NCBI GenBank assembly: GCA_017647405.1
Contig: JAGCKR010000018.1
Coordinates: forward strand, 5,056 to 69,055
Reading direction: 5' to 3'
Source: Alphaproteobacteria bacterium
Lineage (GTDB): Bacteria; Pseudomonadota; Alphaproteobacteria; CAAHEQ01; UBA3637
Length of the DNA stretch: 64,000 nt
Shown here: positions 1 to 64,000 of the stretch, piece after piece
Position numbering within the stretch: position 1 is the first letter of the stretch
Layout: every line of letters starts with the position of its first letter
Notes under the pieces: generated by a model
Seen by the model: only the letters and a program-made list of their open reading frames with translations
What the model was told of the DNA's origin: nothing
The model's database searches: none
Made by a program: the position numbers and the translations under genes

Positions 1-638
1 CCAAAGATATTTTAAAATTAACCAATCAAGTGATTGTTTCAAGCATCCATGCGCGCCAAAGACACAAATCCATTTTAAAAGAAGCCGGGGCAACAGTTTT
101 TGGATTGGACGATATTTGCAACCAACCAAACACTCAACACGGATGGAGTGAATATGGTGTTTTAGGATCGAACTATTCCGATGAAAACCGGTTGAAACTT
201 TTTCCAAGAAATGCAACAAGTTTTTGCGAAAAGTTGCAACACTTAATTAAAGAAAAAACCGGCCAAAGCGTTGAAGTGATGGTTTATGGTGACGGGGGAT
301 TCAAATGCCCTAAAACGCACATTTGGGAATTTGCCGATCCGGTTGTTTCACCGGGATTTACAAAGGGATTAAACGGCATGCCAAACGAAATCAAAATCAA
401 AGCCATTGCCGATAATCATCAGGAAAATCCTGAAAAAGCCATTCAAGAGGCTATTCAAAACAAAAATGAAAACGATGATTTTTATACGCTTGGGACAACG
501 CCCAGACAAATCACGGACTTGGTTGGATCGTTATGTGACTTAACAACCGGTTCTGGCGAAAAAGGAACACCGGTGGTGATTGTGAAAGGATATTTTGATA
601 ATTATCTGACTGGTATTCCGCAAAGAACCCGTGTATAA
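1..638 (+). CDS. C-terminal part of an F420-0:gamma-glutamyl ligase (CofE)-like family protein; 5' end lies outside the window
   Basis: Frame is open from position 3 to the TAA at 636-638, so track ORF 30..638 only marks the first in-window GTG. The C-terminal motif TGSGEKGTPVVIVKGY resembles the conserved end of CofE/FbiB-type ligase domains. Family call is from motif memory only. Confidence 0.45.
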   Translation, partial: KDILKLTNQVIVSSIHARQRHKSILKEAGATVFGLDDICNQPNTQHGWSEYGVLGSNYSDENRLKLFPRNATSFCEKLQHLIKEKTGQSVEVMVYGDGGFKCPKTHIWEFADPVVSPGFTKGLNGMPNEIKIKAIADNHQENPEKAIQEAIQNKNENDDFYTLGTTPRQITDLVGSLCDLTTGSGEKGTPVVIVKGYFDNYLTGIPQRTRV

Positions 639-647
639 TACATATAA

Positions 648-682
648 GGGGAAGAATCCTTTCTTCCCCATTCTGCCTTTTT
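648..682 (+). terminator. Putative intrinsic terminator after the CofE-like gene
   Basis: GGGGAAGAA (648-656) / TTCTTCCCC (661-669) forms a 9-bp stem with a 4-nt loop. A T-rich tract follows, but it is not immediately adjacent. Confidence 0.4.
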
Positions 683-1093
683 ATGAAAGATGAAAATAAA
701 ATGAAAGAAAGACTAAAAAAAATAGGCTATACTCTTAAACATAAAATTGCCTTTTTAAAAACAGAAAAACAACTCAGAGGAAAAAATACCTTAAACGGTT
801 ATTTACATGACATCGAAAAACCACTCCTATATTTATTTTGCTTTTGGATGAGTATCGAAGAAATTCATAAATTTCATCGGACACATAACCGCCATCATGT
901 GAAAAACAACTTAAAAAAACACCCCAATGATTTATTAGACACTGTTATTGATTGGGAATGCGCCAGATTTACCAAAAAAGACAAACCCCTTAATGCCTAT
1001 CAAACATTGATGAAGCTTTATCCTGAATATAAATCAACATACCTACCGATTATAAAAAGGTATCTGCCTCATCAAGTCAAAGAAAAAGAATAG
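683..1093 (+). CDS. Hypothetical protein with His-rich putative metal-binding motifs (LHDIEKP, HKFHRTHNRHH)
   Basis: 136-aa ORF in an otherwise empty interval. No family recognised with certainty. Confidence 0.5.
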   Translation: MKDENKMKERLKKIGYTLKHKIAFLKTEKQLRGKNTLNGYLHDIEKPLLYLFCFWMSIEEIHKFHRTHNRHHVKNNLKKHPNDLLDTVIDWECARFTKKDKPLNAYQTLMKLYPEYKSTYLPIIKRYLPHQVKEKE

Positions 1094-1168
1094 CAAAAAA
1101 TTTTTTAATCAAAATAAAGAAAAAATTAACTTTTGAAGTAAAAATAATATGTACCGCCTCATCAAAAC

Positions 1169-4100
1169 TTATGGCGCAACAAACTCACCGCCAACGGCTT
1201 TATAAAAACGGATCAAATTCGTATAGAACGTTCCCAATGATTTAATCATTTGCATTTGCGCTTGCAACCGGTTTTGTTGGGCTTGTAAAACATCGGTATA
1301 ATCAATCAACCCGTTTTTATATTTATTTTTCATCAAGTTGGCTACCATATTAGCATGCGCATATGTTTCTTGAAGCAATTTATAATGCCTATTTTCCTGA
1401 TAAAGCGCCAAAATTGCATTTTTGATTTCATTCGCCGCCTCTAAAAGCGTTTGTTGATAAGCAAGAAGCATTTCTTCTTTCACCGCTTTTTGAATTTCAA
1501 CATTTTCTTTTAACGCGCCGAAATGAAATAATGGCGCCGTTATCCCCGGTGTAATGGTATGCATAAAACTATCTTTTTTCAAGAAACTGTTCCAATTTAA
1601 AGATTCAAAACCAAATAAGGCTGATAAACTTATTTTCGGAAACATATCAGCAATAGCCGCCCCCACTAAAGCATTTTGGGCAACAAGGTTTTCTTCCGCC
1701 GCTTTGACATCCGGTCGGTTCAAAAGAACCGTTGCCGAAATTTTTGTTATTTCATTTAAATCAAACGTCAATGGCCGAGATAACAAAGAGTTATCTTCTT
1801 TCTTTAATAAATCATTCACACTGCCGGGCAATTCTCCAACCGCCAACGCCAACGCGTTTTTGCTTTCATCCAACTGATACGTCAACTCTGTTAATGTTGC
1901 CGAAGTGTTTTTTAAAAGATAAAGTGCCTGTTCAAAAGATAACATGCTTGCAAGACCGGTTTTTTGTTTATCTTTTACTATGTTTGTCATTTCCTTTTGA
2001 AGCCGGATATTTGATTTTGTTTGCCGAACAAGTTCTTCCAACGTTCTGGTTTGAAGATATCTTAAAGCCACTTCTGCCGTTAAAGAAACCTGCATATTTT
2101 CAATAGCATAAAGAGAGGCTTTCACATTTGCTTTTTGAGCTTCAATACGCCGACGTTGCCCACCAAACAGATCTAACTCCCACGAAGCATCCAAACCTAT
2201 CTGATAATAATCTTCATTTAAAATTTCCCCCATGGTTTTACTGTTTTTGATATCATTATATGAACCAGACACATCAAAGGTTGGGAAAAGACCTGCTTTT
2301 TCAATTGAAAGACCGGCTCTTGTTTTTCGAAGTTGCCAAAAAGCCTGCTTATAAGTCGGGCTGTTTTTAAAAGCCTTTTCAATGAGGGCATCCAAAGATT
2401 TATCTTTTAAGGCTTTGGGTGTAAAAAGCGTTGGTTTCGTTAATGTTGTGTTTAATGCTTTTTTAAGTTCGGCTTCAGTAAAAAATTGAGGTTGCTGATA
2501 ATCCGGCCCTAATTGGCATGAAGACAAAAAACCACCCAATATCAAAATAACCAAACTCTTTACAATTATTTTTTTATTTTTATATCGCAAAGAAATTTTA
2601 TCAAATAAAGCAAAATATGCCGGCACAAATAAAATACCAATCATTGTTGCCACAATCATTCCACAAAAAACAGTTGTGCCAATAGAGCGTTGACTGGCAG
2701 CCCCTGCTCCGGTTGCAATAACCATGGGGAATGTTCCCAAAATAAACGTTAATGCCGTCATAACAACGGCGCGAAACCGTTCGGTAGACCCTTTTAAAGC
2801 AGCTGCCGAAACAGCCATACCGGATTGCTGATATTGATGCGTAAACTGAACAATTAAAATAGCATTTTTACTGGCAAGCCCAATCAGCATAACGATACCC
2901 AACTGCGCATAAATACTTAAACTCAAATCAAAAAGTTTTAACCCGATCAAAGCGCCACATATAGCAAAAATATTGCTTAAAATCACTGATACGGCAATCC
3001 ACCAACTTTCATAAAGGGCCACCAAGAAAAGATAGGAAAAAATAAGGGCCAGTGTAATTAAAATAACCGCTAATCCTTTTGTTTCAACTTCTTGAAGAGT
3101 TAACCCTGTCCAAAACAATGAAAAATCTTTTCCAAGAGTGGTAGAAAACCTTTCTAAAGCATTTAATGCCGTACCGGAACTCACATGCGGGGCTGTTTGA
3201 GCCGTCACACCGGCACTTAAATATTGATTAAACCGATAAATGATTTTTGGGCTAACAACAATTTTTTCCGTTAAAAAATTTTGAACCTGAATCAATTTTC
3301 CCAGAGCATTTGGCACATAAAGCTTCCCAATATCAGCCATATCTGCCCGATCTTGAAAATCAGCTTGAATAATCACTTTATTTAATTGCCCATCCACCGT
3401 GATATTATTCACATAGCGCGACCCTAAATTATTTTGCAAAACAGAGAACAAATCCGACAGTTGCACCTGAAAAGCGGATAATTTGGTTCGATCAATATCT
3501 AAATAAACATGCGGCGTATCAACCGTAAAGGGTGAAAAACCAAAAGAAAACAGTTTATTTTCATTAATAAAACGCAATGTTTTTTCTAAAGCCTCTGCCA
3601 ATTCTTCCGGTTTTGTTTCCTGATTAAGCGCCGAAAGTTCAAACCCAACTCCATCCGCATTGCCAACGCCCGGAATAGACGGCATGGCAAAAAAATTAAT
3701 ACTTACCCCGTGTTGGGAAGGAAACTGACTGTTTAATTCAGCTAATATACGCTCCATTGAAAGACCTTGTTTATCACGCTGATCCCAAGAGGTTAACACA
3801 ATGGCTGCCATCCCGATATTTTCACCACTTGCTGATAACATGCTGTTACCTGAAATACCGATAAAAGACTGAATACCCGAAATTTTACGCGCTTTTTCAG
3901 ATATTTCCTGAAGCAAGCTTTGTGTTTGATTGATGCTGGCTGTGGCCGGTAATTCTAAAGAAGCCATAATAATACCTTGATCTTCTTGTGGTACAAATCC
4001 TTTGGGAACAAAGTAAAATAAAACACCAATCAGACCAATAACAACGCTTGTGATCATCACTGTTATTTTCATATATCGACATAAGAAAGCAACACATTGA

Positions 4101-5674
4101 CCGTATTTTTTTTCTCCTTTATCTAAAAAAGAATTAAACAGAGTCATCCACCAAACAGGTTTTCTTGTTTTTTTCCCTAAAAAAATGGCACAAAGCGCCG
4201 GACTAAGCGTTAAAGCATTCACAGCGGAGAAAAAAACAGCCGTTGCCAACGTTACTGCAAATTGCTGATAAATTTTACCCGTCATGCCGGCCATTAAACC
4301 AACAGGGATAAAAATCGCCATCAAAACAAAGGTTGTTGCAATAACAGAAGAAGAAATATCTTTCATGGCCTGAACAGAAGCTTCAAAAGAATTCATCTGA
4401 CGATATTTAATCAGATATTGCACCCGCTCAACAACAACAATGGCATCATCTACCACAAGACCAATCGCCAAAATCATGGCAAATAATGTTAAAATATTAA
4501 TATCAAACCCTAAAAGATAAATAACAATAAACGTTGCAATTAACGAAACGGGAATGGTGATCATTGGAATCACTGTTGCCCAAAGATCTTGCAAAAAAAG
4601 ATAAACAATCGCCATCACCAAACAAAATGTTATCAAAAGGGTTATTAAAATGGCTTGGATACTTGCTTTAACAAATGTTGTTGAATCATAAACAATTTCA
4701 AATTTGATATCCTTGGGAAATGATTTTTCCAATACAGTCATTTCTTTTTTAAGATTTTTCATAATTTCCAAAGAATTGGAGTTAGGCAACTGCGACAAAG
4801 CCATCACAACTGATGGCTGATTATTAAAACTGGCATTGAGTTGATAACTATCGGCGCCGATTTCAAGACGGGCAATATCTTTAAGACGAATAACACCGCC
4901 TTTTTGATTGGCTCGCACAATAATTTCTTCAAAATCCTCCACGCTTGACAGCAACCCTTTTGTTGTAACAGAAAGAACCTGATTGGTGCCTTCCGGCGCC
5001 GGTGCAGATGAAAGCGAACCAACTCCCGCCACCTGATTTTGCGATTCAACTGCCTGAATAACCTCATTAGAGGTAAGGCCAACGCCATTCATTTTCGTTA
5101 CATCCAACCAAATACGAATGCTATGTTGCGGGCCATAAATATTCACATCTCCCATCCCGCTAATTCGTTTAAAGGGATTTTGAATGTGGGTAAACGCAAA
5201 GTTACTTAGATAAAGAGGACTATATGTTTTTTGAGGAGAGGTCAATGCAATAAATGCCAAAATATTTGCCGATTGTTGATGAACGTCTAATCCTTCTTGA
5301 ACAACAATCTGGGGCAAAAAAGGTTTTGCTTTATCCAGTCGATTTTCCACCTTAACCTGCGCAATATCCGGATTGGTGCCAACATCAAAGGTGATTGTTA
5401 ATGTATATTGGCCGGTATCAGTTGCCGTGGAAGACATATAAAGCATCCCTTCCACCCCGTTAATTTGATTTTCAATAGGTGTGGCAACCGTATCTTTTAA
5501 AACCAAAGCATTCGCCCCCGGATAATTGGCTGAAACAATAATTTGCGGAGGTGTAATATCAGGATATTGAGAAATAGGCAACACAATACCCGCAATCAAA
5601 CCTGCCAACACCATCACCAAAGCTATAACTCCCGCAAAATGAGGGCGATTGATAAAAAAGGAAGAAAAATTCAT
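1169..5674 (-). CDS. RND (AcrB/HAE1-type) efflux transporter fused in frame to a NodT/OprM-type outer-membrane factor lipoprotein
   Basis: The N-terminus MNFSSFFINRPHFAGVIALVMVLAG and ~1030 aa with multiple TM blocks are typical of AcrB-like pumps. Residues ~1035-1053 read KNKKIIVKSLVILILGGFLSS-C followed by QLGPDYQQP (lipobox plus the GPDY motif of OMF lipoproteins). A further ~450 aa of OMF-like sequence follows. There is no stop between the two parts. Confidence 0.85.
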   Translation of the reverse strand: MNFSSFFINRPHFAGVIALVMVLAGLIAGIVLPISQYPDITPPQIIVSANYPGANALVLKDTVATPIENQINGVEGMLYMSSTATDTGQYTLTITFDVGTNPDIAQVKVENRLDKAKPFLPQIVVQEGLDVHQQSANILAFIALTSPQKTYSPLYLSNFAFTHIQNPFKRISGMGDVNIYGPQHSIRIWLDVTKMNGVGLTSNEVIQAVESQNQVAGVGSLSSAPAPEGTNQVLSVTTKGLLSSVEDFEEIIVRANQKGGVIRLKDIARLEIGADSYQLNASFNNQPSVVMALSQLPNSNSLEIMKNLKKEMTVLEKSFPKDIKFEIVYDSTTFVKASIQAILITLLITFCLVMAIVYLFLQDLWATVIPMITIPVSLIATFIVIYLLGFDINILTLFAMILAIGLVVDDAIVVVERVQYLIKYRQMNSFEASVQAMKDISSSVIATTFVLMAIFIPVGLMAGMTGKIYQQFAVTLATAVFFSAVNALTLSPALCAIFLGKKTRKPVWWMTLFNSFLDKGEKKYGQCVAFLCRYMKITVMITSVVIGLIGVLFYFVPKGFVPQEDQGIIMASLELPATASINQTQSLLQEISEKARKISGIQSFIGISGNSMLSASGENIGMAAIVLTSWDQRDKQGLSMERILAELNSQFPSQHGVSINFFAMPSIPGVGNADGVGFELSALNQETKPEELAEALEKTLRFINENKLFSFGFSPFTVDTPHVYLDIDRTKLSAFQVQLSDLFSVLQNNLGSRYVNNITVDGQLNKVIIQADFQDRADMADIGKLYVPNALGKLIQVQNFLTEKIVVSPKIIYRFNQYLSAGVTAQTAPHVSSGTALNALERFSTTLGKDFSLFWTGLTLQEVETKGLAVILITLALIFSYLFLVALYESWWIAVSVILSNIFAICGALIGLKLFDLSLSIYAQLGIVMLIGLASKNAILIVQFTHQYQQSGMAVSAAALKGSTERFRAVVMTALTFILGTFPMVIATGAGAASQRSIGTTVFCGMIVATMIGILFVPAYFALFDKISLRYKNKKIIVKSLVILILGGFLSSCQLGPDYQQPQFFTEAELKKALNTTLTKPTLFTPKALKDKSLDALIEKAFKNSPTYKQAFWQLRKTRAGLSIEKAGLFPTFDVSGSYNDIKNSKTMGEILNEDYYQIGLDASWELDLFGGQRRRIEAQKANVKASLYAIENMQVSLTAEVALRYLQTRTLEELVRQTKSNIRLQKEMTNIVKDKQKTGLASMLSFEQALYLLKNTSATLTELTYQLDESKNALALAVGELPGSVNDLLKKEDNSLLSRPLTFDLNEITKISATVLLNRPDVKAAEENLVAQNALVGAAIADMFPKISLSALFGFESLNWNSFLKKDSFMHTITPGITAPLFHFGALKENVEIQKAVKEEMLLAYQQTLLEAANEIKNAILALYQENRHYKLLQETYAHANMVANLMKNKYKNGLIDYTDVLQAQQNRLQAQMQMIKSLGTFYTNLIRFYKAVGGEFVAP

Positions 5675-6759
5675 TGCTCTAATCCTTCAGCTTGTTTGCC
5701 AATTTGAAAATTTGATATCGGAACAGTTATAAGCGCCTCCCCTTCCATTAAACCAGATTTAATCCAATATTGATTCCCGATAGATGCTCCGATTTCAACA
5801 GCCTGTTTTTGAATAATCCCCTCTTTTAAAAGCGTGGCCGTGGCTCCATTTGAGGTTAAGGTGATCCAATTTTTATTAACTAAAATCCCTTTTTTCGAAT
5901 ATAAAAAACGCACTTCTATATATGCCCCCGGAACCAAAAGTTTTTGATCATTTGGAACATCGATAAAAAAGGAAAGTGAATCCGTTGATTTATCCACGCG
6001 ATTATTATGAACTACACGAAACTTTTCAAACTCCATGAGTTTGCCATCTGATAACATCACTTGTAAAAGGGCGGTATCAAAATTAAAAATATCCCCTTTA
6101 TAAATAGACATCGGTATTGAAAAAACCAATCGGATGGGGGAAAATAAAATAATTGTAGCTAAGGACGGACTTTCCGGTGAAAGATATTCCCCGATTGTTG
6201 CGGTAATATCCCCTACCCATCCACTAATCGGTGCTTGAATAACAGTGTAATTATAAATCGTTTGAGCTTGATTTTCAGCTGCCAACGCCTTTTCATATAC
6301 GGCTTTTGAGGACTCATATTTTGTTTTAGCTTCTTCTAACTCGGTAAATGAAATAGCTTTTTTATCCGTTTTAAGCATCCGCTCATAATAAAGTTGATCA
6401 TTTTCTTGTTGCGCTTTTGCTTGTAAAACGGCTTCTTTTGCTTGTTTTAACTCAGCTAACGGAATTTTTTGATCCAATAAAAATAGCGTTTCACCCTTTT
6501 GCACCTCTGCGCCCGATTGCACATGAACTTCCTTTAAATATGCCGATAAATAAGGAACAACGGCCACGGCTTGAACCGCTTCAACCGAACCGATAAATTT
6601 TTGAATATAGGTGAACGATTGTTCTTTTAAATAATGCACCGGAACAGTCAATCGTTGGCTTTTTTCAAGGGGTTGATTTTCAGAAGTCCTTGATTTAAAA
6701 TTAAAAAACAACCCTATTATCAATAAAAAACCTAAAAGAAATATAAAAACTTTTTTCAT
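5671..6759 (-). CDS. RND efflux periplasmic adaptor (membrane fusion protein, HlyD/AcrA family)
   Basis: N-terminal membrane anchor, lipoyl-like motif (VQKGETLFLLDQ), coiled-coil segment and beta-barrel-like C-terminus. A 4-nt ATGA overlap with the downstream RND gene indicates an operon. Confidence 0.85.
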   Translation of the reverse strand: MKKVFIFLLGFLLIIGLFFNFKSRTSENQPLEKSQRLTVPVHYLKEQSFTYIQKFIGSVEAVQAVAVVPYLSAYLKEVHVQSGAEVQKGETLFLLDQKIPLAELKQAKEAVLQAKAQQENDQLYYERMLKTDKKAISFTELEEAKTKYESSKAVYEKALAAENQAQTIYNYTVIQAPISGWVGDITATIGEYLSPESPSLATIILFSPIRLVFSIPMSIYKGDIFNFDTALLQVMLSDGKLMEFEKFRVVHNNRVDKSTDSLSFFIDVPNDQKLLVPGAYIEVRFLYSKKGILVNKNWITLTSNGATATLLKEGIIQKQAVEIGASIGNQYWIKSGLMEGEALITVPISNFQIGKQAEGLEQ

Positions 6760-6909
6760 TTAATACCCCCCTTAACAAAAAGGAAGCATTAAAAAAAGAA
6801 TCAAGAGAGATTATTCTTCAGGCTATACATTTCTCTAAACATTTCTCTAAAAAAAGAGAATTATTTTTTACCTCCTTTCCACAAAAAGAAAATGAATCAA
6901 AATTATTTC

Positions 6910-6938
6910 TTGACAAATGAAACAAATCATCTCAAAAT
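6910..6938 (+). promoter_or_regulatory. Putative sigma70-type promoter of the cysS leader transcript
   Basis: TTGACA (6910-6915), 17-nt spacer, CAAAAT (6933-6938). Confidence 0.4.
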
Positions 6939-6963
6939 AAAGAAAAACTTAAAAAGGATTCAA

Positions 6964-7011
6964 ATGAATAATTTAAATATGAAATGTTGTTGCTGTTGTC
7001 ATTTTCTCTAA
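6964..7011 (+). CDS. Candidate leader peptide MNNLNMKCCCCCHFL (five consecutive Cys codons) upstream of cysS
   Basis: ATG at 6964 is preceded by AAGGA (6954-6958, 5-nt spacing). Codons TGT TGT TGC TGT TGT occupy 6985-6999 and the TAA stop is at 7009-7011. A Cys run is not expected from the AT-rich background composition. Confidence 0.55.
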   Translation: MNNLNMKCCCCCHFL

Positions 7012-7053
7012 GCCTTGCTGCCAGAGTTGTTTTCAGCAACACCATTTTCACTT

Positions 7054-7082
7054 AGAAGGCAGCCTCTTTCGCTGCTTTTTTT
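7054..7082 (+). terminator. Intrinsic terminator (attenuator) between the Cys leader ORF and cysS
   Basis: GCAGC (7059-7063) pairs with GCTGC (7071-7075) around a 7-nt loop and is followed by seven T (7076-7082). An upstream AGAAG can extend the stem onto the T tract. It lies 27 nt before the cysS ATG. Confidence 0.5.
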
Positions 7083-7108
7083 AATTTTAAACACAAAGGA
7101 AACAAAAA

Positions 7109-8530
7109 ATGAGCGTATATTTATATAACACAAAGACCAGAGAGAAAGAAGAGTTTAAACCACTGAATGAAAAAATGGTCACAATGTATTGCTGTGGTCC
7201 AACCGTATATTCTTATGCGCATATCGGCAATCTTCGCACGTATATTTTTGAAGATTTGATTGCCAACACCCTTCGTCTTGCCGGCTATAAGGTTAAACAC
7301 GTGATGAATGTAACTGATGTCGGGCATTTAACAAGTGATGAAGATGAAGGCGAAGATAAAATGCTTGTTGCCGCTGAAAAAGAGAAAAAAAGTGTGATGG
7401 AAATTGCCCGTCATTATGAAGAAACTTTTTTCAGACACACATCCGAACTCGGCCTTAAACGGCCAACCATTATTTGCCGGGCAACAGAGCATATTGAAGA
7501 TATGATTAAATTTGTGAAATCCTTGGAAGATAAAGGTTTTGCTTATTTTTCAAATGGGAACGTTTATTTTGATACATCAAAATTTGAAAAATATGGTTGT
7601 CTTTCAGGGCAAAATCGCGAAGATTTAAAACATGGAGCCAGAACTGAACAAGATACCAATAAACGCAATGCTTCCGATTTTGTTCTTTGGTTTACTTCCT
7701 CCAAATTTGAAAACCAAATTTTACAATGGGATAGCCCTTGGGGACGTGGCTACCCTGGATGGCATATTGAATGCTCTGCCATGTCCACTAAATATTTAGG
7801 AGAAAGAATTGATATTCATTGTGGCGGTATTGACCATATTCCTGTTCACCATGAAAACGAAATTGCCCAAAGTGAAGCGCATTTAGGACACGAATGGGTG
7901 AATTTTTGGATTCACATGGAGTTTTTAAACACAAAAGCCGGTAAAATGAGCAAATCCACCGGTGGAAAAACAACGATTGACTCTTTAAGAGAAATGGGCT
8001 ATCTGCCTATGCATTATAAATATTTCACCCTCACCTCTCATTATCGCAGTTCTGCCGTTTTTTCAGAGGAAGCAATGGATGGGGCTAAAAAGGCTTATGA
8101 AAACCTTTGCGATTATGTGGCAACTTTTAAGGCAAAAACAAAGAATACATCCTTAACAGCCGAAGAACAAGCAGAGGTTGAAACCTTAAAAAATGAGTTT
8201 AATGCTTATTTGTTTGATGATATTAAAACACCGCTTGCCATTTCTCACATGTGGGGTGTTGCAAAGGATAACAAAAAATCAGAAAATGTTCGCCTTGCCT
8301 ATTTATTGCATGTGGACAATGTGTTAAATCTTGAACTTAAAAACGTTGAAGCCAAAAAAGAACAGGCAGTTGAAATCACACCGGAAATTGCCGATCTTTT
8401 AGAGCAACGAAAAGAAGCAAGAGCCACCAAAAACTGGGCAAAATCAGATGAAATTCGCGATAAACTGGCAGCTCTTGGCGTGGGTGTTAAAGACTTGCCA
8501 AATAAAGAAATTGAACTCATCAAGCTTTAA
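7109..8530 (+). CDS. cysS: Cysteinyl-tRNA synthetase
   Basis: Class I signatures HIGN (YAHIGNLRTY) and KMSKS (GKMSKSTG), typical length, and an AAAGGA SD upstream. Confidence 0.97.
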   Translation: MSVYLYNTKTREKEEFKPLNEKMVTMYCCGPTVYSYAHIGNLRTYIFEDLIANTLRLAGYKVKHVMNVTDVGHLTSDEDEGEDKMLVAAEKEKKSVMEIARHYEETFFRHTSELGLKRPTIICRATEHIEDMIKFVKSLEDKGFAYFSNGNVYFDTSKFEKYGCLSGQNREDLKHGARTEQDTNKRNASDFVLWFTSSKFENQILQWDSPWGRGYPGWHIECSAMSTKYLGERIDIHCGGIDHIPVHHENEIAQSEAHLGHEWVNFWIHMEFLNTKAGKMSKSTGGKTTIDSLREMGYLPMHYKYFTLTSHYRSSAVFSEEAMDGAKKAYENLCDYVATFKAKTKNTSLTAEEQAEVETLKNEFNAYLFDDIKTPLAISHMWGVAKDNKKSENVRLAYLLHVDNVLNLELKNVEAKKEQAVEITPEIADLLEQRKEARATKNWAKSDEIRDKLAALGVGVKDLPNKEIELIKL

Positions 8531-8545
8531 ATCATATACTTAAAC

Positions 8546-8579
8546 AAAAAACACGTCTATACTCCGGCGTGTTTTTTTT
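8546..8579 (+). terminator. Putative intrinsic terminator after cysS
   Basis: AAAAAACACG ... CGTGTTTTTTTT hairpin. The GC core is only 5 bp (ACACG/CGTGT) and the loop is 12 nt. Confidence 0.45.
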
Positions 8580-8613
8580 AATATTCAATATATTATAAAG
8601 AAAGGAATTAGAA

Positions 8614-9036
8614 ATGACATACGCAACAAAAAAGGTATCCGTTGTTTTCGTTATTGAAAAAGAGGGAAAATATCTTTTTTTAAAACGCTCACACACTGGG
8701 AAAGGCGATGGTTTTTATATGTTTCCGAGCGGGCATGTTGATGAAGGAGAGGCTGTTTTGCATGCGGCTGTCAGGGAATTAAAAGAAGAATTAGGCATCG
8801 ATGTCAAAGAAGATGATTTAGAATTCAAGTTGGTTGAACCCATTAAAACACATATCACCTTTTTCTTTTATGTAAAAAAATTTGAAGGATCCTTACAAAA
8901 TATGGAACCAAATAAACATAGCGAAATGGTTTTTCTTGACCCAAATTCTGAAGGAATTCATCCTTGTTCTAAAAAAGAATTAGAATTAATTAAAAACGGT
9001 ATTTCATTTTTAGCAAATGATGAATTTTATTTATAA
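8614..9036 (+). CDS. NUDIX hydrolase
   Basis: Nudix box GHVDEGEAVLHAAVRELKEELGI (GX5EX7REUXEEXGU). Confidence 0.85.
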   Translation: MTYATKKVSVVFVIEKEGKYLFLKRSHTGKGDGFYMFPSGHVDEGEAVLHAAVRELKEELGIDVKEDDLEFKLVEPIKTHITFFFYVKKFEGSLQNMEPNKHSEMVFLDPNSEGIHPCSKKELELIKNGISFLANDEFYL

Positions 9037-9064
9037 TAAAAAAGCAACCATAATCCCCTCACCT

Positions 9065-9109
9065 AGCCAATAAATAACCGCCACAAGGGCGGTTTTTTTT
9101 ATTGATTGG
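9065..9109. terminator. Palindromic terminator-like element P1 (member of the AGCCAATAAA...TTTATTGG family), between convergent genes
   Basis: AGCCAATAAATAACCGCC-ACAA-GGGCGGTTTTTTTTATTGATTGG. It has a GC core stem flanked by A- and T-runs, so it could terminate in both directions. Confidence 0.6.
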
Positions 9110-9151
9110 ACACATCTTGCTATTATAGGGCTTTTTTTTGATCCATATAAT

Positions 9152-9949
9152 TTAGCGCACAAACATATTTTTAATTTTTAAATATATATCTGCAACTGTT
9201 GACTTTTTCTTATCAGGTGTTTCCTGTTTATTTTGCTGTTTTAAAAGAGTTTCATCTTTTTTGCTTAACAATAAGGCTTTTTTTCTATGTTGCAAAACTT
9301 CTTTTTTCGGAAGCTCCAAAATCTCACCTAACTGTTCACCATGTTTCCAAATGCCTATTAAAAGAGATCTGCCGGCATAGTAACCTTCCTCATTATCTTT
9401 AAAATAATCGCTCGTTCGCTGTTCAGTAGAGTCAACAAGTTCTTCCGTTAATGAACTTATCCCTTGTTTTTTCATTTCTGCTTGCATTAAACGGCCCCAA
9501 TGCTCGGCAAATTTTATTCCTTTTTCTGAATATTGCGCGGTAAATGAGGGAGCATTAATACAATCTAATTGTTCATTTTCAATCAAAGCCTCATCCAGTT
9601 TATTTTGCTGTTGTATCCTTTCAGCTTTTTCTGCCGCTTCTTTCAACCTGATCGGTTCTTGTTTTTTTTCATATTCCAAAAGAGCTGTTCGAGCCAGCTG
9701 TACACCCTCATCAAGCGTTGTATCTTTATTAATTTTAAACACACCCCCATTAAAGGTTGCCTGTATTTCATAATCTTTTTCTTTTTTGGCAATCTCAATC
9801 ATATTGGCAACAGTATCATGAATAGTATAATCACGTTCCCCCACATGATTTTCAAGCGGATCATAGATAATTAATTTGTTTTTTTCATCAAACCGATAAT
9901 GACGCCCTTCTTTTATTTTTTTCATATCAACACGTGCAAAATCAACCAT
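9152..9949 (-). CDS. Hypothetical protein (Lys/Glu-rich, coiled-coil-like middle)
   Basis: 265-aa ORF with no recognisable domain. Confidence 0.55.
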   Translation of the reverse strand: MVDFARVDMKKIKEGRHYRFDEKNKLIIYDPLENHVGERDYTIHDTVANMIEIAKKEKDYEIQATFNGGVFKINKDTTLDEGVQLARTALLEYEKKQEPIRLKEAAEKAERIQQQNKLDEALIENEQLDCINAPSFTAQYSEKGIKFAEHWGRLMQAEMKKQGISSLTEELVDSTEQRTSDYFKDNEEGYYAGRSLLIGIWKHGEQLGEILELPKKEVLQHRKKALLLSKKDETLLKQQNKQETPDKKKSTVADIYLKIKNMFVR

Positions 9950-10010
9950 CCCAACCTCCTTAAAAATATATTCTGTCAGAAAATGTTATTATGACTTATT
10001 TTTATTGTCA

Positions 10011-10213
10011 ACAAAAAAACCACCCTAACTGGCGGATTTTTCTCGCTTAAAAAGAATGAATTTTAAATGCCAAACAAGCTATCCTGCACTTGAACCACTC
10101 TTATAAACATCGTTTACTTAAAACACACTAAATCAATTCATTCATTCGCCGAACCCATCTAGCCCTCAGCCAATAAAAAAACCGCCCTAAATGGCGGCTT
10201 TTTTATTGGCTGG
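10011..10213. repeat. Degenerate palindrome (10011-10039), B-type unit and palindrome P2 (10168-10213): left-hand copy of the tRNA-Gln-associated repeat
   Basis: ...GGCGGATTTTTCTCGCTTAA...ATCCTGCACTTGAACC...CATTCGCCGAACCCATCTAGCCCTCAGCCAATAAAAAAACCGCCCTAAATGGCGGCTTTTTTATTGGCTGG aligns by eye with the units at 14490-14839. Confidence 0.6.
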
Positions 10214-10239
10214 AGAGGTCTGGTAATACACGGACTTTA

Positions 10240-10755
10240 TTATTTTACTTTCTGAATATATTTGGGTGGAATAACGCCACCTTTGATAACGATAAGATAG
10301 TAACGAATAAAAGCAAAACGCCATCCCTTTTCATCATCTAAAATAGTGTAATCATTCGCTGTAAAATCAATTTCAGTTAAATCAGAAATTTTATATAAGC
10401 CTTCATCATTTTTATTTTGAGGTTCTTTTTCCAACACAGAAGGACTCACATAAACGGCTTCTATCAACCCATCTTTTTTAAGGGCGGAAATATCAATTTT
10501 AAATAAATCTGATGTTTCTATAAATTTCCTTATGCTAGGTGTGTTTTGAGTGTGTTGCAGTGGTTCAATCAATAACCTAATGCCTCGGCTACGTCCGGCA
10601 AAGCAACTTTCCATCCACTTCACGATATCTGAATGTATCGTTTTTCCTGAACGTTTTATATAGTAATTAATATCTGCTTTTGGATTTTTGGCAAAAGACA
10701 GAATCCCTTCTGATAAAACATTATTCCTTTTTGCAACATAATGGTAAAGATACAT
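10240..10755 (-). CDS. Hypothetical protein (orphan cargo gene)
   Basis: 171-aa ORF with an AAAGGATG-type SD region upstream, terminated by palindrome P2. No domain recognised with confidence. Confidence 0.55.
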   Translation of the reverse strand: MYLYHYVAKRNNVLSEGILSFAKNPKADINYYIKRSGKTIHSDIVKWMESCFAGRSRGIRLLIEPLQHTQNTPSIRKFIETSDLFKIDISALKKDGLIEAVYVSPSVLEKEPQNKNDEGLYKISDLTEIDFTANDYTILDDEKGWRFAFIRYYLIVIKGGVIPPKYIQKVK

Positions 10756-10817
10756 ACTATTTCATCCTTTTTTGTTTTATGTTATACTTAAATATTATAA
10801 AAATCAACTATAATTAC

Positions 10818-11103
10818 CATCTGCAATCTCTGAGATAAAATTTTGACATTCCAAGACAGAAGCATTGTAAAATAAGGCTTTTTGGGATTTTAAGTCCGTG
10901 TAAGGCTGAAAAAGATGCATTTTGAAAAACACCGTACACGGACCAGAATAAGTGATTGTAAAATAAAGACTGCGCAAATAAAAACAATCCAGCGAATTGT
11001 TTTTATGCGTAAAGCAATGAAACACAATGAATTCAAGTGGCAACGCAAAATGAATTGATGTCGGAATTGAAGCTATTTTTAGCGACTTATCTGTTTTGGC
11101 TGG
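10818..11103. repeat. Repeat A, copy 1 (~286 bp)
   Basis: Aligns by eye with 14202-14489 over its full length and with 12819-12970 over its right part. I count only 3 substitutions versus copy 3 in the right ~140 bp. Confidence 0.75.
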
Positions 11104-11175
11104 AAACGATGTACGGTTTGCGAACCTTGTATCTTCTTATTTAGAATTCGATATTAGTTTATTCACTTCCAGTAC

Positions 11176-11715
11176 TTATAAGCTTTGATCTTTAGCATAC
11201 TTTGCCAACATAATAGCTTTTGCAACTTCACTTTGATGTTTAGCTATATCTTTTTGAGATTTGGTTATTTCTCCAGTAGATGAATTTCCTGTTTTACCTA
11301 ATGATTCTGGATTATAATCATAAGAATATAGAGTTGCTTTCATGAAACGTTCTTTATTGCTTGTAAGTGTCTCATGAATTGTTTTTCTTTCAATTTTTTT
11401 ATTTACATCTGCGCCACTTTTTATAAGAAAAGAAACTGTTTCCCAAGAATGGGGGGCGGCGGCATTTGCTAAAGGTGTATATCCTCTATGGTCTAATTCA
11501 TCTATATCTATAACTCCAGTATTTAAGAGTTGCTTCATTTTATTCTTGTCATTTTTGCGTGCTAAACTATGTATAAGCGGTGTAGGTTGATCATAAGTAT
11601 TAAGAATATTTGCTTGTTTTATAACTTCAGAATTTGTGTGCTCCATAATATAGGAAAATATTTCATCTGTAGAATTAATTGAAAAAGATATAGGATGAGA
11701 GTATTGTTTTTGCAT
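11176..11715 (-). CDS. Ankyrin-repeat protein
   Basis: ANK consensus stretches (TPLIHSLARKNDKNKMKQLLNTG; GYTPLANAA...SFLIKSGADVNKK). Confidence 0.8.
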   Translation of the reverse strand: MQKQYSHPISFSINSTDEIFSYIMEHTNSEVIKQANILNTYDQPTPLIHSLARKNDKNKMKQLLNTGVIDIDELDHRGYTPLANAAAPHSWETVSFLIKSGADVNKKIERKTIHETLTSNKERFMKATLYSYDYNPESLGKTGNSSTGEITKSQKDIAKHQSEVAKAIMLAKYAKDQSL

Positions 11716-11855
11716 TAAAAGAGGACGTTAAAATCATATCCTTCTTTATGAAGACTTATAACTGTTTCTAGATTATTATAGGTGATAGCCTTAATAAGTC
11801 TACACTCATTAGATTTTCTTTTAACTTGCGTTAGTTTATCGAGGACATTAGTCAT
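11715..11855 (-). CDS. 46-codon ORF with an ankyrin-like segment, stop overlapping the start of the downstream ankyrin gene (TAATG)
   Basis: MTNVLDKLTQVKRKSNECRLIKAITYNNLETVISLHKEGYDFNVLF. The AI..NNLE.V..L...G.D.N pattern is ANK-like. It may be a split N-terminus of 11176..11715. Confidence 0.35.
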   Translation of the reverse strand: MTNVLDKLTQVKRKSNECRLIKAITYNNLETVISLHKEGYDFNVLF

Positions 11856-12036
11856 ATTAAAATAACTCTATATAAAGTGATTACATGCATATTCCAAATC
11901 TATGGAGAAAAGTCAATAAAATATTACAATTTATAGCTAACCTTAGAAGCCTGTACGCAAATATAGAGTTTATTATTGCGTTAAGATATATTTTGTGGTA
12001 TATGTTTATAAGTGTAATTTATAATCAGTATTAAAA

Positions 12037-12534
12037 ATGTTAAGGTTTCAAAATTTAGTTATTAGAAAAGCGCAAATAACGGATGTTCCTCAATTGGTTT
12101 CTTGGTGGAACGATGGAAAAGTTATGGCGCATGCTGGTTTTCCAAACGGATTAGGTACAACTTCGGAAAAAGTAATATCTCTTCTACAAAAAGATACAGA
12201 GGATAGATGTCATTTTATAATTGAAATAGATAATGCTTCTGTAGGAGAAATGCATTATAAAAAAATAAAAGACTTTTATGTGGAAATTGGTATTAAGATT
12301 TGTGAACAAGATTTTCAAAATAAAGGATTTGGAAAAAAGATTTTATCTCTTTTTATTCAAGAGTTATTTCATAATAAATGTTATAAAATAATTCAGATTA
12401 ATGTCTCAAATGCAAACAATATTGCAAAACATGTGTATACACAGTTAGGGTTTAAAGAAAAATTTAAAGCCGCAGATCTATCTTATGTACAATATGAACT
12501 TGCTTTAGCTGATTTTGTTAGTTATTTAAGGTAA
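12037..12534 (+). CDS. GNAT family N-acetyltransferase
   Basis: Acetyl-CoA binding motif A (QNKGFGKKILSLFIQ) and typical ~165-aa length. Confidence 0.85.
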   Translation: MLRFQNLVIRKAQITDVPQLVSWWNDGKVMAHAGFPNGLGTTSEKVISLLQKDTEDRCHFIIEIDNASVGEMHYKKIKDFYVEIGIKICEQDFQNKGFGKKILSLFIQELFHNKCYKIIQINVSNANNIAKHVYTQLGFKEKFKAADLSYVQYELALADFVSYLR

Positions 12535-12818
12535 ATGTTTTATACAAGTAAAGCTTATGTTAATTTTAGCAGAAGATAAATGTTATCAAGCAGTTAGATT
12601 TGAATTATTAAATACAATATATACTTACTCAGTAAAAAAGATTGCATAAACATTTTTTATTAAATATTTTTTATTTAACCTATGCAAAAATTCGCAGAGG
12701 TTCATTTTTCTGCTCAAAAAAGGCTGAAATTTGCTAAGCTATTGAAAAATATAGAAGCAAGTTCGAAGATGTTGCAAAACAAGCCTTCAAAATATATTCA
12801 TCTTCGAACTAATTCAAA

Positions 12819-12970
12819 TGCTTGTAAAATAAAAACTGCGCAAATAAAAACAATCCAACAAATTGTTTTTATGCGTAAAGCAATGAGACACAATGAATTC
12901 AAGTGGCAACGCAAAATGAATTGATGTCGGAATTGAAGCTATTTCTAGCGACTTATCTGTTTTGCCTGGG
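12819..12970. repeat. Repeat A, copy 2 (right ~150 bp well conserved; sequence further left to ~12690 is only weakly similar)
   Basis: I count 3 substitutions versus copy 3 across GCTTGTAAAATAAA...GCGACTTATCTGTT. Confidence 0.7.
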
Positions 12971-13146
12971 CTACCATGGATTGTGAAATGACTTCGCACA
13001 TTTCATCGCGCGCTTATGCTTGCGACCGCCCAAAGGCGTCTCTCACTCGGATACAAATGAATCCTCGTTCACCGAACATTGGTTCTCGCCCGAGATACCA
13101 AACCAATAACCCCCCCCCCGATAAACGGGGGATTTTTATTGGCTGG
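12971..13146. repeat. Diverged B-type unit (B') ending in palindrome P3 (13103-13146)
   Basis: Same order of elements as 14490-14665: two hairpins, the conserved GCGCTTATGCTTG segment, a CGAAC-containing tRNA-like remnant, then CCAATAACCCCCCCCCCG-ATAAA-CGGGGGATTTTTATTGGCTGG. Confidence 0.5.
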
Positions 13147-13362
13147 ACTTTCTGTACAATATACAAACTACTTGGGATAGGTAAATGAGTATTTTTTAAG
13201 TCGCTCATTCAGTAAAATACAGCAAATGTAATTAAATCATAGTTTTAAACACGCCATAAATTAAATCAATTTCCGGAACTAAATTTAAAATTTAGCATTG
13301 CAATTTTCGGTTTTGTATGTTAGCTTGAAACGGAAGCCACTAAAATAAAAGGAGAATAACAG

Positions 13363-13974
13363 ATGTCTTTTGAATTGATAAATCCAACTCTTGAATACCA
13401 GGAATCTTTTTTAAGATTTGTGGATGAATTGGTGGAAGCTAAGGATCCGTTTTTTGGTCAATATACAAAATATGCCTCTTTCGATAAAAAACAATTGAAA
13501 GAAAATTTTTATTCCTATAAGGTGAAGCCTCTACTAGATGCCCAAGCCGGAATTGGTTTAAAAGAAGGACATGTACCAGACAGCACGTTATGGCTTGTGG
13601 ACACAAATACAAAAGACATTCTGGGGCGTTTTAGTATTCGCCACAGATTAACACCTGCCCTTAGCGAGTTTGGGGGGCATATTGGGTATGTTATTCGACC
13701 GTCTGCCAGAAAGCACGGTTATGCAAAAATTGGTTTGGATTTATCCTTGGACTATTGTCGTGAGAAACTGAGCCTGCCTGAAATTCTGGTAACTTGTGAT
13801 GCCAGAAATGAGGCCTCTTATCGGACAATTATTGGAAGAATGAACGAATGGGGCGGAAGAATTGAAACACCTTTAGCTTTAAAAGACTGTGATATTTTTA
13901 AATCCAATCCTTATCATCCCATTAATAAAAATAACATAGAGTTACGATTTTGGTTAAAAACAAATAAAAAATAA
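13363..13974 (+). CDS. GNAT-like acetyltransferase
   Basis: GHIGYVIRPSARKHGYAKIGLDLSLDY matches the GNAT motif A region. AAGGAG SD upstream. Confidence 0.7.
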   Translation: MSFELINPTLEYQESFLRFVDELVEAKDPFFGQYTKYASFDKKQLKENFYSYKVKPLLDAQAGIGLKEGHVPDSTLWLVDTNTKDILGRFSIRHRLTPALSEFGGHIGYVIRPSARKHGYAKIGLDLSLDYCREKLSLPEILVTCDARNEASYRTIIGRMNEWGGRIETPLALKDCDIFKSNPYHPINKNNIELRFWLKTNKK

Positions 13975-14201
13975 TTCAATATCTGTAAGTGATTATGGGG
14001 TGGGTTTTAAGTTTTTTTGGAGACAGTTATTTTTTTGTTGACTTTTTTCTAAAAATGATATAAGTTCATTTCATCAACACCTGATTAAAAGTTTGAAGTA
14101 TTTCTTTTTGTGTTTGTCAAAATAACCTTGACTTTATAAAAATCGAGGTTAGGTACATAAAAAAAACAATGTGCAACATCACATCAAACATAGTTCAAAG
14201 G

Positions 14202-14489
14202 CATCTTCCTCTCTCTGGGATAAAAATTTGACATCCCAAGACAGAAGTATTGAAAAATAAGGATTTTTTGAAAATAAAGTCCGTGTAGGGCTGAAAAACA
14301 GGCTTTTTGAAAAACGCTGTACACGGACCAGAATAAGTGCTTGTAAAATAAAGACTGCGCAAATAAAAACAATCCAGCGAATTGTTTTTATGCGTAAAGC
14401 AATGAGACACAATGAATTCAAGTGGCAACGCAAAATGAATTGATGTCGGAATTGAAGCTATTTCTAGCGACTTATCTGTTATCCCTAAA
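14202..14489. repeat. Repeat A, copy 3 (~288 bp)
   Basis: Full-length match to copy 1. It contains hairpins GTCCGTGTA...TACACGGAC and AAAAACAAT-CCAGCGA-ATTGTTTTT. Confidence 0.75.
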
Positions 14490-14839
14490 GGTGGCTGGAT
14501 TGTAAATTGCAAGCAATTTATCCTGCGCTTAGGCTTGAACCGTCCTTGCGGACGTCGTTCGCCTTCGGCTCACCGAACCAACTTCATTCCATTCGTTGGG
14601 CCGAACCAATCTATCCCCAGCCAATAAAAAAACCGCCCTAAATGGCGGCTTTTTTAACCGCTTAAGGTGGCTGGATTGTAAATTGCAAGCAATTTATCCT
14701 GCGCTTGCGCTTGGACCGTCCTTGCGGACGTCTACTTCGCTAACGCTCCGTGAACGAACCAACTACTCCCGTTGCTTCGAACCAGTTACTCTCAGCCAAT
14801 AAAAAAACCGCCCTAAATGGCGGCTTTTTTATTGGCTGG
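14490..14839. repeat. Two tandem B units (14490-14665, 14666-14839), each ending in a palindrome (P4 ~14618-14660, P5 14793-14839), abutting tRNA-Gln
   Basis: Both units start with GGTGGCTGGATT, which equals the first 12 nt (plus strand) of the tRNA-Gln gene at 14840. Both contain a degenerate inverted copy of the tRNA 3' half (14585-14623; 14768-14798). Confidence 0.75.
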
Positions 14840-14907
14840 GGTGGCTGGATTCGAACCAACGAATGGCGGAATCAGAATCCGCTGCCTTACCACTTGGCGA
14901 CACCCCA
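14833..14907 (-). tRNA. tRNA-Gln (anticodon CTG), CCA encoded
   Basis: The reverse complement TGGGGTGTCGCCAAGTGGTAAGGCAGCGGATTCTGATTCCGCCATTCGTTGGTTCGAATCCAGCCACCCCAGCCA folds as a cloverleaf. The anticodon loop is TTCTGAT. It closely resembles E. coli tRNA-Gln as I remember it. Confidence 0.9.
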
Positions 14908-14958
14908 AATCTTTTTCCCTATTTACTCTCTTTTTTATTAAATTGCAAGAACTTTTTT

Positions 14959-15246
14959 CTAATCTTCCCCAAATCGGTTATTTATCAAGTTTTTTAAGCT
15001 TTCTATCGCTTCATCGGAATCGGGACCCACCGCTTTTATCTCAATCTCATCACCCAAAGGAACCCCTAACATCAAAATTCCCATAATCGACTTGCCGGAA
15101 ACCGTTACCCCTTCTTTATTCGTTATCGTAATATCAGATTGAAATTTTTCGGCTTCTTTTACAAAACTGGCTGTTGCCCGTGCATGCAAACCTTTTAAAT
15201 TTTGAATCGTAATTTTTAAACTATTTTCTTTCATCTTATGAATCAA
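14959..15246 (-). CDS. ptsH: HPr-family phosphocarrier protein
   Basis: Active-site region GLHARATASF (His-15 equivalent) and GKSIMGILMLG motif; ~95 aa. Confidence 0.88.
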   Translation of the reverse strand: MIHKMKENSLKITIQNLKGLHARATASFVKEAEKFQSDITITNKEGVTVSGKSIMGILMLGVPLGDEIEIKAVGPDSDEAIESLKNLINNRFGED

Positions 15247-15637
15247 GCTTTAATAAATGAGAGGCTATATTAATATACTTTCTTCCCGCTTCCTGCGCAT
15301 CCACAACCGCATCCGCAATCGTTTCATTGCGCTCACGAACTAATTTAACCAAAAGCGGAATATTCATGCCGGAAATTACTTCAATGTTTCTTTCTTCCAT
15401 AATGGAAATCGCTAAATTAGAAGGCGTTCCCCCAAACATATCCGTTACCACAACAACCCCATCCCCTTTATCAGCTAAAGAGGTTTTTTCCAAAATTTCA
15501 TGGCGTTTCTTTTCCATATCGTCAGTCACTTCAATGCCAACGCATTCAATCCCTTCTTGTTTTCCAACAACGTGCTCAACAACAGAAAGCATTTCTTGTG
15601 CCAAATTGCAATGCGCAACCAGAACAATACCAATCAT
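15236..15637 (-). CDS. PTS EIIA component, mannose/fructose family
   Basis: N-terminal MIGIVLVAHCNLAQE with the phosphorylatable His context typical of EIIA(Man). It overlaps the HPr gene. Confidence 0.85.
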   Translation of the reverse strand: MIGIVLVAHCNLAQEMLSVVEHVVGKQEGIECVGIEVTDDMEKKRHEILEKTSLADKGDGVVVVTDMFGGTPSNLAISIMEERNIEVISGMNIPLLVKLVRERNETIADAVVDAQEAGRKYINIASHLLKLDS

Positions 15638-15646
15638 TATCTTCTC

Positions 15647-16090
15647 CTATTCTTTCAATTCCCATTCTTTTTGTATGAGCTTTATAACGGCTTTTATTTT
15701 CTTTGTCAAGGCAAAATCTGACGATAAAAAATTAAAAACTTTTATATCCACTCCAAAAAGTTTTTTTTCCTTTTCTCCATTTAAAAAATCTGTTTCTTTT
15801 TGACAAAGCCGAATAAGAACTTTCACTGCCACCGGCTCTTTTTGAAATTCAGATATCTTTAAAATCCCAAATTCCCGAATAAAAAGACATCCTTGCATTT
15901 TTTCAGGCGGCAAAGCATATAACTTATTGTTTTTTAAACACAAAAAAGTTAAATCATCACTGATAAGTTTTGCCCCTTCGTCAATCAAAGACAAAGCTAA
16001 AGAGGATTTACCGCTTTTCGGAGCTCCTTCTATCAATAACCCAATATCATTAATGGCAACAGAAGTAGCATTATAAAAAAGCTTGGTCAT
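15647..16090 (-). CDS. hprK: Short HPr kinase/phosphorylase-like protein (C-terminal kinase domain only)
   Basis: P-loop GAPKSGKSSLALSL, ~147 aa, positioned upstream of EIIA(Man) and HPr. This is the arrangement known from alphaproteobacteria. Confidence 0.8.
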   Translation of the reverse strand: MTKLFYNATSVAINDIGLLIEGAPKSGKSSLALSLIDEGAKLISDDLTFLCLKNNKLYALPPEKMQGCLFIREFGILKISEFQKEPVAVKVLIRLCQKETDFLNGEKEKKLFGVDIKVFNFLSSDFALTKKIKAVIKLIQKEWELKE

Positions 16091-16109
16091 AAATCCCCTT
16101 TAACTTCAA

Positions 16110-16186
16110 TGGCGTTCTCGGCGGGAGTCGAACCCACGGCCCCAGGATTAGGAATCCTGTGCTCTATCCATCTGAGCTACGAGAAC
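16110..16186 (-). tRNA. tRNA-Arg (anticodon CCT), CCA encoded
   Basis: The reverse complement GTTCTCGTAGCTCAGATGGATAGAGCACAGGATTCCTAATCCTGGGGCCGTGGGTTCGACTCCCGCCGAGAACGCCA folds as a cloverleaf. The anticodon loop is TTCCTAA. Confidence 0.9.
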
Positions 16187-16193
16187 AGCTCAT

Positions 16194-16457
16194 TTATTTT
16201 CCGTGAGTCATTAAAAATTCACAGAACATACGGAATAAAATGAATTCAACTGCAACAACAACCAATGTTAAGAAAGCTGAAGCAATACCGCCTGTTAATA
16301 ATTCAACCAAAGCAGCAAAAACCGTGATTGCTAAAATCACCAAACCAACCAAATAAACAATTTTTGCATACGGAGCCAAAACAGGGGCAAATTTTGATAC
16401 AAAAATCGGTTCATCCAATGTTAAAAACTTTTTCATTTCTTCTTTTTTCATTTTCAT
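16194..16457 (-). CDS. Small membrane protein (two predicted TM helices)
   Basis: 87-aa ORF with a Lys-rich N-terminus followed by hydrophobic stretches. GGAG-containing SD region upstream. Confidence 0.5.
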   Translation of the reverse strand: MKMKKEEMKKFLTLDEPIFVSKFAPVLAPYAKIVYLVGLVILAITVFAALVELLTGGIASAFLTLVVVAVEFILFRMFCEFLMTHGK

Positions 16458-16533
16458 CTCCTTTTTTAGAATCTAACAAGAAAAACATAAACTCATCAAC
16501 TGCAAATAGCAAGCATTTTTATCAAACACTTAC

Positions 16534-18012
16534 TTATTTTTTACGCATTGTTGGGAAAGCAATAATATCTCTGATCGAAAGATTTGCCGTTAAAATCATA
16601 ATCAAACGATCAATGCCAACACCCAATCCGCCTGTTGGTGCCATACCATGCTCCAAAGCCGTGACAAAATCATCATCCATCATATCGGCTTCGTCATCAC
16701 CGGCATCTCTGGCTTTTACCTGTTCTTCAAAACGTTCTCTTTGATCAATCGGATTTGTCAGCTCGGAATAAGCATTACACATTTCCCATGTATTAATAAA
16801 TGTTTCAAAACGTTCCACCAAACGCGGATCGTCGCGATGCTCTTTTGTGAGCGGAGAAATGGATTTCGGGTGATCAATCACGTGCGTTGGTTGCACAAGA
16901 TGTTTTTCACATTTTTCTTCAAAAACAGCTGCCATACAATGACCCCAGTCAGCATCATCGGCAACCGGCACATTTAAGTCATCGCAAACTTTTCTTGCTT
17001 CTTCATCCGTTTCAATAGCTAAAAAGTCAACGCCGGCATATTCTTTAATTAAATCAGCCATCGATCTTCTTGGGAACGGTCCTTTCAAATTGATTTTATT
17101 GCCATCAATTTCAACTTCCGTTGTGCCATTTGCTTTCATTGCTGCTGCTTCAACAATTTCTTCAAACAAAGTCATCATATCCGTATAATCATTATATTGA
17201 CGATAAACTTCCATCATCGTGAATTCCGGATTGTGACGCGTGTCAATACCTTCGTTTCTGAAATTTCGGCCAATTTCAAAAACCCCTTGCATACCACCAA
17301 CAATTAAACGTTTTAAATAAAGCTCTGGTGCCACACGAAGGAACAAATCCATATCAAGCGCATTATGGTGCGTGATAAACGGTTTGGCTGTTGCCCCACC
17401 TTTAATCACATGCAAAAGCGGTGTTTCAACTTCCAAAATTCCCTTATCAAGCAATAAACTTCTGATTGCCGTGATAATATGAGAACGCTTAATCAACGTT
17501 TCAGTTGTTTCCGGATTGGTAATCATATCCAAATAACGTTGACGATACTTAGTATCCGTATCCGTTAAACCATGAAATTTTTCCGGCAACGGCAACAAGG
17601 CTTTGGCAAGCATCGTAATTTTCAAAGAACTGACAGAGAGCTCCCCACGTTTGGTTCGTTTCACCGTTCCTTCAACACCGATAATATCTCCGATGTCAAG
17701 CAAATCAAGCATTTGCAAAAGCTCAGCCGAACTTTCGTTTTTAGAGGTATAAATTTGAACCTTACCCGTTGAATCATAAACATCGATAAACATGCCTGAA
17801 TTACGGATGGCACGAATGCGACCCGCCACTTTAACCACATCTTCGGTTACCGTATCATTCGGCAATGATTCATATTTTGAAGCAAGCGTTTCGGCGGTAT
17901 CCGTCGGACGATAAATTTGCGGATATGCATTAATTCCCCTCTCTGTTAATTTTTCTAACTTTTTTAAACGAACTTGACGTTGTTCATGTCCTAAATTTTG
18001 ACTTTCTGTCAT
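16534..18012 (-). CDS. lysS: Lysyl-tRNA synthetase, class II
   Basis: N-terminal OB-fold region and class II core motifs (FRNEG, GGLGVGIDRLIMILT); 492 aa. Confidence 0.95.
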   Translation of the reverse strand: MTESQNLGHEQRQVRLKKLEKLTERGINAYPQIYRPTDTAETLASKYESLPNDTVTEDVVKVAGRIRAIRNSGMFIDVYDSTGKVQIYTSKNESSAELLQMLDLLDIGDIIGVEGTVKRTKRGELSVSSLKITMLAKALLPLPEKFHGLTDTDTKYRQRYLDMITNPETTETLIKRSHIITAIRSLLLDKGILEVETPLLHVIKGGATAKPFITHHNALDMDLFLRVAPELYLKRLIVGGMQGVFEIGRNFRNEGIDTRHNPEFTMMEVYRQYNDYTDMMTLFEEIVEAAAMKANGTTEVEIDGNKINLKGPFPRRSMADLIKEYAGVDFLAIETDEEARKVCDDLNVPVADDADWGHCMAAVFEEKCEKHLVQPTHVIDHPKSISPLTKEHRDDPRLVERFETFINTWEMCNAYSELTNPIDQRERFEEQVKARDAGDDEADMMDDDFVTALEHGMAPTGGLGVGIDRLIMILTANLSIRDIIAFPTMRKK

Positions 18013-18075
18013 TCACTACCTTCTTTCTAGCGCGAAAATAAATATAACCACCTTTAATTTATCTTGTTTTTTATA

Positions 18076-18102
18076 ATAAGTCAATGAATTTTATTGACTT
18101 AT
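18076..18102. promoter_or_regulatory. Perfect 10-bp inverted repeat in the lysS / methyltransferase divergent intergenic region (possible operator)
   Basis: ATAAGTCAAT (18076-18085), 7-nt spacer, ATTGACTTAT (18093-18102). The right arm contains a TTGACT -35-like hexamer. Confidence 0.25.
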
Positions 18103-18156
18103 CGGAATAAAAATAGTAAAATCAAAAAAACAATAATTATTATAGAGTATTATCAA

Positions 18157-19143
18157 ATGACAAAAGCATCATGCCCAAACTTTAACCGCTGTGGCGGTTG
18201 TTTATATTTGGATTTAAAGTTAACCGACTATATCGACAAGAAAAAAAACTTTATTTTAAATTCATTTTTAAGAGAAGGTATTTCTTTAACACTGGATGAC
18301 TTCATTTTAATCCCATTCGGAACCAGAAGACGGGCCACGTTTGCTTTTAAAAAGGGCATCATTGGCTTTAACGGGCAAAAAAGCCATCAAATTGCTCCAT
18401 TAGATTCCTGCCCTGCTCTAATTGATGAATTAAATCAGGTGTTACCCTTATTAAAACCGGTTTTAAAAGAACTGAATAAAAGCGGTGATATTTTTGTTCA
18501 AAAAACAAAATTTGGTCTTGATATGCATATAAAAACCGGAAAAGACATCCCCAGTTTAAATGACCGGATGGCTTTGGCTGAATTTGCCAGCGCTTCCCTT
18601 GTTACCCGCCTTTACTATAATAACGAACCAATTCTTGAAAAAACCCCTTCCCCGTTGCCGATTGATTTATTTTTACAACCATCACAAGAAGGAGAAGAAA
18701 CATTAATCAATTTAATGCTTGATCATATTGAAACCGATAACAAAAACATTATTGATTTATTTTCAGGTGCCGGCACATTCACTTTTCCTTTATTAAACAA
18801 AGGATTAAATGTTAAAGGATATGATTCAGCCAAAGAAAGTATTCTTGTTTTAAAAGAACACGGCATGAAACGTGATTTATTCAGAAATCCGCTCATAGCA
18901 AATGAATTTGAAGGGATCGATCTGGTGATTATGGATCCGCCCAGAGCCGGCGCAAAAGAACAAACCAAAGAACTGGCAAAAACTGCGGTAAAAAAAATTA
19001 TTATGATTTCATGCAACCCCATCAGCGCCGCCAGAGATGCCAAAATTTTGATTGACAATGGATGGAAAATAAAAAAAACCATCGGTGTTGATCAGTTTAT
19101 TTACACAAATCACACTGAAATTATGTGCATTTTTCATAAATAA
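18157..19143 (+). CDS. SAM-dependent RNA (uracil-5-)-methyltransferase, RumA/TrmA family
   Basis: N-terminal Cys cluster CPNFNRCGGCLY, DPPRAG and SCNP catalytic motifs. I prefer the ATG at 18157 over the track start 18094 (an AT-rich, Ile/Lys-rich extension). Confidence 0.85.
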   Translation: MTKASCPNFNRCGGCLYLDLKLTDYIDKKKNFILNSFLREGISLTLDDFILIPFGTRRRATFAFKKGIIGFNGQKSHQIAPLDSCPALIDELNQVLPLLKPVLKELNKSGDIFVQKTKFGLDMHIKTGKDIPSLNDRMALAEFASASLVTRLYYNNEPILEKTPSPLPIDLFLQPSQEGEETLINLMLDHIETDNKNIIDLFSGAGTFTFPLLNKGLNVKGYDSAKESILVLKEHGMKRDLFRNPLIANEFEGIDLVIMDPPRAGAKEQTKELAKTAVKKIIMISCNPISAARDAKILIDNGWKIKKTIGVDQFIYTNHTEIMCIFHK

Positions 19144-19216
19144 CCCCTTGTATTTTATGTTAAAATAATATAAAATGTCATCTTGCATACAATAATATGT
19201 TTTAATTGGTGAAAAG

Positions 19217-19891
19217 ATGACAGACGAAAACGCACTCCTTGAAAGCGAAATTAGGCTATTAACAGAAAGAATTGCAACAGAAGACATCAATCCTTTTGAT
19301 GCTTATGTCGGGCATATTATTAAAATGCGACGTAAAGAATTAAAGCTCAGTCAACAACAAGTTGCTTATCTGTTGGGCGTTACTTTTCAACAACTTCAAA
19401 AATATGAAAAAGGAACCAATAAAATAAGTTCAGATAAATTATTGGATTTATCTTATCTGATGAAAATTCCGCAAGAAGTTTTTTCAAACGGATATAATTT
19501 ATTTTGCGCTCATTTAAAAAAGCTGATAAAAGAAGAAAATTTAAATAAGCAATTAAAAATAAACGACTCTGAAAATAAACATTTATATTTAAGTGATAAA
19601 GAATTAAATCAAGAATTAGATAAAATTAAATCTGGATGGGAAGAAAATCAAGAAACAAATCCCCTTGAAATTTCTTATTTTTTCAACAAATTAACAGAAG
19701 ATGACTTTACTTTATTTTACCAATCGTTAATCAATAATCTTGAAAATGACAGTTTACCAACTTGCGCAACGGATAAAAAAAATATTTCAGACAGCGAGGT
19801 AACGCAAAAAATATTCAATTTATATAAAAAAGCATACCAAAATATTGAAAAACATCCATTTGGGGAAGTTTTAGTTAAAACACTTGATTAA
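19217..19891 (+). CDS. XRE-family helix-turn-helix transcriptional regulator with a long C-terminal extension
   Basis: IKMRRKELKLSQQQVAYLLGVTFQQLQKYEKGTNKIS is a classic Cro/C1 HTH. Confidence 0.75.
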   Translation: MTDENALLESEIRLLTERIATEDINPFDAYVGHIIKMRRKELKLSQQQVAYLLGVTFQQLQKYEKGTNKISSDKLLDLSYLMKIPQEVFSNGYNLFCAHLKKLIKEENLNKQLKINDSENKHLYLSDKELNQELDKIKSGWEENQETNPLEISYFFNKLTEDDFTLFYQSLINNLENDSLPTCATDKKNISDSEVTQKIFNLYKKAYQNIEKHPFGEVLVKTLD

Positions 19892-19911
19892 AAAAATAAA
19901 GGGGGGATAAC

Positions 19912-20442
19912 ATGAAAATTTTAATTATTGGAGCTCTCGGAGCCGGCAAGTCAACACTGGCTTATAAAATAAATAAAGAATGGGGATTAACGCGACTTAA
20001 TCTTGATGAAATAGCCAGATGCAAGGAAGACGGCTCTTTTCGAAGCAAAGAAGAATATTTAAAACTTCTTCAACAATTTTTATCTGCTCATCCGGATAAC
20101 TGGGTTGCCGAAGGATCGCATCCTGATCTAATCAGAAACGTTAACCCAAACATTATCATTTATGTAACCACTAACCGATTAATCCGTTTGTTTCGCTTCA
20201 CATTCAGATTTATCAAAGCCAAAAAGTTAATCGGTAAAAACATTTCTCCTGATTTACCGGTTCAAGCTTATCATTACCGTAAGCTTTCCTTAAAAAAAAT
20301 AAGAGATTATGATGTTAGCGGTATTGAAATTATAAACGATTTAAAAGAATTTTTTAAAACCGTTAAGGTGCCCATTATCAAATATAAAAATGAAAAAGAT
20401 TTAAAAGATATACTTCAACTCATGGAAAACAAAAATGATTAA
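19912..20442 (+). CDS. P-loop NTPase / adenylate-kinase-like (topology-modulation-like) protein
   Basis: MKILIIGALGAGKSTLAYKI Walker A at the N-terminus; ~176 aa. Confidence 0.6.
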   Translation: MKILIIGALGAGKSTLAYKINKEWGLTRLNLDEIARCKEDGSFRSKEEYLKLLQQFLSAHPDNWVAEGSHPDLIRNVNPNIIIYVTTNRLIRLFRFTFRFIKAKKLIGKNISPDLPVQAYHYRKLSLKKIRDYDVSGIEIINDLKEFFKTVKVPIIKYKNEKDLKDILQLMENKND

Positions 20443-21640
20443 CATTAAAAATGCTCCCAGATATCTTTACGCTATCAATGCACTACAAAATATGCTTTTT
20501 TGCCTCCCTATTTTAATGCTTTTTTATCAATATAAAGGCGTTTCTCAAGGGGATTTTTTCTTAATTCAGGGATTATCTTTGGCCGCCGTTTTCTTTTTAG
20601 AAATACCTTCCGGCTATATAGCCGATATCTTTTCAAGAAAAACCTCTCTGATTTGTGGTCTTTTGGGGTGGATTTTTGGATATCTTTGCTGGATATTTGG
20701 CAACGGATTTACCTTTATTTTGCTGGGTGAACTTATTTTTGCCGTTGGTATTTCCTTTATTTCCGGAACGCTAGATGCTTATCTTTATGACCTTTTAAAA
20801 AGAAGAAATAAACAAAAGCTTTACCATAAAAAACTTTCAAAATTAACAACGTTTGGCAATCTTGGTTTATTTTTTTCAACCTTAACCGGTGCGTTTCTCT
20901 ACCAGTTTTTAGGACCAAACCAAACTATTTTTCTTTCGGTTGCCGCTCTTATTATTGCCACGTTAATCATGGTTCTTTTACCTGATGTGCCCGAAGCAAA
21001 AAGAAAAGTTGAAAAACAAAAAAGTAAATTAAAAGATATTATCGAGATTTCGACCATAGCCTTAAAAAACAAAGAAATCAAATGGTTAATGATCTTTCCA
21101 GCTATTTATGGTTCTTTAACGCTTACTTTAATGTGGGGACTTCAATCCGTGATGATTGAAACAAAAATTCCGGTGTTTATGTTTAGCATTATTCTTTCTT
21201 TAAACGCGTTTATGCGTATTTTTTGGTCTATGTGTGCCGGAAAAATTTTAGAAAAAATAGGCCTTAATAAATCAGTTTTTTGTTTATGTTTCCTTGTGTT
21301 AATTAGTTTAACAAGTGCAGCCATTTCAGTTAATCTGCCAATTTATTGGGTATATATTTGTTTGGGACTAATGATTTTATCTTCCAGTTCCCGCGTTTTA
21401 GCCAGTGTTGCAACCGTAACGCTGGTGAACCACCGTATCCAATCCGATGAACGAGCAACTGTTCTTTCTGTAAAGAGTATGATTGACCGCATTTGTTCAT
21501 GCTTTGCCATGTTGGCATTAAAACCTTTATTCGATTCTTTCGGTGTTAGCTTGACATTTGTTATCTCCGGTGCTTTAATTATCCCTATTCTTATCAGTGC
21601 TATCCAACTGACGAAACTTCAAATTCAGTTAAAATCTTAA
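20435..21640 (+). CDS. MFS transporter
   Basis: ~12 hydrophobic segments and the MFS-like loop motif GYIADIFSRK between TM2 and TM3. It overlaps the upstream gene by 8 nt. Confidence 0.8.
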   Translation: MINIKNAPRYLYAINALQNMLFCLPILMLFYQYKGVSQGDFFLIQGLSLAAVFFLEIPSGYIADIFSRKTSLICGLLGWIFGYLCWIFGNGFTFILLGELIFAVGISFISGTLDAYLYDLLKRRNKQKLYHKKLSKLTTFGNLGLFFSTLTGAFLYQFLGPNQTIFLSVAALIIATLIMVLLPDVPEAKRKVEKQKSKLKDIIEISTIALKNKEIKWLMIFPAIYGSLTLTLMWGLQSVMIETKIPVFMFSIILSLNAFMRIFWSMCAGKILEKIGLNKSVFCLCFLVLISLTSAAISVNLPIYWVYICLGLMILSSSSRVLASVATVTLVNHRIQSDERATVLSVKSMIDRICSCFAMLALKPLFDSFGVSLTFVISGALIIPILISAIQLTKLQIQLKS

Positions 21641-21655
21641 CAAAAGGAATTTAAA

Positions 21656-22744
21656 ATGGCCACAGAACATGATATTAAAAAAACAGCGTTTATTATCAGC
21701 AAATATTTGCCTATATGGAATCATTTATATGCACAGGCTGAAAAAGAAAAAGAAAATTTTATCCAAGCTGTCAATCAATTAGATTTTAATGAATCTGACG
21801 ATAATTTATGGAAAAAGTTTGGCTGTTTGATTGATCAATATGTTCCTGATAATCATATCATGCTTAAAAGAAACGGTGACAATTTAGTTCCAAAAAAAAT
21901 ACCAACCACCAAAACAGATATAACAAAAGATCTGCCCCCCCAACATGAAAAAATTCATATATCAGATAAAGGGGATTGGTATATCGGAACCAAGAAAATC
22001 GGTGAAAGAAATATTGGCATTGTCAGCATGGGCTTTTTAAGCTTTGATGAAAGCGAATCCAAAGATGCCAGACAAAAATTCATTTCCCGTTTTTTTGAAC
22101 TTAAAAAAGAAAATAATTGGAAAGATATTATTTTTGATTTCAGAGGAAATACCGGCGGAGATGCCCAAGTAATCAAAGAAATTGCAGAACGTTTGGCTGG
22201 CTCTACCCTTAAATATGCTTCAAGAATCGAAGCCGTTATCCCAGACAAAACAGATCCGTACAGACATATTTTTCAAGAAAAAAATCAAGACACAAAAATG
22301 TATAGTTTTATCACAGATAATCAGGCAGAAAGAGCGGCAGGAAATATCTATGTGTTACAAGATAGTTGGAATGCTTCAGCTGCCGAGGGGGCTATCTTTA
22401 TGTTAACCCAGCTAAAAGATTGCAAAACCATCGGTGAACCAACGTCTGGAACTTTTCAAAGCGGTGCAACTGTTTCTTTGAATATCACCCCTGAAACTGA
22501 GCTCGTTATCGGCACAAAATATTTTGAAAGAGAAGATAAAAAAGGCAACATGATTGAAGAAAAAAAAGGCATGAAACCGGATATTTACACAAAATCGGAA
22601 AACGCGATGAAAAAGGCACTTTCCACCATAAAATTAAAGGAAAACATTTTTCTTCAAGCCTTTTCCATTCTGGCTCAAATAACGTTTAATTCATCCGATA
22701 AAAAGAAAAGCTCGCCTTTCTTCAAACAAAATAATCAAAGATAA
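21656..22744 (+). CDS. S41-family (tail-specific protease-like) peptidase domain protein
   Basis: DFRGNTGGD and SWNASAAEG motifs resemble the S41 DLRxNxGG and catalytic Ser regions. Confidence 0.55.
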   Translation: MATEHDIKKTAFIISKYLPIWNHLYAQAEKEKENFIQAVNQLDFNESDDNLWKKFGCLIDQYVPDNHIMLKRNGDNLVPKKIPTTKTDITKDLPPQHEKIHISDKGDWYIGTKKIGERNIGIVSMGFLSFDESESKDARQKFISRFFELKKENNWKDIIFDFRGNTGGDAQVIKEIAERLAGSTLKYASRIEAVIPDKTDPYRHIFQEKNQDTKMYSFITDNQAERAAGNIYVLQDSWNASAAEGAIFMLTQLKDCKTIGEPTSGTFQSGATVSLNITPETELVIGTKYFEREDKKGNMIEEKKGMKPDIYTKSENAMKKALSTIKLKENIFLQAFSILAQITFNSSDKKKSSPFFKQNNQR

Positions 22745-22829
22745 ACAAAGACTTATTTTTTTCGACTTGTTTTTTTTCGATTTTTATGTTAAACTTTGAA
22801 AGATAAAGATACATAAAGGGGGTTTTTCA

Positions 22830-23669
22830 ATGAAAACAATATCAACACCATCAGAGTTTTTGTTTACAGATGATCTAAAAAAACTTTTTCATAGAGGAGA
22901 AATCATCTTAAAAAAAGCTTTAAAAAAATGTCATACCGATAAAAGAAGCATTAAAATAAATGGTGTTTCAACAATGATTGTTAAACCGGTTACAAAAAAC
23001 GCCAGATTAACATTATGTCTTTTAAACCATCCGGACGCCATTAAGGAGTTTAAAAAATTTTGTTTTGAAGAAAATATTTTATTAAACCCTAAATTTAAAA
23101 GAGAAGGCATGTTAGGTGCAGCTGATTTATATCAACAATATGCGTATCCATATACCTTTTTTAATCAGATCTTGTTTTCTTGCTATAAAGAGGGAAAATC
23201 TTTCCAAGCAAACGGCAGGGAAACACCGCTTGTTGAAATGTGTCTTTCCGGATCGCAACAGATTTTAGCCCTTAATGAAAGCAAACAAGCTCTTGAAATT
23301 TTTAAAAGCGTTTGCGCTGAACAAAATACGCCCCTCCTCTCCATTAAAAAACAAGAAGGAATGCTTTCTGCGACTGATCTTTCAAAGATGTATCACGATC
23401 CGGTGGAAACATTCGAAAAATTACTGCAAAAATGTTACGATGAAGAAATTCAATTTACAGAAAGAGGAGAAACATTTCCGTTGGTTCAGAGGGTTAAATC
23501 CGGAAATATCTTTGTTTTGGTCACAAATAAACACCCAGATGCTTTGGCGCATTTTATAAGATATGCTGCCAAAAATAATATTTTGCTCAAAAAAGCACCG
23601 CAAACACAATCAAATATCGATGAATTCATGAAAATTGTTCGCGAAAAAATGAACACCTTAAAAAAATAA
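22830..23669 (+). CDS. Hypothetical protein built of three ~90-aa tandem repeats
   Basis: Repeats are visible by eye (EGMLGAADLYQQY...ETPLVEM... / EGMLSATDLSKMY...ETFPLVQ... / N-terminal copy ending HPDAIKEFKKFCFEENILL, compare HPDALAHFIRYAAKNNILL). Confidence 0.6.
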   Translation: MKTISTPSEFLFTDDLKKLFHRGEIILKKALKKCHTDKRSIKINGVSTMIVKPVTKNARLTLCLLNHPDAIKEFKKFCFEENILLNPKFKREGMLGAADLYQQYAYPYTFFNQILFSCYKEGKSFQANGRETPLVEMCLSGSQQILALNESKQALEIFKSVCAEQNTPLLSIKKQEGMLSATDLSKMYHDPVETFEKLLQKCYDEEIQFTERGETFPLVQRVKSGNIFVLVTNKHPDALAHFIRYAAKNNILLKKAPQTQSNIDEFMKIVREKMNTLKK

Positions 23670-23672
23670 AAA

Positions 23673-24353
23673 TTATAATCGTTTTAAATAATCTTCAAGA
23701 TAATTTAACCATAATTCTTCATGTAGTTCACCGAAAAATTCTTTTAAAAAGCAAATCATAAAGTTATGCCTTTTTACAGCTTCTTTTTTTGCAGCATCTG
23801 TTAAAATAAGCCCTTTTAATTTTAAAAGCTTATCAAAAAAATGATGAATGGCCGGCGCTTGTCCGTCTGCCATATTTTGATAGGACTGAACAGTTAAATC
23901 TGAACAGGGAAAAACCGCAGGATCAAAAATTTTTCCCCGCTTTGAGGCCGCATATTCAATTGTTCGAAGAATAGCCACTGCCCCCATGGCATCCAACATA
24001 TCTGCATCGGAAACTATTGCGCCTTCTTTTGTGTGAGGTCTAATCCCTTTCAAAACATTGCTGTATCCCATATTTGAAATAATATCGCAAACAATTTCTT
24101 GTTTTTCTTGGGATACACCAACTTTTTGCATAATTTTTTTTGCATTCAAAAGCTTTTTTGAATTTTCAAGACCAACAAATTTATAATCATCCGCATCATG
24201 CAAAAGCGCCGCCAACATCACCGTTTCTTTATCGGCACCTTCTTTTTCAGCCAAATCCATAGCTGTTTGATACACACGCTCCACATGATCAATCCCATGC
24301 GCCGAGGCTTCTTTTAAAAGCAGTTTAAGCTCATTTATAATTTGTTGATACAT
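23673..24353 (-). CDS. HD-domain phosphohydrolase
   Basis: H...HD signature (HGIDHVERV ... ALLHDADD). Confidence 0.8.
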   Translation of the reverse strand: MYQQIINELKLLLKEASAHGIDHVERVYQTAMDLAEKEGADKETVMLAALLHDADDYKFVGLENSKKLLNAKKIMQKVGVSQEKQEIVCDIISNMGYSNVLKGIRPHTKEGAIVSDADMLDAMGAVAILRTIEYAASKRGKIFDPAVFPCSDLTVQSYQNMADGQAPAIHHFFDKLLKLKGLILTDAAKKEAVKRHNFMICFLKEFFGELHEELWLNYLEDYLKRL

Positions 24354-24394
24354 TTTTATCCTTCAAAAAAAAGCCCTTAAAAAGGGCTTTAAAA

Positions 24395-25096
24395 TTAATA
24401 ATCATCGTTCGGAATAATGGCTTTTTTAAGCTTTTTCAAGTTTCTTTTCGGACGGCGACTTTGAATATCCGGAACATATTTCATAATCAAATCATGAACA
24501 TCTTTTAAATTTCTGGAATACACATGATCAGCCTCAGGAATCATTTGATATTCAACATGCAAATATTTATGATTCGAAAGTTGCTCTGCTAACATTGCCA
24601 CTGTCGGTTCGCTCACAAGATCATCTTTCCCACCTTGAATAATAAGACCGGATGACGGACAAGGCGTTAAAAAGTCAAATTGATATAAATTCGTTGGTGG
24701 CGAAACAAAAACAAATCCTTTAATTTCAGGACGACGCATTAATAATTGCGCGGCAATCCAAGCACCAAAAGAATAACCGGCAATCCAACAAACATTCGAT
24801 TCAGAATCAATATTTTGAAGCCAATCAAGTGCAATAATTGCATCGGCAAGCTCGCCAACGCCTGTTCCATCAATTGTTCCTTGAGAATTTCCAACCCCTC
24901 TAAAATTAAAACGAAGGACGGAAAAACCCATGTTTACAAAGGCTTGAAACATTGCATAGGTTACTTTATTATTCATGGTTCCGCCTTGAGCCGGATGCGG
25001 ATGCAAAATTAAAACAAGTGGCGCTCTTGGATTTTCAGATTTATGAAAACGACCTTCCAATCGACCGGCAGACCCATTAAAAAAAACTTCAGCCAT
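24395..25096 (-). CDS. Alpha/beta hydrolase
   Basis: Nucleophile elbow GYSFGA and HPHP..GGT oxyanion-region-like motif; ~230 aa. Confidence 0.8.
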   Translation of the reverse strand: MAEVFFNGSAGRLEGRFHKSENPRAPLVLILHPHPAQGGTMNNKVTYAMFQAFVNMGFSVLRFNFRGVGNSQGTIDGTGVGELADAIIALDWLQNIDSESNVCWIAGYSFGAWIAAQLLMRRPEIKGFVFVSPPTNLYQFDFLTPCPSSGLIIQGGKDDLVSEPTVAMLAEQLSNHKYLHVEYQMIPEADHVYSRNLKDVHDLIMKYVPDIQSRRPKRNLKKLKKAIIPNDDY

Positions 25097-25200
25097 AAAA
25101 AAACCCCCTGTTGGTTAAATTATTATCTTTTATTTTTGAGTATATTATAACATTTTTTTAAAAAAAGCAATATTTTTTCATTTTTTTTAATATTTTTTGT

Positions 25201-25229
25201 TGACAATTAATTTTTTTGGCGCTATAAAG
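25201..25229 (+). promoter_or_regulatory. Putative promoter of the tRNA(CAT) gene
   Basis: TTGACA (25201-25206), 17 nt, TATAAA (25224-25229). Confidence 0.5.
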
Positions 25230-25244
25230 TATCTATCGACGATG

Positions 25245-25320
25245 GCGGAATAGCTCAGATGGTAGAGCGGTGGAATCATAATCCATGTGTCGGGGGTTCG
25301 ATCCCCTCTTCCGCTACCAG
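25245..25320 (+). tRNA. tRNA with CAT anticodon (elongator Met or lysidine-type Ile2; not initiator-like), CCA encoded
   Basis: GGCGGAATAGCTCAGATGGTAGAGCGGTGGAATCATAATCCATGTGTCGGGGGTTCGATCCCCTCTTCCGCTACCA folds as a cloverleaf. The 1:72 position is paired (G-U) and the anticodon stem has no GGG/CCC run. Confidence 0.85.
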
Positions 25321-25329
25321 ATTAAAAAA

Positions 25330-25359
25330 GACTTTGTTTTTGAACAAAGTCTTTTTTTT
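25330..25359 (+). terminator. Intrinsic terminator after tRNA(CAT)
   Basis: GACTTTGTT (25330-25338) / AACAAAGTC (25343-25351), 4-nt loop, T8 run. Confidence 0.7.
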
Positions 25360-25397
25360 ATATTGAACAATAATCTTATAAAACATCTATCACTGAT

Positions 25398-25475
25398 GGC
25401 AAAAGAACTTAAAGGCAAGAGCGGTGGAATCATAATCCATGTGCCCGAGGGTTCGATCCCCTCTTGAAGCTACCA
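25398..25475 (+). pseudogene. Decayed tandem copy 1 of tRNA(CAT): 3' two-thirds retained, 5' acceptor/D-arm scrambled
   Basis: GGCAAAAGAACTTAAAGGCAAGAGCGGTGGAATCATAATCCATGTGCCCGAGGGTTCGATCCCCTCTTGAAGCTACCA. The acceptor strands no longer pair. It is followed by its own copy of the terminator. Confidence 0.6.
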
Positions 25476-25553
25476 GATTAAAAAAGACTTTGTTTTTGAA
25501 CAAGGTCTTTTTTTTATATTGAACAATAATCTTATAAAACATCTATCACTGAT

Positions 25554-25632
25554 GGCAAAAGAACTTAAAGGCAAGAGCGGTGGAATCATAATCCTAAGTG
25601 CCAAAGGGTTCGATCCCCTCTTGAAGCTACCA
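25554..25632 (+). pseudogene. Decayed tandem copy 2 of tRNA(CAT)
   Basis: Same as copy 1, with further changes (ATCCTAAGTGCCAAAGGGTTCGATCC). Confidence 0.6.
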
Positions 25633-25658
25633 GATTAAAGAAGATCTTCCTGATTATC

Positions 25659-26309
25659 CTATTCTTTATCCAATTTCAGATGATAATAAGGAGAATTCTT
25701 TAAAAGCGGACGAATTTCTTTTTCAAACAAATCTTTTTCTTCCGGTGTTAAAAAAACAACCTCATTTTCACTCGCAGAATCTTTATCCCGAATCACGCCT
25801 CTGGATTTTAAAGTTTTCATGAAGTGAAACCAAACCGGTTCACCCAAAGAATAATTCATCCGAATTTTCGATATATTAAGATGTTCATAAACTTGTCTGT
25901 GCGAAAAATTATTGATATTTTTTCTTTTAATAAAAAAACTATCCCCGCTTATCCCATTTAATTGCCTAGCCGCTAATGTGTTTTCATATTGAAACTTTTC
26001 GCCATATCGTTTATCGTGTGACGGAATCACAACATGCGGATACTCATGGATTTCGCATTCTTTTCTCTTAGAACACCACTCATTCATAAAAGCAACAGAT
26101 CCATCATCTTTTTCATTTGAATGAATAATCACAATCCGATCAAAAACACCCTCAATTGAGTTTAAACAAGCTTCAATCGTTTGAATTTCATCTTTTACCC
26201 GAAGATAAGCTGATACAGTGTTTTTTTCTTCACATCTTGACTGTTCAGACGCAAATAATATATAAAATACAACAAGTAATGCATATTTATTAAAGCGAAA
26301 CTTTAACAT
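25659..26309 (-). CDS. Hypothetical secreted/membrane-anchored protein, possibly glycosyltransferase-family-2-like
   Basis: N-terminal hydrophobic segment. VSAYLRVKDEIQTIEACLNSI...IVIIHSNEKDDGS resembles the start of GT2 folds; this is a weak call. Confidence 0.4.
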   Translation of the reverse strand: MLKFRFNKYALLVVFYILFASEQSRCEEKNTVSAYLRVKDEIQTIEACLNSIEGVFDRIVIIHSNEKDDGSVAFMNEWCSKRKECEIHEYPHVVIPSHDKRYGEKFQYENTLAARQLNGISGDSFFIKRKNINNFSHRQVYEHLNISKIRMNYSLGEPVWFHFMKTLKSRGVIRDKDSASENEVVFLTPEEKDLFEKEIRPLLKNSPYYHLKLDKE

Positions 26310-26335
26310 AAAATTACCCCCCTTTAAGTTATAAA

Positions 26336-27019
26336 CTACCCTTCTTTAATCATTCCGTTATCAACACTGATTTGCCGATCCATCTGAAGCGCCAATTCAG
26401 GATTATGTGTTGCAATCAGGGCTGATAAATTTTTTTCCTTGACCAATTTCAACAATGTTTGAAACACTCCTTCGGCCGTTTTGGGATCTAAATTACCGGT
26501 TGGTTCATCGGCTAATAAAACATTCGGCTCATTTGCCAATGCTCTTGCAATGGCCACACGCTGTTGTTCCCCACCGGATAATTCACCAGAACGATGTTTC
26601 AAACGGTGCTTCAAGCCAACAAGATCTAATAATTCCTCAGCTCTTGCTTTGGCTTTTTTTTCATTTTGACCATTAATTAATTGTGGTAACATCACGTTTT
26701 CAAGCGCATTAAAATCAGGCAACAATAAATGATATTGATAAACAAACCCTATTTCTTTTCGGCGCAAGAAGGTTCTTTCTTTATCGGACGCCGAAGAAAC
26801 ATCTTTACCACCAACAAAAATTTGACCGCCACTTGGCTGATCTAAAAGACCGGTAATATGCAAAAGTGTTGATTTGCCGGAACCGGAAGGACCGACCAAT
26901 GCCGTAATTTCGCCCTTTTTAAGCGCAAAATTCACATCTTTTAAAACATCCAATCGCGTGTCTTTTTTCCCATAAAATCGACTGATACTCACCAATTCAA
27001 TTGCCGGATGATTATTCAT
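26336..27019 (-). CDS. lolD: Lipoprotein-releasing system ATP-binding protein
   Basis: Walker A GPSGSGKST, signature LSGGEQQR and Walker B LLADEP. It overlaps the upstream FtsX-type permease gene. Confidence 0.85.
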   Translation of the reverse strand: MNNHPAIELVSISRFYGKKDTRLDVLKDVNFALKKGEITALVGPSGSGKSTLLHITGLLDQPSGGQIFVGGKDVSSASDKERTFLRRKEIGFVYQYHLLLPDFNALENVMLPQLINGQNEKKAKARAEELLDLVGLKHRLKHRSGELSGGEQQRVAIARALANEPNVLLADEPTGNLDPKTAEGVFQTLLKLVKEKNLSALIATHNPELALQMDRQISVDNGMIKEG

Positions 27020-28256
27020 ATCTTAACGCCTCCACCGGATCTGTTTTACTTGCTTTATAAGAAGGATAAATCGTTGAAAGTAATGATAATACAAGACTCA
27101 TCACAACAACCATTGTCACTTCGCCCATTTCAACTTTTGCCGGCAATTTTGAAAGAAAATAAATCTCTGCCGAAAAAAGCTCTTTTCCGGACAAACCTTC
27201 CAAAAACTCTTTAATCGCATCTATATTTTCGCAAAAAAGCATCCCAAGTGCAAAACCTGCAAACGTTCCAACAACACCGATTGTTAACCCGGACATTAAA
27301 AAAATCCGTTGAACGGCACCTCTGCTCATTCCCATTGTTCTTAAAACAGCAATATCCTTTGTTTTATCTTGCACCAACATAATAAGACCCGAAATCATAT
27401 TAAATGCAGCCACAATAATGATTAAGGTTAAAATTAAAAACATCACATTGCGTTCCACCTCAATGGCATTAAAAAAGGCCTGATTCGTATATCGCCAATC
27501 TTGAATTTGCGCATCCCGACCAATCGATGAAAATGCTTCAGAGGCAATTTTTTCATAATCGGCCCCCTTATTTGTAAACACCTCTAAATGCGAAATTTTA
27601 TCCCCCGTTACAAAAAACTTTTTTGCTTCATCAAGTGGCATGAATAAGAAATTGGCATCATACTCACTCATTCCACTATCAAACACACCTAAAACAGTGT
27701 ATGCTTTCATTTTCGGAATGGTTCCAAACGCCGTGATATTGCCTTTGGGGGAAACAAGAGAAACTGAATCTCCCGGTCTTAACCCCAGACGACGCGCCAA
27801 ACGATATCCAAGAACAACTTGACTGTCCATAAACTCTTCCAAATCAATACCTTTATATGAACCACCCAATAATGGCCGTTTCATAAAATCTTCCTTCGTC
27901 ATCCCTCGAACCATCACACCAGCCGATGCTGCCTCAGAAGAAACCATCACCTGACCATCCACAACAGGAACCACATGCGCCACTTCTTTAATCTCTTGCA
28001 TGATTTTTTTCTTTTCGTCCCCATTTTCAAGATAAGGCCCAAAAGAAGGATAAACGCCTAACTGTCCATTGATACCCAAAACTCTTGTTAAAAGTTCCTC
28101 TTTAAATCCGTTCATCACGCTCATCACAATGATAAGCGTTGCCACACCAAGCATTATCCCTAAAAAAGAAAAACCGGCAATCACAGAGACAAACCCTGTT
28201 CTTTTTCTTGATTTCAAATAGCGAAATGCTAACATCCGTTCTGTTTTTGAAAACAT
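27012..28256 (-). CDS. lolC: Lipoprotein-releasing system permease (LolC/LolE family)
   Basis: MacB/FtsX architecture (TM1, large periplasmic domain, three C-terminal TMs) and conserved N-terminus AFRYLKSRK. Confidence 0.82.
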   Translation of the reverse strand: MFSKTERMLAFRYLKSRKRTGFVSVIAGFSFLGIMLGVATLIIVMSVMNGFKEELLTRVLGINGQLGVYPSFGPYLENGDEKKKIMQEIKEVAHVVPVVDGQVMVSSEAASAGVMVRGMTKEDFMKRPLLGGSYKGIDLEEFMDSQVVLGYRLARRLGLRPGDSVSLVSPKGNITAFGTIPKMKAYTVLGVFDSGMSEYDANFLFMPLDEAKKFFVTGDKISHLEVFTNKGADYEKIASEAFSSIGRDAQIQDWRYTNQAFFNAIEVERNVMFLILTLIIIVAAFNMISGLIMLVQDKTKDIAVLRTMGMSRGAVQRIFLMSGLTIGVVGTFAGFALGMLFCENIDAIKEFLEGLSGKELFSAEIYFLSKLPAKVEMGEVTMVVVMSLVLSLLSTIYPSYKASKTDPVEALRYE

Positions 28257-28335
28257 TTTTCATCCTTAAAAAAATAAAATATAGAAAAAAACTACTCGAG
28301 TTTTATCAAAAAAGCAAGTAAAAAGAAAACCTTTT

Positions 28336-28881
28336 TTACTCACGTTCCTTCCACCCGTCATAAAGCGGATAAACATACCTTATTTTATCATGCGCTTTCA
28401 TTTTTAACGGTTTTAACGGCGTGCAGTTTTGAATCATAAAGTTAAAAGAAACAAAATTAAGATCCGCAAAAAGATAATCTATGCGATCAACTTCAATCCC
28501 CCTGCTTTCTTTTAAATAATGCGCAAAAACAGAAGCAAGCGTAGAGGAAATATAGCGTTTTAATTCATTATCAGGCGCAAAAGGATAGCTTCTTTCATGC
28601 AAATATTTAGATTGAGGCGAAAAATTTTCATCCCACTCAACGGGAAAATCCGATTTATCTTCCTCTCTTAAATATTTTAAGAACAAACGCGTCATAAAAA
28701 AATGAAGCCGACGTGCCTCGGGATTCAAAGCCAAAACTGATGGCCGTTCGCCCCCTTTTGCCGGATACTTATATAAAAAAAGCATCTCAATGTTATATGG
28801 TTTCTTATTTTTGCAAACCATATCAAACATAAAAGGCATTTCCAAATGATGATATTCTGTTTTATGGATTCTTCTTGGCAT
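28336..28881 (-). CDS. Hypothetical protein
   Basis: 181-aa ORF with no recognisable domain. Confidence 0.5.
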   Translation of the reverse strand: MPRRIHKTEYHHLEMPFMFDMVCKNKKPYNIEMLFLYKYPAKGGERPSVLALNPEARRLHFFMTRLFLKYLREEDKSDFPVEWDENFSPQSKYLHERSYPFAPDNELKRYISSTLASVFAHYLKESRGIEVDRIDYLFADLNFVSFNFMIQNCTPLKPLKMKAHDKIRYVYPLYDGWKERE

Positions 28882-28973
28882 TTTAAACTTCTTCTAAAAA
28901 AGGAAAAATACACTGTTTTTCATTTTTTTTCAATAAATTTTTTGCAACTTTAAAAAAAATGGTATAATAAGAC

Positions 28974-29708
28974 ATGCGCATTTTAATCACATTATTATTT
29001 TTGATTTTATCTTTTTCTTCAATTAGTTATGCCAAAACATCTTATGGCGATGCCGATTCGCGAGCCTATCGTGTTCCTGAAAAATATTTTGATAATTTAG
29101 ATGAATTAACCGATTATCTTGTGAAACCCTATCAAAACAACGAAGAATTAAAAGCCAGAGTTATCTTTGCTTTTATTGTTTATCATATCCAATATGATAT
29201 GTATGAATATGAATCCGGATATGAATGGGAAAGAAGCACTGCCCCCGTTAATTCACATAAAGATGCTGAAAATCATTATTCGCATTTTAAACAAACGCCT
29301 CATGATACGTTAAAAAGAAGAAGCGGCGTTTGCCGACACTTAACAAATTTGTTTTTGCACATGGGAAAAAGAGCCGGTTTAAAAGTGGTTGAAATTGAAG
29401 GAACGGCAACGAATTTACCGCATGCCTGGAATGGTGTTAAAATAAAAAACAAATGGCATCTTTTAGATGTTACTTGGGCCGGCGGTCGCCTTTCCCTTCG
29501 AGGCATTAAAGATGATAAAAGTTATAAAAGAGCTTTAAAGATCAGAGAAAAAAAGATTAAAAGCGGACGCATCAAAAATTCAAAAAAAATCAATGAGGAA
29601 TGGTTTTTAAGCAACCCGAAAGTATTTATTAAAACGCACGTTCCTTATGATTTAAAATGGACCTTAATTGAAAAATATCAAAAAGCAAGTGGTGGGAAAC
29701 TACCTTAA
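28974..29708 (+). CDS. Secreted transglutaminase-like (papain-fold) domain protein
   Basis: Signal peptide MRILITLLFLILSFSSISYA. Putative Cys-His-Asp core: SGVCRHLTNLF ... HAWNGV ... LLDVTW. Confidence 0.7.
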   Translation: MRILITLLFLILSFSSISYAKTSYGDADSRAYRVPEKYFDNLDELTDYLVKPYQNNEELKARVIFAFIVYHIQYDMYEYESGYEWERSTAPVNSHKDAENHYSHFKQTPHDTLKRRSGVCRHLTNLFLHMGKRAGLKVVEIEGTATNLPHAWNGVKIKNKWHLLDVTWAGGRLSLRGIKDDKSYKRALKIREKKIKSGRIKNSKKINEEWFLSNPKVFIKTHVPYDLKWTLIEKYQKASGGKLP

Positions 29709-29764
29709 ATATATATAATATATAGAGTTAGAATAAAAAAAATCTGCTTTTTTTGCTTTTTTAA

Positions 29765-29793
29765 TTGACAGCAAAAACTCTTTCAAGTAGAAT
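29765..29793 (+). promoter_or_regulatory. Near-consensus promoter upstream of ihfB
   Basis: TTGACA (29765-29770), 17 nt, TAGAAT (29788-29793). Confidence 0.55.
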
Positions 29794-29825
29794 AAGCTCA
29801 CATTTTTTATGAAAGGAAGAAAAAA

Positions 29826-30104
29826 ATGATTAAATCTGAACTCGTGGCAAAATTAGCCGAACAAACAAATTTAACAAAAACAGATGCTGAAAACGTTGTT
29901 TCAACAGTGTTCAAAGAAATCACAAAAGCTTTAATTAAAGGTAATCGCGTTGAATTGCGTGGCTTTGGTGTTTTATCAGTTAGAGAACGCAAACCAAGAA
30001 CTGGTCGCAACCCAAAAACTGGTGAAAAAGTTGAAGTTTCATCAAAAAAAGTTCCATTCTTTAAGGCTGGAAAATCAATCAACGAAGCATTAAACAAAAA
30101 ATAA
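29826..30104 (+). CDS. ihfB: Integration host factor beta subunit (HU/IHF family)
   Basis: RGFG...RKPRTGRNPKTGEKV arm motif and MIKSELVAKLA N-terminus typical of IHF-beta. Confidence 0.85.
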   Translation: MIKSELVAKLAEQTNLTKTDAENVVSTVFKEITKALIKGNRVELRGFGVLSVRERKPRTGRNPKTGEKVEVSSKKVPFFKAGKSINEALNKK

Positions 30105-30119
30105 TTTAAAGGTTTTTTT

Positions 30120-30968
30120 ATGAACTGGCTCAACAGATTAACTCGTCCTACCGTTAAAAAAGCGGCAACTCAAAAAGAAATTCCAAATAATTATTGGGAC
30201 AGATGCCCTGATTGCGGTGCTATGTTGTTCCATGCTGAAATTGAAAAAAAGGATTTTGTTTGTCCTTATTGTGATCATCATTTCCGCCTGCCTGTTTTAA
30301 AAAGGCTTGAACTGCTTTTTGACAGAGGCGAATATACCTTAATTCAATTACCCAAGGTTAAAGAAGATCCGCTTAAATTTACTGATTTGGAAAAATATAC
30401 AGACCGGTTAAAAAAAGCCAGAAAAAAAACAAAACATGAAGATGCCATCGTTGTGGCCCATGGGTTCGTTGGTGGGCATGCAGCCGTTATTGGCGTCTTT
30501 GATTTTTCATTTATGGGTGGCTCAATGGGAACGGCCGTCGGAGAAGCAATTATTACGGCCTCCCAATTAGCCCTTTTACAAGAAGCTGCTTTAATTTTGG
30601 TACCAGCTTCCGGTGGTGCCCGTATGCAAGAAGGAATGCTTTCTTTGATGCAAATGGCCAGAACAACACTTGCCGTTAAAAAATTAAAAGCTAAAAAATT
30701 GCCTTATATTACCTTACTTTCCGATCCGACCATGGGCGGGGTAACGGCTTCTTTTGCCATGCTCGGTGATATTGCTTTGGCGGAACCGGGCGCCGCTATC
30801 GGTTTTGCCGGCAAGCGCGTGATTGAACAAATTGTGAGAGAAAAATTACCCTCTAATTTCCAACAATCCAGTTATTTATTGGATCACGGCATGATTGATC
30901 AGGTTGTTCACCGCAACGATTTGAAAAAAGTTATCACTAATATTTTAAATCTTTTACATAATCAATAG
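30120..30968 (+). CDS. accD: Acetyl-CoA carboxylase carboxyltransferase beta subunit
   Basis: N-terminal zinc ribbon CPDCGAMLF...CPYCDHH followed by the carboxyltransferase domain (GGSMG, GGARMQEG). Confidence 0.95.
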   Translation: MNWLNRLTRPTVKKAATQKEIPNNYWDRCPDCGAMLFHAEIEKKDFVCPYCDHHFRLPVLKRLELLFDRGEYTLIQLPKVKEDPLKFTDLEKYTDRLKKARKKTKHEDAIVVAHGFVGGHAAVIGVFDFSFMGGSMGTAVGEAIITASQLALLQEAALILVPASGGARMQEGMLSLMQMARTTLAVKKLKAKKLPYITLLSDPTMGGVTASFAMLGDIALAEPGAAIGFAGKRVIEQIVREKLPSNFQQSSYLLDHGMIDQVVHRNDLKKVITNILNLLHNQ

Positions 30969-31039
30969 CTTTTCTATTGACGGCACTCATTAGTAATCCT
31001 ATATTATTCTCGTTTCAAACAAAAAAGAAAGGGGAATCA

Positions 31040-32056
31040 ATGACTGATGTTTTATTTTTTAATGCCGATGATATTTTAGCCGATTATCTTCATAAGACCA
31101 AACAAAAAAAGATAACCCCCGTTCTTTTTAAAGAAAGCTTAAATCATATTGATGAAAAAGAGCTTGCTCCTTATAAAAAAGCTGAAATTATTTCTGTTTT
31201 CGTTCATTCAGAATCACTTGACACCGAAAGATTGGATTATTTTAAAAATTTAAAACTAATTGTAACCAGATCAACCGGATTTAATCATATTGATTTAGAG
31301 TATTGCAAAAAAAGAGGTATTGAAGTTTTAAATGTTCCCAGATATGGAGAAACAACCGTTGCTGAATTTTCTTTCGGTTTATTATTAAATTTAGCAAGAC
31401 ACATTATCCAAGGGCGAAACGGTATGGCGCATAACCATGTTGAAATCCCCTCCTATATGGGCATTGATTTAATGGGGAAAAGCATTGGAATTATCGGAAC
31501 CGGCTCCATTGGGCAACACATGATTAAACTGGCCCAAGGCTTTGGTATGAATGTATTAGCTTATGATTTGTATCCGAAAGAAGAATTAAAAGAATTATAT
31601 GTTTCTTCTTTAGAGGAAATTTATAAAAAAGCGGATGTGATTTCCCTTCATGTTCCGTCAACACCCCAAAATTATCATTTGTTAAATGAAAAAGCCTTTA
31701 ATCAAATGAAAAAAGGGGTTATCATCCTAAATACAGCCAGAGGAGATTTGATTGATACGGAAGCCTTATATATCGCCCTTAAAAAAGGGATTGTTGGCGG
31801 TGCCGGTCTGGACGTTCTTGAAAATGAAGACTTTTTAATTCATGATGATATTGAACTTAAAAATGAATTATTTAAAAACAATGACTTTTTGCTGGATTCA
31901 GCCCTTAATCTGAAGTTGTTGCAATTTAAAAACGTTATCGCCACACCGCATATCGCCTTTAACTCGATTGATGCTTTAAACAGAATCAATGAAACAACTT
32001 TAAAAAATATTGAGCTGTTTTTAAAAGGAAAAATTCAAAATTCCGTTTTAAAATAA
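31040..32056 (+). CDS. D-isomer-specific 2-hydroxyacid dehydrogenase (NAD-binding)
   Basis: GIIGTGSIGQ Rossmann motif, ARG..ID and TPHIAF catalytic-His region. ATG 31040 has an AAAGGGGA SD and is preferred over track start 30977. Confidence 0.85.
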   Translation: MTDVLFFNADDILADYLHKTKQKKITPVLFKESLNHIDEKELAPYKKAEIISVFVHSESLDTERLDYFKNLKLIVTRSTGFNHIDLEYCKKRGIEVLNVPRYGETTVAEFSFGLLLNLARHIIQGRNGMAHNHVEIPSYMGIDLMGKSIGIIGTGSIGQHMIKLAQGFGMNVLAYDLYPKEELKELYVSSLEEIYKKADVISLHVPSTPQNYHLLNEKAFNQMKKGVIILNTARGDLIDTEALYIALKKGIVGGAGLDVLENEDFLIHDDIELKNELFKNNDFLLDSALNLKLLQFKNVIATPHIAFNSIDALNRINETTLKNIELFLKGKIQNSVLK

Positions 32057-32076
32057 ATCTTGAGCCCTTTTCATTT

Positions 32077-35000
32077 TTAAGATTGAACGGCTTTGGCTAA
32101 TCCCGCAATTTTATTTAAAATAGCCTCAATCCCTTTTAACCGCTCTTCCTGATTTCTCCACGGTCGAATAACCGTTAGTTTTTGATCGGGCTTAATCTGA
32201 ATTGTTCCCATTTGCGACGTGATATATTGAATAAGACCGGCCGGATTTGGGAAAATATTTTGATAAAAACTGATTGAAGCACCTTTGGGACCAACATCCA
32301 AACGCTCAATATTCGCCCTTTTCGCCAAAATTTTAAGTTTCACCGTATCAAACAAATTAGCCACCTCTATCGGATAAGGACCAAATCGATCCATCAATTC
32401 AGCCTTAAATGAATCAATTTCCTTTTCATCCGAAATCTCCGAAATGCGGTGATAAAGTTCCATCCGAACATTTAAATCATGCACATAATTTTCAGGGATT
32501 AAAACTGAAAAACCCATTGAAATTTGAGGTGAAAATTCCGTTTCTTCCACCGACTTTGAAAACCCGTCTGACTTTAAAACAGATATGGCATCTTGAAGCA
32601 TTTTCTGATAAAGCGCAATCCCCACTTCTTTAATATGACCGGATTGTTCATCTCCCAAAAGGTTACCGGCTCCTCTGATATCCAAATCATGACTTGCCAG
32701 GGTGAACCCCGCACCCAACGTATCCAAATTCTGCATCACGGTCAATCTTTTTTCAGCCGTTGCAGAAAGCTTTTTAAAGGGAGGTGTAATCAAATAGGCA
32801 TAAGCCCTTAATTTCCCACGGCCAACGCGACCTCGCATTTGATAAAGTGCCGATAAGCCAAACATATCCGCCTTATGAATGATAATCGTATTGACAAGAG
32901 GCATATCTAAACCGGATTCCACAATGCTGGTAGCCAACAAAATATCATATTTATGCTGACTGAAATCAGACATAATCTGTTCAAGCTCTTTGGCAGGCAT
33001 TTGTCCATGCGCTTTCACAACTTTCATTTCCGGCAATAATTTTTTAAGCATTTCTTCCAATTCTGCCATATCGGAAATACGCGGACAAACATAAAATATT
33101 TGCCCACCGCGATAATGCTCTCTTAAAATTGCTTCTTTAATAATCACGGCATCAAACGGCATCACAAATGTTTGAACGGCTAACCGATCAACAGGCGGTG
33201 TTGCAATCACGGAAAGTGACCGTACACCAGATAAAGAAAGTTGTAATGTTCTGGGAATCGGCGTTGCCGTTAGTGTTAAAACATGAACGCCTTTTTGCAA
33301 TTCTTTTAACCGTTCTTTATGCGTTACACCGAAATGTTGTTCTTCATCCACAATCACAAGCCCCAGATTTTTAAATTTAATCTGTTTGGATAAAACGGCA
33401 TGGGTACCAATCACAATATCAACCGTTCCTTGTTCAATTTCTTTATGTATCAGCTTTGTTTTTTGAGATGAAACCAAACGGGATAATGCCGCAATCCGAA
33501 TAGGAAAACCTTTAAACCGTTTTTCAAACGTGGCCGCATGTTGCATAGCCAATAACGTTGTTGGCACCACAAGCGCCACTTGCAAACCGGAATAAGCACA
33601 TAAAAATGCCGTTCTCAAAGCAATTTCAGTTTTGCCAAATCCAACATCCCCACACACCAACCGATCCATTGGTTTTCCAAGAGACAGATCCGCTTCAATT
33701 TCTTGAATTGTTTTCAGCTGATCATCCGTTTCAACATAAGGAAACCGAGCGCAAAATTCCTGATAAATCCCATGCGGTGCCAAAATGCGCTCTTGTTGAT
33801 TGAGCTCTCTTAAAGAGGCCGTTTGAATTAACTTTTCTGCCATCGCAAACAAATCTTTTTTCACTTTATTTTTTCTGTTTACAAAGCTTTGCGACCCCAA
33901 ATGATCCAATGCCTGTGTTTGCGAACCAAATTTTGATAAAACGTCTAAATTTTCAACCGGAATAAAAAGCTTATCCCCGCCGTCATATAAAATTTCAAGA
34001 CAATCATGAACGTTATCCCCGATTTTTAACGGGACCAATCCCAAAAACTTTCCAACACCATGTGTTTGATGAACAACCAAATCATCCTTATTAAGCGCAC
34101 TGATATCCGCAATAAAATTAGCCGTCTTTACTTTTTTGGGTTTTCGGATAATGCGCTCTCCTAAAATATCCGTTTCGGTGATTAAAATAAAATCTTTTGT
34201 TTCAAAACCGGTTTCAAATGGGGCAACAATCAGCGCTGGTGATTTTTTTAACCCCTCCTTAAATGTTTCAGCAGAAAAAAGAGTTACCCCCTCCTCCCGA
34301 AGCAATCCCTTTAACCGCTCTGCGGATCCGAATGAGGCCGCACTAATCATTATTTTTTTCGTTGCATGATTTATATAATGAGCCACCTCTTTAAAAACGG
34401 CATTGGCATCTTGAAGACGCGTTTCAACAAAGCTTTTCCCCTTTACGGAACACATGTCTTCCTTATCCGGTTCCTTAAAGGGCGAAAATGTATAAAACTC
34501 TTTTTCTTGAAGAATAGTTAACAGCTCTTGGACTGATAAAAACATTTCTTCAACCGGTACCGGATTATATTTTTGAACTTCTTCTAAATAAGTTGATTCG
34601 GGCAATTCTTTTCGTGCCTGATAATATTCATGGATTTGCTCTTCTTTTGTTTCCAACGCCCGTAACGTTTGAAAATCAAATGAAATAGAAGCTTCCTCTA
34701 AATATGCAAAAAAAGGCACTAATTTTTCATGAAAAAGAGGCAAGAAATGCTCTAATCCAACAGTGAAAATTTTATTGGAAACAGCCTCATACACATAATC
34801 ACCGGTCACATTGAAAAATAATGATCGATAACGCGAGCGAAACCGTTTAATGCTTTCTTCTTCCAAATCAAATTCCGCCATCGGTTTTAAAGAAATGCGC
34901 TCAATCGATTGAATGGTTCGTTGCGTTAATTCATCAAATGATTTCAGTTCTTCCAATTCATCATCAAAAAAATCAAGGCGCACCGGATGAGACGCACCGG

Positions 35001-35487
35001 CCGGATAAATATCAATTAATCCGCCTCTTAAAGCATATTCCCCTTGATTCACAACGGTATTCACTGATTTATACCCGTTTTTAATTAAAAAAGATTTCAA
35101 TTTTTCAAAAGAAACTTTCATCCCTTTTGCTAACTGAAAAACAGAGCCTTTAAAATACGCAACCGGTGGCACTTTTTGCAAAACGGCGGCAGCAGTTGTT
35201 AAAATAAGCGTTTTTTCCTTCAAATCGCCATCTGCCAAAAAACAAAGCGTTTCAATGCGTTTTCCCTCAATATCGCATTTTGGTGACACACGGTCATATG
35301 GCACCGTATCCCATTCCGGAAAAGTTAAAACGGTTATTTCCGGCTCAACTTTTTCAAGAACTTCTTTTAAGAAAAAGAGTTGAACATCATTTGATACCAC
35401 ATGACAATGAAGCTTTTTTCCCTTTAAAAGCTTTTTTAAAACAAATGGCTGATATCCTTCTTGAATGCCACATAACTCTTTTTTCAT
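32077..35487 (-). CDS. mfd: Transcription-repair coupling factor
   Basis: 1136 aa with a UvrB-homology N-terminus, superfamily-2 helicase motifs (GDVGFGKTE, DEEQHFG) and a TRCF C-terminus. Confidence 0.95.
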   Translation of the reverse strand: MKKELCGIQEGYQPFVLKKLLKGKKLHCHVVSNDVQLFFLKEVLEKVEPEITVLTFPEWDTVPYDRVSPKCDIEGKRIETLCFLADGDLKEKTLILTTAAAVLQKVPPVAYFKGSVFQLAKGMKVSFEKLKSFLIKNGYKSVNTVVNQGEYALRGGLIDIYPAGASHPVRLDFFDDELEELKSFDELTQRTIQSIERISLKPMAEFDLEEESIKRFRSRYRSLFFNVTGDYVYEAVSNKIFTVGLEHFLPLFHEKLVPFFAYLEEASISFDFQTLRALETKEEQIHEYYQARKELPESTYLEEVQKYNPVPVEEMFLSVQELLTILQEKEFYTFSPFKEPDKEDMCSVKGKSFVETRLQDANAVFKEVAHYINHATKKIMISAASFGSAERLKGLLREEGVTLFSAETFKEGLKKSPALIVAPFETGFETKDFILITETDILGERIIRKPKKVKTANFIADISALNKDDLVVHQTHGVGKFLGLVPLKIGDNVHDCLEILYDGGDKLFIPVENLDVLSKFGSQTQALDHLGSQSFVNRKNKVKKDLFAMAEKLIQTASLRELNQQERILAPHGIYQEFCARFPYVETDDQLKTIQEIEADLSLGKPMDRLVCGDVGFGKTEIALRTAFLCAYSGLQVALVVPTTLLAMQHAATFEKRFKGFPIRIAALSRLVSSQKTKLIHKEIEQGTVDIVIGTHAVLSKQIKFKNLGLVIVDEEQHFGVTHKERLKELQKGVHVLTLTATPIPRTLQLSLSGVRSLSVIATPPVDRLAVQTFVMPFDAVIIKEAILREHYRGGQIFYVCPRISDMAELEEMLKKLLPEMKVVKAHGQMPAKELEQIMSDFSQHKYDILLATSIVESGLDMPLVNTIIIHKADMFGLSALYQMRGRVGRGKLRAYAYLITPPFKKLSATAEKRLTVMQNLDTLGAGFTLASHDLDIRGAGNLLGDEQSGHIKEVGIALYQKMLQDAISVLKSDGFSKSVEETEFSPQISMGFSVLIPENYVHDLNVRMELYHRISEISDEKEIDSFKAELMDRFGPYPIEVANLFDTVKLKILAKRANIERLDVGPKGASISFYQNIFPNPAGLIQYITSQMGTIQIKPDQKLTVIRPWRNQEERLKGIEAILNKIAGLAKAVQS

Positions 35488-35500
35488 TTAAAACCCTTTG

Positions 35501-36868
35501 TTAAAAAAAGTTAAACCCGACGGTAAACAAACTTTCGGCATCTTTCACATGCCCACGTTCAACAAATAAAATCACCCGATCTTTATTTTCAATTTGCAAT
35601 TCATCGGTCGGTAAAATAAAAATACCGTTTCGAACAATACCGGCAATCACAACACCGGTTGGAATTTTAAGTTTTCCGATCGGTTTATGCGTTATTTTTG
35701 CCGTTTCTAACGCTTCAACTTCCAAAATCTCACCAAGACCGGAGCTGATAAAATAATCGCCCTTAACCTTGCCCTTTCGAATATGTTGCAAAATAGAGGA
35801 AACTAAAACGCCATTTGGATCAATAGACACATCAATCCCCATTTCAAAAAGCAAATCGTTATAAAGCTGATTATGAATAAGCGCACAGGTTTTATCAATA
35901 TTGTGACGCTTAGAAACCATGGATAACAGCACATTGCTTTCATCTGATTGCGTTGTTGCAATAGCGATTTGATAATTTTTAAGATTCAAATCATCAATCA
36001 ACACATCATCCAACCCATCCCCATGAATCACAACGGTTGAATTTAATCGTTCAGCCAAATATCTTGCTCTTGCTTCCTCTTTTTCAACAATTGTGATATT
36101 TTTGCAAAAAGAGGAGGCTTCCATTAATTTGGCTAATTGATACCCAACTTTTCCACCCCCAAAAATCATCACACAATCCGGATCAATTTTTTGATAGGAT
36201 AAAATATCCAAAAACTGTTGAAAATCACTTTCAGCCACAACAAAATAAACATCATCCAACGCTCTGATGATGGCTTTTTCAAGCGAAACAATGCGATGCC
36301 TTCTTTTCACGGCAATAACTTTTGCTCTGATTTCTTTTAAAAGAGCCTCAACTTCCGAAACGGTTTTTGAAAACATCGGCGATGATTTTTTGCACCTTAG
36401 TCCCACCACTCTGGCACAACCTTCCGCCAAATTATAAAGATCCACGCCTGATGAAACAGTTAAATTATCAAGCACATGTCTGGCCGTTTCAACTTCCGGC
36501 GATAAAACAACATCTAAATTTTGCCCAATCAGATATTCTTTATATTTTTGCCCTAAATATTCATGCGCCGAAATACGAACAATTCGTTGCGGAATTCTAA
36601 ATATTGCATCTGCCACTCCACAAGCAACAATATTGGTTTCATCATTACCGGTCACCGCCAAGAAAATATCTGCCTGCGAAGCCCCTGCTTTTTCCAAAAC
36701 AGAAGGCAATGCGGATGACCCTTCAATCGTTTGGATATCCAGTTGCTCACTTAAATTACCTAAATGATCAATGTTCTTATCGATTAACACAATGTCATGA
36801 TTTTCAGCCCTTAAATATTTGGCCAACCCAACGCCAACTTGCCCTGCCCCTGCAATAATAATTCTCAT
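35501..36868 (-). CDS. trkA: Trk potassium uptake system NAD-binding protein
   Basis: Two RCK-N Rossmann units (MRIIIAGAGQVG...; IFGGGKVGYQLA). Confidence 0.9.
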   Translation of the reverse strand: MRIIIAGAGQVGVGLAKYLRAENHDIVLIDKNIDHLGNLSEQLDIQTIEGSSALPSVLEKAGASQADIFLAVTGNDETNIVACGVADAIFRIPQRIVRISAHEYLGQKYKEYLIGQNLDVVLSPEVETARHVLDNLTVSSGVDLYNLAEGCARVVGLRCKKSSPMFSKTVSEVEALLKEIRAKVIAVKRRHRIVSLEKAIIRALDDVYFVVAESDFQQFLDILSYQKIDPDCVMIFGGGKVGYQLAKLMEASSFCKNITIVEKEEARARYLAERLNSTVVIHGDGLDDVLIDDLNLKNYQIAIATTQSDESNVLLSMVSKRHNIDKTCALIHNQLYNDLLFEMGIDVSIDPNGVLVSSILQHIRKGKVKGDYFISSGLGEILEVEALETAKITHKPIGKLKIPTGVVIAGIVRNGIFILPTDELQIENKDRVILFVERGHVKDAESLFTVGFNFF

Positions 36869-37815
36869 CTTGTCTCCTTTTCCTGATAACGGATCTTTGT
36901 GTTAAAGAAATCTTTAATAATTTTTTGAACTTTGTCAACCTCTTTTTCAGCATATACCTGATTGCAAAAAAGAGCCTTTCCTTCCATGCCGGACGCATAC
37001 CATGCCAAATGTTTTCTGGCCACCATCAACCCATGCATCCCATAATAGGAAAGCATTAAATCCAAATGTTCCAACACCAAATCAGATAACAAAAATGAGT
37101 CAAACGGCGTTTCACCCATTTCATTAAGCGCCCAAGGACGCCCCAAAAGACCGCGTCCCACCATAAGACCATCAGCTTTTGTTTGATTGAAAACAAAGTC
37201 GGCCGTTTCTTTGTCAACAATATTTCCATTGGCAATTACCGGAATATGAAGTTGCTCCTTCACCGCACGAATAAGATCATAATTAACGTCCCCTGCGTAT
37301 CCTTGCGCTTTTGTTCGCCCATGAATGGTGACTCTATCTGCGCCAGCGCTTTCAAGAGCAAGCGCAAAATCCAAAACGTTCACGCTCTTTTCATCCCAAC
37401 CCGTTCTGGTTTTAACCGATACCGGAATATCAACTGCTTTTTTAACGGCTTCAACCAACCTGCAAGCCGCCTCTTTATTTTTCATTAAAGAAGCACCTGA
37501 CCCGTTTGTGATCAGTTTTTTAACCGGACACCCCATATTAATATCAATCCCCTTGGCACCATAAAAAACAGCTTCTTTGGCTGCTGAAACCATATATTTT
37601 TCTTCAATACCGACCAACTGCACAATCAGATTTTTTTCATCGGAAATCTGAATCATTTTCCTTGTTTGCGGATGATTAAAAAACAAGGTGGCAATACCGA
37701 TCATTTCCGTATAAACCGGTTGAGAGGTAAACTTTCTTAAAATAAGACGAAACGGTTTATCGGTTATCCCAGCCATCGGGGCCGAATAAATGAGGGGTTT
37801 GTTCATTGTTATCAT
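36865..37815 (-). CDS. dusB: tRNA-dihydrouridine synthase
   Basis: Dus motifs PMAGITDKPFR and DINMGCP. A 4-nt overlap with trkA. Confidence 0.82.
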   Translation of the reverse strand: MITMNKPLIYSAPMAGITDKPFRLILRKFTSQPVYTEMIGIATLFFNHPQTRKMIQISDEKNLIVQLVGIEEKYMVSAAKEAVFYGAKGIDINMGCPVKKLITNGSGASLMKNKEAACRLVEAVKKAVDIPVSVKTRTGWDEKSVNVLDFALALESAGADRVTIHGRTKAQGYAGDVNYDLIRAVKEQLHIPVIANGNIVDKETADFVFNQTKADGLMVGRGLLGRPWALNEMGETPFDSFLLSDLVLEHLDLMLSYYGMHGLMVARKHLAWYASGMEGKALFCNQVYAEKEVDKVQKIIKDFFNTKIRYQEKETR

Positions 37816-38519
37816 CCTTCGTTTTCCGAGAGGTCATAAGAATCATCACGTTCAATAATCATGCCTTCTGTTATTTTTTGACCTAATCTTTTCAAATCAT
37901 AAGACTTTTTTTCCAAATCACTTTCATTTGGAAACATCTGTTTTAAAGCTTTTTCCATATAGTAATAGGCTGTTTGATACTCTTGTTTTTCTTCATATAA
38001 CTTGGCCACTTTCATTTGGGCCGGCGCATATTCTTTTTGAGCGGCTTTTAAATAATAATAAAGTGCTTTTTCCTCATCTTTTTGAACCCACTTTTCTTCC
38101 AAATAAACACGCCCTAATTTCATCGCCGCTTCCAAATGCCCATTTTCAGCCGCTTTTTTATAAAATGCCAACGCTTTTTTTAAATTGATACTTGTGTGCG
38201 CTCCTTCTTCATAGGCCTTGGCAATGATAAACTGACTGTCTTTATCCCCATAATCAGCAAATTTGGCATGAAAAGCCAAATCCCAATAGGCATCATCTTT
38301 AACGGCAGCCGTTTCAGGATTTTTTTGCTCATAATCCTTGATAAACTTTCTGTTTTTTTGCTGGAGCTCATTATATTCTTTAATTTTATTCATCTCTGCC
38401 TGAATATCCTCTCCAAAAAGAGAAGCATCGGCCAAAATCGGCACGCCCGAAACGAAAAATAAAAAACAAGCCAGATAAAACAGTTTCTTTTTCATCATTT
38501 TTATGTTATAACTACGCAT
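37812..38519 (-). CDS. Secreted Sel1-repeat (SLR/TPR-like) protein
   Basis: Signal-like MKKKLFYLACFLFFVSGVPILA. Repeats are of the form A..YEEG......A..FYKKAAENGH.EA...LG..Y. Confidence 0.75.
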   Translation of the reverse strand: MRSYNIKMMKKKLFYLACFLFFVSGVPILADASLFGEDIQAEMNKIKEYNELQQKNRKFIKDYEQKNPETAAVKDDAYWDLAFHAKFADYGDKDSQFIIAKAYEEGAHTSINLKKALAFYKKAAENGHLEAAMKLGRVYLEEKWVQKDEEKALYYYLKAAQKEYAPAQMKVAKLYEEKQEYQTAYYYMEKALKQMFPNESDLEKKSYDLKRLGQKITEGMIIERDDSYDLSENEG

Positions 38520-38572
38520 AAACAGTCAACTCAAAATAAGATAACATAAAAGACAGAAAAAGGAAACAAAAA

Positions 38573-39895
38573 ATGAGCAAAAAAGTTTTAATCATCGGTG
38601 GCGGTTTGGCCGGTTCTGAAGCAGCTTGGCAATTATTGAAAAGAGGTTTTAGTGTTCACATGATTGAAATGCGCCCCTCCAAATCAACGCCGGCACATAA
38701 AACAAATCTTTTTGGCGAACTTGTTTGCTCCAATTCATTAAGAAGTGATGATCATCAGATTAATGCCGTTGGGCTGATGCATGAAGAAATGCGCCAAATG
38801 GGTTCCTTGATTATGGAAGCTGCAGACGCCACAAAGGTTCCGGCCGGTGCGGCACTTGCCGTTAATCGCGATGAATTTTCGACATACATCACCGAAAAAC
38901 TTAAAAGTCATCCCTTGTTTTCTTATGAAGAAAAAGAAGAAGGTGTTCCAAACACAAAGGACCCTGTGATTATTGCAACGGGGCCATTAACTTCCGATAA
39001 AATGGCCGAAGATTTAAAAGAGCTGACAAAAACGGAGTCTTTGCATTTTTTTGATGCCGTTGCCCCTATTGTTTATACCGATAGTATTGATATGACAAAA
39101 GCTTGGTATCAATCTCGATATGATAAAGGGGATGGAGAAGATTATTTAAACTGCGCTCTTTCTAAAGAAGAATATAACGCTTTTATCGATGCATTGCTGA
39201 GTGGCGAAAAAGTTGCCTTTAAAGAATTTGAAAAAAACACCCCTTATTTTGAAGGATGTTTGCCGGTTGAAGTAATGGCAGAAAGAGGCCGACAAACGCT
39301 TTTATTCGGCCCAATGAAACCGGTTGGATTAAGAAACCCTCACGAAGAAAACCGCCGACCATTCGCCGTTGTTCAACTCAGAAAAGAAAACAAGCAAGGA
39401 ACATTGATGAATCTGGTTGGGTTTCAAACAAAATTGACGTATGGTGCGCAAAAACAAGTTTTCACGCTTATCCCTGCCCTTCAAAACGCTGTTTTTGCCA
39501 GACTTGGAGGTATTCATCGTAACACATTTGTTTGTGGTCCCAAAGTATTGGATGAAAAATTGAGTTTAAAAGAAAAGCAAAACATTAAACTGGCCGGTCA
39601 ACTGAGCGGTTGCGAAGGATATATTGAAAGCGCAGCCATGGGGTTATTAGCCGGTTTATTTACCGCCAATCCTGACTGCCCGTTACCGCCAAAAGAAACG
39701 GCTCTGGGTGCGATGCTTTGCCATATCACCAAAGAAGCGCAAGCCACAACCTTCCAACCGATGAACATCAACTTTGGATTATTCCCAGAAGTGCCCGTTC
39801 CGGAAGGGAAAAAATCCTTAAAAGGACAAGAAAGAAAGCTGGCCTATACAGAACGCGCTAAAAAAGCTTTAACCGAGTGGATGAAAACAATTTAA
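38573..39895 (+). CDS. trmFO: Methylenetetrahydrofolate--tRNA-(uracil-5-)-methyltransferase
   Basis: FAD motif [14 protein letters not shown] and overall Gid/TrmFO-like sequence; 440 aa. Confidence 0.93.
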
Positions 39896-39898
39896 AAA

Positions 39899-41680
39899 TT
39901 ATTTAACAACCATAAACAGCGCGCCTTTTGCAAAAGAGGCGCCTTCTTTTCGCATTTGAAATTCTTTTTGCACTTCAATTTGAAACCCTGTTTTTAAAAG
40001 CACTTCTTGAATGAACGAAACAGGATAAAGAGTTCTGCCCGTTTCTTTTAAACAGCCTTCTTTTAATGAGTCATCCGTTTCAAGTGTGAAAATAAAAACA
40101 CCCTCTTTTTCAAGACGCTGATAAACATTTTCAAACAAAGACTCCACTGATGGCAAATAAGGAATCACATCAGAGGCAACAATTAAGGAATATTCTTGTT
40201 GATCGGCACTTAAAAAAGATAAAATATCTTGATGGATTAACCTTGAATAACAGTCTGTTTCCTCAGCTTTTTGAAGCATATTTTTCGAAATATCAACACC
40301 TGTTAACGACGTATGATTTTGCTTAAATTGCAAGCCAAAAATGCCCGTTCCGCACGCCAAATCCAAAACATTTGTCCACTCTTTTGGTTTTAACGTCTTT
40401 AAAATTTCATCAACTGATTTTGATTCCAATTTTTCCATCACTTGATCATATGAAGAAGCAAACGAATCATAAAGCGCTTCACTGTATTTTTTAGCCAGCT
40501 CATCATCCACTTTTTTACCCATTAAGGCTTTTTGCGTATATAAGGCTACCACATTGTCCGGAAAATTTTTAACCCATCCTTCGGCAAAAGTGAGCGCTTG
40601 TTTCTTTTCTTTTTTTCCCATACCGGATAAAAGCGATAACGTATTGGCAATTCGAAATTCAATATCCGGCAACGTATTATCCAATAATAACAGGTTGAAA
40701 TAAAGGCCGGCTGCTTCTGAATATTCCCCCGTTTCTTCTAAAATAACAGCCAAATTATAAAGCGATGAAATATGCTTTGGATTAATTAAAATAGCGCTTC
40801 TGAAATGTTCTAAACTTTCGCCCACACGTCCTTGTTTATAAAGAACAAGAGCCAAATTATGATGCGCATTTAAAAAGGAATTATCTATTCCTAAGGCTCG
40901 TTTATAAGAATCTTCCGCTTTTATCAGCTTGTTTTCTTTAAAATATAAATTACCCATATTCGCATAGGCATCGGCGCAATAAGAATTTTGCCTTAACGCA
41001 TCTTCATAACTTAATAAAGCCGATGGAATATATCCCAATGCCTCATAAATTAAACCTTCTTCATTATAAAACGAAGCGGTTTCTTCCATTTCAAGGGCCT
41101 GTTTAATATAAGAAAGAGCTTGTTTGTTTTTTTCAAGCAACCGACAAGTAATCGCCAACTGATAAAAAAGTTCGGCACTTTTCCCCTGTAAAAGCCCTTT
41201 TTCCAATGTATCAAAAGCTTTGGCAAAATCATTTTCCCTTCGATAGATTAAAGCCAAACCGATATAAGCCGTTAACACCGATTCAGATAAACTTAAAGCC
41301 TTATCAAAGGCACTTTTAGCAAAGTCCGTTAATCCTTTTTGAAGATAAATAAAACCGATTTGAGAAAGCACATAGGCATCTTCTTTAAAAGGTTCATAAA
41401 ACGAAAGAGCTTCATCTAATCGGCCTTGTTTTTCAAGAACAAATCCCAAACTTAATTTATATTGTTTATTATCCGGATATAACTGAACAGCTTGATACAA
41501 CAATTTTTCAGCCGGTTCAAAAGCATTTTTCTTGGAAGCCACCAAACCTAAAAGATAAAGGCCATCCCCCGAACTGGGCATCAATGTTAAAACGGATCTT
41601 GCCAAATCTTCCGCTTCATCAAAATCTTTATTGTTATAGGCTAAAAAAGCTTCATCAAGGAGTCTGTCCACTTCTGTCAT
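39899..41680 (-). CDS. TPR-repeat protein with C-terminal class I SAM-dependent methyltransferase domain
   Basis: Multiple TPR units over ~380 aa, followed by motif I VLDLACGTGIFG. Confidence 0.8.
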   Translation of the reverse strand: MTEVDRLLDEAFLAYNNKDFDEAEDLARSVLTLMPSSGDGLYLLGLVASKKNAFEPAEKLLYQAVQLYPDNKQYKLSLGFVLEKQGRLDEALSFYEPFKEDAYVLSQIGFIYLQKGLTDFAKSAFDKALSLSESVLTAYIGLALIYRRENDFAKAFDTLEKGLLQGKSAELFYQLAITCRLLEKNKQALSYIKQALEMEETASFYNEEGLIYEALGYIPSALLSYEDALRQNSYCADAYANMGNLYFKENKLIKAEDSYKRALGIDNSFLNAHHNLALVLYKQGRVGESLEHFRSAILINPKHISSLYNLAVILEETGEYSEAAGLYFNLLLLDNTLPDIEFRIANTLSLLSGMGKKEKKQALTFAEGWVKNFPDNVVALYTQKALMGKKVDDELAKKYSEALYDSFASSYDQVMEKLESKSVDEILKTLKPKEWTNVLDLACGTGIFGLQFKQNHTSLTGVDISKNMLQKAEETDCYSRLIHQDILSFLSADQQEYSLIVASDVIPYLPSVESLFENVYQRLEKEGVFIFTLETDDSLKEGCLKETGRTLYPVSFIQEVLLKTGFQIEVQKEFQMRKEGASFAKGALFMVVK

Positions 41681-41689
41681 TTTCTTTTC

Positions 41690-42853
41690 CTATTCATCAT
41701 CAATTGAGCCGTTGCGCCCAATAACCATTTCTTTGTTGATATAAACCGATTGCACCAGTCCAAACCCGAAAAAGAGCGTTAACATTGCCGTTCCTCCATA
41801 AGAAACAAGCGGTAACGGCACACCAACCACCGGCAATAATCCCGTTACCATACCAATATTGATAAATACATATAAAGCAAAGTTAATTCCCAATCCCGTT
41901 GCCAAAATTTTTCCAAAATAATTATTTGAAATCATCCCGACATAAAAACAATATAAAATAATAATGAAAAAGAGCAAAATCAAGGCTGTTGCCCCTAAGA
42001 AACCAAACTCTTCCGCAATCAGCGTGAAAATAAAATCCGTTTGCTTTTCCGGAATAAATTCCAATCGGCTTTGCGTGCTTTGAATAAAACCTTTTCCAAA
42101 TAATCCACCGGAACCCAAAGTGATCTTGGATTGCATGATATGATAACCGCTTCCCAACGGATCATTTTCCGGATTTAAAAAAGTGAGCACCCGCTTTTTT
42201 TGATAATCATGTAAAAAAGTCCATAAAATCGGCACACTTACCACACCAGCCAGCCCAACAAGGGCAAATTTCCAAATTTGAACACCAACTAAAAAGAAAA
42301 TGGCTGCACTGCAAAAAACAAGCATCAACCCTGTGCCAAGATCCGGTTGCTCTAAAATAAGCGCCACCGGACAAACCATCATCAACACCGGCGGTATAAT
42401 ACCGCGTATCGACCTGATTTCTGAAAGAGTTGTTCCGTGAAAATAACGCGCCAGTGCCAAAACAAGCGCAATTTTCATCAGTTCGGATGGTTGCAAATTC
42501 ATAAAGCCCAGATTAAGCCAACGTTGTGCCCCCATTCCAACATGCCCAAACACCATCACCCCGATTAAAAGAAGAAAGCTTCCTCCATAAATCACATAGG
42601 CATATTTCATCCAAAGTCGCAAATTAATCATAGATGCAAAAACAAGAGCGCCCAAAGACAACAAAAAGCGAATAAATTGTTTATCCGCCCAGCGGTGCCA
42701 TTCGCCGTTTGCCGCTGAATAAAGCGTTCCGATACTGATAAAAACAGCCAAACACACCAAAAATAACAGCTTATAATTAAATCCTTTAATTTTATCGGTA
42801 AGCGATAAATTATAATTTTTAAGATAACAGTTTCTGTCTTTAAAAAAGGGCAT
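41690..42853 (-). CDS. rodA: SEDS-family peptidoglycan polymerase RodA
   Basis: FtsW/RodA-type polytopic membrane protein located directly downstream of mrdA. Confidence 0.9.
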   Translation of the reverse strand: MPFFKDRNCYLKNYNLSLTDKIKGFNYKLLFLVCLAVFISIGTLYSAANGEWHRWADKQFIRFLLSLGALVFASMINLRLWMKYAYVIYGGSFLLLIGVMVFGHVGMGAQRWLNLGFMNLQPSELMKIALVLALARYFHGTTLSEIRSIRGIIPPVLMMVCPVALILEQPDLGTGLMLVFCSAAIFFLVGVQIWKFALVGLAGVVSVPILWTFLHDYQKKRVLTFLNPENDPLGSGYHIMQSKITLGSGGLFGKGFIQSTQSRLEFIPEKQTDFIFTLIAEEFGFLGATALILLFFIIILYCFYVGMISNNYFGKILATGLGINFALYVFINIGMVTGLLPVVGVPLPLVSYGGTAMLTLFFGFGLVQSVYINKEMVIGRNGSIDDE

Positions 42854-42866
42854 CTTTTTTTACCTT

Positions 42867-44690
42867 TTAATTGTTTTTCGGATAAAGTTTTAATGTTTCG
42901 GTTAAAATTTTTGCTGCCACTGGTGCTGCGCTGGATGAACCGCCACCGCCATGTTCAATCATTACCACAATAGCAAAGCGTGGATTTTGAACCGGCGCAA
43001 AAGCAGCAAACATCCCATGATCGCGATATTTCCATGGCAAATCTTCTTGTTTAATAATTCCTTTTTCACGTTCTTTCTTCGTGATACGGCGCACCTGCGT
43101 ACTGGCTGTTTTACCGGCCATTTTTTCGCCGTTTACATTAATTCGTGAGCGATAAGCCGTTCCTTTTTCATGGTTCACCACCTTGTTCATTCCCCGTTTA
43201 ATCAAATTCAAATGCTCTTTTTTAAAACCAAGTGATGCCGGCGTGTCCACCCCTTCCCCTTTAATCACGTGCGGTTTAATTTTTTTGCCTCCATTGGCAA
43301 TTTGGGCCGTCATATAAACAAGCTGCATCGGTGTTGTTCCCAAAAATCCTTGTCCAATGCTCAAATTCACGGTATCACCCGTTCGCCAATCATCTTTAAA
43401 TCGTTTCTTTTTCCATTCGGGTGTTGGAACAAGGCCTTCTCTTTCCCCTTTAATACCAATATTTACCGGCACACCAAAACCAAGGCGTTTGGCCATATTG
43501 GTAATTTTTTCCGCACCGATTTGTTGCGCCAGTTCATAAAAATAAACGTCACAAGAATGCATAAGCGCCTGTTCTAAATCAACCATGCCGTGGCCGGATC
43601 GTTTCCAACAGTGAAAATCATGGTTGCCGATAGTGACTTTTCCGCCACAATAAACTTTTTTATTCGGATGAATAATTTTATGTTCAAGACCGGCAAGAGC
43701 TACCACCAATTTAAAGATTGATCCCGGTGAATAAGTTCCCGTTAAAGCTTTATTTTGAAGAGGCCTTTTTTCATTATCAATTAAAGAACGCCAAACTTTA
43801 ACCGGTACCGGCATCGTGAAAATATTTGTATCATAACTGGGGCTTGAAACCATTGCCAAAATTTCACCGGTATTCACATCCATCACAATAGCACTGCCGG
43901 ATTCTTTGCCTAATGCCGTTAAAGCCACTTCTTGTAATCTGCTGTCTATGGTTAAATTCAGGCTTTCCCCTTTTTGTGAAACAGCTTCTTCCAAAACCCG
44001 CACGGAACGACCATAAGCGTTCACCTCTTTTTTCTTGAACCCCGGTATGCCTTTTAACACCTCTTCAAATGAATTTTCAAGACCAGTACGCCCAATGCGA
44101 TACCCCGGCAAATCAGCAAGCGGATCATCCGGATTTTCTTCCAAATCTTTATCATTCATCAATGAAACATATCCGATTAAATGGGCGTTTACATCTTTTA
44201 AGGGATAATGCCTGATCAAATCTTCTTCAATTTGAATACCGGTTAAATCCGGCGCATTTAAATGAAGTTTTGCCGCTTCTTCAAAACTTAACCCATCCTT
44301 AATTCGAATAGCCATATAGGGGCGTTTACGCTTGATTTCTTTTTGAATTCTGGCTTTTTCATCTTCATCCAACACAATGATTTTTTCAAAATTTTCAAGC
44401 GATTTTTGAACGTTTAACGCTTCTTCTTTTATCAGCACTGCCTGAAAATTCTTTTTGTTTTCAGCTAGTTTCACTCCGTTTCTATCAAAAATATTTCCAC
44501 GTGACGGAAGCGTTAATCGAACAGACGTTCTGTTTTTATCTGCTAAAAGACGGTATCTGTCACCTTGCAAAATTTGAAGATAAAAAACTCTGGTGATCAA
44601 AACAATAATTAACAGAAAAAAAACAAGCAACAAAACAATCAGCCGCTTGATAAAAACACGGTCTTTCTCATATTTCCATGGAGCGCTCAT
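42867..44690 (-). CDS. mrdA: Penicillin-binding protein 2 (elongasome transpeptidase)
   Basis: N-terminal TM and dimerisation domain. Transpeptidase motifs are present: SxxK region (YSPGSIFK), SCD in place of SxN, and KTAST in place of KTG. Confidence 0.92.
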   Translation of the reverse strand: MSAPWKYEKDRVFIKRLIVLLLVFFLLIIVLITRVFYLQILQGDRYRLLADKNRTSVRLTLPSRGNIFDRNGVKLAENKKNFQAVLIKEEALNVQKSLENFEKIIVLDEDEKARIQKEIKRKRPYMAIRIKDGLSFEEAAKLHLNAPDLTGIQIEEDLIRHYPLKDVNAHLIGYVSLMNDKDLEENPDDPLADLPGYRIGRTGLENSFEEVLKGIPGFKKKEVNAYGRSVRVLEEAVSQKGESLNLTIDSRLQEVALTALGKESGSAIVMDVNTGEILAMVSSPSYDTNIFTMPVPVKVWRSLIDNEKRPLQNKALTGTYSPGSIFKLVVALAGLEHKIIHPNKKVYCGGKVTIGNHDFHCWKRSGHGMVDLEQALMHSCDVYFYELAQQIGAEKITNMAKRLGFGVPVNIGIKGEREGLVPTPEWKKKRFKDDWRTGDTVNLSIGQGFLGTTPMQLVYMTAQIANGGKKIKPHVIKGEGVDTPASLGFKKEHLNLIKRGMNKVVNHEKGTAYRSRINVNGEKMAGKTASTQVRRITKKEREKGIIKQEDLPWKYRDHGMFAAFAPVQNPRFAIVVMIEHGGGGSSSAAPVAAKILTETLKLYPKNN

Positions 44691-45190
44691 ACATCCGCTC
44701 CCACTTTTTTATTTATAAAGGCCGAAAATGAGGCAATAAACGGATAACATAAAACTATCGTTAAATAATTAACTAAAAAAGAAACGGTTGAAATGGTTTT
44801 ATCTAATGTCAGATATAAAACAAACAATCCCGATAAGGAAACAAAGAGTAAAACACCCGCAAAAACAGCCCATTGTGCTTTAAAAGAAAAAAGACGCAAA
44901 CTTCTTTGATAAAAAACGGCAAAGAACGCCATAAAACATAAAATATATGATTGAAAGCCCAACGGGAAAAATAATAACATATCCGAAAAAATACCCACAA
45001 GGAAAACGAATAAAATATTAAGTTTTTTCGGATTAAACACTGAAAAATAAAAGGTAAAACACGTTAAAAGAGAAATTAAAAAGGTTTCTTTATGCCCTTG
45101 AACAAAAAAAACAGCTTCTAAAAAGGCAAACAAAATCATAACCAAAAAAGGAACAAAATATGAAAAATATTTCTTTTTGAACAACCGCAT
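44687..45190 (-). CDS. mreD: Rod shape-determining protein MreD
   Basis: Small polytopic membrane protein between mreC and mrdA, with overlapping stops and starts. Confidence 0.75.
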   Translation of the reverse strand: MRLFKKKYFSYFVPFLVMILFAFLEAVFFVQGHKETFLISLLTCFTFYFSVFNPKKLNILFVFLVGIFSDMLLFFPLGFQSYILCFMAFFAVFYQRSLRLFSFKAQWAVFAGVLLFVSLSGLFVLYLTLDKTISTVSFLVNYLTIVLCYPFIASFSAFINKKVGADV

Positions 45191-46050
45191 TATTCTTTTT
45201 CCTCTTTTTCACACGTGTTTTCAATTAATCCGCCTAAACCAAAATCAACAACTTCAACAAACCCCAAATTATTTTTATTTTCGATTAAACGAACTTTAAC
45301 GGCGTCCTTTGTTTTTTTAACATAGCCAATCGGCAATCCTTGCGGATAAACACCCACCATACCGGCTGAAAACACAAAATCACCTTCTTGAACACCGGCC
45401 TCTTCCGGCAAGGCAACCAAATCCGGCAACTCTGAATTATCCCCCATTAAAATAGCAGGCACCTTTTGGCTTCCCACAAAAACCGGCAATCTTGAAAAAT
45501 AATCAGTTAATTTCAACGCTCTGGCCGTTTGATTGCCCACCTCAATCACATGACCGAACAAAGCACCATTCAATAAAAGAACATTGCCTTTTTTAATGCC
45601 TTGCGCTTCCCCGCCATCCAAAACCAGCGAGTGAGAAAAAATGCTGTGATGTTCTGCTAAAACAGAAACCACCTTGGACGGATGAGTTGTTTCAAAGCGA
45701 TAATTTAAAATATCGGCCAATTCTTTCTTTTCAAGCGCTAATTGAAGCGCTTTATTTTGCCAACTTTTTAATAATTGATTCTCCGCACGCAGTTTTTTGT
45801 TTTCCTCATAAACATTAAAATAGTTTTGATAGGCATCCATTTTGCTTTGAATTTTTTCAAACGGCGTTGATACCATATCAAAAACAGGCGAAAAAACGTC
45901 CCTTGAAAAAGAACTGACTTTCGAAAAAACAACTGATTTTGATTGCGTGGAAACAATAAATAAAAAAAGCGAGGCCACAGTAAAAGCAAGGGCAATAAAT
46001 CTTTTTAGCTGCTCTTTAATCCGTTGCAGTCGAAAAAACTTATTGCCCAT
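45190..46050 (-). CDS. mreC: Rod shape-determining protein MreC
   Basis: N-terminal TM, coiled coil and beta-rich C-terminal domain; located downstream of mreB. Confidence 0.85.
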   Translation of the reverse strand: MGNKFFRLQRIKEQLKRFIALAFTVASLFLFIVSTQSKSVVFSKVSSFSRDVFSPVFDMVSTPFEKIQSKMDAYQNYFNVYEENKKLRAENQLLKSWQNKALQLALEKKELADILNYRFETTHPSKVVSVLAEHHSIFSHSLVLDGGEAQGIKKGNVLLLNGALFGHVIEVGNQTARALKLTDYFSRLPVFVGSQKVPAILMGDNSELPDLVALPEEAGVQEGDFVFSAGMVGVYPQGLPIGYVKKTKDAVKVRLIENKNNLGFVEVVDFGLGGLIENTCEKEEKE

Positions 46051-46072
46051 TTTTATCCCGCTTATTTTTTAA

Positions 46073-47146
<1,074 letters not shown>

Positions 47147-47335
47147 CTAAATTATAACTTTTTTCATTCATACACGATTAAAATTAAAAAGACAATATTT
47201 TTTTTACCAAATGCATAAAAAAACTTTGCTCCCGAAAATTATGATATTTGACATAAAAAACGCTAGACATCGCCCCAAAAACAAGTTAGAGTATTCCTAA
47301 CTGTAATATTTTTTTTTAAGATCAGGGAGAAAGAA

Positions 47336-47893
47336 ATGAGCAAAATTGCCGTTTGGTGCAGACATAAAGAAGATAATATTATCGGGATCGGCCCAAACAT
47401 TCCTTGGCATGTTTCAAGTGATTTTAAAAGATTTCAAAGACTGACCAAACATAAAGCTCTTCTGGTGGGACAAACAACATATGAAAGTTTTCCAAACAGA
47501 ACCCTACCCAACCGCAAAATTTACATTCTGACTTTTGAACAAGATTATCAAGTTTCCGATCCGGATAATCACTTTGTGATCCCACTTGAAACGGTTAAAG
47601 ACATTAATGAAGAGCTTTATATTTCGGGGGGCGCCAGCATTTATAAACTGATGATGGAAAAATTGATGCCCGATTTTATTGTTGATTCAGTTTATATGGG
47701 CGATTTACAAGAAGGATTAACAGGAAATCCTGTTTCAATTACACCAAGTGTAACCATTATGGAACAAGCGTATGAAAAAATAAGCGATGCGTTTTTGCTT
47801 GATAACGTTGAAACCACTATTTGGGCAAAAAAGGGAGGCACATTAGATGAAACCACCCTCGCCCATCTTAAAAATGCAATTTATAACTACTAA
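47336..47893 (+). CDS. folA: Dihydrofolate reductase
   Basis: IIGIGPNIPWH and LVGQTTYESFP motifs. It lies upstream of thyA and has a GGGAGAAAG SD region. Confidence 0.8.
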   Translation: MSKIAVWCRHKEDNIIGIGPNIPWHVSSDFKRFQRLTKHKALLVGQTTYESFPNRTLPNRKIYILTFEQDYQVSDPDNHFVIPLETVKDINEELYISGGASIYKLMMEKLMPDFIVDSVYMGDLQEGLTGNPVSITPSVTIMEQAYEKISDAFLLDNVETTIWAKKGGTLDETTLAHLKNAIYNY

Positions 47894-47912
47894 TATATAA
47901 AGGATAAAAAAA

Positions 47913-48698
47913 ATGAAACAATATCTTGACCTTTTGGAACATATTATGACAAACGGCGCAGACAAACCAAACCGCACCGGAATTGACACCCGATCGGTTT
48001 TCGGGGCTCAAATGCGATTTGATCTTTCCAAAGGGTTTCCGCTTGTGACCACAAAAAAAGTTCATTTAAAATCCATTATTCACGAACTGATTTGGTTATT
48101 ATCCGGCAACACAAATATTAAATATTTAAAGGATAACAACGTGCGCATTTGGAATGAATGGGCTGATGAAAACGGTGATTTAGGCCCTGTTTATGGCGCT
48201 CAATGGCGCAATTTTAACGGCCAAGGCATTGATCAGATTAAAGATGTTGTGAACCGGCTTAAAACCAACCCGAATGACAGACGCATGATTGTAAGCGCTT
48301 GGAATCCGGCACAAATTGATCAAATGGCGCTTCCGCCTTGCCATGCTTTTTTCCAATTTTACACGGCTAACGGCAAACTTTCTTGCCAACTTTATCAACG
48401 ATCCTGTGATATGTTTTTAGGGGTACCGTTTAATATTGCTTCTTATTCGCTTCTCACGATGATGATGGCGCAAGTGACCGGATTTGAACCAGGCGAATTT
48501 GTTCACACCCTTGGTGATGCGCATATTTATCACAACCATTTTGATCAGGTGAAAGAACAACTTTCTCGCACACCATTTGATTTACCGCAAATGAAAATCA
48601 ATCCGGCTGTTCAAAATATTGATGACTTTAAATATGAAGATTTTGAACTTGTTAATTATGTTTCTCACGGGAAATTGGAAGGCGTTGTTGCCGTTTAA
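47913..48698 (+). CDS. thyA: Thymidylate synthase (ThyA type)
   Basis: [10 protein letters not shown] and [12 protein letters not shown] (catalytic Cys) motifs. Confidence 0.97.
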
Positions 48699-48709
48699 GG
48701 AGAAGGAAT

Positions 48710-48904
48710 ATGAAACATATTGTTGCTGCTCTTTTAATTTTAATGATTTTTAAAGCAATTATTTATATCTTTTTTCCAAACGGCGTGAAATTTTTAGCGC
48801 AAAAAATGGCAGATACAGATAATCTTTCTTATAAAATGTATGGGTGGCTGCTTATCTTTATATCTTTAATTATCTGGCTCAGTTATTTAAGATATCAATT
48901 TTAA
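48710..48904 (+). CDS. Small membrane protein (two TM segments)
   Basis: 64-aa ORF with an AGGAGAAGGA SD, immediately after thyA. Confidence 0.5.
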   Translation: MKHIVAALLILMIFKAIIYIFFPNGVKFLAQKMADTDNLSYKMYGWLLIFISLIIWLSYLRYQF

Positions 48905-48917
48905 ACCAATCCCAAAG

Positions 48918-48945
48918 CGCTTCAATTTAAATTGAAGCGTTTTTT
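48918..48945 (+). terminator. Intrinsic terminator of the folA-thyA unit
   Basis: CGCTTCAAT (48918-48926) / ATTGAAGCG (48931-48939), 4-nt loop, T-run. Confidence 0.8.
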
Positions 48946-49015
48946 CTTTCTTGACTTTTATATTTTAAAAGCGTAATTTTAGAAAATATTTTTGATAAAA
49001 TGAAAGAATAAGACT

Positions 49016-49651
49016 ATGGGATATAGAAAAGAAGAAAGATCAGAATATATTGAATTAAGAAACGCCATTCAAGAAAGATTGGAAGAAAAAAATACGGATA
49101 TTTTTCGTGCGATTACAAGAATTGCCCCAATTACACAGATTTTATGCGAAAAGTCAACCGGCACCATCTTTTTAAACAGAAAAGATTTTAAAAAGGTTTA
49201 TCCGGCGCTCCTTTCAGAAGAATTTAAAAAATCAAAAGTAAACCTGATTGTATCGGCCGATGTTTTAAGCTATGAAAAAGAAGAACAAACCAATCCTTTT
49301 TCCTCTTTCTTGGGCGATAAATTCATTCACCTTCAACCGGAAGAAGAACCACGCCTTTCAAAGATTCAACCGCAATCAAAACTTTTTGTTGCTCATCCGG
49401 ATGTTCAATGCGATTCCTTTATGATTTTCAATAATCGAAGCTATATTTTAAAAATTGAGCATGTTGACGATCCTTATTTCAGTTGCTCGCTTAACGCCCC
49501 TTATAAAAAGGACCTGAGCCAAAGACTGGATCTTCTTTCCCAAGTGATGCAAAAAATTAAAACCCTTTCTGTGCCTTTCCAAACATTGAAACAAAATGTT
49601 GCCCACCAAAAAAGGAGTAACCGCTTCGATAACGGAAGACAATATGAGTAA
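49016..49651 (+). CDS. Orphan protein, paralog 1 of a three-gene tandem family
   Basis: Shares FLNRKDFKKVYP..L and SFMIFNNRSYILK...LNA blocks with the next two ORFs. Confidence 0.6.
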   Translation: MGYRKEERSEYIELRNAIQERLEEKNTDIFRAITRIAPITQILCEKSTGTIFLNRKDFKKVYPALLSEEFKKSKVNLIVSADVLSYEKEEQTNPFSSFLGDKFIHLQPEEEPRLSKIQPQSKLFVAHPDVQCDSFMIFNNRSYILKIEHVDDPYFSCSLNAPYKKDLSQRLDLLSQVMQKIKTLSVPFQTLKQNVAHQKRSNRFDNGRQYE

Positions 49652-50351
49652 TATAAAAAAATTAAAATTAAAATGTGAAAACCTGATTAAAGAAATTGAT
49701 GAGTCTATTTTACTGGATACAAATTCAGAACCTTTTGATCATTCAAAATATCTTCAATTAATCACAAAACCGCTTTATTCAGAAAAAGAGGTGATCCATA
49801 TGGTGCAAGGTTCACGTTTAAAAATTTTAATGGATTATTTTTTAAGCAATCCGGAAAATACGGTGGATCTTTTTTTAGATAAAAAAGGGTTTAATGAAAT
49901 GTATCCGAGCTTAAAAGCGATAAAAGGTCATCCCAATCTGCAAGTGATTATTTCTGATGATGTTCTTCAAAATGAGGAAAAAACGTTATTTGAGCACCTG
50001 CCTTTTAAAATAGAGGAAAATTTACAGGATTTATGTCCCAAACGCCTTTCGGATTTTCAATCAACAGAAAATATTTTATTGATTAACACAAAAGGAGTTG
50101 ATCTGCCGTCTTTTGGCATTATTAATGGCTATCACACGTTAACATACAGTCAAGAAGAAAACCATTTTTTAATCCATTTTAATTCGGATAAGAGCCAAGA
50201 AGGAGAAGAACAGTTAACCTTAAAACAAAACATTTTTGACTACTTTAAGGAAGAAATGGCTTATCCTTATCAAAAACAAACGCCTCAACCCATTGTTAAA
50301 AATAAACAACTGCAACAGACTTGTTTAACGCAACATATAAGAGAAGATTAA
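49644..50351 (+). CDS. Orphan protein, paralog 2
   Basis: ATG 49644 overlaps the stop of paralog 1 (ATGAGTAA) and has a GGAAG SD. Shared blocks are FLDKKGFNEMYP and SFGIINGYHTLT...FNS. The track start 49596 is rejected. Confidence 0.6.
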   Translation: MSNIKKLKLKCENLIKEIDESILLDTNSEPFDHSKYLQLITKPLYSEKEVIHMVQGSRLKILMDYFLSNPENTVDLFLDKKGFNEMYPSLKAIKGHPNLQVIISDDVLQNEEKTLFEHLPFKIEENLQDLCPKRLSDFQSTENILLINTKGVDLPSFGIINGYHTLTYSQEENHFLIHFNSDKSQEGEEQLTLKQNIFDYFKEEMAYPYQKQTPQPIVKNKQLQQTCLTQHIRED

Positions 50352-50923
50352 TGGATAACAAACCACTTATTTCAGAAAAAGAATTTATGAAAGGCATTCG
50401 CATTATTTTAAAAGAAAGAATGCCGGAAATTTTTTATTCCAATCAATATCTGGATAAGCCTCTTTTGCTGAATTTTGCCTGTCAATTAACAAGTTCCATC
50501 AAGATTTTTTTAACGGATAAAGATTTGACTCAGAAAAAAGAGTTATTAAAAATGCTGGGCGATAGTTCTCCTCTTGGGAGCAGAAAAATTTTTATTAAAG
50601 AGAAAACAAAATATCCAAAAGATATAACCCCTCTTTTATCAGATTTAGCAAAAAACAAGACTCTTTTTAAAACAAAAGTACCTGTTCCTGTTTCATTTAT
50701 GTTGATTAACGAAGAGCACTATATCTTGAAACATCAAAGAAAAGAAGGATATTTGGTTGCTTTAAATGCCGATAATGATAAAAACTTAAAAGAAACCTTA
50801 AAAACTGCCATTGATGTAATGAAATTAATTGAAGAAAATTCAACACCTTATAGCGAAAAACAGATGGTAACCCGACATAAAAAACCTCTTTCTTTGGATC
50901 AAAATCAAAGGACAAAGGAATAA
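50351..50923 (+). CDS. Orphan protein, paralog 3
   Basis: ATG 50351 overlaps the stop of paralog 2 (TAATG). Shared blocks are FLTDKDL and SFMLINEEHYILK...LNA. Confidence 0.6.
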   Translation: MDNKPLISEKEFMKGIRIILKERMPEIFYSNQYLDKPLLLNFACQLTSSIKIFLTDKDLTQKKELLKMLGDSSPLGSRKIFIKEKTKYPKDITPLLSDLAKNKTLFKTKVPVPVSFMLINEEHYILKHQRKEGYLVALNADNDKNLKETLKTAIDVMKLIEENSTPYSEKQMVTRHKKPLSLDQNQRTKE

Positions 50924-50925
50924 AT

Positions 50926-51375
50926 TTAGCAGGCTTTTAAGATAATGGCTCTTGTTTCAGGGGACATATTGGCATTTTGAAAAGAATCGGAATTTAAAAA
51001 AGGCTCCAAAAAAGTCTGATGTTCTGGTGAAAGAGAAACATTTCCCTCTTTTACCAGAACTTTAAAAGAAAACTGGCGCGTTTTTTTTAAAGATCCCGAT
51101 AAATAATCAAAAGCCCCTAAATAAGAAACAACCTCAGTCATTTCAAGGTTTGTTTCTTCCTTTATCTCTCTTGCAAGCGCTTCAAAAAGAGTTTCCCCTT
51201 CATCCACTGTTCCACTTGGAAGCTCAATGAGACCTCCCATAAAATCATCTGATGCGCGCTCAAGCAACAAAACAGTTTTTTCTTGCCGTTCAATCACAGC
51301 ACCAACAACAATTTTTTGAACACCCTCTTTCTTCGCCTGATGGATTAAATCAGCTATCATTTCTTCATGAATCAT
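50926..51375 (-). CDS. NUDIX hydrolase
   Basis: Nudix box GTVDEGETLFEALAREIKEETNL. Confidence 0.85.
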   Translation of the reverse strand: MIHEEMIADLIHQAKKEGVQKIVVGAVIERQEKTVLLLERASDDFMGGLIELPSGTVDEGETLFEALAREIKEETNLEMTEVVSYLGAFDYLSGSLKKTRQFSFKVLVKEGNVSLSPEHQTFLEPFLNSDSFQNANMSPETRAIILKAC

Positions 51376-51399
51376 TTTACCCTCCTTGATTTTCCTTTT

Positions 51400-51894
51400 T
51401 TAAGAACGCTGACGCTGGTTTGGAAGCAATCGCAAAGTTGCTTGCAACACGCGCTTTTTTGAAGAGTGATGCATATTTTGATGTGGCATAATCTCTTTCA
51501 TAATTGAACCAATTTGCGTGGCCACAAAACTTTGCTCATAAGAAGAAAGCATTTGCCACAAAGATGTTTGCTTATGCTTGGCAGACAACATGGCCGGCGT
51601 TAACCCTTCATTATTTTTAATCAGCGGATTGGGCGAAAAGTTTTGAATCAAATATTCGGCATCAAATTTTTTGGCCGGCATATTATATTCGCCTTCTTGA
51701 ACCGTGTTATACATGCGGATATTGCCATTAACGGCAACCAAATGCAACAACGTATTGCCATTTTTATCTTTCCCATCAACATCACATCCCTTAGCAAGCA
51801 TTTCTTTAATTTTTTCAACTTGCGGTTCAATTTGATGATTGCGCGCATCAATGATTTCTTCAACCAAACTTTCAATTTTTAAATTCATTCTCAT
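51400..51894 (-). CDS. Ankyrin-repeat protein
   Basis: GCDVDGKDKNGNTLLHLVAVNGN and LTPAMLSAKHK segments match the ANK consensus. Confidence 0.75.
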   Translation of the reverse strand: MRMNLKIESLVEEIIDARNHQIEPQVEKIKEMLAKGCDVDGKDKNGNTLLHLVAVNGNIRMYNTVQEGEYNMPAKKFDAEYLIQNFSPNPLIKNNEGLTPAMLSAKHKQTSLWQMLSSYEQSFVATQIGSIMKEIMPHQNMHHSSKKRVLQATLRLLPNQRQRS

Positions 51895-51906
51895 TTTTTG
51901 ATATCC

Positions 51907-53070
51907 TTACTTTAATAATTCATCTGCCAATCCTTCAAGCGCCAAAACATCTTGTGTTTTCATGGCTGATTGAATGGTCACATGATTTTCAATTATATGA
52001 ATGTTTTTTAATGTCCCTATTTTTTCTTTCATGATTTTGCCGGCTAATGGTACCCATGAACCGTTTTCAATAAATCCAACCGTTCGATTTTGATAATTTT
52101 TGCTTTTTAAATGATGCATAAACGTTGCCATATAAGGGAAAACATCTCCATCATATGTGGGGCTGGCCAAAACCATGTGCGAATATCTGAACGCATCTTC
52201 AACGGCTTCTGCCATATCATCGCGCGCTAAATCGCTGATCGCCACCTGCACACCTTTGGCTTCAAGAATTTCTTTTAGTTTCAAAGCAGCTTTGGCCGTG
52301 TTCCCATAAATGGAGGTATAGGCAATAAAAACGCCTTCGGTTTCCGGTCTATAAGAACTCCAAATATCATATTTATTAATATAATGGGAAAGGTTTTCGG
52401 TGAGCATCGGCCCATGAAGCGGAAAAATCTTTTGAATATCAAGTGTTGAGGCCTTTTTTAAAAGCGTTTGAACAGGCGCTCCATATTTGCCGACAATATT
52501 GATATAATAACGACGCGCTTCGCAATCCCAGTCTTCCACCACATCTAACGCTCCGAATTTGCCAAATCCGTCAGCTGAAAAAAGAATCTTTTCTTTTGTT
52601 TCATAAGCCACCATAACTTCCGGCCAATGCACCATCGGTGCCGATACAAAAGTTAAGGTATGTTCCCCTAAAGAAAGGGTTTCACCCTCTTTTACCGAAT
52701 GCATTTTGCCTTCTAATTGAATCCCTTCAAAAAAAGCCTGCATCATCTGAAAGGACTTTGGATTTGAAACAATTTGCGCTGTCGGATACTCTTTTAAAAA
52801 CAAATCAATAGAGCCGGCATGATCAGGCTCCATATGCAAAACAACCAAATAATCAGGCCGTTTCCCATTTAAAACAGTTTTTAAATTTGAAAGCCATTCC
52901 TTGCCTTTATGGGCATCCACCGTGTCCATCACAGCTGTTTTTTCATCCATAATCACATAAGAATTATATGAAATGCCGTTTGGAACAACATATTGCCCTT
53001 CAAAAAGATCTATCTCTTTATCATCCACTCCGATATAATAAATATTTTTTGTTAATTCTTTATTTTTCAT
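51907..53070 (-). CDS. Flavodiiron protein (FprA-type; metallo-beta-lactamase-like plus flavodoxin-like domains)
   Basis: Diiron ligand motif HMEPDHAG (H-x-E-x-D-H) and flavodoxin-like VFIAYTSIYGNTAKAA in the C-terminal third. Confidence 0.85.
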   Translation of the reverse strand: MKNKELTKNIYYIGVDDKEIDLFEGQYVVPNGISYNSYVIMDEKTAVMDTVDAHKGKEWLSNLKTVLNGKRPDYLVVLHMEPDHAGSIDLFLKEYPTAQIVSNPKSFQMMQAFFEGIQLEGKMHSVKEGETLSLGEHTLTFVSAPMVHWPEVMVAYETKEKILFSADGFGKFGALDVVEDWDCEARRYYINIVGKYGAPVQTLLKKASTLDIQKIFPLHGPMLTENLSHYINKYDIWSSYRPETEGVFIAYTSIYGNTAKAALKLKEILEAKGVQVAISDLARDDMAEAVEDAFRYSHMVLASPTYDGDVFPYMATFMHHLKSKNYQNRTVGFIENGSWVPLAGKIMKEKIGTLKNIHIIENHVTIQSAMKTQDVLALEGLADELLK

Positions 53071-53170
53071 TTACCGTTTCTTCCTTTTTTATTATTTTTC
53101 TTTGAGCATAGCAAAAAACATTCTTCTTTTCAAGTAAAGAAACTTTTTTTGAGTTTTAAAAAAAAACCTA

Positions 53171-53199
53171 TTGACAAAAAAAATAAAAAAATTTATTTT
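53171..53199 (+). promoter_or_regulatory. Putative promoter (leader module 1)
   Basis: TTGACA (53171-53176), 17 nt, TATTTT (53194-53199). Confidence 0.4.
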
Positions 53200-53205
53200 A
53201 AATGC

Positions 53206-53286
53206 ATGACGAAAAAAATTTACATTATTATGATTAACATGTTTGCCTTTTTGTTTATTAAACAAAGAGGGGCTGTTTATTTATAA
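53206..53286 (+). CDS. Possible leaderless 26-codon hydrophobic sORF MTKKIYIIMINMFAFLFIKQRGAVYL
   Basis: The ATG begins 7 nt after the -10 hexamer and there is no SD. The composition could simply reflect AT-richness. Confidence 0.25.
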   Translation: MTKKIYIIMINMFAFLFIKQRGAVYL

Positions 53287-53319
53287 TAAAAAGAAATTTT
53301 TAAATTAAATCAAGAACAG

Positions 53320-53349
53320 CTCTTTTCAATTTAGAAAAGAGTTTTTTTT
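53320..53349 (+). terminator. Intrinsic terminator 20 nt upstream of the 556-aa gene
   Basis: CTCTTTTC (53320-53327) / GAAAAGAG (53334-53341), 6-nt loop, T8. Confidence 0.65.
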
Positions 53350-53368
53350 ATAACATAAAAGGAAAAAA

Positions 53369-55039
53369 ATGACACTGAACACATTAGAACTCAAAAACCT
53401 CTTAACCGCCCTTCCCGCTTTAAAAAAAATATATAATGCCGGCACCTTGCTTGATTATTTTCAAAAAGAAATCAGTGACTTTCTTTTGCAAACAAATAAA
53501 CAAACGCCGGATACAAGCATTCTTTTAGAAACAATTTATGAAGAAGTTACAAGACTTTATGACAAGAATATTGCCAAAGACGTTGTGGAACAACTGACTT
53601 ATCTTCCCATTATGGAAACAGGCACACATCTTGCTTTTTTAAGAGATTATGATTCCCCTAAAAAGGATGAAACAAGATCTTTATTGAATCAAAATATTTT
53701 GATTTCAGGGGCATTAATGAAAAAAGCCGGCGCAAAATACCATATTGGTTTTTATGGTTCAAATGTTTCACTTATTCATCCTTGCGGTGGTGGATATTAT
53801 CAGTTGGGGGATACGCTGTTTCCCGTTTCAAATAATAATAAAATCCGTAAAAACATTCTTTATCAAACAGATCGCATCAGTAATGAATATTTTAATGAAA
53901 CGGTTTTGATTTCAGCCAAACTTAATCTGCTTGATAAAACATTAGATACTATTTTAAAACAAAAAGACTGCCCTCATAAAGAAAAATATGAAGTTGCAAA
54001 AAAAATTGTGACGCATTTAACGGCTGCCAATGATTTAAAAACATTGCAAACATCTTATGCTTCTTTGAAACAAGGAAAGAAACAATTAATTGAAGAAACG
54101 TTAAAAGAATTAAATGGTGTCACAAAAAAAATATCCGGTCTGTCATTTGACGATGTTGACGAGGAATATCAATCTTTAAAAGCCGTTTTTGAAAGAGATG
54201 ATTTAAAAACGCTGTCCGATCAAACAGCTATTTACCAAACAGCCACATTAAATCGGATATTTAAGAATACAGGGATTTTACACTTAACAGTTGATGGAAC
54301 GGATATTTCCAGAAAATTCTTAATCAAAGCCCTTCAAGATGAAAATTCTTTATGGTCAAAAATCTTTTCCAACCCGCAAACATTCAATCAATTCCAAAAA
54401 GCTTTATCCGGCATCAGAGCGGCTTGGAAAGAAGATGAGTCTCCTTTCATCGGCACCATCAAAGAAAAAGGATTAACCAAAAGTTTTCCTGTTAAACTTG
54501 AAAAACTTTCGCATGATAAAGAAACATTAATTGAGCTTTTGAAAAGCAAACAAATTGTGCCTTCAAGTGCGATGACCTGTCTCATTGCGCAAAGCGCCAA
54601 TATTTTGGCTCACGGCGGATTCTTTCAATCCACCTATGCTGAAAAAATGAAACAAGCTTTTCAAGGGTTTTTAACTCAAATCAACGAACAATCTTTAACG
54701 AAAAAGTTGGATCACATGCCGGTTGATTTGATGTTTTTAAGTTTAGGCGTTATTGCCGAAACCAAAACAAAAAAACCACTCAAACTTTCCGAAATTTCAA
54801 AATTACCGAGCGACAGATTAGCGCATATTATTCAGGCAATCCCGCATATCGGTGCTGCTAAATCCGTGTTAGCAACCGCCGGTATTTTAAACACTTATCT
54901 GAATGAAACCGCTCCCGGTTATATTGAAGGAGAAGTGTTAAAGAATCAATCCATTCAAAAAGAAACCATTGCGACACATCGTAATTACTATCATCCGGAA
55001 TTCAACAAATTTGTTCACATGCATGAAGGACATTGCTAA
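53369..55039 (+). CDS. Orphan 556-aa protein
   Basis: Long ORF with an AAAGGAAAAA SD. No domain recognised. It overlaps the downstream dipeptidase gene by 7 nt. Confidence 0.7.
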   Translation: MTLNTLELKNLLTALPALKKIYNAGTLLDYFQKEISDFLLQTNKQTPDTSILLETIYEEVTRLYDKNIAKDVVEQLTYLPIMETGTHLAFLRDYDSPKKDETRSLLNQNILISGALMKKAGAKYHIGFYGSNVSLIHPCGGGYYQLGDTLFPVSNNNKIRKNILYQTDRISNEYFNETVLISAKLNLLDKTLDTILKQKDCPHKEKYEVAKKIVTHLTAANDLKTLQTSYASLKQGKKQLIEETLKELNGVTKKISGLSFDDVDEEYQSLKAVFERDDLKTLSDQTAIYQTATLNRIFKNTGILHLTVDGTDISRKFLIKALQDENSLWSKIFSNPQTFNQFQKALSGIRAAWKEDESPFIGTIKEKGLTKSFPVKLEKLSHDKETLIELLKSKQIVPSSAMTCLIAQSANILAHGGFFQSTYAEKMKQAFQGFLTQINEQSLTKKLDHMPVDLMFLSLGVIAETKTKKPLKLSEISKLPSDRLAHIIQAIPHIGAAKSVLATAGILNTYLNETAPGYIEGEVLKNQSIQKETIATHRNYYHPEFNKFVHMHEGHC

Positions 55040-55653
55040 TGATTTTAAAAAGAATTCAAACACCACATATTGTTTCAAATTTGTTTTATACAACAACACA
55101 CAATGCCTTTTATAAAGACATGTATTCCGACTTTGGATTGAAAGAGGCGCTGGTTCATCCGGAACTTTATGAAAAATTGATAAAATTGGAGCCTAAACTC
55201 AAAGAATTGGGGCTTAAACTCGTTATTTATGATGCTTTTCGCCCACTCGAAGTTCAAAAATTTATGTTTGAAACAGCGCCTTCATACTTAAAACCTTATA
55301 TTGCACCACCGCCAGAAGAAACATCTCGCCGTGGCTTTCATCCCAGAGGCGTTGCCATTGACTGTTATTTAACAGACATGAATGGAAATGAACTTGAATT
55401 TCCAACTAAGCCGGATGCTTTTTATGTTGGATATGAAAAAGATCCAAATTTTCAAAACTATCTTAAAAAATGTCACCGCGATTATAAAGGGGAAGATGTA
55501 TCTTCAGAAGCATTAAAAAATAAAGAGTTACTTGAAAACTTAATGCTTGAAATTGATTTAGAACCCCTTCCCCATGAATGGTGGCACTTTAATTTAAAAG
55601 AAGCATGGACTTATCCACTCATCCGATCATTGAAAAATGTGACAATCGAATAA
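55033..55653 (+). CDS. D-alanyl-D-alanine dipeptidase (VanX/DdpX, peptidase M15D)
   Basis: YDAFRP...VQ, GFHPRGVAIDCY (zinc ligands His/Asp) and HEWWHF motifs. Confidence 0.85.
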   Translation: MLMILKRIQTPHIVSNLFYTTTHNAFYKDMYSDFGLKEALVHPELYEKLIKLEPKLKELGLKLVIYDAFRPLEVQKFMFETAPSYLKPYIAPPPEETSRRGFHPRGVAIDCYLTDMNGNELEFPTKPDAFYVGYEKDPNFQNYLKKCHRDYKGEDVSSEALKNKELLENLMLEIDLEPLPHEWWHFNLKEAWTYPLIRSLKNVTIE

Positions 55654-55660
55654 AAAGGTC

Positions 55661-55689
55661 TTGACAACTTATTTTAAAAGGCGTATTTT
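55661..55689 (+). promoter_or_regulatory. Putative promoter (leader module 2)
   Basis: TTGACA (55661-55666), 17 nt, TATTTT (55684-55689). The hexamers and spacing are the same as in module 1. Confidence 0.45.
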
Positions 55690-55695
55690 AATCAT

Positions 55696-55758
55696 ATGAT
55701 AACAAAAACGATAAACTTTTTTGGTTTTTATTTCTTCTCTTTTTACTTTAGAAAGTAA
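55696..55758 (+). CDS. Possible leaderless 20-codon Phe/Tyr-rich sORF MITKTINFFGFYFFSFYFRK
   Basis: The ATG begins 7 nt after the -10. 7 Phe and 2 Tyr in 20 codons. The 3' end lies in an AU-rich hairpin followed by a T-run. Confidence 0.3.
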   Translation: MITKTINFFGFYFFSFYFRK

Positions 55759-55807
55759 AAGGAGCGTTTTTTGTTAGCAAATTAATTTTAACAGATTCAA
55801 ACAGAAA

Positions 55808-55839
55808 ACAGCTCTTTAAATAAAGGAGCTGTTTTTTTT
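55808..55839 (+). terminator. Intrinsic terminator 17 nt upstream of the 138-aa gene
   Basis: ACAGCTC (55808-55814) / GAGCTGT (55826-55832), T8. Confidence 0.7.
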
Positions 55840-55855
55840 ATTAAAGGCAAAAAAA

Positions 55856-56272
55856 ATGACAGAGAAAACATACCTTGAAAAAACAAACCGCTTAGACACT
55901 CTTTTAAAATCGCAAAACGTATATGATTACATGCTTGATTTAATGGGCATACGGGTTAAAAATATGCTTCCCAAAGAAGAAAGCATCAGAAAAAAGTATG
56001 ATACCGCCAGATTAAATGCAAGCACAGAAAAAAGCTACAACCATCTTTTGGCTCAAGAAAAAAACGAATTAACGGATCTTTTAAAAAATAACAGACTTGT
56101 AAAACACTATGCTCTTTTAAAAGTGACCACCGACTATGGCACCCATGCTTGCATAAAAGATCTAGATGAAAATTTGAAAAAACTGGATATGCCAAAACCA
56201 TATAGTTCTTTGATTTCTCACAATAAAATTAAAATTCCGGCTGATAAAATCCGCGTGCTTGTTTATTGCTAA
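55856..56272 (+). CDS. Orphan 138-aa protein
   Basis: ORF in an otherwise empty interval; no domain recognised. Confidence 0.55.
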   Translation: MTEKTYLEKTNRLDTLLKSQNVYDYMLDLMGIRVKNMLPKEESIRKKYDTARLNASTEKSYNHLLAQEKNELTDLLKNNRLVKHYALLKVTTDYGTHACIKDLDENLKKLDMPKPYSSLISHNKIKIPADKIRVLVYC

Positions 56273-56281
56273 AAAAAGGAG

Positions 56282-56310
56282 TTGACAAGCTTTTTGCAAT
56301 CTGTTAGAAT
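56282..56310 (+). promoter_or_regulatory. Near-consensus promoter (leader module 3)
   Basis: TTGACA (56282-56287), 17 nt, TAGAAT (56305-56310). Confidence 0.55.
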
Positions 56311-56338
56311 TGCCTTAATTATTAACAAAGGGATATCA

Positions 56339-56410
56339 ATGTTTATATCAACAATAAAAGCTCTTAAACAATCTAAACGTGAGGAATATTTCTCCCGTAT
56401 TGATGTTTGA
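56339..56410 (+). CDS. 23-codon sORF MFISTIKALKQSKREEYFSRIDV
   Basis: AGGGA SD (56329-56333) lies 5 nt before the ATG. A terminator follows. Confidence 0.4.
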   Translation: MFISTIKALKQSKREEYFSRIDV

Positions 56411-56436
56411 TATCCATACAAAAAGCAAAATCAGAA

Positions 56437-56467
56437 ACGGGACCAATCAAAAGGCCCCGTTTTTTTT
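56437..56467 (+). terminator. Intrinsic terminator 21 nt upstream of the GNAT-like gene
   Basis: ACGGGACC (56437-56444) / GGCCCCGT (53-60) with one mismatch, 8-nt loop, T8. Confidence 0.75.
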
Positions 56468-56487
56468 ATTATAAAGAAAGGAAAAAG

Positions 56488-64000: not shown

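What the first reader, a model, noticed from the sequence alone, without database searches (positions are those of the whole stretch)
1169..5674. RND pump and outer-membrane factor encoded as one 1501-codon ORF joined by an internal lipoprotein signal peptide
Residues ~1-1030 form a complete AcrB-like transporter. The frame then continues without a stop through ...FDKISLRYKNKKIIVK-SLVILILGGFLSS-C-QLGPDYQQP... into a full NodT/OprM-type outer-membrane factor. The junction (minus strand, about nt 2516-2590) has the anatomy of a lipoprotein signal peptide: a basic n-region, a hydrophobic core, the lipobox L-S-S-C, and then the GPDY motif that follows the lipidated Cys in OMFs. RND C-termini are cytoplasmic, so this segment would span the membrane N-in/C-out. 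That would expose the lipobox to Lgt/LspA, and signal peptidase II could liberate a lipidated OMF from the pump after translation. No ATG/GTG or SD is available for independent OMF initiation; only ATA, ATT and TTG codons occur. The two proteins normally are separate polypeptides in different membranes. A polyprotein-style arrangement, which would give stoichiometric co-production, would therefore be unusual. The upstream adaptor gene overlaps by ATGA, so the whole tripartite pump would come from two ORFs.
Basis: partly seen in the sequence, partly recalled or inferred. Interest (0 to 1): 0.7.

Follow-up and report, generated by a model that had tools for sequence, protein, structure and literature searches.

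The report
Efflux pump fused to its outer-membrane channel
An inner-membrane drug-efflux transporter and its outer-membrane exit channel are here encoded as one protein, joined by an internal lipoprotein export signal that most likely lets the cell cut the channel free; the arrangement is real, conserved, has arisen repeatedly in bacteria, and appears undescribed.

Summary
Window 1169-5674 (-) is one 1501-codon ORF: a complete HAE1 RND permease (residues 1-1025), a 27-residue linker built like a lipoprotein signal peptide (basic n-region, 13-residue hydrophobic core, lipobox L-S-S-C1053), then a complete NodT-type outer-membrane factor (OMF).

It is not an assembly error. Three independent assemblies give the identical junction. 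Thirty further 90%-identity clusters (46-79% identity) are fused in the same way, and all 31 keep the lipobox.

Unfused sister genomes have overlapping RND and OMF genes with a strong Shine-Dalgarno (SD) site and an ATG for the OMF. The fused clade has lost both, so the OMF can only come from the long ORF.

Cys1053 aligns with the lipidated Cys1 of mature OprM, OprN, CusC and MtrE.

The fusion is recurrent: at least two more events within this RND subfamily, and further fused lineages in Planctomycetota and Bacteroidales. The largest is a separate lineage of 119 or more clusters in Kiritimatiellota and in cultured Desulfobacter and Tichowtungia.

Best explanation (about 0.75): a polyprotein matured by Lgt and LspA, releasing a lipidated OMF for Lol transport. 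Cleavage is inferred, not shown. I found no paper describing this. I rate it a new variant of a known kind, interest about 0.62.

The parts
5671..6759 (-). Periplasmic adaptor (membrane fusion protein) gene, 362 aa. It has an N-terminal TM anchor and no lipobox. Its stop overlaps the start of the fused ORF (ATGA).
   Evidence: ORF. (TIGR01730, 166 bits against a cutoff of 94.9). (ATGA overlap).
1169..5674 (-). The whole fused RND-OMF ORF: 1501 codons plus the stop at 1169-1171.
   Evidence: Identical in three independent assemblies.
2600..5674 (-). RND (HAE1) permease module, residues 1-1025. It has 12 TM segments, and the proton-relay motifs are present (VVDD407-408, SKNAIL, ERFRAV).
   Evidence: ACR_tran 3-1024. 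(TIGR00915 above its cutoff). (hydropathy and motifs).
2558..2599 (-). Basic cytoplasmic loop, equivalent to a signal-peptide n-region: K1026-K1039 (KISLRYKNKKIIVK, 6 K/R). It contains the A-rich tract with the A7 run.
   Evidence: K/R-rich in all 31 fused relatives (4-8 K/R).
2519..2557 (-). Hydrophobic core (a 13th hydrophobic segment) S1040-S1052, ending in the lipobox L-S-S. AlphaFold2 (AF2) predicts a helix at 1036-1052 that stops exactly before the Cys.
   Evidence: h-region 12-17 aa in most relatives. (-3 is L in 30 of 31; -1 is A, S or G in 31 of 31). (hydropathy). (AF2 helix at fragment residues 78-94).
2516..2518 (-). Codon of Cys1053, the predicted diacylglyceryl-modified residue and new N-terminus of the mature OMF after LspA cleavage.
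   Evidence: Invariant in alignment A1. Aligns with residue 1 (Cys1) of mature OprN, OprM, CusC and MtrE chains.
1172..2515 (-). Remainder of the mature NodT-type outer-membrane factor, Q1054-P1501. It begins with the (x)xGPDYxxP motif typical of lipidated OMFs.
   Evidence: TIGR01845, model 6-459 of 460. (full-length alignments to OprN, OprM and CusC). (AF2 gives the OMF protomer fold with most 10-residue blocks at pLDDT about 80-96).

Best explanation
The locus encodes a tripartite RND efflux pump from two ORFs: an adaptor, and a natural RND-OMF polyprotein.

Proposed mechanism:
1. The 12-TM RND module is inserted into the inner membrane and ends in the cytoplasm. That orientation is established for AcrB-type RNDs.
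2. The next segment is the former N-terminal signal peptide of the downstream OMF gene. It inserts N-in/C-out as a 13th hydrophobic segment and takes the OMF moiety across the inner membrane.
3. Lgt diacylglycerylates Cys1053. Signal peptidase II (LspA) cuts between S1052 and C1053.
4. The RND keeps the signal peptide as a short extra C-terminal helix.
5. The freed OMF is N-acylated, extracted by LolCDE (lolCE and lolD lie in the same window) and assembled in the outer membrane.
6. There it docks with the adaptor and the RND as in MexAB-OprM.

Origin: a 1-2 nt frame change in the short overlap that joins the RND and OMF genes in sister genomes. The OMF's own SD and ATG then decayed, which locked the fusion in.

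Shown: the fusion, its conservation, loss of the independent start, conservation of the lipobox, and homology of the Cys to Cys1.

Inferred: the topology of the 13th segment, Lgt/LspA processing, Lol transport, and any selective benefit such as 1:1 RND:OMF stoichiometry.
For: 1. Real and intact: full-length RND and NodT models score above their curated cutoffs. The proton-relay motifs and 12+1 hydrophobic segments are present. The OMF fold is predicted confidently. The junction is identical in three independent assemblies.

2. Maintained by selection: 30 further 90%-identity clusters at 46-79% identity are fused with 100% coverage. P0001-P0029 form one clade with no unfused member inside. Linker length varies from 28 to 35 aa, so indels have occurred, and all of them are in frame.

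3. Signal-peptide features are conserved while the linker sequence drifts: C is invariant, -3 is L in 30 of 31, -1 is A, S or G in 31 of 31, +2 is never Asp, and there are 4-8 K/R upstream.

4. No independent start: seven fused loci show no conserved ATG, GTG or TTG and no usable SD. L086 has no candidate start at all. The unfused sister MAGs L002-L005 and L007 have an ATG overlapping or abutting the RND stop; a strong SD (AAGGAGG or GAGAGGAG) is visible in L003-L005. This genome normally uses SD sites, 36 of 51 starts against 8% background.

5. Cys1053 aligns with residue 1 of mature OprN, OprM, CusC and MtrE. [quoted passage not shown]

6. Convergence: other fusions in Kiritimatiellota, Bacteroidales and Planctomycetota keep an internal lipobox. 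So do 35 of the 39 junction-spanning 50%-identity cluster representatives, and so do 103 of 103 testable members of a lineage of 119 or more clusters that includes cultured Tichowtungia and Desulfobacter.

7. The Lol machinery is encoded in the window.
Against: There is no experimental evidence of cleavage, lipidation or localisation for any member.

I know of no established case of Lgt/LspA acting on a signal peptide placed behind 12 TM helices, and none turned up in the literature searches.

lgt and lspA are not in the window, so their presence in this genome is assumed.

Some fused relatives do carry a Met in the linker (about half of the clade), so occasional internal initiation cannot be excluded in those.

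Six of 31 junctions fail the strict PROSITE-style core pattern, because of a Cys, Asn, Lys or Glu near the lipobox.

AF2 confidence in the linker is low, pLDDT 43-54.
Confidence: 0.75

Rival explanations
1. The OMF is made separately by internal translation initiation in the linker, at TTG or a non-canonical AUA/AUU. The long ORF is then only a tolerated read-through, and the fusion protein is a by-product.
For: TTG codons lie at -24, -12 and -9 codons from the Cys in the window. About half of the fused relatives have a Met somewhere in the linker. The linker is A/U-rich, which can favour SD-independent initiation.
Against: No start codon is conserved in position, and L086 has none at all. No SD-like motif is present, although 71% of the genes in the window have one. 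TTG at -12 or -9 would give a signal peptide with no n-region. If the RND frame were irrelevant, frameshifting indels or stops upstream of the start should appear among 29 or more diverged lineages, and none does. The same holds for 103 members of the second lineage, 78 of which lack a Met in the linker.
Confidence: 0.1
2. The protein is not cleaved. A single chain spans both membranes, with the 13th segment acting as a permanent tether between the RND and the outer-membrane channel.
For: The frame continuity is conserved, and no cleavage has been demonstrated. A covalent 3:3 RND:OMF assembly is conceivable in principle.
Against: The lipobox is conserved, with a small residue at -1 in 31 of 31 and an invariant Cys. 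A tether has no need of that. The hydrophobic core is only 12-17 residues, which is signal-peptide length and short for a stable TM anchor. No spacer separates it from the Cys. [quoted passage not shown] It therefore could not also sit at the inner-membrane surface of an assembled pump. That geometric step is an inference.
Confidence: 0.05
3. The polyprotein is cleaved, but by signal peptidase I or another protease rather than through the Lgt/LspA lipoprotein pathway.
For: Two fused representatives from other lineages lack the Cys at the junction (P0147 ...TSAKASLFTVGPDY, and P0172). This suggests a type-I-like variant can exist. The closest precedent that I know, Bradyrhizobium FbcH, uses a type I site (own knowledge).
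Against: In the window's clade the Cys and the -3/-1 lipobox residues are invariant or nearly so. The OMF belongs to the NodT lipoprotein family and aligns from Cys1.
Confidence: 0.05
4. It is a sequencing or assembly indel in the A-rich tract, or a decaying pseudogene. The true state would be two ordinary genes.
For: An A7 run lies at the junction, and losing one A would create an in-frame TAA right there. Some database 'fusions' are artefacts. For example, the fused frame in L076 degenerates into out-of-frame sequence after the lipobox.
Against: Three independent assemblies give the same junction. Relatives at 46-79% identity that lack the A7 run are fused in the same way. Both modules score as intact full-length family members. 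Restoring a stop would still leave the OMF without a start codon or an SD.
Confidence: 0.02

Closest known systems
Tripartite HAE1 RND efflux pumps with a lipidated NodT-family OMF (MexAB-OprM, MexEF-OprN, CusCBA, MtrCDE)
   Same: The same three modules in the same operon order (adaptor, RND, OMF). The RND proton-relay motifs are present. The OMF aligns over its full length with OprN, OprM, CusC and MtrE, starting from the lipidated Cys1.
   Different: In all described systems the RND and the OMF are separate polypeptides with separate starts. Here they are one ORF, and the OMF signal peptide is internal, behind 12 TM helices. The review of tripartite systems that I searched (PMC8277102) mentions no natural RND-OMF fusion.
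FbcH cytochrome b/c1 polyprotein of Bradyrhizobium japonicum (Thony-Meyer et al. 1989 and 1991). Cited from my own knowledge; not found in the searchable library.
   Same: One gene yields two membrane-system proteins. A polytopic inner-membrane protein is followed by an internal signal peptide that exports the second moiety, and the precursor is then cleaved.
   Different: FbcH uses a type I signal peptidase site, and both products stay at the inner membrane. Here the signal is a lipobox (type II), and the released product is predicted to travel to the outer membrane through Lol.
Fusions within the RND superfamily and engineered pump fusions (SecDF of Thermus thermophilus; engineered fusions of pump components made for structural work, the latter recalled from my own knowledge)
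   Same: They show that RND-superfamily partners tolerate covalent linkage (SecDF: PMC8277102).
   Different: SecDF links partners that lie in the same membrane and needs no cleavage. The engineered fusions are artificial. Neither links components that end up in different membranes.
Ordinary N-terminal bacterial lipoprotein signal peptides (Lgt/LspA/Lnt substrates; PROSITE PS51257-type)
   Same: The anatomy is n-region, h-region and lipobox, with L at -3, A/S/G at -1 and an invariant Cys. The +2 residue is never Asp. The segment is homologous to the N-terminal signal peptides of the unfused sister OMFs.
   Different: It is not N-terminal: the Cys is residue 1053, not residue 15-35. After cleavage the 'signal peptide' would stay attached to the RND rather than being released and degraded.

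Membership tests
HAE1 RND permease (PF00873 / TIGR00915) | Full-length match to the family model above its curated cutoff | tested here: met
   ACR_tran covers 3-1024, model 1-1020 of 1021, E=1e-283. TIGR00915 scores 984.8 against a cutoff of 940.35.
HAE1 RND permease (PF00873 / TIGR00915) | 12 TM segments and proton-relay residues (Asp-Asp in TM4, Lys in TM10, Arg in TM11) | tested here: met
   The hydropathy profile is consistent with 12 TMs. VVDD at 407-408, SKNAIL at 935 and ERFRAV at 965 are present. The residue roles are taken from knowledge of AcrB.
NodT-family outer-membrane factor lipoprotein (TIGR01845 / PF02321) | Full-length match to the family model above its curated cutoff | tested here: met
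   TIGR01845 covers residues 1049-1496, model 6-459 of 460, at 278 bits against a cutoff of 210.05. Two OEP repeats are found. AF2 gives the OMF protomer fold.
NodT-family outer-membrane factor lipoprotein (TIGR01845 / PF02321) | A lipobox Cys that becomes residue 1 of the mature protein | tested here: inconclusive
   Cys1053 aligns with Cys1 of mature OprN, OprM, CusC and MtrE, and the lipobox is conserved. Whether it becomes an N-terminus depends on cleavage, which has not been tested.
NodT-family outer-membrane factor lipoprotein (TIGR01845 / PF02321) | Encoded as a separate polypeptide with its own start and an N-terminal signal peptide | tested here: not met
   It is in frame with the RND, and the linker has no SD, ATG or GTG.
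Bacterial lipoprotein signal peptide (signal peptidase II substrate) | Core pattern: uncharged h-region followed by [LVI]-x-[AGS]-C | tested here: met
   The window matches the strict PS51257-style core. 25 of 31 relatives match the strict pattern, and 31 of 31 have the lipobox.
Bacterial lipoprotein signal peptide (signal peptidase II substrate) | Located at the N-terminus of the precursor (Cys within about the first 15-35 residues) | tested here: not met
   The Cys is residue 1053, preceded by a 12-TM protein.
Bacterial lipoprotein signal peptide (signal peptidase II substrate) | Diacylglyceryl modification by Lgt and globomycin-sensitive cleavage by LspA | not testable with these tools
   This needs biochemistry. 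Only LolCE and LolD were found in the window. lgt and lspA are not in the window (one search covered the ORFs of the right size).
RND periplasmic adaptor (TIGR01730) | Match above the curated cutoff and operon linkage to the RND gene | tested here: met
   166.2 bits against a cutoff of 94.9. ATGA overlap with the fused ORF. The same adaptor-plus-fusion arrangement is seen in L081-L087 and L001.
Polyprotein with an internal export signal (FbcH-type; an analogy, not homology) | One ORF in which a polytopic protein with a cytoplasmic C-terminus is followed by an internal cleavable signal and a second mature protein | tested here: inconclusive
   The sequence architecture fits. Post-translational cleavage has not been tested.

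The most novel reading that the evidence does not exclude
The fusion is more than a tolerated accident. On this reading it defines a distinct biogenesis route in which Lgt and LspA act on an internal signal peptide of a 13-TM precursor, so that one translation event delivers two proteins to two different membranes. That would be the first natural internal signal peptidase II substrate.

Two further claims go with it. The retained signal peptide would become a functional 13th helix of the RND, like a built-in small accessory helix. And pump assembly would be tied to lipoprotein maturation and fixed at 1:1 RND:OMF stoichiometry, which would explain why the arrangement has arisen and persisted repeatedly across phyla.
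Probability: 0.2. Interest if true: 0.8.

Novelty: new variant of a known kind. Interest (0 to 1): 0.62.

Why it matters
RND pumps are the main intrinsic multidrug-resistance machines of Gram-negative bacteria. Their three parts are always described as separate proteins that find each other across the periplasm.

A natural and repeatedly evolved RND-OMF polyprotein would show three things if processing is confirmed:
- The lipoprotein maturation enzymes can work on a signal peptide buried behind a 12-TM protein.
- An RND tolerates, or makes use of, a retained 13th helix.
- Fixed 1:1 co-production of pump and channel is viable.

It also gives an experimental handle on how OMF export and pump assembly are ordered, because cultured carriers exist (Tichowtungia aerotolerans; Desulfobacter postgatei, D. 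curvatus and D. latus).

There is a practical point too. Annotation pipelines label these genes simply as 'RND permease subunit', which hides an OMF. Genome surveys that count OMF genes will therefore undercount them.

Tried and rejected
It did not return the window's own fused clade. It did give the unfused sister MAGs and three fusions in other phyla. Matches reported as spanning the junction were mostly adjacent genes in different frames, so I had to re-check each ORF.

2. Seven completed literature searches found no description of a natural RND-OMF fusion or of an internal lipobox. This included a search for the FbcH precedent, which is not in the library. Many subscription journals are not covered, so absence is not proof.

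3. I looked for lgt and lspA among the window ORFs of suitable size and found none. Only lolCE and lolD were found.

4. The promoter and terminator scan of 1000-7200 was no better than shuffled sequence (25 promoter-like sites against 19.4 expected). I assign no promoter.

5. AF2 on residues 959-1501 confirms the helix at 1036-1052 and the OMF fold. The linker has low confidence and no coordinates are returned, so the model cannot settle the geometry or the question of cleavage.

6. I considered programmed slippage on the A7 run as a way to make an RND-only product. I rejected it as a general mechanism because relatives lack the run.

7. My first regular expression for the RND motif missed many distant representatives. 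I redid the analysis using the hit coordinates.

Full report
**Observation**

The ORF at 1169..5674 on the minus strand is real and is 1501 codons long. Pfam places ACR_tran on residues 3-1024, covering model positions 1-1020 of 1021, and OEP repeats in the C-terminal third. NCBIfam places the HAE1 RND model TIGR00915 on residues 3-1028 at 984.8 bits (cutoff 940). It places the NodT outer-membrane-factor model TIGR01845 on residues 1049-1496, model positions 6-459 of 460, at 278 bits (cutoff 210). Both modules are therefore complete.

The junction reads ...VPAYFALFD-KISLRYKNKKIIVK-SLVILILGGFLSS-C1053-QLGPDYQQP. The Cys codon lies at 2518-2516. A hydropathy scan gives the pattern expected of a 12-TM RND plus one extra hydrophobic segment at 1035-1056, and nothing hydrophobic after that. 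The proton-relay motifs are present, including D407 and D408. The adaptor gene 5671..6759 (TIGR01730) overlaps the fused ORF by ATGA.

**Not an artefact**

The identical 1501-aa protein was called on eight contigs. The three loci I retrieved come from different assemblies: ERZ27256955, SRR12529138 and SRR12529111. They differ from the window by 0-1 nt over 4506 nt and are identical across the A-rich junction, including the A7 run.

**Conservation**

A search of 5.8 billion proteins returned 30 further clusters of 1412-1523 aa. They cover 93-100% of the query at 46-79% identity and carry both Pfam domains. The next hits are ordinary RNDs of about 1040-1060 aa.

All 31 fused proteins have the same junction anatomy:
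- 4-8 Lys/Arg after TM12;
- an uncharged core of about 12-17 residues in most;
- a lipobox with L at -3 (30 of 31), A, S or G at -1 (31 of 31) and an invariant Cys;
- a residue at +2 that is never Asp, followed by xGPDY.

The rest of the linker is poorly conserved, and its length varies from 28 to 35 residues. Indels have therefore occurred, and all are multiples of three. In a neighbour-joining tree of the RND module, P0001-P0029 form one clade with no unfused member inside. P0030 and P0031 sit among unfused RNDs, which points to separate fusion events. The neighbour-joining tree is rough and should be repeated with better methods.

**How the fusion arose, and whether the OMF has its own start**

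The closest unfused relatives are alphaproteobacterial MAGs from animal guts (L002-L005, L007). In these the OMF ATG overlaps or abuts the RND stop, and in L003-L005 it is preceded by a strong SD site: AAGGAGGTGATCATG...TAG, GAGAGGAGAAAATAATG, AAGGAGGATAAAAATGCGTAA. In L002, L003 and L005, where my frame check found the OMF peptide, it lies in a different frame from the RND, and each encodes a normal N-terminal lipoprotein signal peptide such as MKITRLWLLSTVAFVSSC|TVGPDY. A 1-2 nt change in that overlap is enough to fuse the frames.

In the seven fused loci I examined at the DNA level (the window and L081, L082, L084-L087), no ATG, GTG or TTG is conserved in position. No SD-like motif lies at a usable distance. 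L086 has no candidate start at all. The absence is informative because 36 of 51 ORF starts in the window carry an SD-like 4-mer at 3-12 nt, against 8% at random positions. The internal segment is therefore the former OMF signal peptide, now without its own initiation signals. The OMF can only be made as part of the long ORF.

**Homology of the junction Cys**

I searched residues 1032-1501 against PDB sequences. Cys1053 aligns with residue 1 of the mature chains of OprN (5iuy, 5azo), OprM (1wp1), CusC (3pik) and MtrE (4mt0), with alignments running to the C-terminus.

In the CusC crystal structure, Cys1 carries three acyl chains located at the inner-leaflet interface of the outer membrane. [quoted passage not shown]

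AF2 on residues 959-1501, using 23 aligned sequences, gave a mean pLDDT of 80. It predicts TM11, TM12, a short loop, and a 17-residue helix at 1036-1052 that stops exactly before the Cys. An unstructured stretch follows, and then a confident OMF protomer with four strands and long helices. The linker itself has low confidence.

**Mechanism**

RND termini are cytoplasmic, which is established for AcrB. The basic loop followed by a short hydrophobic segment should therefore insert N-in/C-out and expose the lipobox at the periplasmic face. That is where Lgt and LspA act.

The invariance of exactly the residues those enzymes need argues for cleavage and against a permanent tether. So do the signal-peptide-like length of the core, the lack of any spacer before the Cys, and the outer-membrane position of the homologous Cys1.

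After cleavage the RND would retain a short 13th helix ending at S1052. The OMF would be a normal lipoprotein substrate for Lnt and LolCDE. lolCE (27012-28256, 452 bits against a cutoff of 362) and lolD (26336-27019) are encoded in the window.

I put this polyprotein/LspA model at about 0.75. The rivals are:
- internal initiation, about 0.1;
- cleavage by another protease, about 0.05;
- an uncleaved chain spanning both membranes, about 0.05;
- artefact or pseudogene, about 0.02.

Any advantage, such as 1:1 stoichiometry or co-translational targeting of the OMF, is speculation. A near-neutral fusion locked in by decay of the SD and ATG explains the data equally well.

**Generality**

A junction-spanning profile (A1) was searched against 1.84 billion cluster representatives. 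Of the best 150, 39 matched across the junction in one stretch. Sixteen of these are full length (more than 1350 aa), and 35 keep a lipobox at the junction.

Three species-representative genomes from other phyla carry such fusions with internal lipoboxes:
- Kiritimatiellota JACNKZ010000051, ...FFFGGC|LTVGPDYEQP;
- Bacteroidales CALUPT010000018, ...GGFAVSC|SPAKY;
- Planctomycetota JAEUHZ010000013, ...LLLAGC|AAVGPDYQRP.

The Kiritimatiellota gene also follows an adaptor gene with a 4-nt overlap. Searching with it returned 119 or more full-length fused clusters at 58-100% identity. These include isolates: Tichowtungia aerotolerans, Kiritimatiellota bacterium B12222, Pontiellaceae bacterium B12219, and Desulfobacter postgatei, D. 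latus and D. curvatus. All 103 members I could test keep the lipobox, and 78 have no Met in the linker.

JGI's pipeline labels some of these 'HAE1 family protein/NodT family ... outer membrane factor lipoprotein'. NCBI labels them only 'efflux RND transporter permease subunit'.

Not every database fusion is real. The fused frame in L076 degenerates after the lipobox and looks like an assembly frameshift.

**Comparison with what is known**

Functionally this is a MexAB-OprM-type pump. It passes the family tests for RND, NodT OMF and adaptor. It fails two features: 'separate polypeptide' for the OMF, and 'N-terminal position' for a lipoprotein signal peptide.

The nearest conceptual precedent I know is the FbcH cytochrome b/c1 polyprotein of Bradyrhizobium, which has an internal type I signal peptide. 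This is from my own knowledge, because the papers are not in the searchable library.

Seven completed literature searches found no description of a natural RND-OMF fusion or of an internal lipobox. That includes a comprehensive 2021 review of tripartite systems and a survey of fused outer-membrane proteins.

**Verdict**

I class it as a new variant of a known kind: a known pump with an undescribed gene architecture and an inferred new maturation route. Interest is 0.62. It would surprise efflux and lipoprotein specialists, and it is directly testable in cultured carriers, but the key step, cleavage, has not been demonstrated.

Noticed in passing
window 26336-28256 (-): lolD (227 aa, best hit TIGR02211) and lolCE (414 aa, TIGR02212 at 452 bits against a cutoff of 362) overlap as an operon. 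The organism therefore has the machinery that moves lipoproteins to the outer membrane.
   Followed up: partly
window 2563-2584 (-): An A-rich tract with an A7 run lies in the linker. Loss of one A would create an in-frame TAA and give an RND-only product. Relatives lack the run, so it is unlikely to be a conserved slippage site.
   Followed up: partly
L076 (Acidobacteriota MAG CAWATD010000006), about 6034-6774: An apparent RND-OMF fusion whose frame turns into Arg/Pro/Ala-rich out-of-frame sequence just after the lipobox (MRKLAASSLVALVLLTGC|AVGPE...). It is probably an assembly frameshift, and a caution that some database fusions are artefacts.
   Followed up: no
P0147 and P0172 (50%-identity cluster representatives): These fragments span the junction but have no Cys at it (P0147...LLVSFTSAKASLFTVGPDYKQP). 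They may be fused OMFs with a type I (non-lipoprotein) internal signal.
   Followed up: no
P0290-P0408: The second fused lineage is shared at about 65% identity between Kiritimatiellota and Desulfobacter species, which belong to different phyla. This suggests the already-fused gene moved by horizontal transfer.
   Followed up: no
P0272 and P0273, both listed with a contig of 8511 nt: Within the P0017 cluster, members of 800 aa and 695 aa are each listed with a JGI contig of the same length (8511 nt). If they lie on one contig, that copy is split within the RND part, by frameshift or by assembly error.
   Followed up: no
window 45190-46050 (-) and neighbouring ORFs 41690-47146 (-): mreC was identified. 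The sizes and order of the flanking ORFs suggest an mreBCD-pbp2-rodA cell-shape cluster. Only mreC was tested.
   Followed up: partly
L002-L005 and L007: In the unfused sister MAGs the RND and OMF genes overlap or abut by a few nucleotides (for example TAATG in L004, and ATG 2-8 nt before the RND stop in the others). This pre-adapts the gene pair to fusion by a single small indel.
   Followed up: yes

Follow-up and report, generated by a model that had tools for sequence, protein, structure and literature searches.

A putative cysteine-codon leader-peptide attenuator upstream of cysS in uncultured gut Alphaproteobacteria

Why should the gene for a cysteine–tRNA ligase be preceded by a tiny open reading frame with five consecutive cysteine codons, and by a transcription terminator that stands between this reading frame and the gene? 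This arrangement occurs in a 64-kb stretch of alphaproteobacterial DNA, hereafter the window, on the forward strand of which all features described below are located. The downstream gene, cysS (7109–8530), encodes a cysteine–tRNA ligase (CysRS) of 473 amino acids that scores 456 bits with TIGR00435 (cut-off 340) and is preceded by its own Shine–Dalgarno sequence, AGGA, at 7097–7100. An earlier note on this DNA had proposed that the leader is an attenuator sensing Cys-tRNA, and the positions it gave for the promoter, the Shine–Dalgarno sequence, the short reading frame, its Cys codons, the pairing segments, the T7 tract, and the cysS start codon are all correct in the sequence. The locus was compared here with those of 43 relatives, a clade of uncultured gut Alphaproteobacteria defined by CysRS proteins 76–93% identical to that of the window.

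The leader opens with a sigma-70-type promoter (6910–6938), in which TTGACA (6910–6915) and CAAAAT (6933–6938) are separated by a 17-nt spacer and together give 10 of 12 matches; judging from the position of this promoter, transcription would start near 6945. In 35 of the 43 relatives a perfect TTGACA precedes the leader ATG, and its distance from this ATG is conserved. The leader ORF itself (6964–7011) comprises 15 codons and a stop, extends from the ATG at 6964 to the TAA at 7009–7011, encodes MNNLNMKCCCCCHFL, and has a Shine–Dalgarno sequence, AAGGA (6954–6958), 5 nt ahead of its start. Homologous ORFs of 12–16 codons are present in every member of the clade (43/43), invariably with an ATG, in 42 cases with a Shine–Dalgarno-like motif 3–12 nt ahead of it, and always 85–103 nt upstream of cysS, whatever the neighboring genes. 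The stop codon is fixed in position and variable in identity (TAA in 29 relatives, TAG in 9, and TGA in 5). Outside the Cys run the encoded peptide is not conserved, the only other conserved part of the ORF being the nucleotides just before the stop.

The five tandem Cys codons, which are the proposed sensing codons, occupy 6985–6999 (TGT TGT TGC TGT TGT). Among the 43 relatives the run consists of two to five such codons with synonymous variation (113 TGT and 41 TGC), so that TG is fixed and the third base varies, and the last Cys codon is always followed by two to four sense codons (median three) before the stop. This wobble variation, together with the retained stop position, ATG, and Shine–Dalgarno sequence, gives a codon-level pattern of conservation. 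The earlier note had also argued that base composition could not account for the run, and this holds: a (TGY)5 run occurs only once in the 64-kb window, both strands counted, where about 0.003 would be expected from composition, and all 43 close relatives have a tandem Cys run in the corresponding position, so that a chance origin is excluded.

Between the leader ORF and cysS lies an intrinsic terminator (7054–7082), made up of AGAAGGCAGC (7054–7063), a 7-nt loop, GCUGCUUUUU (7071–7080), and a U-run reaching 7082. A terminator scan reports it as a 10-pair hairpin at 7054–7080, and its pairing segments include GGCAGC (7058–7063) and GCTGC (7071–7075), the latter followed directly by T7 (7076–7082). 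The predicted energy is −11.6 kcal/mol in the window, with a clade median of −13.0 kcal/mol, and the helix covaries among the relatives, with 90.9% of cells paired and 22 cells changed on both sides. In all 43 relatives the U-run, of median length 7, is located 21–36 nt ahead of the cysS ATG, a gap that leaves no room for a promoter. As a promoter scan found no promoter-like site between 6940 and 7108 in the window either, cysS must be read through the terminator.

The 5′ arm of this terminator has a second potential partner, GCUGCC (7017–7022), which is complementary to GGCAGC (7058–7063) and could thus act as an antiterminator. The duplex has a predicted energy of −12.5 kcal/mol in the window sequence (clade median −12.7 kcal/mol), and its core is paired in about 97% of cells across the 43 sequences, as against 13–56% in slid registers. 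Counted from the first base of the stop codon, GCUGCC extends from +8 to +13, and in most of the 43 sequences the end of the strand falls at +13 or +14. Compensatory changes occur in relative L036 (ACUGCC/GGCAGU), in L012, L014, L015, and L017 (GCUCU/AGAGC), and in L002 (CGCCUU/AAGGCG). Only 7 cells carry changes on both sides, and the covariation rests on few lineages because the antiterminator is almost invariant. Compared with shuffles of each sequence, the duplex beats a median of only about 97%, the lowest value being 67% (L033). In the RNAalifold consensus the terminator is the only helix; such a consensus cannot display mutually exclusive helices.

Two smaller hairpins lie in the same region. 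The weak hairpin P1 (7004–7026) pairs UUCU/CUCU (7004–7009), in the final sense codons and around the stop, with AGAG (7023–7026), and in folds of the window an inner AGC/GCU pairing (7011–7013 with 7017–7019) encloses part of the antiterminator strand. Its counterpart in the relatives, CUCC/GGAG, is paired in 78% of cells, with swaps to GC/UA in the L022–L070 group and to AGU/ACU in L036. Since the register shifts between sequences, we infer only a possible role for P1, as an anti-antiterminator when the ribosome is absent. The second hairpin, P2 (7026–7040; GUUGUU-UUC-AGCAAC), is situated between the antiterminator strand and the terminator, takes the form AGCUG-UUUU-CAGCU in most relatives, and is paired in 70.7% of cells, a value matched by none of 500 shuffles, with 13 cells changed on both sides; it may serve as a spacer or as a pause hairpin. 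A further pairing, between the Cys-codon segment TGTTGCTG (6988–6995) and CAGCAACA (7034–7041), had been suggested to be of the 1:2 type of classical attenuators. The complementarity is exact and the pairing is part of the minimum-energy fold of the window, but it is not conserved: the Cys codons pair with 7034–7048 in 50% of cells across the 43 relatives, no better than in shuffles or slid registers, and the candidate was rejected as a conserved helix.

We suggest that cysS is controlled by a classical ribosome-mediated (leader-peptide) transcription attenuator responding to Cys-tRNA(Cys), a reading predicted from sequence and folds to which we assign a probability of roughly 0.85. The findings behind it are the features seen in the sequence, how these are conserved and covary, and the alternative folds predicted for the leader. 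From these we infer that the leader is translated, that ribosomes stall on it with the footprint geometry described below, and that the polymerase terminates or reads through. RNA polymerase would begin near 6945 at the TTGACA/CAAAAT promoter, and a ribosome would translate the 15-codon leader. With plentiful Cys-tRNA(Cys), the ribosome would reach the UAA at 7009–7011, and its footprint would mask GCUGCC (7017–7022); GGCAGC (7058–7063) would then be free to pair with GCUGC (7071–7075), and the terminator so formed would stop the polymerase at the U7 tract, with cysS still about 26 nt away. With scarce Cys-tRNA(Cys), the ribosome would stall at one of the five Cys codons (6985–6999) and leave GCUGCC exposed, which would capture GGCAGC as soon as this is made; no terminator would form, the polymerase would enter cysS, and CysRS would be raised.

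The hallmarks of such attenuators are in place, namely a short ORF with its own start codon and Shine–Dalgarno sequence in the 5′ leader (its translation being predicted), tandem codons that match the regulated gene (Cys and cysS), an intrinsic terminator that separates the leader ORF from the structural gene, and an alternative pairing that uses the 5′ arm of this terminator. The 3′ edge of a ribosome footprint lies at +12 to +15 from the A site, and given this textbook size the stop codon is positioned for masking of the antiterminator strand by a terminating ribosome, though not by one stalled at the Cys codons. The comparative data strongly support the earlier proposal of a Cys-tRNA-sensing attenuator in which GCUGCC competes for GGCAGC. 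Of the checks it had named, the alignment of relatives yielded the short ORF and Cys run in 43 of 43, a covarying terminator, and an antiterminator with few compensatory changes, and folding with masked segments yielded the expected switch in the window. Here the terminator forms both when no ribosome is present and when one sits at the stop, and a ribosome on any of the Cys codons makes GCUGCC:GGCAGC the fold of minimum energy until the 3′ arm has been made. Across the clade the probability that the arm is sequestered is 0.93–0.97 with a stalled ribosome vs a mean of 0.65 when the ribosome has reached the stop, and in many relatives the arm is then still predicted to be partly paired upstream; without a ribosome the antiterminator is predicted in many relatives (median 0.72). 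Discrimination between the states is imperfect in silico. The carriers are uncultured organisms known only as metagenome-assembled genomes (MAGs), and the case for an attenuator is a computational one.

Could the hairpin and U7 tract instead act as a partial terminator that is always on, or as an element of RNA stability, with the Cys run affecting translation of the leader only and no switch at all? The incomplete separation of states by thermodynamic modeling in some relatives is what such an element might give, but it would leave unexplained both the two to five cognate codons before the gene for the cognate synthetase in 43 species and a near-invariant GCUGCC within the ribosome footprint of the stop, and we consider it very improbable. 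A related question is whether the ribosome is involved, as an antiterminator/terminator alternative does not by itself prove it. A leader RNA that binds a ligand, a protein, or, like a T-box, a tRNA could choose between the two structures independently of translation, with the ORF as a by-product, and Cys T-boxes are the typical control of cysS in Firmicutes (PMC2940859). Against such a riboregulator, the T-box covariance model gave no match at E values up to 10 in 6500–7400, nor at the gathering score in the whole window, and searches of Rfam over the same ranges (permissive E-value and gathering score, respectively) returned nothing relevant; the best-scoring family, Phe_leader, reached 18 bits (gathering score 55; E = 3.4), and the element is not a member of it. 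The stretch from the stop to the terminator arm is only about 45 nt long and has no conserved complex fold, and the conservation follows codons, in the wobble positions of the Cys run, in a stop that keeps its place under three identities, and in the ATG and Shine–Dalgarno sequence. We accordingly give this explanation little credence.

The remaining explanation accepts that the ORF is translated and makes it a gene in its own right, encoding a Cys-rich micropeptide, for instance a metal- or redox-active one, and ending in its own terminator, with cysS adjacent by accident or merely supplied with a promoter. A good Shine–Dalgarno sequence and start codon conserved in 43 genomes would suit such a gene, and leader peptides that act in trans do exist, such as peTrpL of Sinorhizobium (PMC7298713). 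However, the number of Cys residues ranges from 2 to 5, and conservation in the peptide is limited to the Cys run and the nucleotides before the stop; its ORF keeps its distance from cysS amid differing neighbor genes, cysS depends on read-through of the supposed terminator of the small gene, and a conserved copy of the terminator 3′ arm directly after the stop would be unnecessary for a plain small gene. A micropeptide gene is thus most unlikely, and attenuation by a leader peptide is the reading that we retain.

The distribution of the element is consistent with a unit tied to cysS. The complete set of promoter, Shine–Dalgarno sequence, short ORF with two to five Cys codons, stop, GCUGCC, and terminator is found upstream of cysS in 43 of 43 relatives, all of them gut MAGs labeled as Alphaproteobacteria, 'Acetobacter sp.', Rhodospirillales, or Rickettsiales, and none as Rhodobacterales. 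Around it the neighboring genes vary (those upstream belong to at least 12 families), and the neighbors in the window are shared by none of the 43; the unit travels with cysS and not with the flanking genes. A covariance model of the gut family (R1) finds a single copy in the whole window. The Cys leader is absent from the 17 alphaproteobacterial loci listed at 53–62% CysRS identity, and from the spirochete, Elusimicrobia, and Cloacimonadota cysS loci examined.

The earlier note was not aware of a described Cys-codon attenuator of cysS in proteobacteria. This claim is wrong, because the motif uORFC-8-2 precedes cysS in 145 examples from the alphaproteobacterial order Rhodobacterales, with the same mechanism, read-through upon stalling at Cys codons, proposed for it as a prediction only (Brewer et al., 2021, RNA Biol 18:2417, PMC8632094). 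The motif has two Cys codons, usually at positions 14–15 and with UGC dominant, and two prominent stems, of which the first contains the Cys codons and the second is a terminator with a U-run (PMC8632094). It shares with the gut element, which is likewise a prediction, the cysS target, a host among the Alphaproteobacteria, a short upstream ORF whose AUG is conserved and which contains tandem Cys codons, and, on the 3′ side, a hairpin with a U-run. In contrast, uORFC-8-2 is restricted to Rhodobacterales, whereas the element described here comes from an uncultured gut clade and has two to five Cys codons at about positions 7–13 of a 12–16-residue peptide, with UGU dominant (113:41). Its antiterminator strand comes just after the stop. 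Of the two stems of the motif, the terminator is present in the gut element, and a stem with the Cys codons forms in the window sequence but is not conserved in the relatives. Judged against the published description of uORFC-8-2, the gut element appears to be a new sequence family of a known type of attenuator. The cysS copies on Paracoccus chromids were considered as examples of uORFC-8-2 and set aside, as they have a 14-codon upstream ORF with a single Cys and no U-run terminator.

Among the textbook systems, the pheST (pheM) attenuator of E. coli and the trp, his, leu, and thr attenuators resemble the gut element in having a short ORF that is rich in cognate codons and ends shortly before the antiterminator strand, an antiterminator and a terminator that exclude each other, and a U-run, and pheST is the precedent for such control of an aminoacyl-tRNA synthetase gene. 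They differ from it in amino acid, sequence, and lineage, and a conserved 1:2 pause hairpin with the regulatory codons is not evident in the gut element. The trp leader is about 140 nt long, and the distances in the gut element, with the stop near +65 and termination near +138 from the inferred start, resemble those of trp.

Runs of Cys codons in short upstream ORFs that sense the supply of cysteine or Cys-tRNA are also known from Actinobacteria (Seliverstov, 2005, PMC1262725; Canestrari, 2020, bioRxiv 10.1101/834739) and from the cysS mRNA of Deinococcus deserti, for which a leaderless leader peptide with two Cys was reported in 2014 (PMC4007540). The actinobacterial poly-Cys ORFs are leaderless, precede cysteine biosynthesis operons, and have no obvious intrinsic terminators, whereas the gut ORF is led by a Shine–Dalgarno sequence and followed by a clear terminator and antiterminator and by a synthetase gene. 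The Cys T-boxes of cysS and cysES in Firmicutes share with the gut element the regulated gene, the signal (charging of tRNACys), and an output of terminator vs antiterminator, but a T-box senses uncharged tRNA directly and has a leader of about 200 nt or more; the gut element lacks a T-box, and its proposed sensor is the translating ribosome.

While the mechanism of attenuation is not conceptually new, the element offers a clean and densely sampled example, with 43 species, of probable classical attenuation at an aminoacyl-tRNA synthetase gene, in an uncultured gut lineage in which regulation had not been studied. With a median of three codons from Cys to stop and the antiterminator within one footprint, it is also a compact model for how the position of a ribosome is turned into a transcriptional decision, and it is a possible part for sensors of Cys-tRNA charging.

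Several species of Clostridium appear to carry classic Cys-leader attenuators, and not T-boxes, upstream of cysS, and a literature search found no description of a clostridial cysS leader peptide. The CysRS of the gut clade is 50–53% identical to clostridial CysRS vs 41–44% to that of other proteobacteria, and this greater proximity leaves open a Firmicutes-like donor of the gene and perhaps of the regulatory idea. Since the leaders share no detectable sequence similarity, convergence of the gut and clostridial leaders would be the simpler reading. In Sphingomonas, Sinorhizobium, and Paracoccus, too, cysS is preceded by short ORFs containing Cys; the gut-family model matches neither these leaders nor the clostridial ones, so that there is no evidence for homology. 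We tentatively entertain, at somewhat under even odds, that attenuation of cysS through Cys codons was invented or spread repeatedly, in Rhodobacterales, in the gut clade, and in Clostridium sensu stricto, where it would have replaced the usual Cys T-box. The agreement between the Rhodobacterales motif, the clostridial leaders, and the ORFs of Sphingomonas, Sinorhizobium, and Paracoccus suggests that control of cysS by leader peptides is much more widespread than Rfam annotation reflects.

The putative attenuator upstream of cysS lies on the forward strand of the window, and every feature and coordinate assigned to it by the earlier note proved exact when the sequence was re-read. A promoter (TTGACA at 6910-6915, a 17 nt spacer and CAAAAT at 6933-6938), also matched by a promoter scan, is followed by an SD sequence (AAGGA, 6954-6958) and by a leader ORF (6964-7011) with the product MNNLNMKCCCCCHFL, in which the Cys codons TGT TGT TGC TGT TGT occupy 6985-6999. 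Downstream are the candidate antiterminator segment GCTGCC (7017-7022), the terminator arms GGCAGC (7058-7063) and GCTGC (7071-7075), a T7 run (7076-7082) and the cysS ATG at 7109. The encoded protein (7109-8530) was confirmed as cysteine--tRNA ligase by its match to TIGR00435 (456 bits; the cut-off is 340). The promoter scan found no promoter-like site between leader and cysS, so that cysS expression would depend on read-through. We consider this element a classical ribosome-mediated attenuator of cysS, with a probability of about 0.85, and infer its translation, ribosome stalling, termination and regulation from the conservation, pairings and constrained folds described here, which support the core of the mechanism first proposed for it.

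A CysRS protein scan, limited to one genome per species, yielded 80 loci. The closest matches (76–93% identity) all come from MAGs of uncultured gut bacteria of sheep, deer, yak, mouse and human, labeled as Alphaproteobacteria, 'Acetobacter sp.', Rhodospirillales or Rickettsiales. Comparison of their cysS upstream regions, which the earlier note had suggested, revealed a short ORF with 2–5 tandem Cys codons, ending 85–103 nt before the cysS ATG, at all 42 such loci with upstream sequence. No Cys leader was found at the alphaproteobacterial loci listed with 53–62% CysRS identity, nor at the spirochaete, Elusimicrobia or Cloacimonadota cysS loci examined. Of the 43 gut-clade sequences (CysRS at least 76% identical), 35 have a perfect TTGACA at a constant distance 5' of the leader ATG. 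The genes around the leader-cysS unit fall into at least 12 upstream families, and the RND adaptor and Nudix neighbors seen in the window occur in none of the relatives; as the flanking genes are not conserved, the leader travels with cysS.

Across the 43 sequences, the leader peptides are 12–16 residues long and contain three (18 sequences), four (13), five (8) or two (4) Cys codons. TGT outnumbers TGC by 113 to 41, showing that the wobble base is variable while TG is fixed. The Cys run is separated from the stop by 2–4 sense codons (median 3), the stop is fixed in position and variable in identity (TAA 29, TAG 9, TGA 5), and the peptide outside the run is not conserved. A near-invariant GCUGCC begins 4–7 nt after the stop and ends at +13/+14 from its first base; about 45 nt past the stop comes AAGGCAGC, joined by a loop to GCUGC, and next a U-run (median length 7) lying 21–36 nt 5' of the cysS ATG. 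Conservation at the codon level, a positional stop and a conserved SD and ATG should be expected of a translated sensor ORF; neither a structured non-coding RNA nor a peptide with a function of its own would leave this pattern.

Among the helices, the terminator shows 90.9% pairing over all cells and double-sided changes in 22 cells, a level reached by none of 500 shuffles and compared with 40–79% in slid registers; it is the only helix in the RNAalifold consensus. The antiterminator core GCUGCC/GGCAGC is paired in ~97% of cells as opposed to 13–56% in slid registers, and in the median sequence it beats ~97% of shuffles. Because this pairing is so conserved, its covariation is sparse, yet consistent: single loci carry ACUGCC with GGCAGU (L036) or CGCCUU with AAGGCG (L002), four carry GCUCU with AGAGC (L012/14/15/17), and in three the helix is lengthened to CGCUGCC/GGCAGCG (L010/13/35). 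The two competing duplexes are matched in median energy (antiterminator -12.7 kcal/mol, terminator -13.0). Support from the alignment is moderate for two small putative helices, P1, in which the last sense codons (CUCC) face a GGAG directly 3' of GCUGCC (78% of cells, with GC/UA swaps), and P2, AGCUG-UUUU-CAGCU (70.7% of cells paired, 13 changed on both sides). A further pairing proposed in the earlier note, between the Cys codons and 7034-7041, is present in the minimum-energy fold of the window sequence but is not conserved, its 50% of cells equaling shuffles.

When ribosome-covered segments were masked, the predicted fold of the window's transcript switched between antiterminator and terminator as the proposed model requires. 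In the ribosome-free fold, pairing of the Cys-codon region with 7034-7048 encloses GCUGCC, and the terminator forms. A ribosome with its A site on Cys codon 1, 3 or 5 makes GCUGCC:GGCAGC the minimum-energy structure as long as the 3' arm is not yet transcribed; one with its A site on the stop codon masks GCUGCC, and the full-length transcript folds into the hairpin at 7026-7040 and the terminator. Clade-wide, upstream sequestration of the terminator arm has a predicted probability of 0.93–0.97 with a stalled ribosome versus 0.65 with one at the stop, a difference in the expected direction that does not cleanly separate the two states. Low Cys-tRNA(Cys) would thus stall the ribosome in the leader, the stalled ribosome would cause antitermination, and antitermination would yield more CysRS. 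Leader-peptide attenuation of a synthetase gene has its textbook precedent in E. coli pheST.

Searching Rfam with the leader region gave no family at threshold (the best leader-type match was Phe_leader, at 18 bits versus 55) and no T-box. The suggestion that no Cys-codon cysS attenuator had been described in proteobacteria is contradicted by uORFC-8-2, a Rhodobacterales motif whose 145 examples all precede cysS; its uORF carries a tandem pair of Cys codons, two stems and a U-run complete it, and it has been read as ribosome-mediated attenuation (Brewer et al. 2021, PMC8632094). Lineage, the number and position of the Cys codons and codon preference all distinguish the gut-clade element from this motif, as does the absence of a conserved stem over those codons; we file the element as a new sequence family of a known kind, set apart from uORFC-8-2 by the latter's published description. 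Related arrangements include a 10-residue, two-Cys leaderless peptide on the Deinococcus deserti cysS mRNA (de Groot et al. 2014, PMC4007540), Cys-run leaders ahead of actinobacterial cys operons (PMC1262725; bioRxiv 10.1101/834739) and the replacement of T-boxes by leader peptides in hisS paralogues of bacilli (Naville and Gautheret, PMC2965389). The gut-clade element adds a very clean and well-sampled case of this known regulatory design and indicates that Cys-leader control of cysS is more widespread than annotated.

The CysRS scan also brought up six Clostridium loci with an SD-led ORF of 4–6 tandem Cys codons upstream of cysS (L063:2799-2928; L065:2715-2847; L068:2737-2874; L074 and L079, about 2837-2982; L078:2767-2901), encoding peptides such as MVMCCCCCCYNII and MTCCCCCLLVNLILLYDDSNKSAFLR. 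None has a T-box at the Rfam gathering score. In the predicted folds a downstream GCAACA is the partner of the Cys codons, the neighboring GUCUGC is that of the terminator 5' arm, and a strong terminator with a U-run comes last; by fold, these are textbook 1:2 / 2:3 / 3:4 attenuators, and our literature search found no description of a Clostridium cysS Cys leader. No sequence similarity to the alphaproteobacterial family could be detected in these leaders. The window's CysRS is 50–53% identical to those of Clostridium, 48% to that of Vescimonas and only 41–44% to those of Sphingomonas, Burkholderia or Vibrio, and from these pairwise identities the gut-clade cysS gene may be of Firmicutes-like origin. 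Short ORFs with Cys codons also precede cysS on a Sphingomonas parapaucimobilis plasmid (L081:354-449, tandem TGC TGC, then two GC-rich hairpins), in Sinorhizobium meliloti (L083:331-375, MKTVICIICRNIIR) and in Paracoccus (L084 and L085:351-395, MKAGTATIRCIITG, a single Cys). The covariance model R1, derived from the 43 gut-clade sequences, matched none of the Clostridium, Paracoccus, Sphingomonas or Sinorhizobium leaders.

Within the window, R1 finds a single copy (6971-7094, 91 bits), and the (TGY)5 run likewise occurs once on both strands of the 64 kb, against ~0.003 expected from base composition. A further Cys run, far weaker (TGT TGC TGC, '...YETYCCCSFNFNDF'), lies at 48658-48753 in an ORF that overlaps the 3' end of a thymidylate synthase-like gene, lacks an SD and is unmatched by R1; this run is probably due to chance. 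Divergently transcribed from the cysS leader, an RND adaptor gene (5671-6759) precedes a single 1501-residue ORF, as assembled (1169-5674, reverse strand), that joins an RND efflux permease (residues 1–1028) to a NodT-type outer-membrane factor (1049–1496), an unusual fusion that may be genuine or may stem from misassembly or a frameshift. The intergenic region between this operon and the leader promoter contains two identical 12-nt copies of CATTTCTCTAAA in tandem (6828-6851), which could be an operator of the efflux operon or a simple duplication.

Follow-up and report, generated by a model that had tools for sequence, protein, structure and literature searches.

The segment between positions 10011 and 14907 of the window (the whole 64-kb stretch of DNA that was analysed) is a tRNA-Gln-anchored array of small gene cassettes whose borders are copies of the tRNA's 3' end, as proposed in a preliminary description. 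The array is probably best read as a set of integrase-less, non-autonomous cassettes that are mobilised in trans and have partly decayed at this locus. Proceeding from the tRNA gene, two tandem B units of ~175 nt are followed by three gene segments of 0.9-1.9 kb, every one headed by an A repeat, and by two more B units, with the fixed borders of the variable locus formed by the gene for NPr (14959-15234) and a gene encoding a Tad4-like protein. The features are as follows:

14833-14907, minus strand: tRNA-Gln(CUG), called as tRNA-Gln(ctg) by ARAGORN and as tRNA by Rfam (60.4 bits)
14832-14839, minus strand: core CCAGCCAA, comprising the last 7 nt of the tRNA (CCA included) and one A
14666-14831, minus strand: B2, consisting of the tRNA's bidirectional terminator, a structured body of ~100 nt and a pseudo-tRNA 3' end (…CAATCCAGCCACC)
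14490-14665, minus strand: B1, a tandem copy of B2 (83% identical, period 175/176), with the repeat proper at 14490-14655 and the variant junction TTAAGCGGTT (14656-14665) in place of the core between B2 and B1
13139-14489, minus strand: cassette 1, a chimera, with variant junction TTTAGGGATAA (14480-14489), then A3, a 164-nt leader (14043-14206) that also occurs in the orf345 cassette of a different strain, 45 nt left over from an orf208 gene (13975-14019), a GNAT-like gene of 203 aa (plus strand, 13363-13974) and, with the core, a distal arm that has degenerated (13139-13170)
14212-14479, minus strand: A3, the tRNA-proximal (P') arm, with a split sA hairpin, an A core that carries a terminator of its own and, at 14279/14320, the inverted repeat GTCCGTGTA/TACACGGAC
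12962-13138, minus strand: B' unit, with a terminator of different stem (CCCCCG/CGGGGG), a structured body and the end AATCCATGGTAGCCCAGGCAA
11096-12961, minus strand: cassette 2 (G+C 25-30%), with A2 (A core at 12821-12961, type-2 inverted repeat GTTCGAAGATG/CATCTTCGAAC at 12680-12815), a GNAT gene of 165 aa (12037-12534, plus strand), an ankyrin gene of 179 aa (minus strand, 11176-11715) and, with the core, a distal arm of non-canonical type (11096-11135)
10206-11095, minus strand: cassette 3, with A1 (10827-11095), an orphan gene of 171 aa at 10240-10755 (DarT-like ADP-ribosyltransferase fold) and motif D in its canonical form with core (10206-10240; minus-strand AGTCCGTGTATTACCAGACCTCTCCAGCCAA)
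10011-10205, minus strand: final B unit, with a terminator palindrome, a degenerate body and a second terminator
9152-9949, minus strand: conserved distal flank gene of 265 aa with a Tad4-like domain

The left half of an attachment site is formed by the 3' end of the tRNA (T arm, acceptor strand and encoded CCA), and its right half (B') by the final B unit. Further copies of the core close units at 13139-13146, 12962-12969 (one mismatch), 11096-11103 and 10206-10213, such that on the plus strand the boundary word common to all units, TTGGCTGG, the reverse complement of CCAGCCAA, starts at 10206, 11096, 12962 (one mismatch), 13139 and 14832. The earlier proposal that each B unit begins with the 12-mer GGTGGCTGGATT is only partly true because B' has diverged and the final B unit lacks it; its three copies (B1, B2 and the tRNA) compare with 0.18 expected. 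Nor is this 12-mer the common core, which is the terminal CCAGCCA(A). Homologues of B in many MAGs carry compensatory changes in their hairpins, and B is a structured pseudo-tRNA-end unit that keeps the tRNA's own terminator, most likely serving as a spare attB site. The terminator 27-mer occurs four times in the 64-kb window, against 0 expected. Behind the tRNA-Met gene of the window lie two tandem tRNA copies in a decayed state.

The A repeat occurs three times (A1 10827-11095, A2 12693-12961 and A3 14212-14480). Its right 143 nt are nearly invariant, as previously noted, with four to six pairwise differences rather than the three originally counted, and one 48-mer has three copies in the window against 0 expected; the left part is common to A1 and A3 (93%) and different in A2. 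Both AATGAATT(C/G)A motifs described within it are present, spaced 23 nt start-to-start (a 13-nt gap) rather than 21 nt. Across the family, A is the tRNA-proximal arm of a cassette with an optional insertion of ~115 nt in a hairpin terminator. As this inserted A core, which carries the AATGAATT motifs, is missing from most cassettes of the family, the suggestion that the motifs are arm-type recombinase sites is unlikely to hold. Three elements are conserved family-wide: the sA hairpin, the inverted repeat of GTCCGTGTA and the 30-nt distal motif D, the last of which had not been singled out in the preliminary description. The 9-mer GTCCGTGTA has five copies in the 64 kb, all of them within this locus, where ~0.5 would be expected.

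At least 12 further species-level MAGs of gut Alphaproteobacteria show this architecture behind tRNA-Gln. The recurring order is the tRNA, the sA hairpin terminator with its inverted repeat, one or more genes and a 30-nt pseudo-tRNA end (D), after which the next cassette starts again with sA; one array, on a single contig that comprises L052 and L094, spans at least 17 kb. Junctions were surveyed across non-redundant loci from ~35 MAGs, in which four kinds of left partner (intact tRNA-Gln, D, a variant D2 and the B end) and three or more kinds of right partner (sA module, B-type terminator and unique flank) all meet directly after CCAGCCA, the same position as the core in the window. The joints comprise 10 of tRNA to sA, 17 of D to sA, 16 of D to B-type terminator, three of D2 to sA and four of B end to sA, with ~30 more to other terminators or unique flanks. 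That such varied left and right arms meet at one nucleotide position indicates site-specific recombination. Furthermore, the type of distal arm tracks the type of proximal inverted repeat within a cassette, all three type-2 cassettes with a readable distal end being non-D. D is nearly invariant over 30 nt, and the sA module over ~150 nt, in dozens of unrelated cassettes and species.

Among strains that are nearly identical, the locus proves hypervariable. The two findings that would refute the preliminary description, a scattered MITE/REP family and an invariant locus, are thus not seen: the repeats stand in ordered arrays beginning at tRNA-Gln, and the cassettes adjoining the tRNA and the distal flank differ between close strains. 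In L006/L007 the NPr protein is identical to that of the window, yet the tRNA and CCAGCCAA lead straight into a MORN cassette, in the place held by B2 in the window; L215 has a cysS that is 99.5% identical, yet its distal cassette differs and the body of the final B unit is absent. Cassette 2 is missing from L015/L017, which carry two other genes instead, and is rearranged in L013. Comparison with a more divergent MAG, JAZOOQ01, in which cysS is just 83.5% identical to that of the window, finds the 203-aa GNAT gene at 100%, the 165-aa GNAT gene at 99.8%, the 171-aa gene at 99.4% and the spacers at 98-99.5% identity. Such near-identity despite the divergence of cysS represents horizontal spread, and identical cassette ends are found again in different species. 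The four cargo gene calls made earlier stand, as does the impression that the cargo is AT-rich (25-30% G+C at 11.6-12.8 kb, against 35-40% in the flanks). A number of junctions fall at microhomologies away from att sites, and several rearrangements that do not coincide with these sites (in L013 the AAGTGATTA junction, in the window the chimera of cassette 1, and in L099 the context of a resolvase) imply that the array is also shaped by illegitimate and by homologous recombination. Homologous recombination between A copies would account equally well for the loss of cassette 2 in L015, and neither a circular intermediate nor an empty and occupied pair with both ends sequenced was recovered.

No called gene in the 64-kb window matches a recombinase or transposase Pfam family, and tblastn with Hin, a small resolvase and XerD found no match there, in agreement with the earlier statement that none is present; a candidate is, however, found in relatives. 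An element of ~12 kb, bounded by sA and D/D2, is present in L121/L135 and L122, such members being rare, and encodes a large serine recombinase (LSR) of 532 aa with the Pfam domains Resolvase, Recombinase and Zn_ribbon_recom, along with a 202-aa resolvase of the small serine recombinase type; GTCCGTGTA also occurs in the promoter region of its LSR. A composite distal-arm pattern is present at 17 of 18 loci with an LSR at least 45% identical, all 22 matches lying downstream of the LSR and on its strand, with none upstream or on the other strand at these loci. At the loci of more distant LSRs there were four matches in 984 kb. More distant LSRs of the clade terminate within or at a tRNA 3' end, the tRNA gene being convergent (Pro, Gln, Met, Asp, Leu, Arg and others). 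A small serine recombinase, of a family also seen in contexts without an array, lies 0.4-2.4 kb upstream of the LSR in ~12 of 80 loci and within the flanks of ~24. Among these 80 loci, beyond which there were 442 further matches, and in MAGs that are incomplete, a close LSR was not seen for most array-bearing MAGs.

These associations suggest that the array is probably serviced by an LSR encoded elsewhere. It consists of three recombinase-less integrative cassettes in tandem, interleaved with four B units as pseudo-attachment sites, and was probably built through site-specific recombination where tRNA-Gln(CUG) ends in its encoded CCA. Each cassette comprises a proximal arm in the direction of the tRNA (hairpin terminator GTCGCTAGAAATAGCGAC and inverted repeat GTCCGTGTAC…GTACACGGAC), one to three cargo genes in either orientation, the distal arm D (AGTCCGTGTATTACCAGACYTCT) and a final core CCAGCCAA copied from the tRNA terminus. 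The joint of tRNA to A corresponds to attL, that of D to terminator to attR, and that of D to A between neighbouring cassettes is attP-like. The LSR and small serine recombinase of the ~12-kb members would integrate and excise cassettes in trans, with the crossover falling within or adjoining the terminal CCA. The proposed attP has no significant dyad symmetry (807 of 2000 shuffles were equal or better). Canonical LSR integrases recombine attP with attB only, while CcrAB and TnpX are permissive enzymes; hence head-to-tail attP-like joints would need either a permissive enzyme or integration at a spare attB.

An unlikely, though not negligible, alternative is that the locus is a frozen graveyard of ancient integrations at tRNA-Gln in which site-specific movement has ceased, present diversity arising from homologous recombination or unequal crossing-over at the repeats, illegitimate deletions and foreign DNA anchored by repeats. 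The window is partly decayed, with cassette 1 a deletion chimera, the distal arms of cassettes 1 and 2 degenerate, the core lost at two B junctions and no recombinase encoded; the junctions at microhomologies point the same way, and recombination between identical A cores or terminators could account for the cassette 2 loss in L015 and the final-B body loss in L215. Yet decaying scars would not be expected to leave D and sA nearly invariant across species when D matches the tRNA at just 18 of 30 positions. Also against a graveyard, non-homologous partners meet at one fixed position, cassettes are 99-100% identical between species so diverged in cysS, and autonomous LSR-bearing members exist. 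The preliminary description offered two possibilities, service by a trans-acting recombinase and a graveyard of decayed islets, and each holds in part: cassette 3 seems intact, whereas cassettes 1 and 2 show a chimeric structure or degenerate ends. The array in the window may still be mobile.

It is improbable that the repeats serve chiefly as functional RNAs or regulatory modules (multi-copy sRNA genes, terminators or a tRNA-like B RNA, comparable to the 178-bp rtT repeats of E. coli tyrT) duplicated with the tRNA 3' end among ordinary island genes. With its T-run, the sA hairpin forms a canonical intrinsic terminator when read in the sense of the tRNA. Compensatory changes preserve the structure of the B hairpins and of all the terminators, and the decayed copies behind tRNA-Met would also fit. 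A near-consensus TTGACA-17-TAAAAT can be read on the opposite strand of some copies, but promoter-like sites are not enriched (21 against 20 expected) and the -35 box is missing from about half of the copies. Terminators aside, the A core shows no folding beyond that of shuffled sequence, Rfam matches only the tRNA, and the position-exact combinatorial joints, LSR linkage and interspecies transfer would be left unexplained; an RNA function could nevertheless coexist with a role in recombination. Slightly more improbable is an integron-like or classical island system whose enzyme, encoded elsewhere, would be a tyrosine recombinase (IntI-like, P4-like or XerCD), with GTCCGTGTA as its arm-type sites. 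The array resembles elements of tyrosine recombinases, which typically stand in tandem with attP-like joints and have arm-like repeats on either side of a short core at the 3' end of a tRNA; the three GTCCGTGTA copies around the core likewise resemble arm sites. However, tblastn with XerD found none in 129 sequences (~1 Mb), Phage_integrase is not among the 25 of 118 families listed for 134 array ORFs, only serine recombinases were found inside array boundaries, and an attC-like single imperfect hairpin is absent. The repeats are short, conserved, hairpin-containing and intergenic with no enzyme gene nearby, as would be expected of MITE- or REP-like non-autonomous transposons gathered in an intergenic hotspot; this is nonetheless very improbable, given that they lack terminal inverted repeats and target-site duplications, that A and B have no further copies in the other 59 kb of the window, and that module order and orientation are fixed relative to the tRNA and to one another.

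The reading of non-autonomous cassettes mobilised in trans likens the array to SCCmec and ψSCC, and to the ssrA islands of Dehalococcoides. The locus is one example of a gene-capture locus common to many uncultured gut Alphaproteobacteria.

The repeat array downstream of tRNA-Gln was recovered with small corrections to the preliminary description. Its parts are listed here, GNAT203 and GNAT165 being acetyltransferase genes.

14833-14907, minus strand: intact tRNA-Gln(CUG), found with ARAGORN and Rfam
14490-14831: B1 and B2, in tandem with a period of 175/176 nt
12962-13138: B', a diverged B unit
10011-10205: final B, palindromic terminator included
10827-11095, 12693-12961 and 14212-14480: the three copies of repeat A, downstream of tRNA-Gln
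Cassette 1: A3 and GNAT203
Cassette 2: A2, GNAT165 and the ankyrin gene
Cassette 3: A1, the 171-aa gene and the distal arm D

Along the tRNA strand, tRNA-Gln is followed by B2 and B1, then by cassette 1, B', cassettes 2 and 3, the final B and a conserved flank gene. The genes between the repeats encode two GNAT acetyltransferases, an ankyrin protein and an orphan protein of 171 aa. The right-hand 143 nt of the A copies differ at only 4-6 positions in any pairwise comparison. The core, CCAGCCAA on the tRNA strand, comprises the last seven nucleotides of the tRNA, including the encoded CCA, plus one A, and is found as TTGGCTGG at five boundaries in the window (10206, 11096, 12962, 13139 and 14832). 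The 12-mer GGTGGCTGGATT, previously taken to start every B unit, is present in B1, B2 and the tRNA and is lacking elsewhere, so the word common to all boundaries is TTGGCTGG. The D arm itself is 30 nt long (AGTCCGTGTATTACCAGACCTCTCCAGCCAA) and is a diverged copy of the T-arm/acceptor 3' part of the tRNA, matching it at 18/30 positions. All five copies of the 9-mer GTCCGTGTA in the 64 kb lie at this locus: D has one, and A1 and A3 each have an inverted pair. In having a complete tRNA on one side and direct copies of the tRNA 3' end at the unit boundaries, the locus resembles islands inserted at tDNAs.

The traits of a MITE or REP family are not apparent, as no copies of the A and B repeats occur elsewhere in the 64 kb and their order and orientation are fixed. 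The suspected AT-richness of the cargo is also borne out, G+C content being 25-30% at 11.6-12.8 kb and 35-40% in the flanks. Pfam annotation of the whole window, taken via identical proteins on public contigs, found housekeeping genes only and no member of the integrase, transposase or resolvase families, and searching the window by tblastn with Hin, a resolvase and XerD gave no matches, in agreement with the original observation that no recombinase is in view.

Other repeats were seen in the window. A tRNA-Met(CAT) gene is followed, within 25244-25650, by two tandem decayed copies of itself with a period of 156 nt, each keeping the anticodon and T-arm region, the terminator and an upstream promoter-like box. 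This is the second tRNA-linked tandem repeat in the window, and large serine recombinases (LSRs) of the clade described below lie at tRNA-Met genes elsewhere (L172 and L178). At 60817-60991 there are approximately six copies of the 18-nt tandem repeat CCACCAAGGCCTGTGCCA, within a 913-aa ORF (60438-63179, minus strand) whose protein matches no Pfam family.

The architecture of the array recurs in other genomes. A 16-mer of D identifies around 33 loci in approximately 25 gut Alphaproteobacteria metagenome-assembled genomes (MAGs), from human, sheep, yak, buffalo, deer and rabbit hosts; the remaining matches, in unrelated phyla, are due to chance. A scan of metagenome contigs yielded four loci, from one assembly. 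In at least 12 species-level MAGs, tRNA-Gln is followed by sA, a hairpin terminator (GTCGCTAGAAATAGCGAC and then a T-run), by hp, an inverted repeat (GGTCCGTGTAC…GTACACGGACC), by one or more ORFs in either orientation, and by D with the core, after which the next sA begins. One such array, in a buffalo MAG, extends over at least 17 kb of a single contig (L052 and L094). Aligning 45 of these modules reveals 80-100% column identity over about 150 nt past the core, followed by decay; the conserved inter-cassette module is approximately 230 nt long as a whole and holds two distinct hairpins.

The junctions between these parts are precise. To the left are found intact tRNA-Gln, D, a variant termed D2, or the end of a B unit, and to the right sA, a B-type terminator, or unique flanking DNA; every left and right pair joins directly after CCAGCCA, at more than 80 junctions outside the window.

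Junctions by type, tallied over non-redundant loci
tRNA to sA: 10
tRNA to B terminator: 3 or more
D to sA: 17
D to B terminator: 16
D2 to sA: 3
B end to sA: 4
Joints to other terminators or to unique DNA: about 30

Unrelated arms thus reassort at one nucleotide position, which is the signature of site-specific recombination and not one that homologous exchange produces. In the nomenclature of att sites, the joint of tRNA and sA is attL, that of D and a terminator attR, and that of D and sA an attP-like joint between tandem units. The two ends of a cassette also co-vary as one unit: the hp inverted repeat exists as two sequence types, the stem being kept in both, and in all three type-2 cassettes with a readable distal end (window cassette 2, L003 and L035) the type-2 proximal repeat is paired with a distal arm other than D. 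The same att sites are carried by members with no recombinase, namely the window cassettes and most cassettes in other arrays.

A sister lineage (L117/L120, at about 14280, and L136-L143) has the same module plan with the core CCTGCCA. This core matches the 3' end of tRNA-Trp, where the tRNA is followed by CTCAAGATAAAG, a hairpin and TTTTTTCTTTATA (L117/L120), and the LSRs of this lineage are 57-62% identical to the tRNA-Gln type.

Strains of one species differ at this locus, and do so exactly at the repeats. The same NPr protein, encoded at one fixed border, accompanies two arrangements, that of the window (L004, L005 and L008) and one in which tRNA-Gln and CCAGCCAA are followed directly by a short-form A and a MORN-repeat gene (L006 and L007). 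The tRNA abuts the sA of the MORN cassette, an insertion recovered at its left end, in these latter two loci, and B2 in the window. At the other end, L215 has cysS 99.5% identical and the same distal flank gene, after which come a terminator, the core, D and a 345-aa gene with a short A; the body of the final B and the 171-aa gene are not present, such that D abuts the cassette of the 345-aa gene in L215 and the 171-aa gene in the window. In L015 and L017 cassette 2 is missing, and two other genes lie between GNAT203 and the tRNA. An array of small cassettes, mostly of one gene each, that varies between strains is an integron-like feature. Window positions 14043-14206 correspond to the 164-nt leader of the L215 cassette, and 13975-14019 is what remains, at the 3' end, of a gene that L015 carries whole. 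Cassette 1 is therefore a chimera produced by deletion, and its distal arm is degenerate. The array is, in part, a graveyard.

Transfer between species is also observed. Relative to MAG JAZOOQ01 (L013), cysS is 83.5% identical, whereas identity is 100% for GNAT203, 99.8% for GNAT165, 99.4% for the 171-aa gene and 98-99.5% for the spacers; these parts differ there in order and context. Identical cassette ends are found again in different MAG species.

Two side observations concern the tRNA itself. In L009 (1263-1337) the NPr protein is identical and tRNA-Gln is 93% identical, differing only in the T arm (GTAGGTTCGATCCCTTC in place of GTTGGTTCGAATCCAGC), which could be the result of an incoming element replacing the 3' part of the tRNA. 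In L013 the last part of tRNA-Gln occurs once more on its own, as a 23-nt 3'-end copy (6216-6238) in the opposite orientation to the array, with dxs and other genes between them, which suggests an inversion between att sites.

An enzyme for the recombinase-less cassettes may be supplied by other members of the family. An integrase of its own is absent from each of the three window cassettes, and few cassettes elsewhere encode one. A Pfam census of 134 array ORFs found cargo-type families (ankyrin, MORN, GNAT and glycosyltransferases), and Resolvase was the only recombinase family among the 25 of 118 families listed. One such protein, a small serine recombinase of 200 aa, is encoded within cassettes of five MAG species, its amino-acid identity among them being 98-99.5%. 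The small recombinase is also encoded by a unit of approximately 12 kb (L121/L135 and L122), with sA and hp on the tRNA side and D or D2 on the far side, which carries it together with Dam, DUF3768 and an LSR of 532 aa. The latter has Resolvase, Recombinase and Zn-ribbon domains, its N-terminal domain resembling that of the TP901-1 integrase, and a copy of GTCCGTGTA precedes its start codon by about 35 nt. In these autonomous members (L121/L122/L135) the LSR is at the edge of the element, beside the att site; it is absent from the 64-kb window, the portion of this genome covered.

When 185,579 species genomes were searched with an alignment of the LSR, 522 loci were retrieved, and the analysis covered the best 80 of them. 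A composite distal-arm pattern has 22 matches in 17 of the 18 loci with an LSR at least 45% identical, all of them on the LSR strand and downstream of the gene; none is upstream of the LSR or on the opposite strand in these 18 loci, and the remaining loci of the best 80 contain 4 matches in 984 kb. In L146, L147, L150 and L156 the distal arm lies 26-50 nt past the LSR stop codon. The LSR is linked to the distal arm, and would be the enzyme that catalyses the recombination. Among the same best 80 of 522 loci, about 12 have the small recombinase 0.4-2.4 kb upstream of the LSR, and about 24 have it somewhere in the flanks. The more remote LSRs of this alphaproteobacterial clade come from gut MAGs, Ca. 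Enterousia, Rickettsia, Tisiphia and Megaera. Their reading frames stop inside a convergent tRNA gene or at its 3' end, and the tRNAs concerned are of many kinds (Pro, Gln, Met, Asp, Leu, Arg, Glu, Thr, Val, Ala and Asn; L154-L214). In L183 and L170 (both 11420-11500) the LSR reading frame runs into the tRNA. These distant proteins have the look of LSR integrases with tRNA specificity, for which the genome sequence itself shows the att sites.

Other candidates for the enzyme fit less well. The small resolvase was not adopted as the sole recombinase of the array, since it has homologues in many contexts without arrays, and is better explained as a partner of the LSR. An apparent circular permutation of a resolvase cassette (L042 versus L099) proved not to be bounded by att sites. 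A tyrosine recombinase of Xer type was rejected, as tblastn found no XerD-like match in 129 sequences. The orphan 171-aa gene, the most recurrent cassette, was considered as the missing recombinase and rejected, since its structural model is ADP-ribosyltransferase-like and its more distant homologues lie outside arrays.

About 200 nt upstream of the small recombinase gene are conserved (L061 4800-5020, L112 200-434, L042 582-860 as reverse complement, and L002 170-330) and contain the inverted repeats ACCACAAACCAACGTTTGTGGT, and AAAAGTGG and CCACTTTT separated by 26 nt, which may be its own res-like or operator sites. In L002 only the first codons of this gene are left, fused to D.

The near-invariant part of A, the A core, is an insertion of approximately 115 nt in the sA hairpin (window 10955-11095, 12821-12961 and 14340-14479). 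It has its own terminator, the stem of which varies between lineages with compensatory changes, and carries three (A/T)TGAATT(C/G)A-like direct repeats. The AATGAATT motifs of the A core had been compared to arm-type recombinase sites. As most cassettes are without the A core, and a single species can have both it and the short form, this role for the motifs is unlikely. Neither a structured RNA, as the A core folds no better than shuffled sequences apart from the terminators, nor a micro-ORF, as the 3' end of the 17-codon ORF is not conserved among other copies, was retained as an explanation. Scans for promoters and terminators found no enrichment of promoter-like sites, and the idea of an antisense sRNA was neither backed nor excluded by them.

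The B units start with the bidirectional terminator of the tRNA itself and end in a hairpin followed by …CAATCCAGCCA(C/G)CCCAGCCAA. Often B is the first unit after the tRNA, and we read it as a putative spare or decoy attB; it is possibly also a structured RNA. Its hairpins and terminators keep their structure across species by compensatory changes, as judged by eye, and RNAalifold gave a poor consensus on a MAFFT alignment of B units. Rfam returned the tRNA only, both at the gathering threshold and at E <= 5, and B was accordingly rejected as a known RNA family, including tmRNA and RtT. At two junctions of the window the core CCAGCCAA(AA) is replaced, by TTTAGGGATAA between B1 and A3 (14480-14489) and by TTAAGCGGTT between B2 and B1 (14656-14665). 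The TTTAGGGATAA variant is kept in L015 and in another species (L035), which argues against random decay.

The cargo may be of host-interaction or defence type. The 171-aa gene (10240-10755, minus strand) belongs to a clade-restricted family of 374 clusters with no Pfam match, the invariant residues of which include YHY…GRSRGIR…E. The structures nearest to its AF2 model (pLDDT 93) are DarT/DarTG, KptA/Tpt1 and pertussis toxin S1, and the protein is therefore probably an ADP-ribosyltransferase-fold enzyme or toxin. The flank gene (9152-9949, minus strand; 265 aa) has a Tad4-like domain, from a family of Thoeris inhibitors (its E value of 1.2e-6 exceeds the Pfam cut-off), hence an anti-defence-type gene borders the cassette locus.

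No earlier account of this system was found by literature searches. Its nearest precedents are the ssrA islands of Dehalococcoides, followed by SCCmec and ψSCC. The Dehalococcoides islands (DsiB/DsiA) lie in tandem downstream of one tDNA with short direct repeats of its 3' end as limits, and encode an LSR integrase (CcrB-like), whose ORF overlaps the att site or tDNA 3' end, plus a second, smaller serine recombinase; some lack an integration module and are considered cis-mobilizable (PMC3146451). They measure several kb to tens of kb, 16 have their own integration module, and the target is the tmRNA T-loop (PMC3146451). Tandem units, tDNA 3'-end repeats, the pair of an LSR and a smaller serine recombinase, and integrase-less members are common to those islands and the present family, and an LSR frame overlapping the att site or tDNA is seen here in the distant clade members L183 and L170. 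By contrast, the target here is the CCA end of tRNA-Gln, the units are mostly 0.7-1.9 kb with one to three genes and no recombinase, they have highly conserved arms of about 230 nt in common, and the LSR of the D-type lineage is at the distal end of its element.

The second comparison, also taken up in PMC3146451, is with staphylococcal-type cassettes at rlmH (orfX), where CcrAB/CcrC elements of 3-60 kb integrate at the 3' end of a conserved gene. These form tandem composites parted by direct repeats, have a two-recombinase module, and include ccr-less pseudo-elements presumed to be mobilised in trans. Serine-recombinase cassettes in tandem at the 3' end of a conserved gene, recombinase-less members and two recombinases are thus shared features; the host phylum and target differ, there is no tRNA, and SCCmec/ψSCC lack long conserved arms with hairpins and inverted repeats, while recombination in the present family is predicted from sequence. 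Tycheposon islands of Prochlorococcus have specific tRNA anchors at which successive integrations push older elements distally, leaving scattered partial tRNAs, niche-related cargo and decayed remnants; 910/937 elements have a tyrosine recombinase, replication genes are often present, and there are 1-2 per genome (bioRxiv 10.1101/2020.12.28.424599). The logic of tRNA-anchored accretion is the same as here, but tycheposons carry their own integrase and are not arrays of uniform single-gene cassettes with common arms.

Integrons and CALINs, which are integrase-less clusters of attC sites, resemble the array in their small, mostly one-gene cassettes, GNAT and orphan cargo, a recombinase outside the cassettes, a conserved inter-cassette recombination module and variation between strains. 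Unlike them, the array has no IntI and no attI, genes in both orientations, an anchor at a tRNA 3' end, and a serine rather than a tyrosine recombinase as candidate; no IntI-type tyrosine recombinase lies by the array in the Pfam annotation of the window. The attC sites of integrons are imperfect palindromes of 57-141 nt with R''/L''-L'/R' boxes and a GTTRRRY core, and here the boundary word CCAGCCAA and the two-hairpin module take the place of such a structure-defined site. Cis-mobilizable elements (CIMEs), which in streptococci undergo accretion with ICEs and IMEs, have functional att sites and no recombination genes, and are formed or mobilised by tandem accretion with an autonomous element. 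These are usually deletion derivatives of one ICE, few per site, and belong to tyrosine or DDE recombinase systems; they share with the present cassettes the att-flanked structure devoid of recombination genes, and differ in number and enzyme. At E. coli tyrT, 178-bp repeats are found 3.14 times in tandem (rtT RNA, Rfam RtT), each closing with the 3' terminal nucleotides of the tRNA, and so resemble B1 and B2, repeats of about 175 nt directly after a tRNA with copies of its 3' end. There is no sequence or Rfam similarity, and B units here also lie between cassettes, as junction partners of the arms. New here are the miniature cassettes, which have a single gene, no recombinase and a conserved attachment module of about 230 nt, together with the targeting of a CCA end, the presence of B units, and the host clade itself.

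The cassettes would, in the model proposed, be non-autonomous members of a family of elements integrating at tRNA 3' ends, the autonomous members of which would encode the LSR and a partner serine recombinase, with recombination taking place within or next to the encoded CCA. Difficulties stand against this. Canonical LSR integrases accept attP x attB only, hence head-to-tail arrays need either a permissive enzyme, as CcrAB and TnpX are, or docking into a spare attB. The dyad symmetry of the putative attP is not significant, and several rearrangements fall outside att sites. The window array may still be active. It is possible, though somewhat less likely than not, that the locus is an integron-like platform for gene capture based on an LSR and a small serine recombinase instead of IntI, with the CCA end of tRNA-Gln (of tRNA-Trp in the sister lineage) as the 'attI' and the B units multiplying docking sites. 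Single-gene cassettes of 0.7-2 kb with the common module would then circulate between species of uncultured gut Alphaproteobacteria, carrying cargo of host-interaction or defence type (GNAT, ankyrin, MORN and DarT-like ADP-ribosyltransferase).

Were this true, it would add a clade of LSRs specific for tRNA 3' ends, with differing tRNA specificities and att sites readable from genomes, which is the kind of enzyme sought as genome-engineering tools. Conserved primers on the tRNA, D and the sA module would open a PCR-addressable window on a flexible gene pool, and the docking of tiny recombinase-less cassettes at a tRNA CCA end, by a serine recombinase supplied in trans, would account for the hypervariability of a locus at which metagenome assemblies break. 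Gut Alphaproteobacteria are uncultured members of human and ruminant microbiomes about which little is known; under this model they would possess a second route to integron-style gene capture, one that differs in mechanism.

Follow-up and report, generated by a model that had tools for sequence, protein, structure and literature searches.

Non-canonical tRNA introns of the Thermoproteales lie in the T- and D-loops, at positions 20/21, 56/57 and 59/60, and very similar inserts are found across tRNA identities (PMC4090602). The mechanism of their spread is unknown and is thought to operate at the DNA level (PMC4090602). Partial tRNA 3′ copies behind a tRNA gene are found with tycheposon-type islands, which are seeded at tRNA genes and leave tandem, cargo-only remnants (bioRxiv 10.1101/2020.12.28.424599). 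A word search of this preprint returned neither “hairpin” nor “palindrom”, and it makes no mention of a hairpin module, of an inverted tRNA half or of a split T-loop. At the level of DNA structure, GCGNNAGC and GCGNAGC are extraordinarily stable DNA mini-hairpins, which occur in RSF1010 ssiA as well as at those origins of single-stranded phages that depend on primase (PMC13037366; PMC3201870). Single-strand initiation (ssi) signals carry the mini-hairpin words GCGAAAGC, GCGTTAGC and CCGAAGG (PMC13037366).

Here we describe an apparently undescribed element of ∼70–95 nt from uncultured gut Alphaproteobacteria. It contains no protein gene and consists of four hairpins in a row. Like the archaeal tRNA introns, it is a short insert of T-loops and D-loops that is similar across tRNAs of different identity. 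In contrast to them, it is bacterial, larger and built of four hairpins, it sits in redundant copies beside an intact tRNA, and it comes with no bulge-helix-bulge motif shown and no tRNA-splicing endonuclease gene (PF01974) found in 5 genomes, with archaeal controls positive. With tRNA-targeting integrative elements (T-loop sublocation integrases and tycheposon-type arrays) it shares stacked partial tRNA 3′ copies and cargo-only arrays. Those elements have an uninterrupted tRNA direct repeat and an integrase, whereas here the T-loop is interrupted and there is no overlap repeat.

Results

Anatomy of the B units

The window is the whole stretch of DNA that was analysed (64,000 nucleotides), and coordinates refer to it. 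A sequence-only reading had described a repeat, B, with two hairpins in register, a conserved linker between them and terminal palindromes whose central stems differ between copies. Hairpin 1 and hairpin 2 are indeed present in B-a, B-b and B′, as are the palindromes with their differing central stems. However, the count is four consecutive hairpins in each of the three units. H0, the fourth hairpin, lies on the far side of hairpin 2, and the linker, which does sit between hairpins 1 and 2, is itself a stem (HL) that pairs GTCC(C) with (G)GGAY around a variable loop of 3 to about 14 nt. What had been overlooked is that B is the 3′ half of a tRNA-Gln, with the hairpin module splitting its T-loop. 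The features are as follows.

14833..14907, minus strand: genuine tRNA-Gln(CTG) (ARAGORN and the Rfam tRNA model)
14793..14839, no strand: two-way terminator palindrome behind the tRNA (inverted repeat I8; terminator scan)
14764..14792, minus strand: B-b inverted, diverged tRNA-Gln 3′ half, S′ (comparison with the tRNA; same layout at other tRNAs)
14755..14763, minus strand: B-b sense T-stem 5′ strand and TTCG, the left half of the split T-loop (sequence)
14678..14754, minus strand: B-b insert, 77 nt (model R1, 82.9 bits; folds), with H0 at 14731-14754, hairpin 2 at 14717-14730, HL at 14696-14716 and hairpin 1 at 14680-14695
14666..14677, minus strand: B-b remnant with T-loop AAT, T-stem 3′ strand and 4 nt of acceptor strand (identical to tRNA 14840-14851)
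14618..14656, no strand: terminator palindrome separating B-b and B-a (direct repeat D6, 100% to the one at 14793)
14574..14617, minus strand: B-a inverted tRNA 3′ half (14583-14617), then sense T-stem 5′ strand and TTCG (14574-14582)
14502..14573, minus strand: B-a insert, 72 nt (model R1, 79.2 bits), with H0 at 14557-14573, hairpin 2 at 14541-14554, HL at 14520-14540 and hairpin 1 at 14504-14519
14490..14501, minus strand: B-a remnant of the tRNA-Gln T-loop, T-stem and acceptor strand (sequence, repeats)
14335-14488: A repeat beyond the B-a remnant
13083..13146, no strand: B′ terminator palindrome (13104-13146) and inverted tRNA-half remnant (13083-13103) (sequence; terminator scan)
12983..13082, minus strand: B′ insert, 90 nt (12983-13072), and left T-loop half (13073-13082) (model R1, 61.5 bits; fold), with H0 at 13041-13072, hairpin 2 at 13027-13038, HL at 13005-13026 and hairpin 1 at 12985-13004
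12970..12982, minus strand: B′ remnant with diverged T-loop, T-stem and acceptor piece (sequence)
10005..10220, minus strand: fourth B-type unit, decayed, at the distal end of the array (BLAST search of the genome with B; sequence); its insert is degenerate and its terminator intact

The B units of the window are thus tRNA-Gln 3′ halves stacked behind tRNA-Gln(CTG). The 3′ half, CCA end and terminator of this tRNA are the template from which they are copied. The arms of the palindrome at 14793..14839 include the tRNA 3′ end (CCAGCCAAT) and its inverted copy. B-a and B-b form a 176-bp tandem pair, 83% alike overall and 94% across the hairpin part, with identical terminators. The window's units lie between terminators and no promoter was predicted for them. 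When Rfam covariance models were run on the region, only the tRNA reached threshold, and at E up to 5 just terminator-like noise was added. No split or large versions of the element were found in the window's genome.

The insert occupies a fixed point of the T-loop

In canonical numbering the insert is placed at position 57/58, between TTCG and AAT of the T-loop. For 55 units both junctions could be placed by script. In these, GG-TTCG closes the left flank and AATCC opens the right one, the pair of flanks makes up the local T-stem, and no bases are repeated at the junctions. An exception concerns the D-loop, where a tRNA-Ser 5′ fragment carries the same insert at GGTTG^AA (L080, L076).

The hosts are derived from tRNAs for Gln, Glu, Pro, Gly, Lys, Thr, Ser, Leu and Arg, and each is a redundant copy, co-oriented with a genuine tRNA. 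An upstream tRNA was present on the same strand at 28 of 39 loci and on the opposite strand at no locus; at 17 of these loci the model match of the first unit begins 72–107 nt past the tRNA end. The commonest layout is sense half, terminator palindrome, inverted half, sense half with insert, terminator. Full tandem tRNA copies or 5′ fragments are rare hosts, and a full-length tRNA-Arg-like gene carries the insert at L083 and L118.

The insert is a discrete module. In one genome (G009), a Gln-type unit (L013) and a Lys-type unit (L074) are ∼92% identical from GGTTCG to AATCC, their flanks are unrelated, and the similarity ends exactly at the T-loop. In another (G013), two adjacent units have identical flanks and different inserts. 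The median best identity between inserts was 0.91 within a tRNA type and 0.72 between types. Inserts at least 90% identical across clearly different tRNA types were limited to the G009 pair and a few units with decayed or unassigned flanks.

Short contigs assembled from public runs showed another unit type adjoining the same tRNA, an A repeat whose inner piece of 105 nt is missing, loss of the ankyrin gene by deletion and one weak joint of 12971 to 14668. They held no clean empty T-loop site, and no empty and filled pair of one T-loop was caught.

Distribution

Copies were searched for with a covariance model, R1, composed of hairpin 2, the linker stem and hairpin 1. This gave 13 copies in the window's genome; of 101 related genomes, 52 had matches, with about 245 copies in all. 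Carriers were 49 of the 60 genomes of one family, the other 11 giving no R1 match; among about 150 families sampled, a single other one contained carriers. Copies per genome ranged from 0 to 15. Some were truncated or decayed, and identical tandem copies also occurred. Viral contigs returned just weak, GC-rich chance matches. The units break assemblies, and many lie at contig ends.

The hairpins covary

The sequence-only reading had claimed structure conserved over sequence, and covariation on more than 100 copies bears this out. We aligned 126 copies (117 distinct), fitting them to the model, a step that favours structure. Paired cells made up 86.6%, compared with 71.2% in shuffles, and 0 of 500 shuffles reached 86.6%. 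When partner columns were slid, at most 59% paired. Compensatory changes, on both sides, were seen in 13 of 15 pairs, and there were 284 double-change cells where 78 were expected. Hairpin 1 showed four pair types at several positions, alignment bias notwithstanding. In hairpin 2, G:U was favored over A:C by 7 to 0. Stem lengths and loop sizes vary between copies while the pairing is kept. The hairpin pattern is not chance.

Folding energies of single copies were unremarkable (z −1.2 to −4.6). Folded as RNA or DNA on either strand, single copies were separated neither from shuffles nor between strands. The case for structure therefore comes from the comparison among copies and not from folding energy.

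Loop motifs and the choice between RNA and DNA

On the tRNA-sense strand a C:G pair closes the loops, which are GNA or GNNA; their third position shows no purine preference, and GNYA exceeds GNRA. All 44 H0 loops are GNNA, and of 117 hairpin 2 loops about 86 are GNNA or GNA. With the mini-hairpin motif as defined in PMC13037366 (GCGNNAGC, GCGNAGC / GCGN(N)AGC, CCGN(N)AGG), 121 units contained 210 matches on the tRNA-sense strand and 3 on the opposite strand. The former is ∼70 times the genome background.

The ssi signals (phage G4/St-1 complementary-strand origins, RSF1010 ssiA) resemble the element in size (about 100 nt), in having several hairpins and, on a DNA reading of the element, in acting on one DNA strand. 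The element likewise has several hairpins with mini-hairpins on one strand and contains the same words (GCGAAAGC, GCGTTAGC, CCGAAGG), the sequence comparison covering these mini-hairpin words. It differs in sitting inside tRNA copies, and no single-stranded replicon or dedicated primase link was seen in the neighbourhoods examined.

Whether B is a structured RNA or a folded-DNA site had been left as a question. Folded DNA fits better, given the loop rules, the strand bias and the terminators without a promoter. To our eyes the loops, by their motifs, resemble folded single-stranded DNA more closely than a typical RNA gene. RNA, too, is compatible with GNNA loops and tandem G-A pairs.

A structured non-coding RNA on a tRNA scaffold nevertheless has several points in its favor. 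Its T-stem would close a multi-hairpin junction, it would be made by read-through from the tRNA or co-transcribed with it and trimmed by tRNA-processing enzymes, and its hairpins would serve as a decoy or as a binding site for a protein. In every case the element shares the strand of the tRNA, the T-stem closes the hairpins in RNA folds, and the end of the unit resembles a tRNA precursor (acceptor 3′ strand, sometimes CCA, then terminator). The strong covariation and the 7 to 0 ratio of G:U to A:C in hairpin 2 would also suit an RNA. In G045 and G042 a promoter-like TATAAG box stands ahead of the full tRNA-Arg-like gene that carries the insert, and the real tRNA-Arg comes next with no T-run between the two genes; a tRNA-Ser leader carries the insert likewise. 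However, this operon-embedded form was seen in only 2 of 80 genomes, whereas typical units, including all those of the window, lie behind a strong terminator with no predicted promoter. There is no GNRA preference, and the many C(GNA)G triloops follow the DNA rule. The element is without an Rfam match, and its copies decay, number from 0 to 15 per genome and gave no match in 11 of 60 genomes of the family. We consider such an RNA unlikely.

Search for a partner enzyme

The window's genome, which is 90% complete, contained no gene for a Y1 transposase, an IS110-type transposase, TnpB or a reverse transcriptase. PF01797 (Y1/RAYT) was not found in G000 (90% complete), G005 or G023, and only fragments turned up in G001 and G008. 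The four tyrosine recombinase genes of the window's genome are on other contigs or far from any unit, and the window has no recombinase gene at 7-16 kb. Among seven related resolvase genes, two adjoin a unit. None of the tyrosine recombinases, resolvases, IS110, Y1/RAYT, reverse transcriptase, TnpB or tRNA-splicing endonuclease was a consistent partner.

REP/BIME sequences (RAYT) and IS200/IS605-derived PATEs are likewise short, protein-less, imperfect one-strand hairpins that keep their structure as the sequence drifts. They too are often found just after genes or terminators, at a fixed short target sequence and with no target duplication. In the element, TTCG and AAT flank the insert without repeated bases, with H0 at one end and hairpin 1 at the other, and many copies start hairpin 2 after GTAG or GTGG, as does the REP head. 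The element differs in having four hairpins instead of one or two, in its target (the T-loop of tRNA copies), in being wrapped in direct and inverted tRNA 3′-half copies, and in the scarcity of Y1/RAYT genes described above.

The hairpins had also been compared with integron attC sites, and the two do share a site size of about 60–140 nt, a one-strand fold conserved while the sequence varies, and arrays of small promoter-less cassettes. The analogy is not supported. The array lacks IntI, attI and Pc. Moreover, attC is one long imperfect palindrome with R and L boxes, whereas the element is four separate hairpins in a T-loop. The cassette boundaries (10205, 11094, 13138 and 14832) fall at CCAGCCAA, outside the hairpins, and occur also without a B unit.

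More broadly, the element might be a recombination site of tRNA-linked gene islands, an attP arm or an attC-like folded site whose hairpins are read by a site-specific recombinase as cassettes enter or leave behind the tRNA. Units do bound islands. In G023 the order is tRNA-Gln(TTG), unit, 11.5 kb, unit, 12 kb, unit; contig C35 has a 3.5-kb island; and B′ lies between two cassettes of the window. A resolvase gene or recombinase fragment stands just before the two distal G023 units and one G005 unit, and an island of G001 contains a 198-aa tyrosine recombinase. The retention of structure over sequence is also attC-like. Yet the islands end at the 8-nt tRNA-Gln 3′ end (CCAGCCAA), past the 12-nt remnant that separates it from hairpin 1. 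Such junctions at CCAGCCAA irrespective of a B unit had partly been seen already, and the same islands are found at a plain tRNA end or abutting each other with no B unit between. Many tRNAs, conversely, have units without cargo. In the split T-loop no overlap or crossover dinucleotide is repeated, which sets it apart from what tyrosine or serine recombinases produce; the B units are thus unlike tyrosine-integrase att sites, whereas the separate A-type islands do carry the CCAGCCAA repeat. With no recombinase in or beside the window's array and a unit next to only 2 of 7 related resolvase genes, an island site is in our view quite improbable.

A possible inactive by-product

We give similarly little credence to an inactive by-product, in which one ancient T-loop insertion was spread by inverted and tandem duplication at terminator palindromes, with rare gene conversion or template switching at the T-loop sequence common to tRNA loci, and the hairpins persist by descent only. 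Tandem partial tRNA duplications without any insert do exist in the window's genome, for instance at tRNA-Met (25244-25644), and so do identical tandem units elsewhere among the copies. Inserts mostly diverge along with tRNA type (0.91 within, 0.72 between), and a mobilising enzyme was not found. However, neutral descent accounts neither for the excess of compensatory cells (284, with 78 expected) nor for single stem positions that show four pair types, and it leaves unexplained both the 70-fold one-strand mini-hairpin enrichment across divergent copies and the variation of stem length and loop size with pairing kept.

Two further candidates were rejected: a tRNA-like molecule with its own acceptor stem, as the 5′ part of the inverted half is unpaired with the remnant in B-a, a Glu unit and a Gly unit, and a T-DNA border or IncP nic site, as ATCCTG^C near hairpin 1 of the window copies differs in most family copies and is treated here as a coincidence.

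Discussion

The reading that we favor, tentatively and at a little less than an even chance, is a miniature insertion element whose active form is the folded single-stranded DNA of the tRNA-sense strand. Its hairpins would be recognised by an enzyme encoded elsewhere, perhaps an HUH-type nuclease or transposase, or a primase-like protein. Insertion into a tRNA gene that is present only once would kill the cell, and the insertions that survive would therefore all be in spare copies. The spare copy would mostly be part of a triplication of the tRNA 3′ half, and rarely a full tandem copy or a 5′ fragment. Once formed, the unit would be flanked by direct repeats (tRNA 3′ end and terminator) and would therefore multiply and shrink by unequal crossover. 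Unequal crossover would yield B-a and B-b, and later decay would give units such as 10005-10220. Most present copies may thus be relics multiplied in this way.

Several observations stand against parts of this miniature-element reading. The searches returned neither a partner enzyme nor an empty and filled pair of one T-loop, and near-identical inserts in different tRNA types, which recent movement would leave, were confined to the few cases given above. Against insertion, the junctions lie in the sole sequence common to all tRNAs, where illegitimate recombination at microhomology could transplant the insert. The inverted tRNA half keeps the TTCGAAT loop in about 3 of 57 cases, a near-absence that the insertion model leaves unaccounted for. 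Against the DNA reading, the element always has the orientation of the tRNA, and tRNA operons contain a few of the copies.

A wider proposal is possible but, we think, rather less than probable. Here a bacterial mobile element would specifically recognise the near-universal sequence of the tRNA elbow (T-loop GGTTCG^AAT, D-loop GGTTG^AA) and insert as folded single-stranded DNA. It would be the counterpart of the “transposing” Thermoproteales tRNA introns, and would give rise to the stacked spare tRNA ends behind tRNA genes on which gene islands land in these gut Alphaproteobacteria.

For annotation, the units can be mistaken for tRNA fragments left by integrases. They also provide a bacterial comparison case for how archaeal tRNA introns move. 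More than 200 divergent natural sequences obey one-strand DNA mini-hairpin rules, and this set points to an unrecognised process on single-stranded DNA, be it nicking, priming or transposition, in a gut lineage that is abundant and uncultured. If the T-loop is truly targeted, the element would be a parasite of the most conserved sequence in biology, surviving only in spare tRNA copies, and it would offer a concrete route to pseudo-tRNA stacks and tRNA-anchored islands.

The repeat array behind tRNA-Gln(CTG)

The hairpins, linker and palindromes of the B repeats are all present where the sequence-only reading had placed them. In the tRNA direction, tRNA-Gln(CTG) is followed by a two-way terminator palindrome whose arms take in the last bases of the tRNA, then by B-b and B-a, and then by a separate repeat, A. 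B-b and B-a are 176-bp tandem units with a hairpin part 94% alike and an identical terminator; the diverged B' lies 1.5 kb beyond them, after a GNAT gene. The features of the window are as follows.

Features of the window
10005-10220: decayed fourth B-type unit
10214-11102: small cassette, unknown 171-aa ORF
10950-11102: A repeat
11103-12975: small cassette, ankyrin and GNAT
12816-12969: A repeat
12971-13146: B'
13147-14488: small cassette, GNAT
14335-14488: A repeat
14490-14839: B-a and B-b
14833-14907, minus strand: tRNA-Gln(CTG)
25244-25644: tRNA-Met(CAT) and, after it, two decayed direct copies of nearly the full gene with its terminator, period 156

An ORF at 9152-9949 (minus strand), where the tRNA-Gln island reaches its far edge, weakly matches the Thoeris inhibitor Tad4 (PF25186, E 1e-6).

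A tRNA 3' half split by a four-hairpin insert

Read in the tRNA sense, a unit consists of a terminator palindrome; an inverted and diverged copy of the tRNA 3' half; the T-stem 5' strand in sense orientation, then TTCG; an insert of 72-90 nt; and AAT followed by the 3' strands of the T-stem and of the acceptor, the latter in part or in full, before the next terminator. This order identifies B as a tRNA-Gln 3' half with its T-loop split by the insert, between positions 57 and 58 (canonical numbering). The insert is four consecutive hairpins: H0, hairpin 2, a linker stem and hairpin 1. H0 usually has a GNNA loop and an internal loop of GA/GA or GAA/GAA. Hairpin 1 of one subtype also contains a tandem G-A mismatch (CGAG ... 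CGAG). Hairpins 1 and 2 stand as first described; the segment between them, taken earlier as a conserved linker, is itself a stem in which GTCC(C) pairs with (G)GGAY around a loop of 3 to about 14 nt.

The inverted tRNA half keeps the TTCGAAT T-loop in only about 3 of 57 units from the loci examined (e.g. L035, L193). Often it reads TTCTCAT, TTCTTAT or TTCTTCT instead, so the changed bases are the two that flank the insertion point. The alteration could be a footprint, or could reflect selection against a second target.

The limits of the insert are sharp. In one relative (G009), a Gln-type and a Lys-type unit have inserts about 92% identical while each flank matches its own tRNA; the two units are alike only from GGTTCG to AATCC. 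Neighbouring units in G013 are identical in their flanks and differ in their inserts, with the switch precisely at TTCG. The G009 pair aside, inserts at least 90% identical were not found in two clearly different tRNA types, except for a few cases with decayed or unassigned flanks; the median best identity was 0.91 within a tRNA type and 0.72 between types. These comparisons indicate that the insert has passed between tRNA types, infrequently. Inserts of other types are also lodged at this T-loop position, in tRNA-Pro units (contig C7) and, as a 150-nt insert, behind tRNA-Lys. The family in tRNA-Pro-derived units is unrelated to the first (G000, the window's own genome, contig C7 8480-9110, locus L002; and G000:C36:25416-25458) and was found in 10 of 61 genomes searched.

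In all cases seen, the host is a spare tRNA copy next to an intact tRNA. Two of 80 family genomes (G045 and G042) have a promoter-like TATAAG box and then a full-length tRNA-Arg-like gene, with the insert in its T-loop, an altered anticodon loop and no CCA; downstream are a short hairpin without a T-run and the genuine tRNA-Arg(CCG). In G056 and G046 the insert sits in the D-loop of a tRNA-Ser 5' fragment, at GGTTG|AA, upstream of the real tRNA-Ser.

Distribution

We searched with R1, a covariance model built on three of the four hairpins (hairpin 2, linker stem, hairpin 1). G000 has 13 copies. Those with readable context lie directly behind tRNAs for Gln, Glu, Pro, Gly, Thr or Lys and have the local tRNA's own sequence in their flanks; three of the 13 stand where contig C41 begins, and the weakest match lies outside this reading. 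Among 100 relatives, 52 genomes matched R1, with about 245 copies between them; carriers were 49 of the 60 genomes of the same family and 2 genomes outside it. One genome each from about 150 alphaproteobacterial families yielded a single further carrier, whose element has the same architecture and follows tRNA-Arg. When GTDB species genomes were scanned for the exact pattern, matches fell in MAGs titled "Alphaproteobacteria bacterium", of which several came from animal or human gut; the other matches were chance, in GC-rich taxa. We found no real match in the viral sequences searched, no Rfam family for the hairpin element and no description of it in the literature searched.

Pairing is under constraint

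The earlier claim that structure is conserved over sequence holds on 126 aligned copies. Paired cells made up 86.6%, against 71% in shuffles, and double-change cells numbered 284 against 78 expected. Since the copies share ancestry and their alignment had been fitted to the model, the shuffle counts are not to be read as probabilities. Changes on both sides were seen in 13 of 15 pairs, and the same hairpin 1 positions carry UA, AU, GC and CG. When partner columns were slid, at most 59% paired. So many independent pair types, with variable stem and loop lengths, would be hard to obtain unless pairing were under selection.

Folded DNA or RNA

All 44 H0 loops read GNNA on the tRNA-sense strand, where about 86 of the 117 hairpin 2 loops read GNNA or GNA. 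GNYA outnumbers GNRA, and C(GNA)G triloops number about 30. The words GCGNNAGC, GCGNAGC, CCGNNAGG and CCGNAGG occur 210 times on this strand and 3 times on the opposite one (121 units), about 70 times the genome background. They are extraordinarily stable DNA mini-hairpins, known in primase-dependent origins of phages G4, St-1 and alpha3 and in RSF1010 ssiA (PMC13037366); their closing-pair dependence has been described (PMC3201870). No sigma-70-like promoter was predicted in the window's units, and a strong terminator lies upstream of each. The strand bias, the lack of a predicted promoter and the preceding terminators favour folded single-stranded DNA over a structured RNA, the two options first proposed. 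We regard this as moderate evidence, not proof, that the tRNA-sense strand of the units acts as folded single-stranded DNA: RNA would fold too, and some copies lie within tRNA operons.

Cassettes and islands have ends of their own

Membership in the integron attC class, also proposed, is not borne out, since the borders lie outside the hairpins. The window's cassettes and the larger islands of relatives have their own ends: A on the tRNA-proximal side and a motif containing GTCCGTGTA on the distal side, both flanked by CCAGCCAA, the 8-nt tRNA-Gln 3' end. The window's three cassettes share these motifs, A on one side and the GTCCGTGTA type on the other; CCAGCCAA is at most of their borders, degenerate at 12966 and absent at the B-a junction. 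G023 has islands of this type, 11-12 kb long, behind tRNA-Gln(TTG). Cassettes end at CCAGCCAA with or without a B unit: islands adjoin a plain tRNA end on contig C35, a B-unit remnant end in G023 and, at window 11094, one another directly. B units thus provide additional copies of the islands' target without being crossover sites themselves, which is evidence against the attC analogy.

The A repeat resembles a terminator-type tRNA-Gln flank with its own 105-nt internal insertion. A without this piece occurs on contig C35 of G000 and in public-run contigs (joint 10966>11072).

No recombinase was found consistently near units or islands in the window's array, the genome or relatives' islands. 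In some islands, a small resolvase gene or PF07508 recombinase fragment lies a few hundred bases upstream of the distal unit (L035:12369-13037; L036:9822-10379; L038, G005:C11:5025-5453); elsewhere, five related resolvase genes lie away from any unit.

Proposed origin of the units

The order of sense half, terminator palindrome, inverted half, sense half and terminator is that of a tandem inversion duplication, the product of template switches at a pair of hairpins, which here would be the terminator and either the anticodon or the variable-arm region. Direct repeats of tRNA end and terminator would then drive amplification and loss of units, in keeping with the tandem units of G007, which are identical, and with the truncated ones of G013 and G011. 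Plain tandem tRNA duplication occurs in G000 too, since the tRNA-Met(CAT) copies have neither hairpin insert nor inverted copy. The element itself may insert at T-loops generally, and only insertions in spare tRNA copies would survive.
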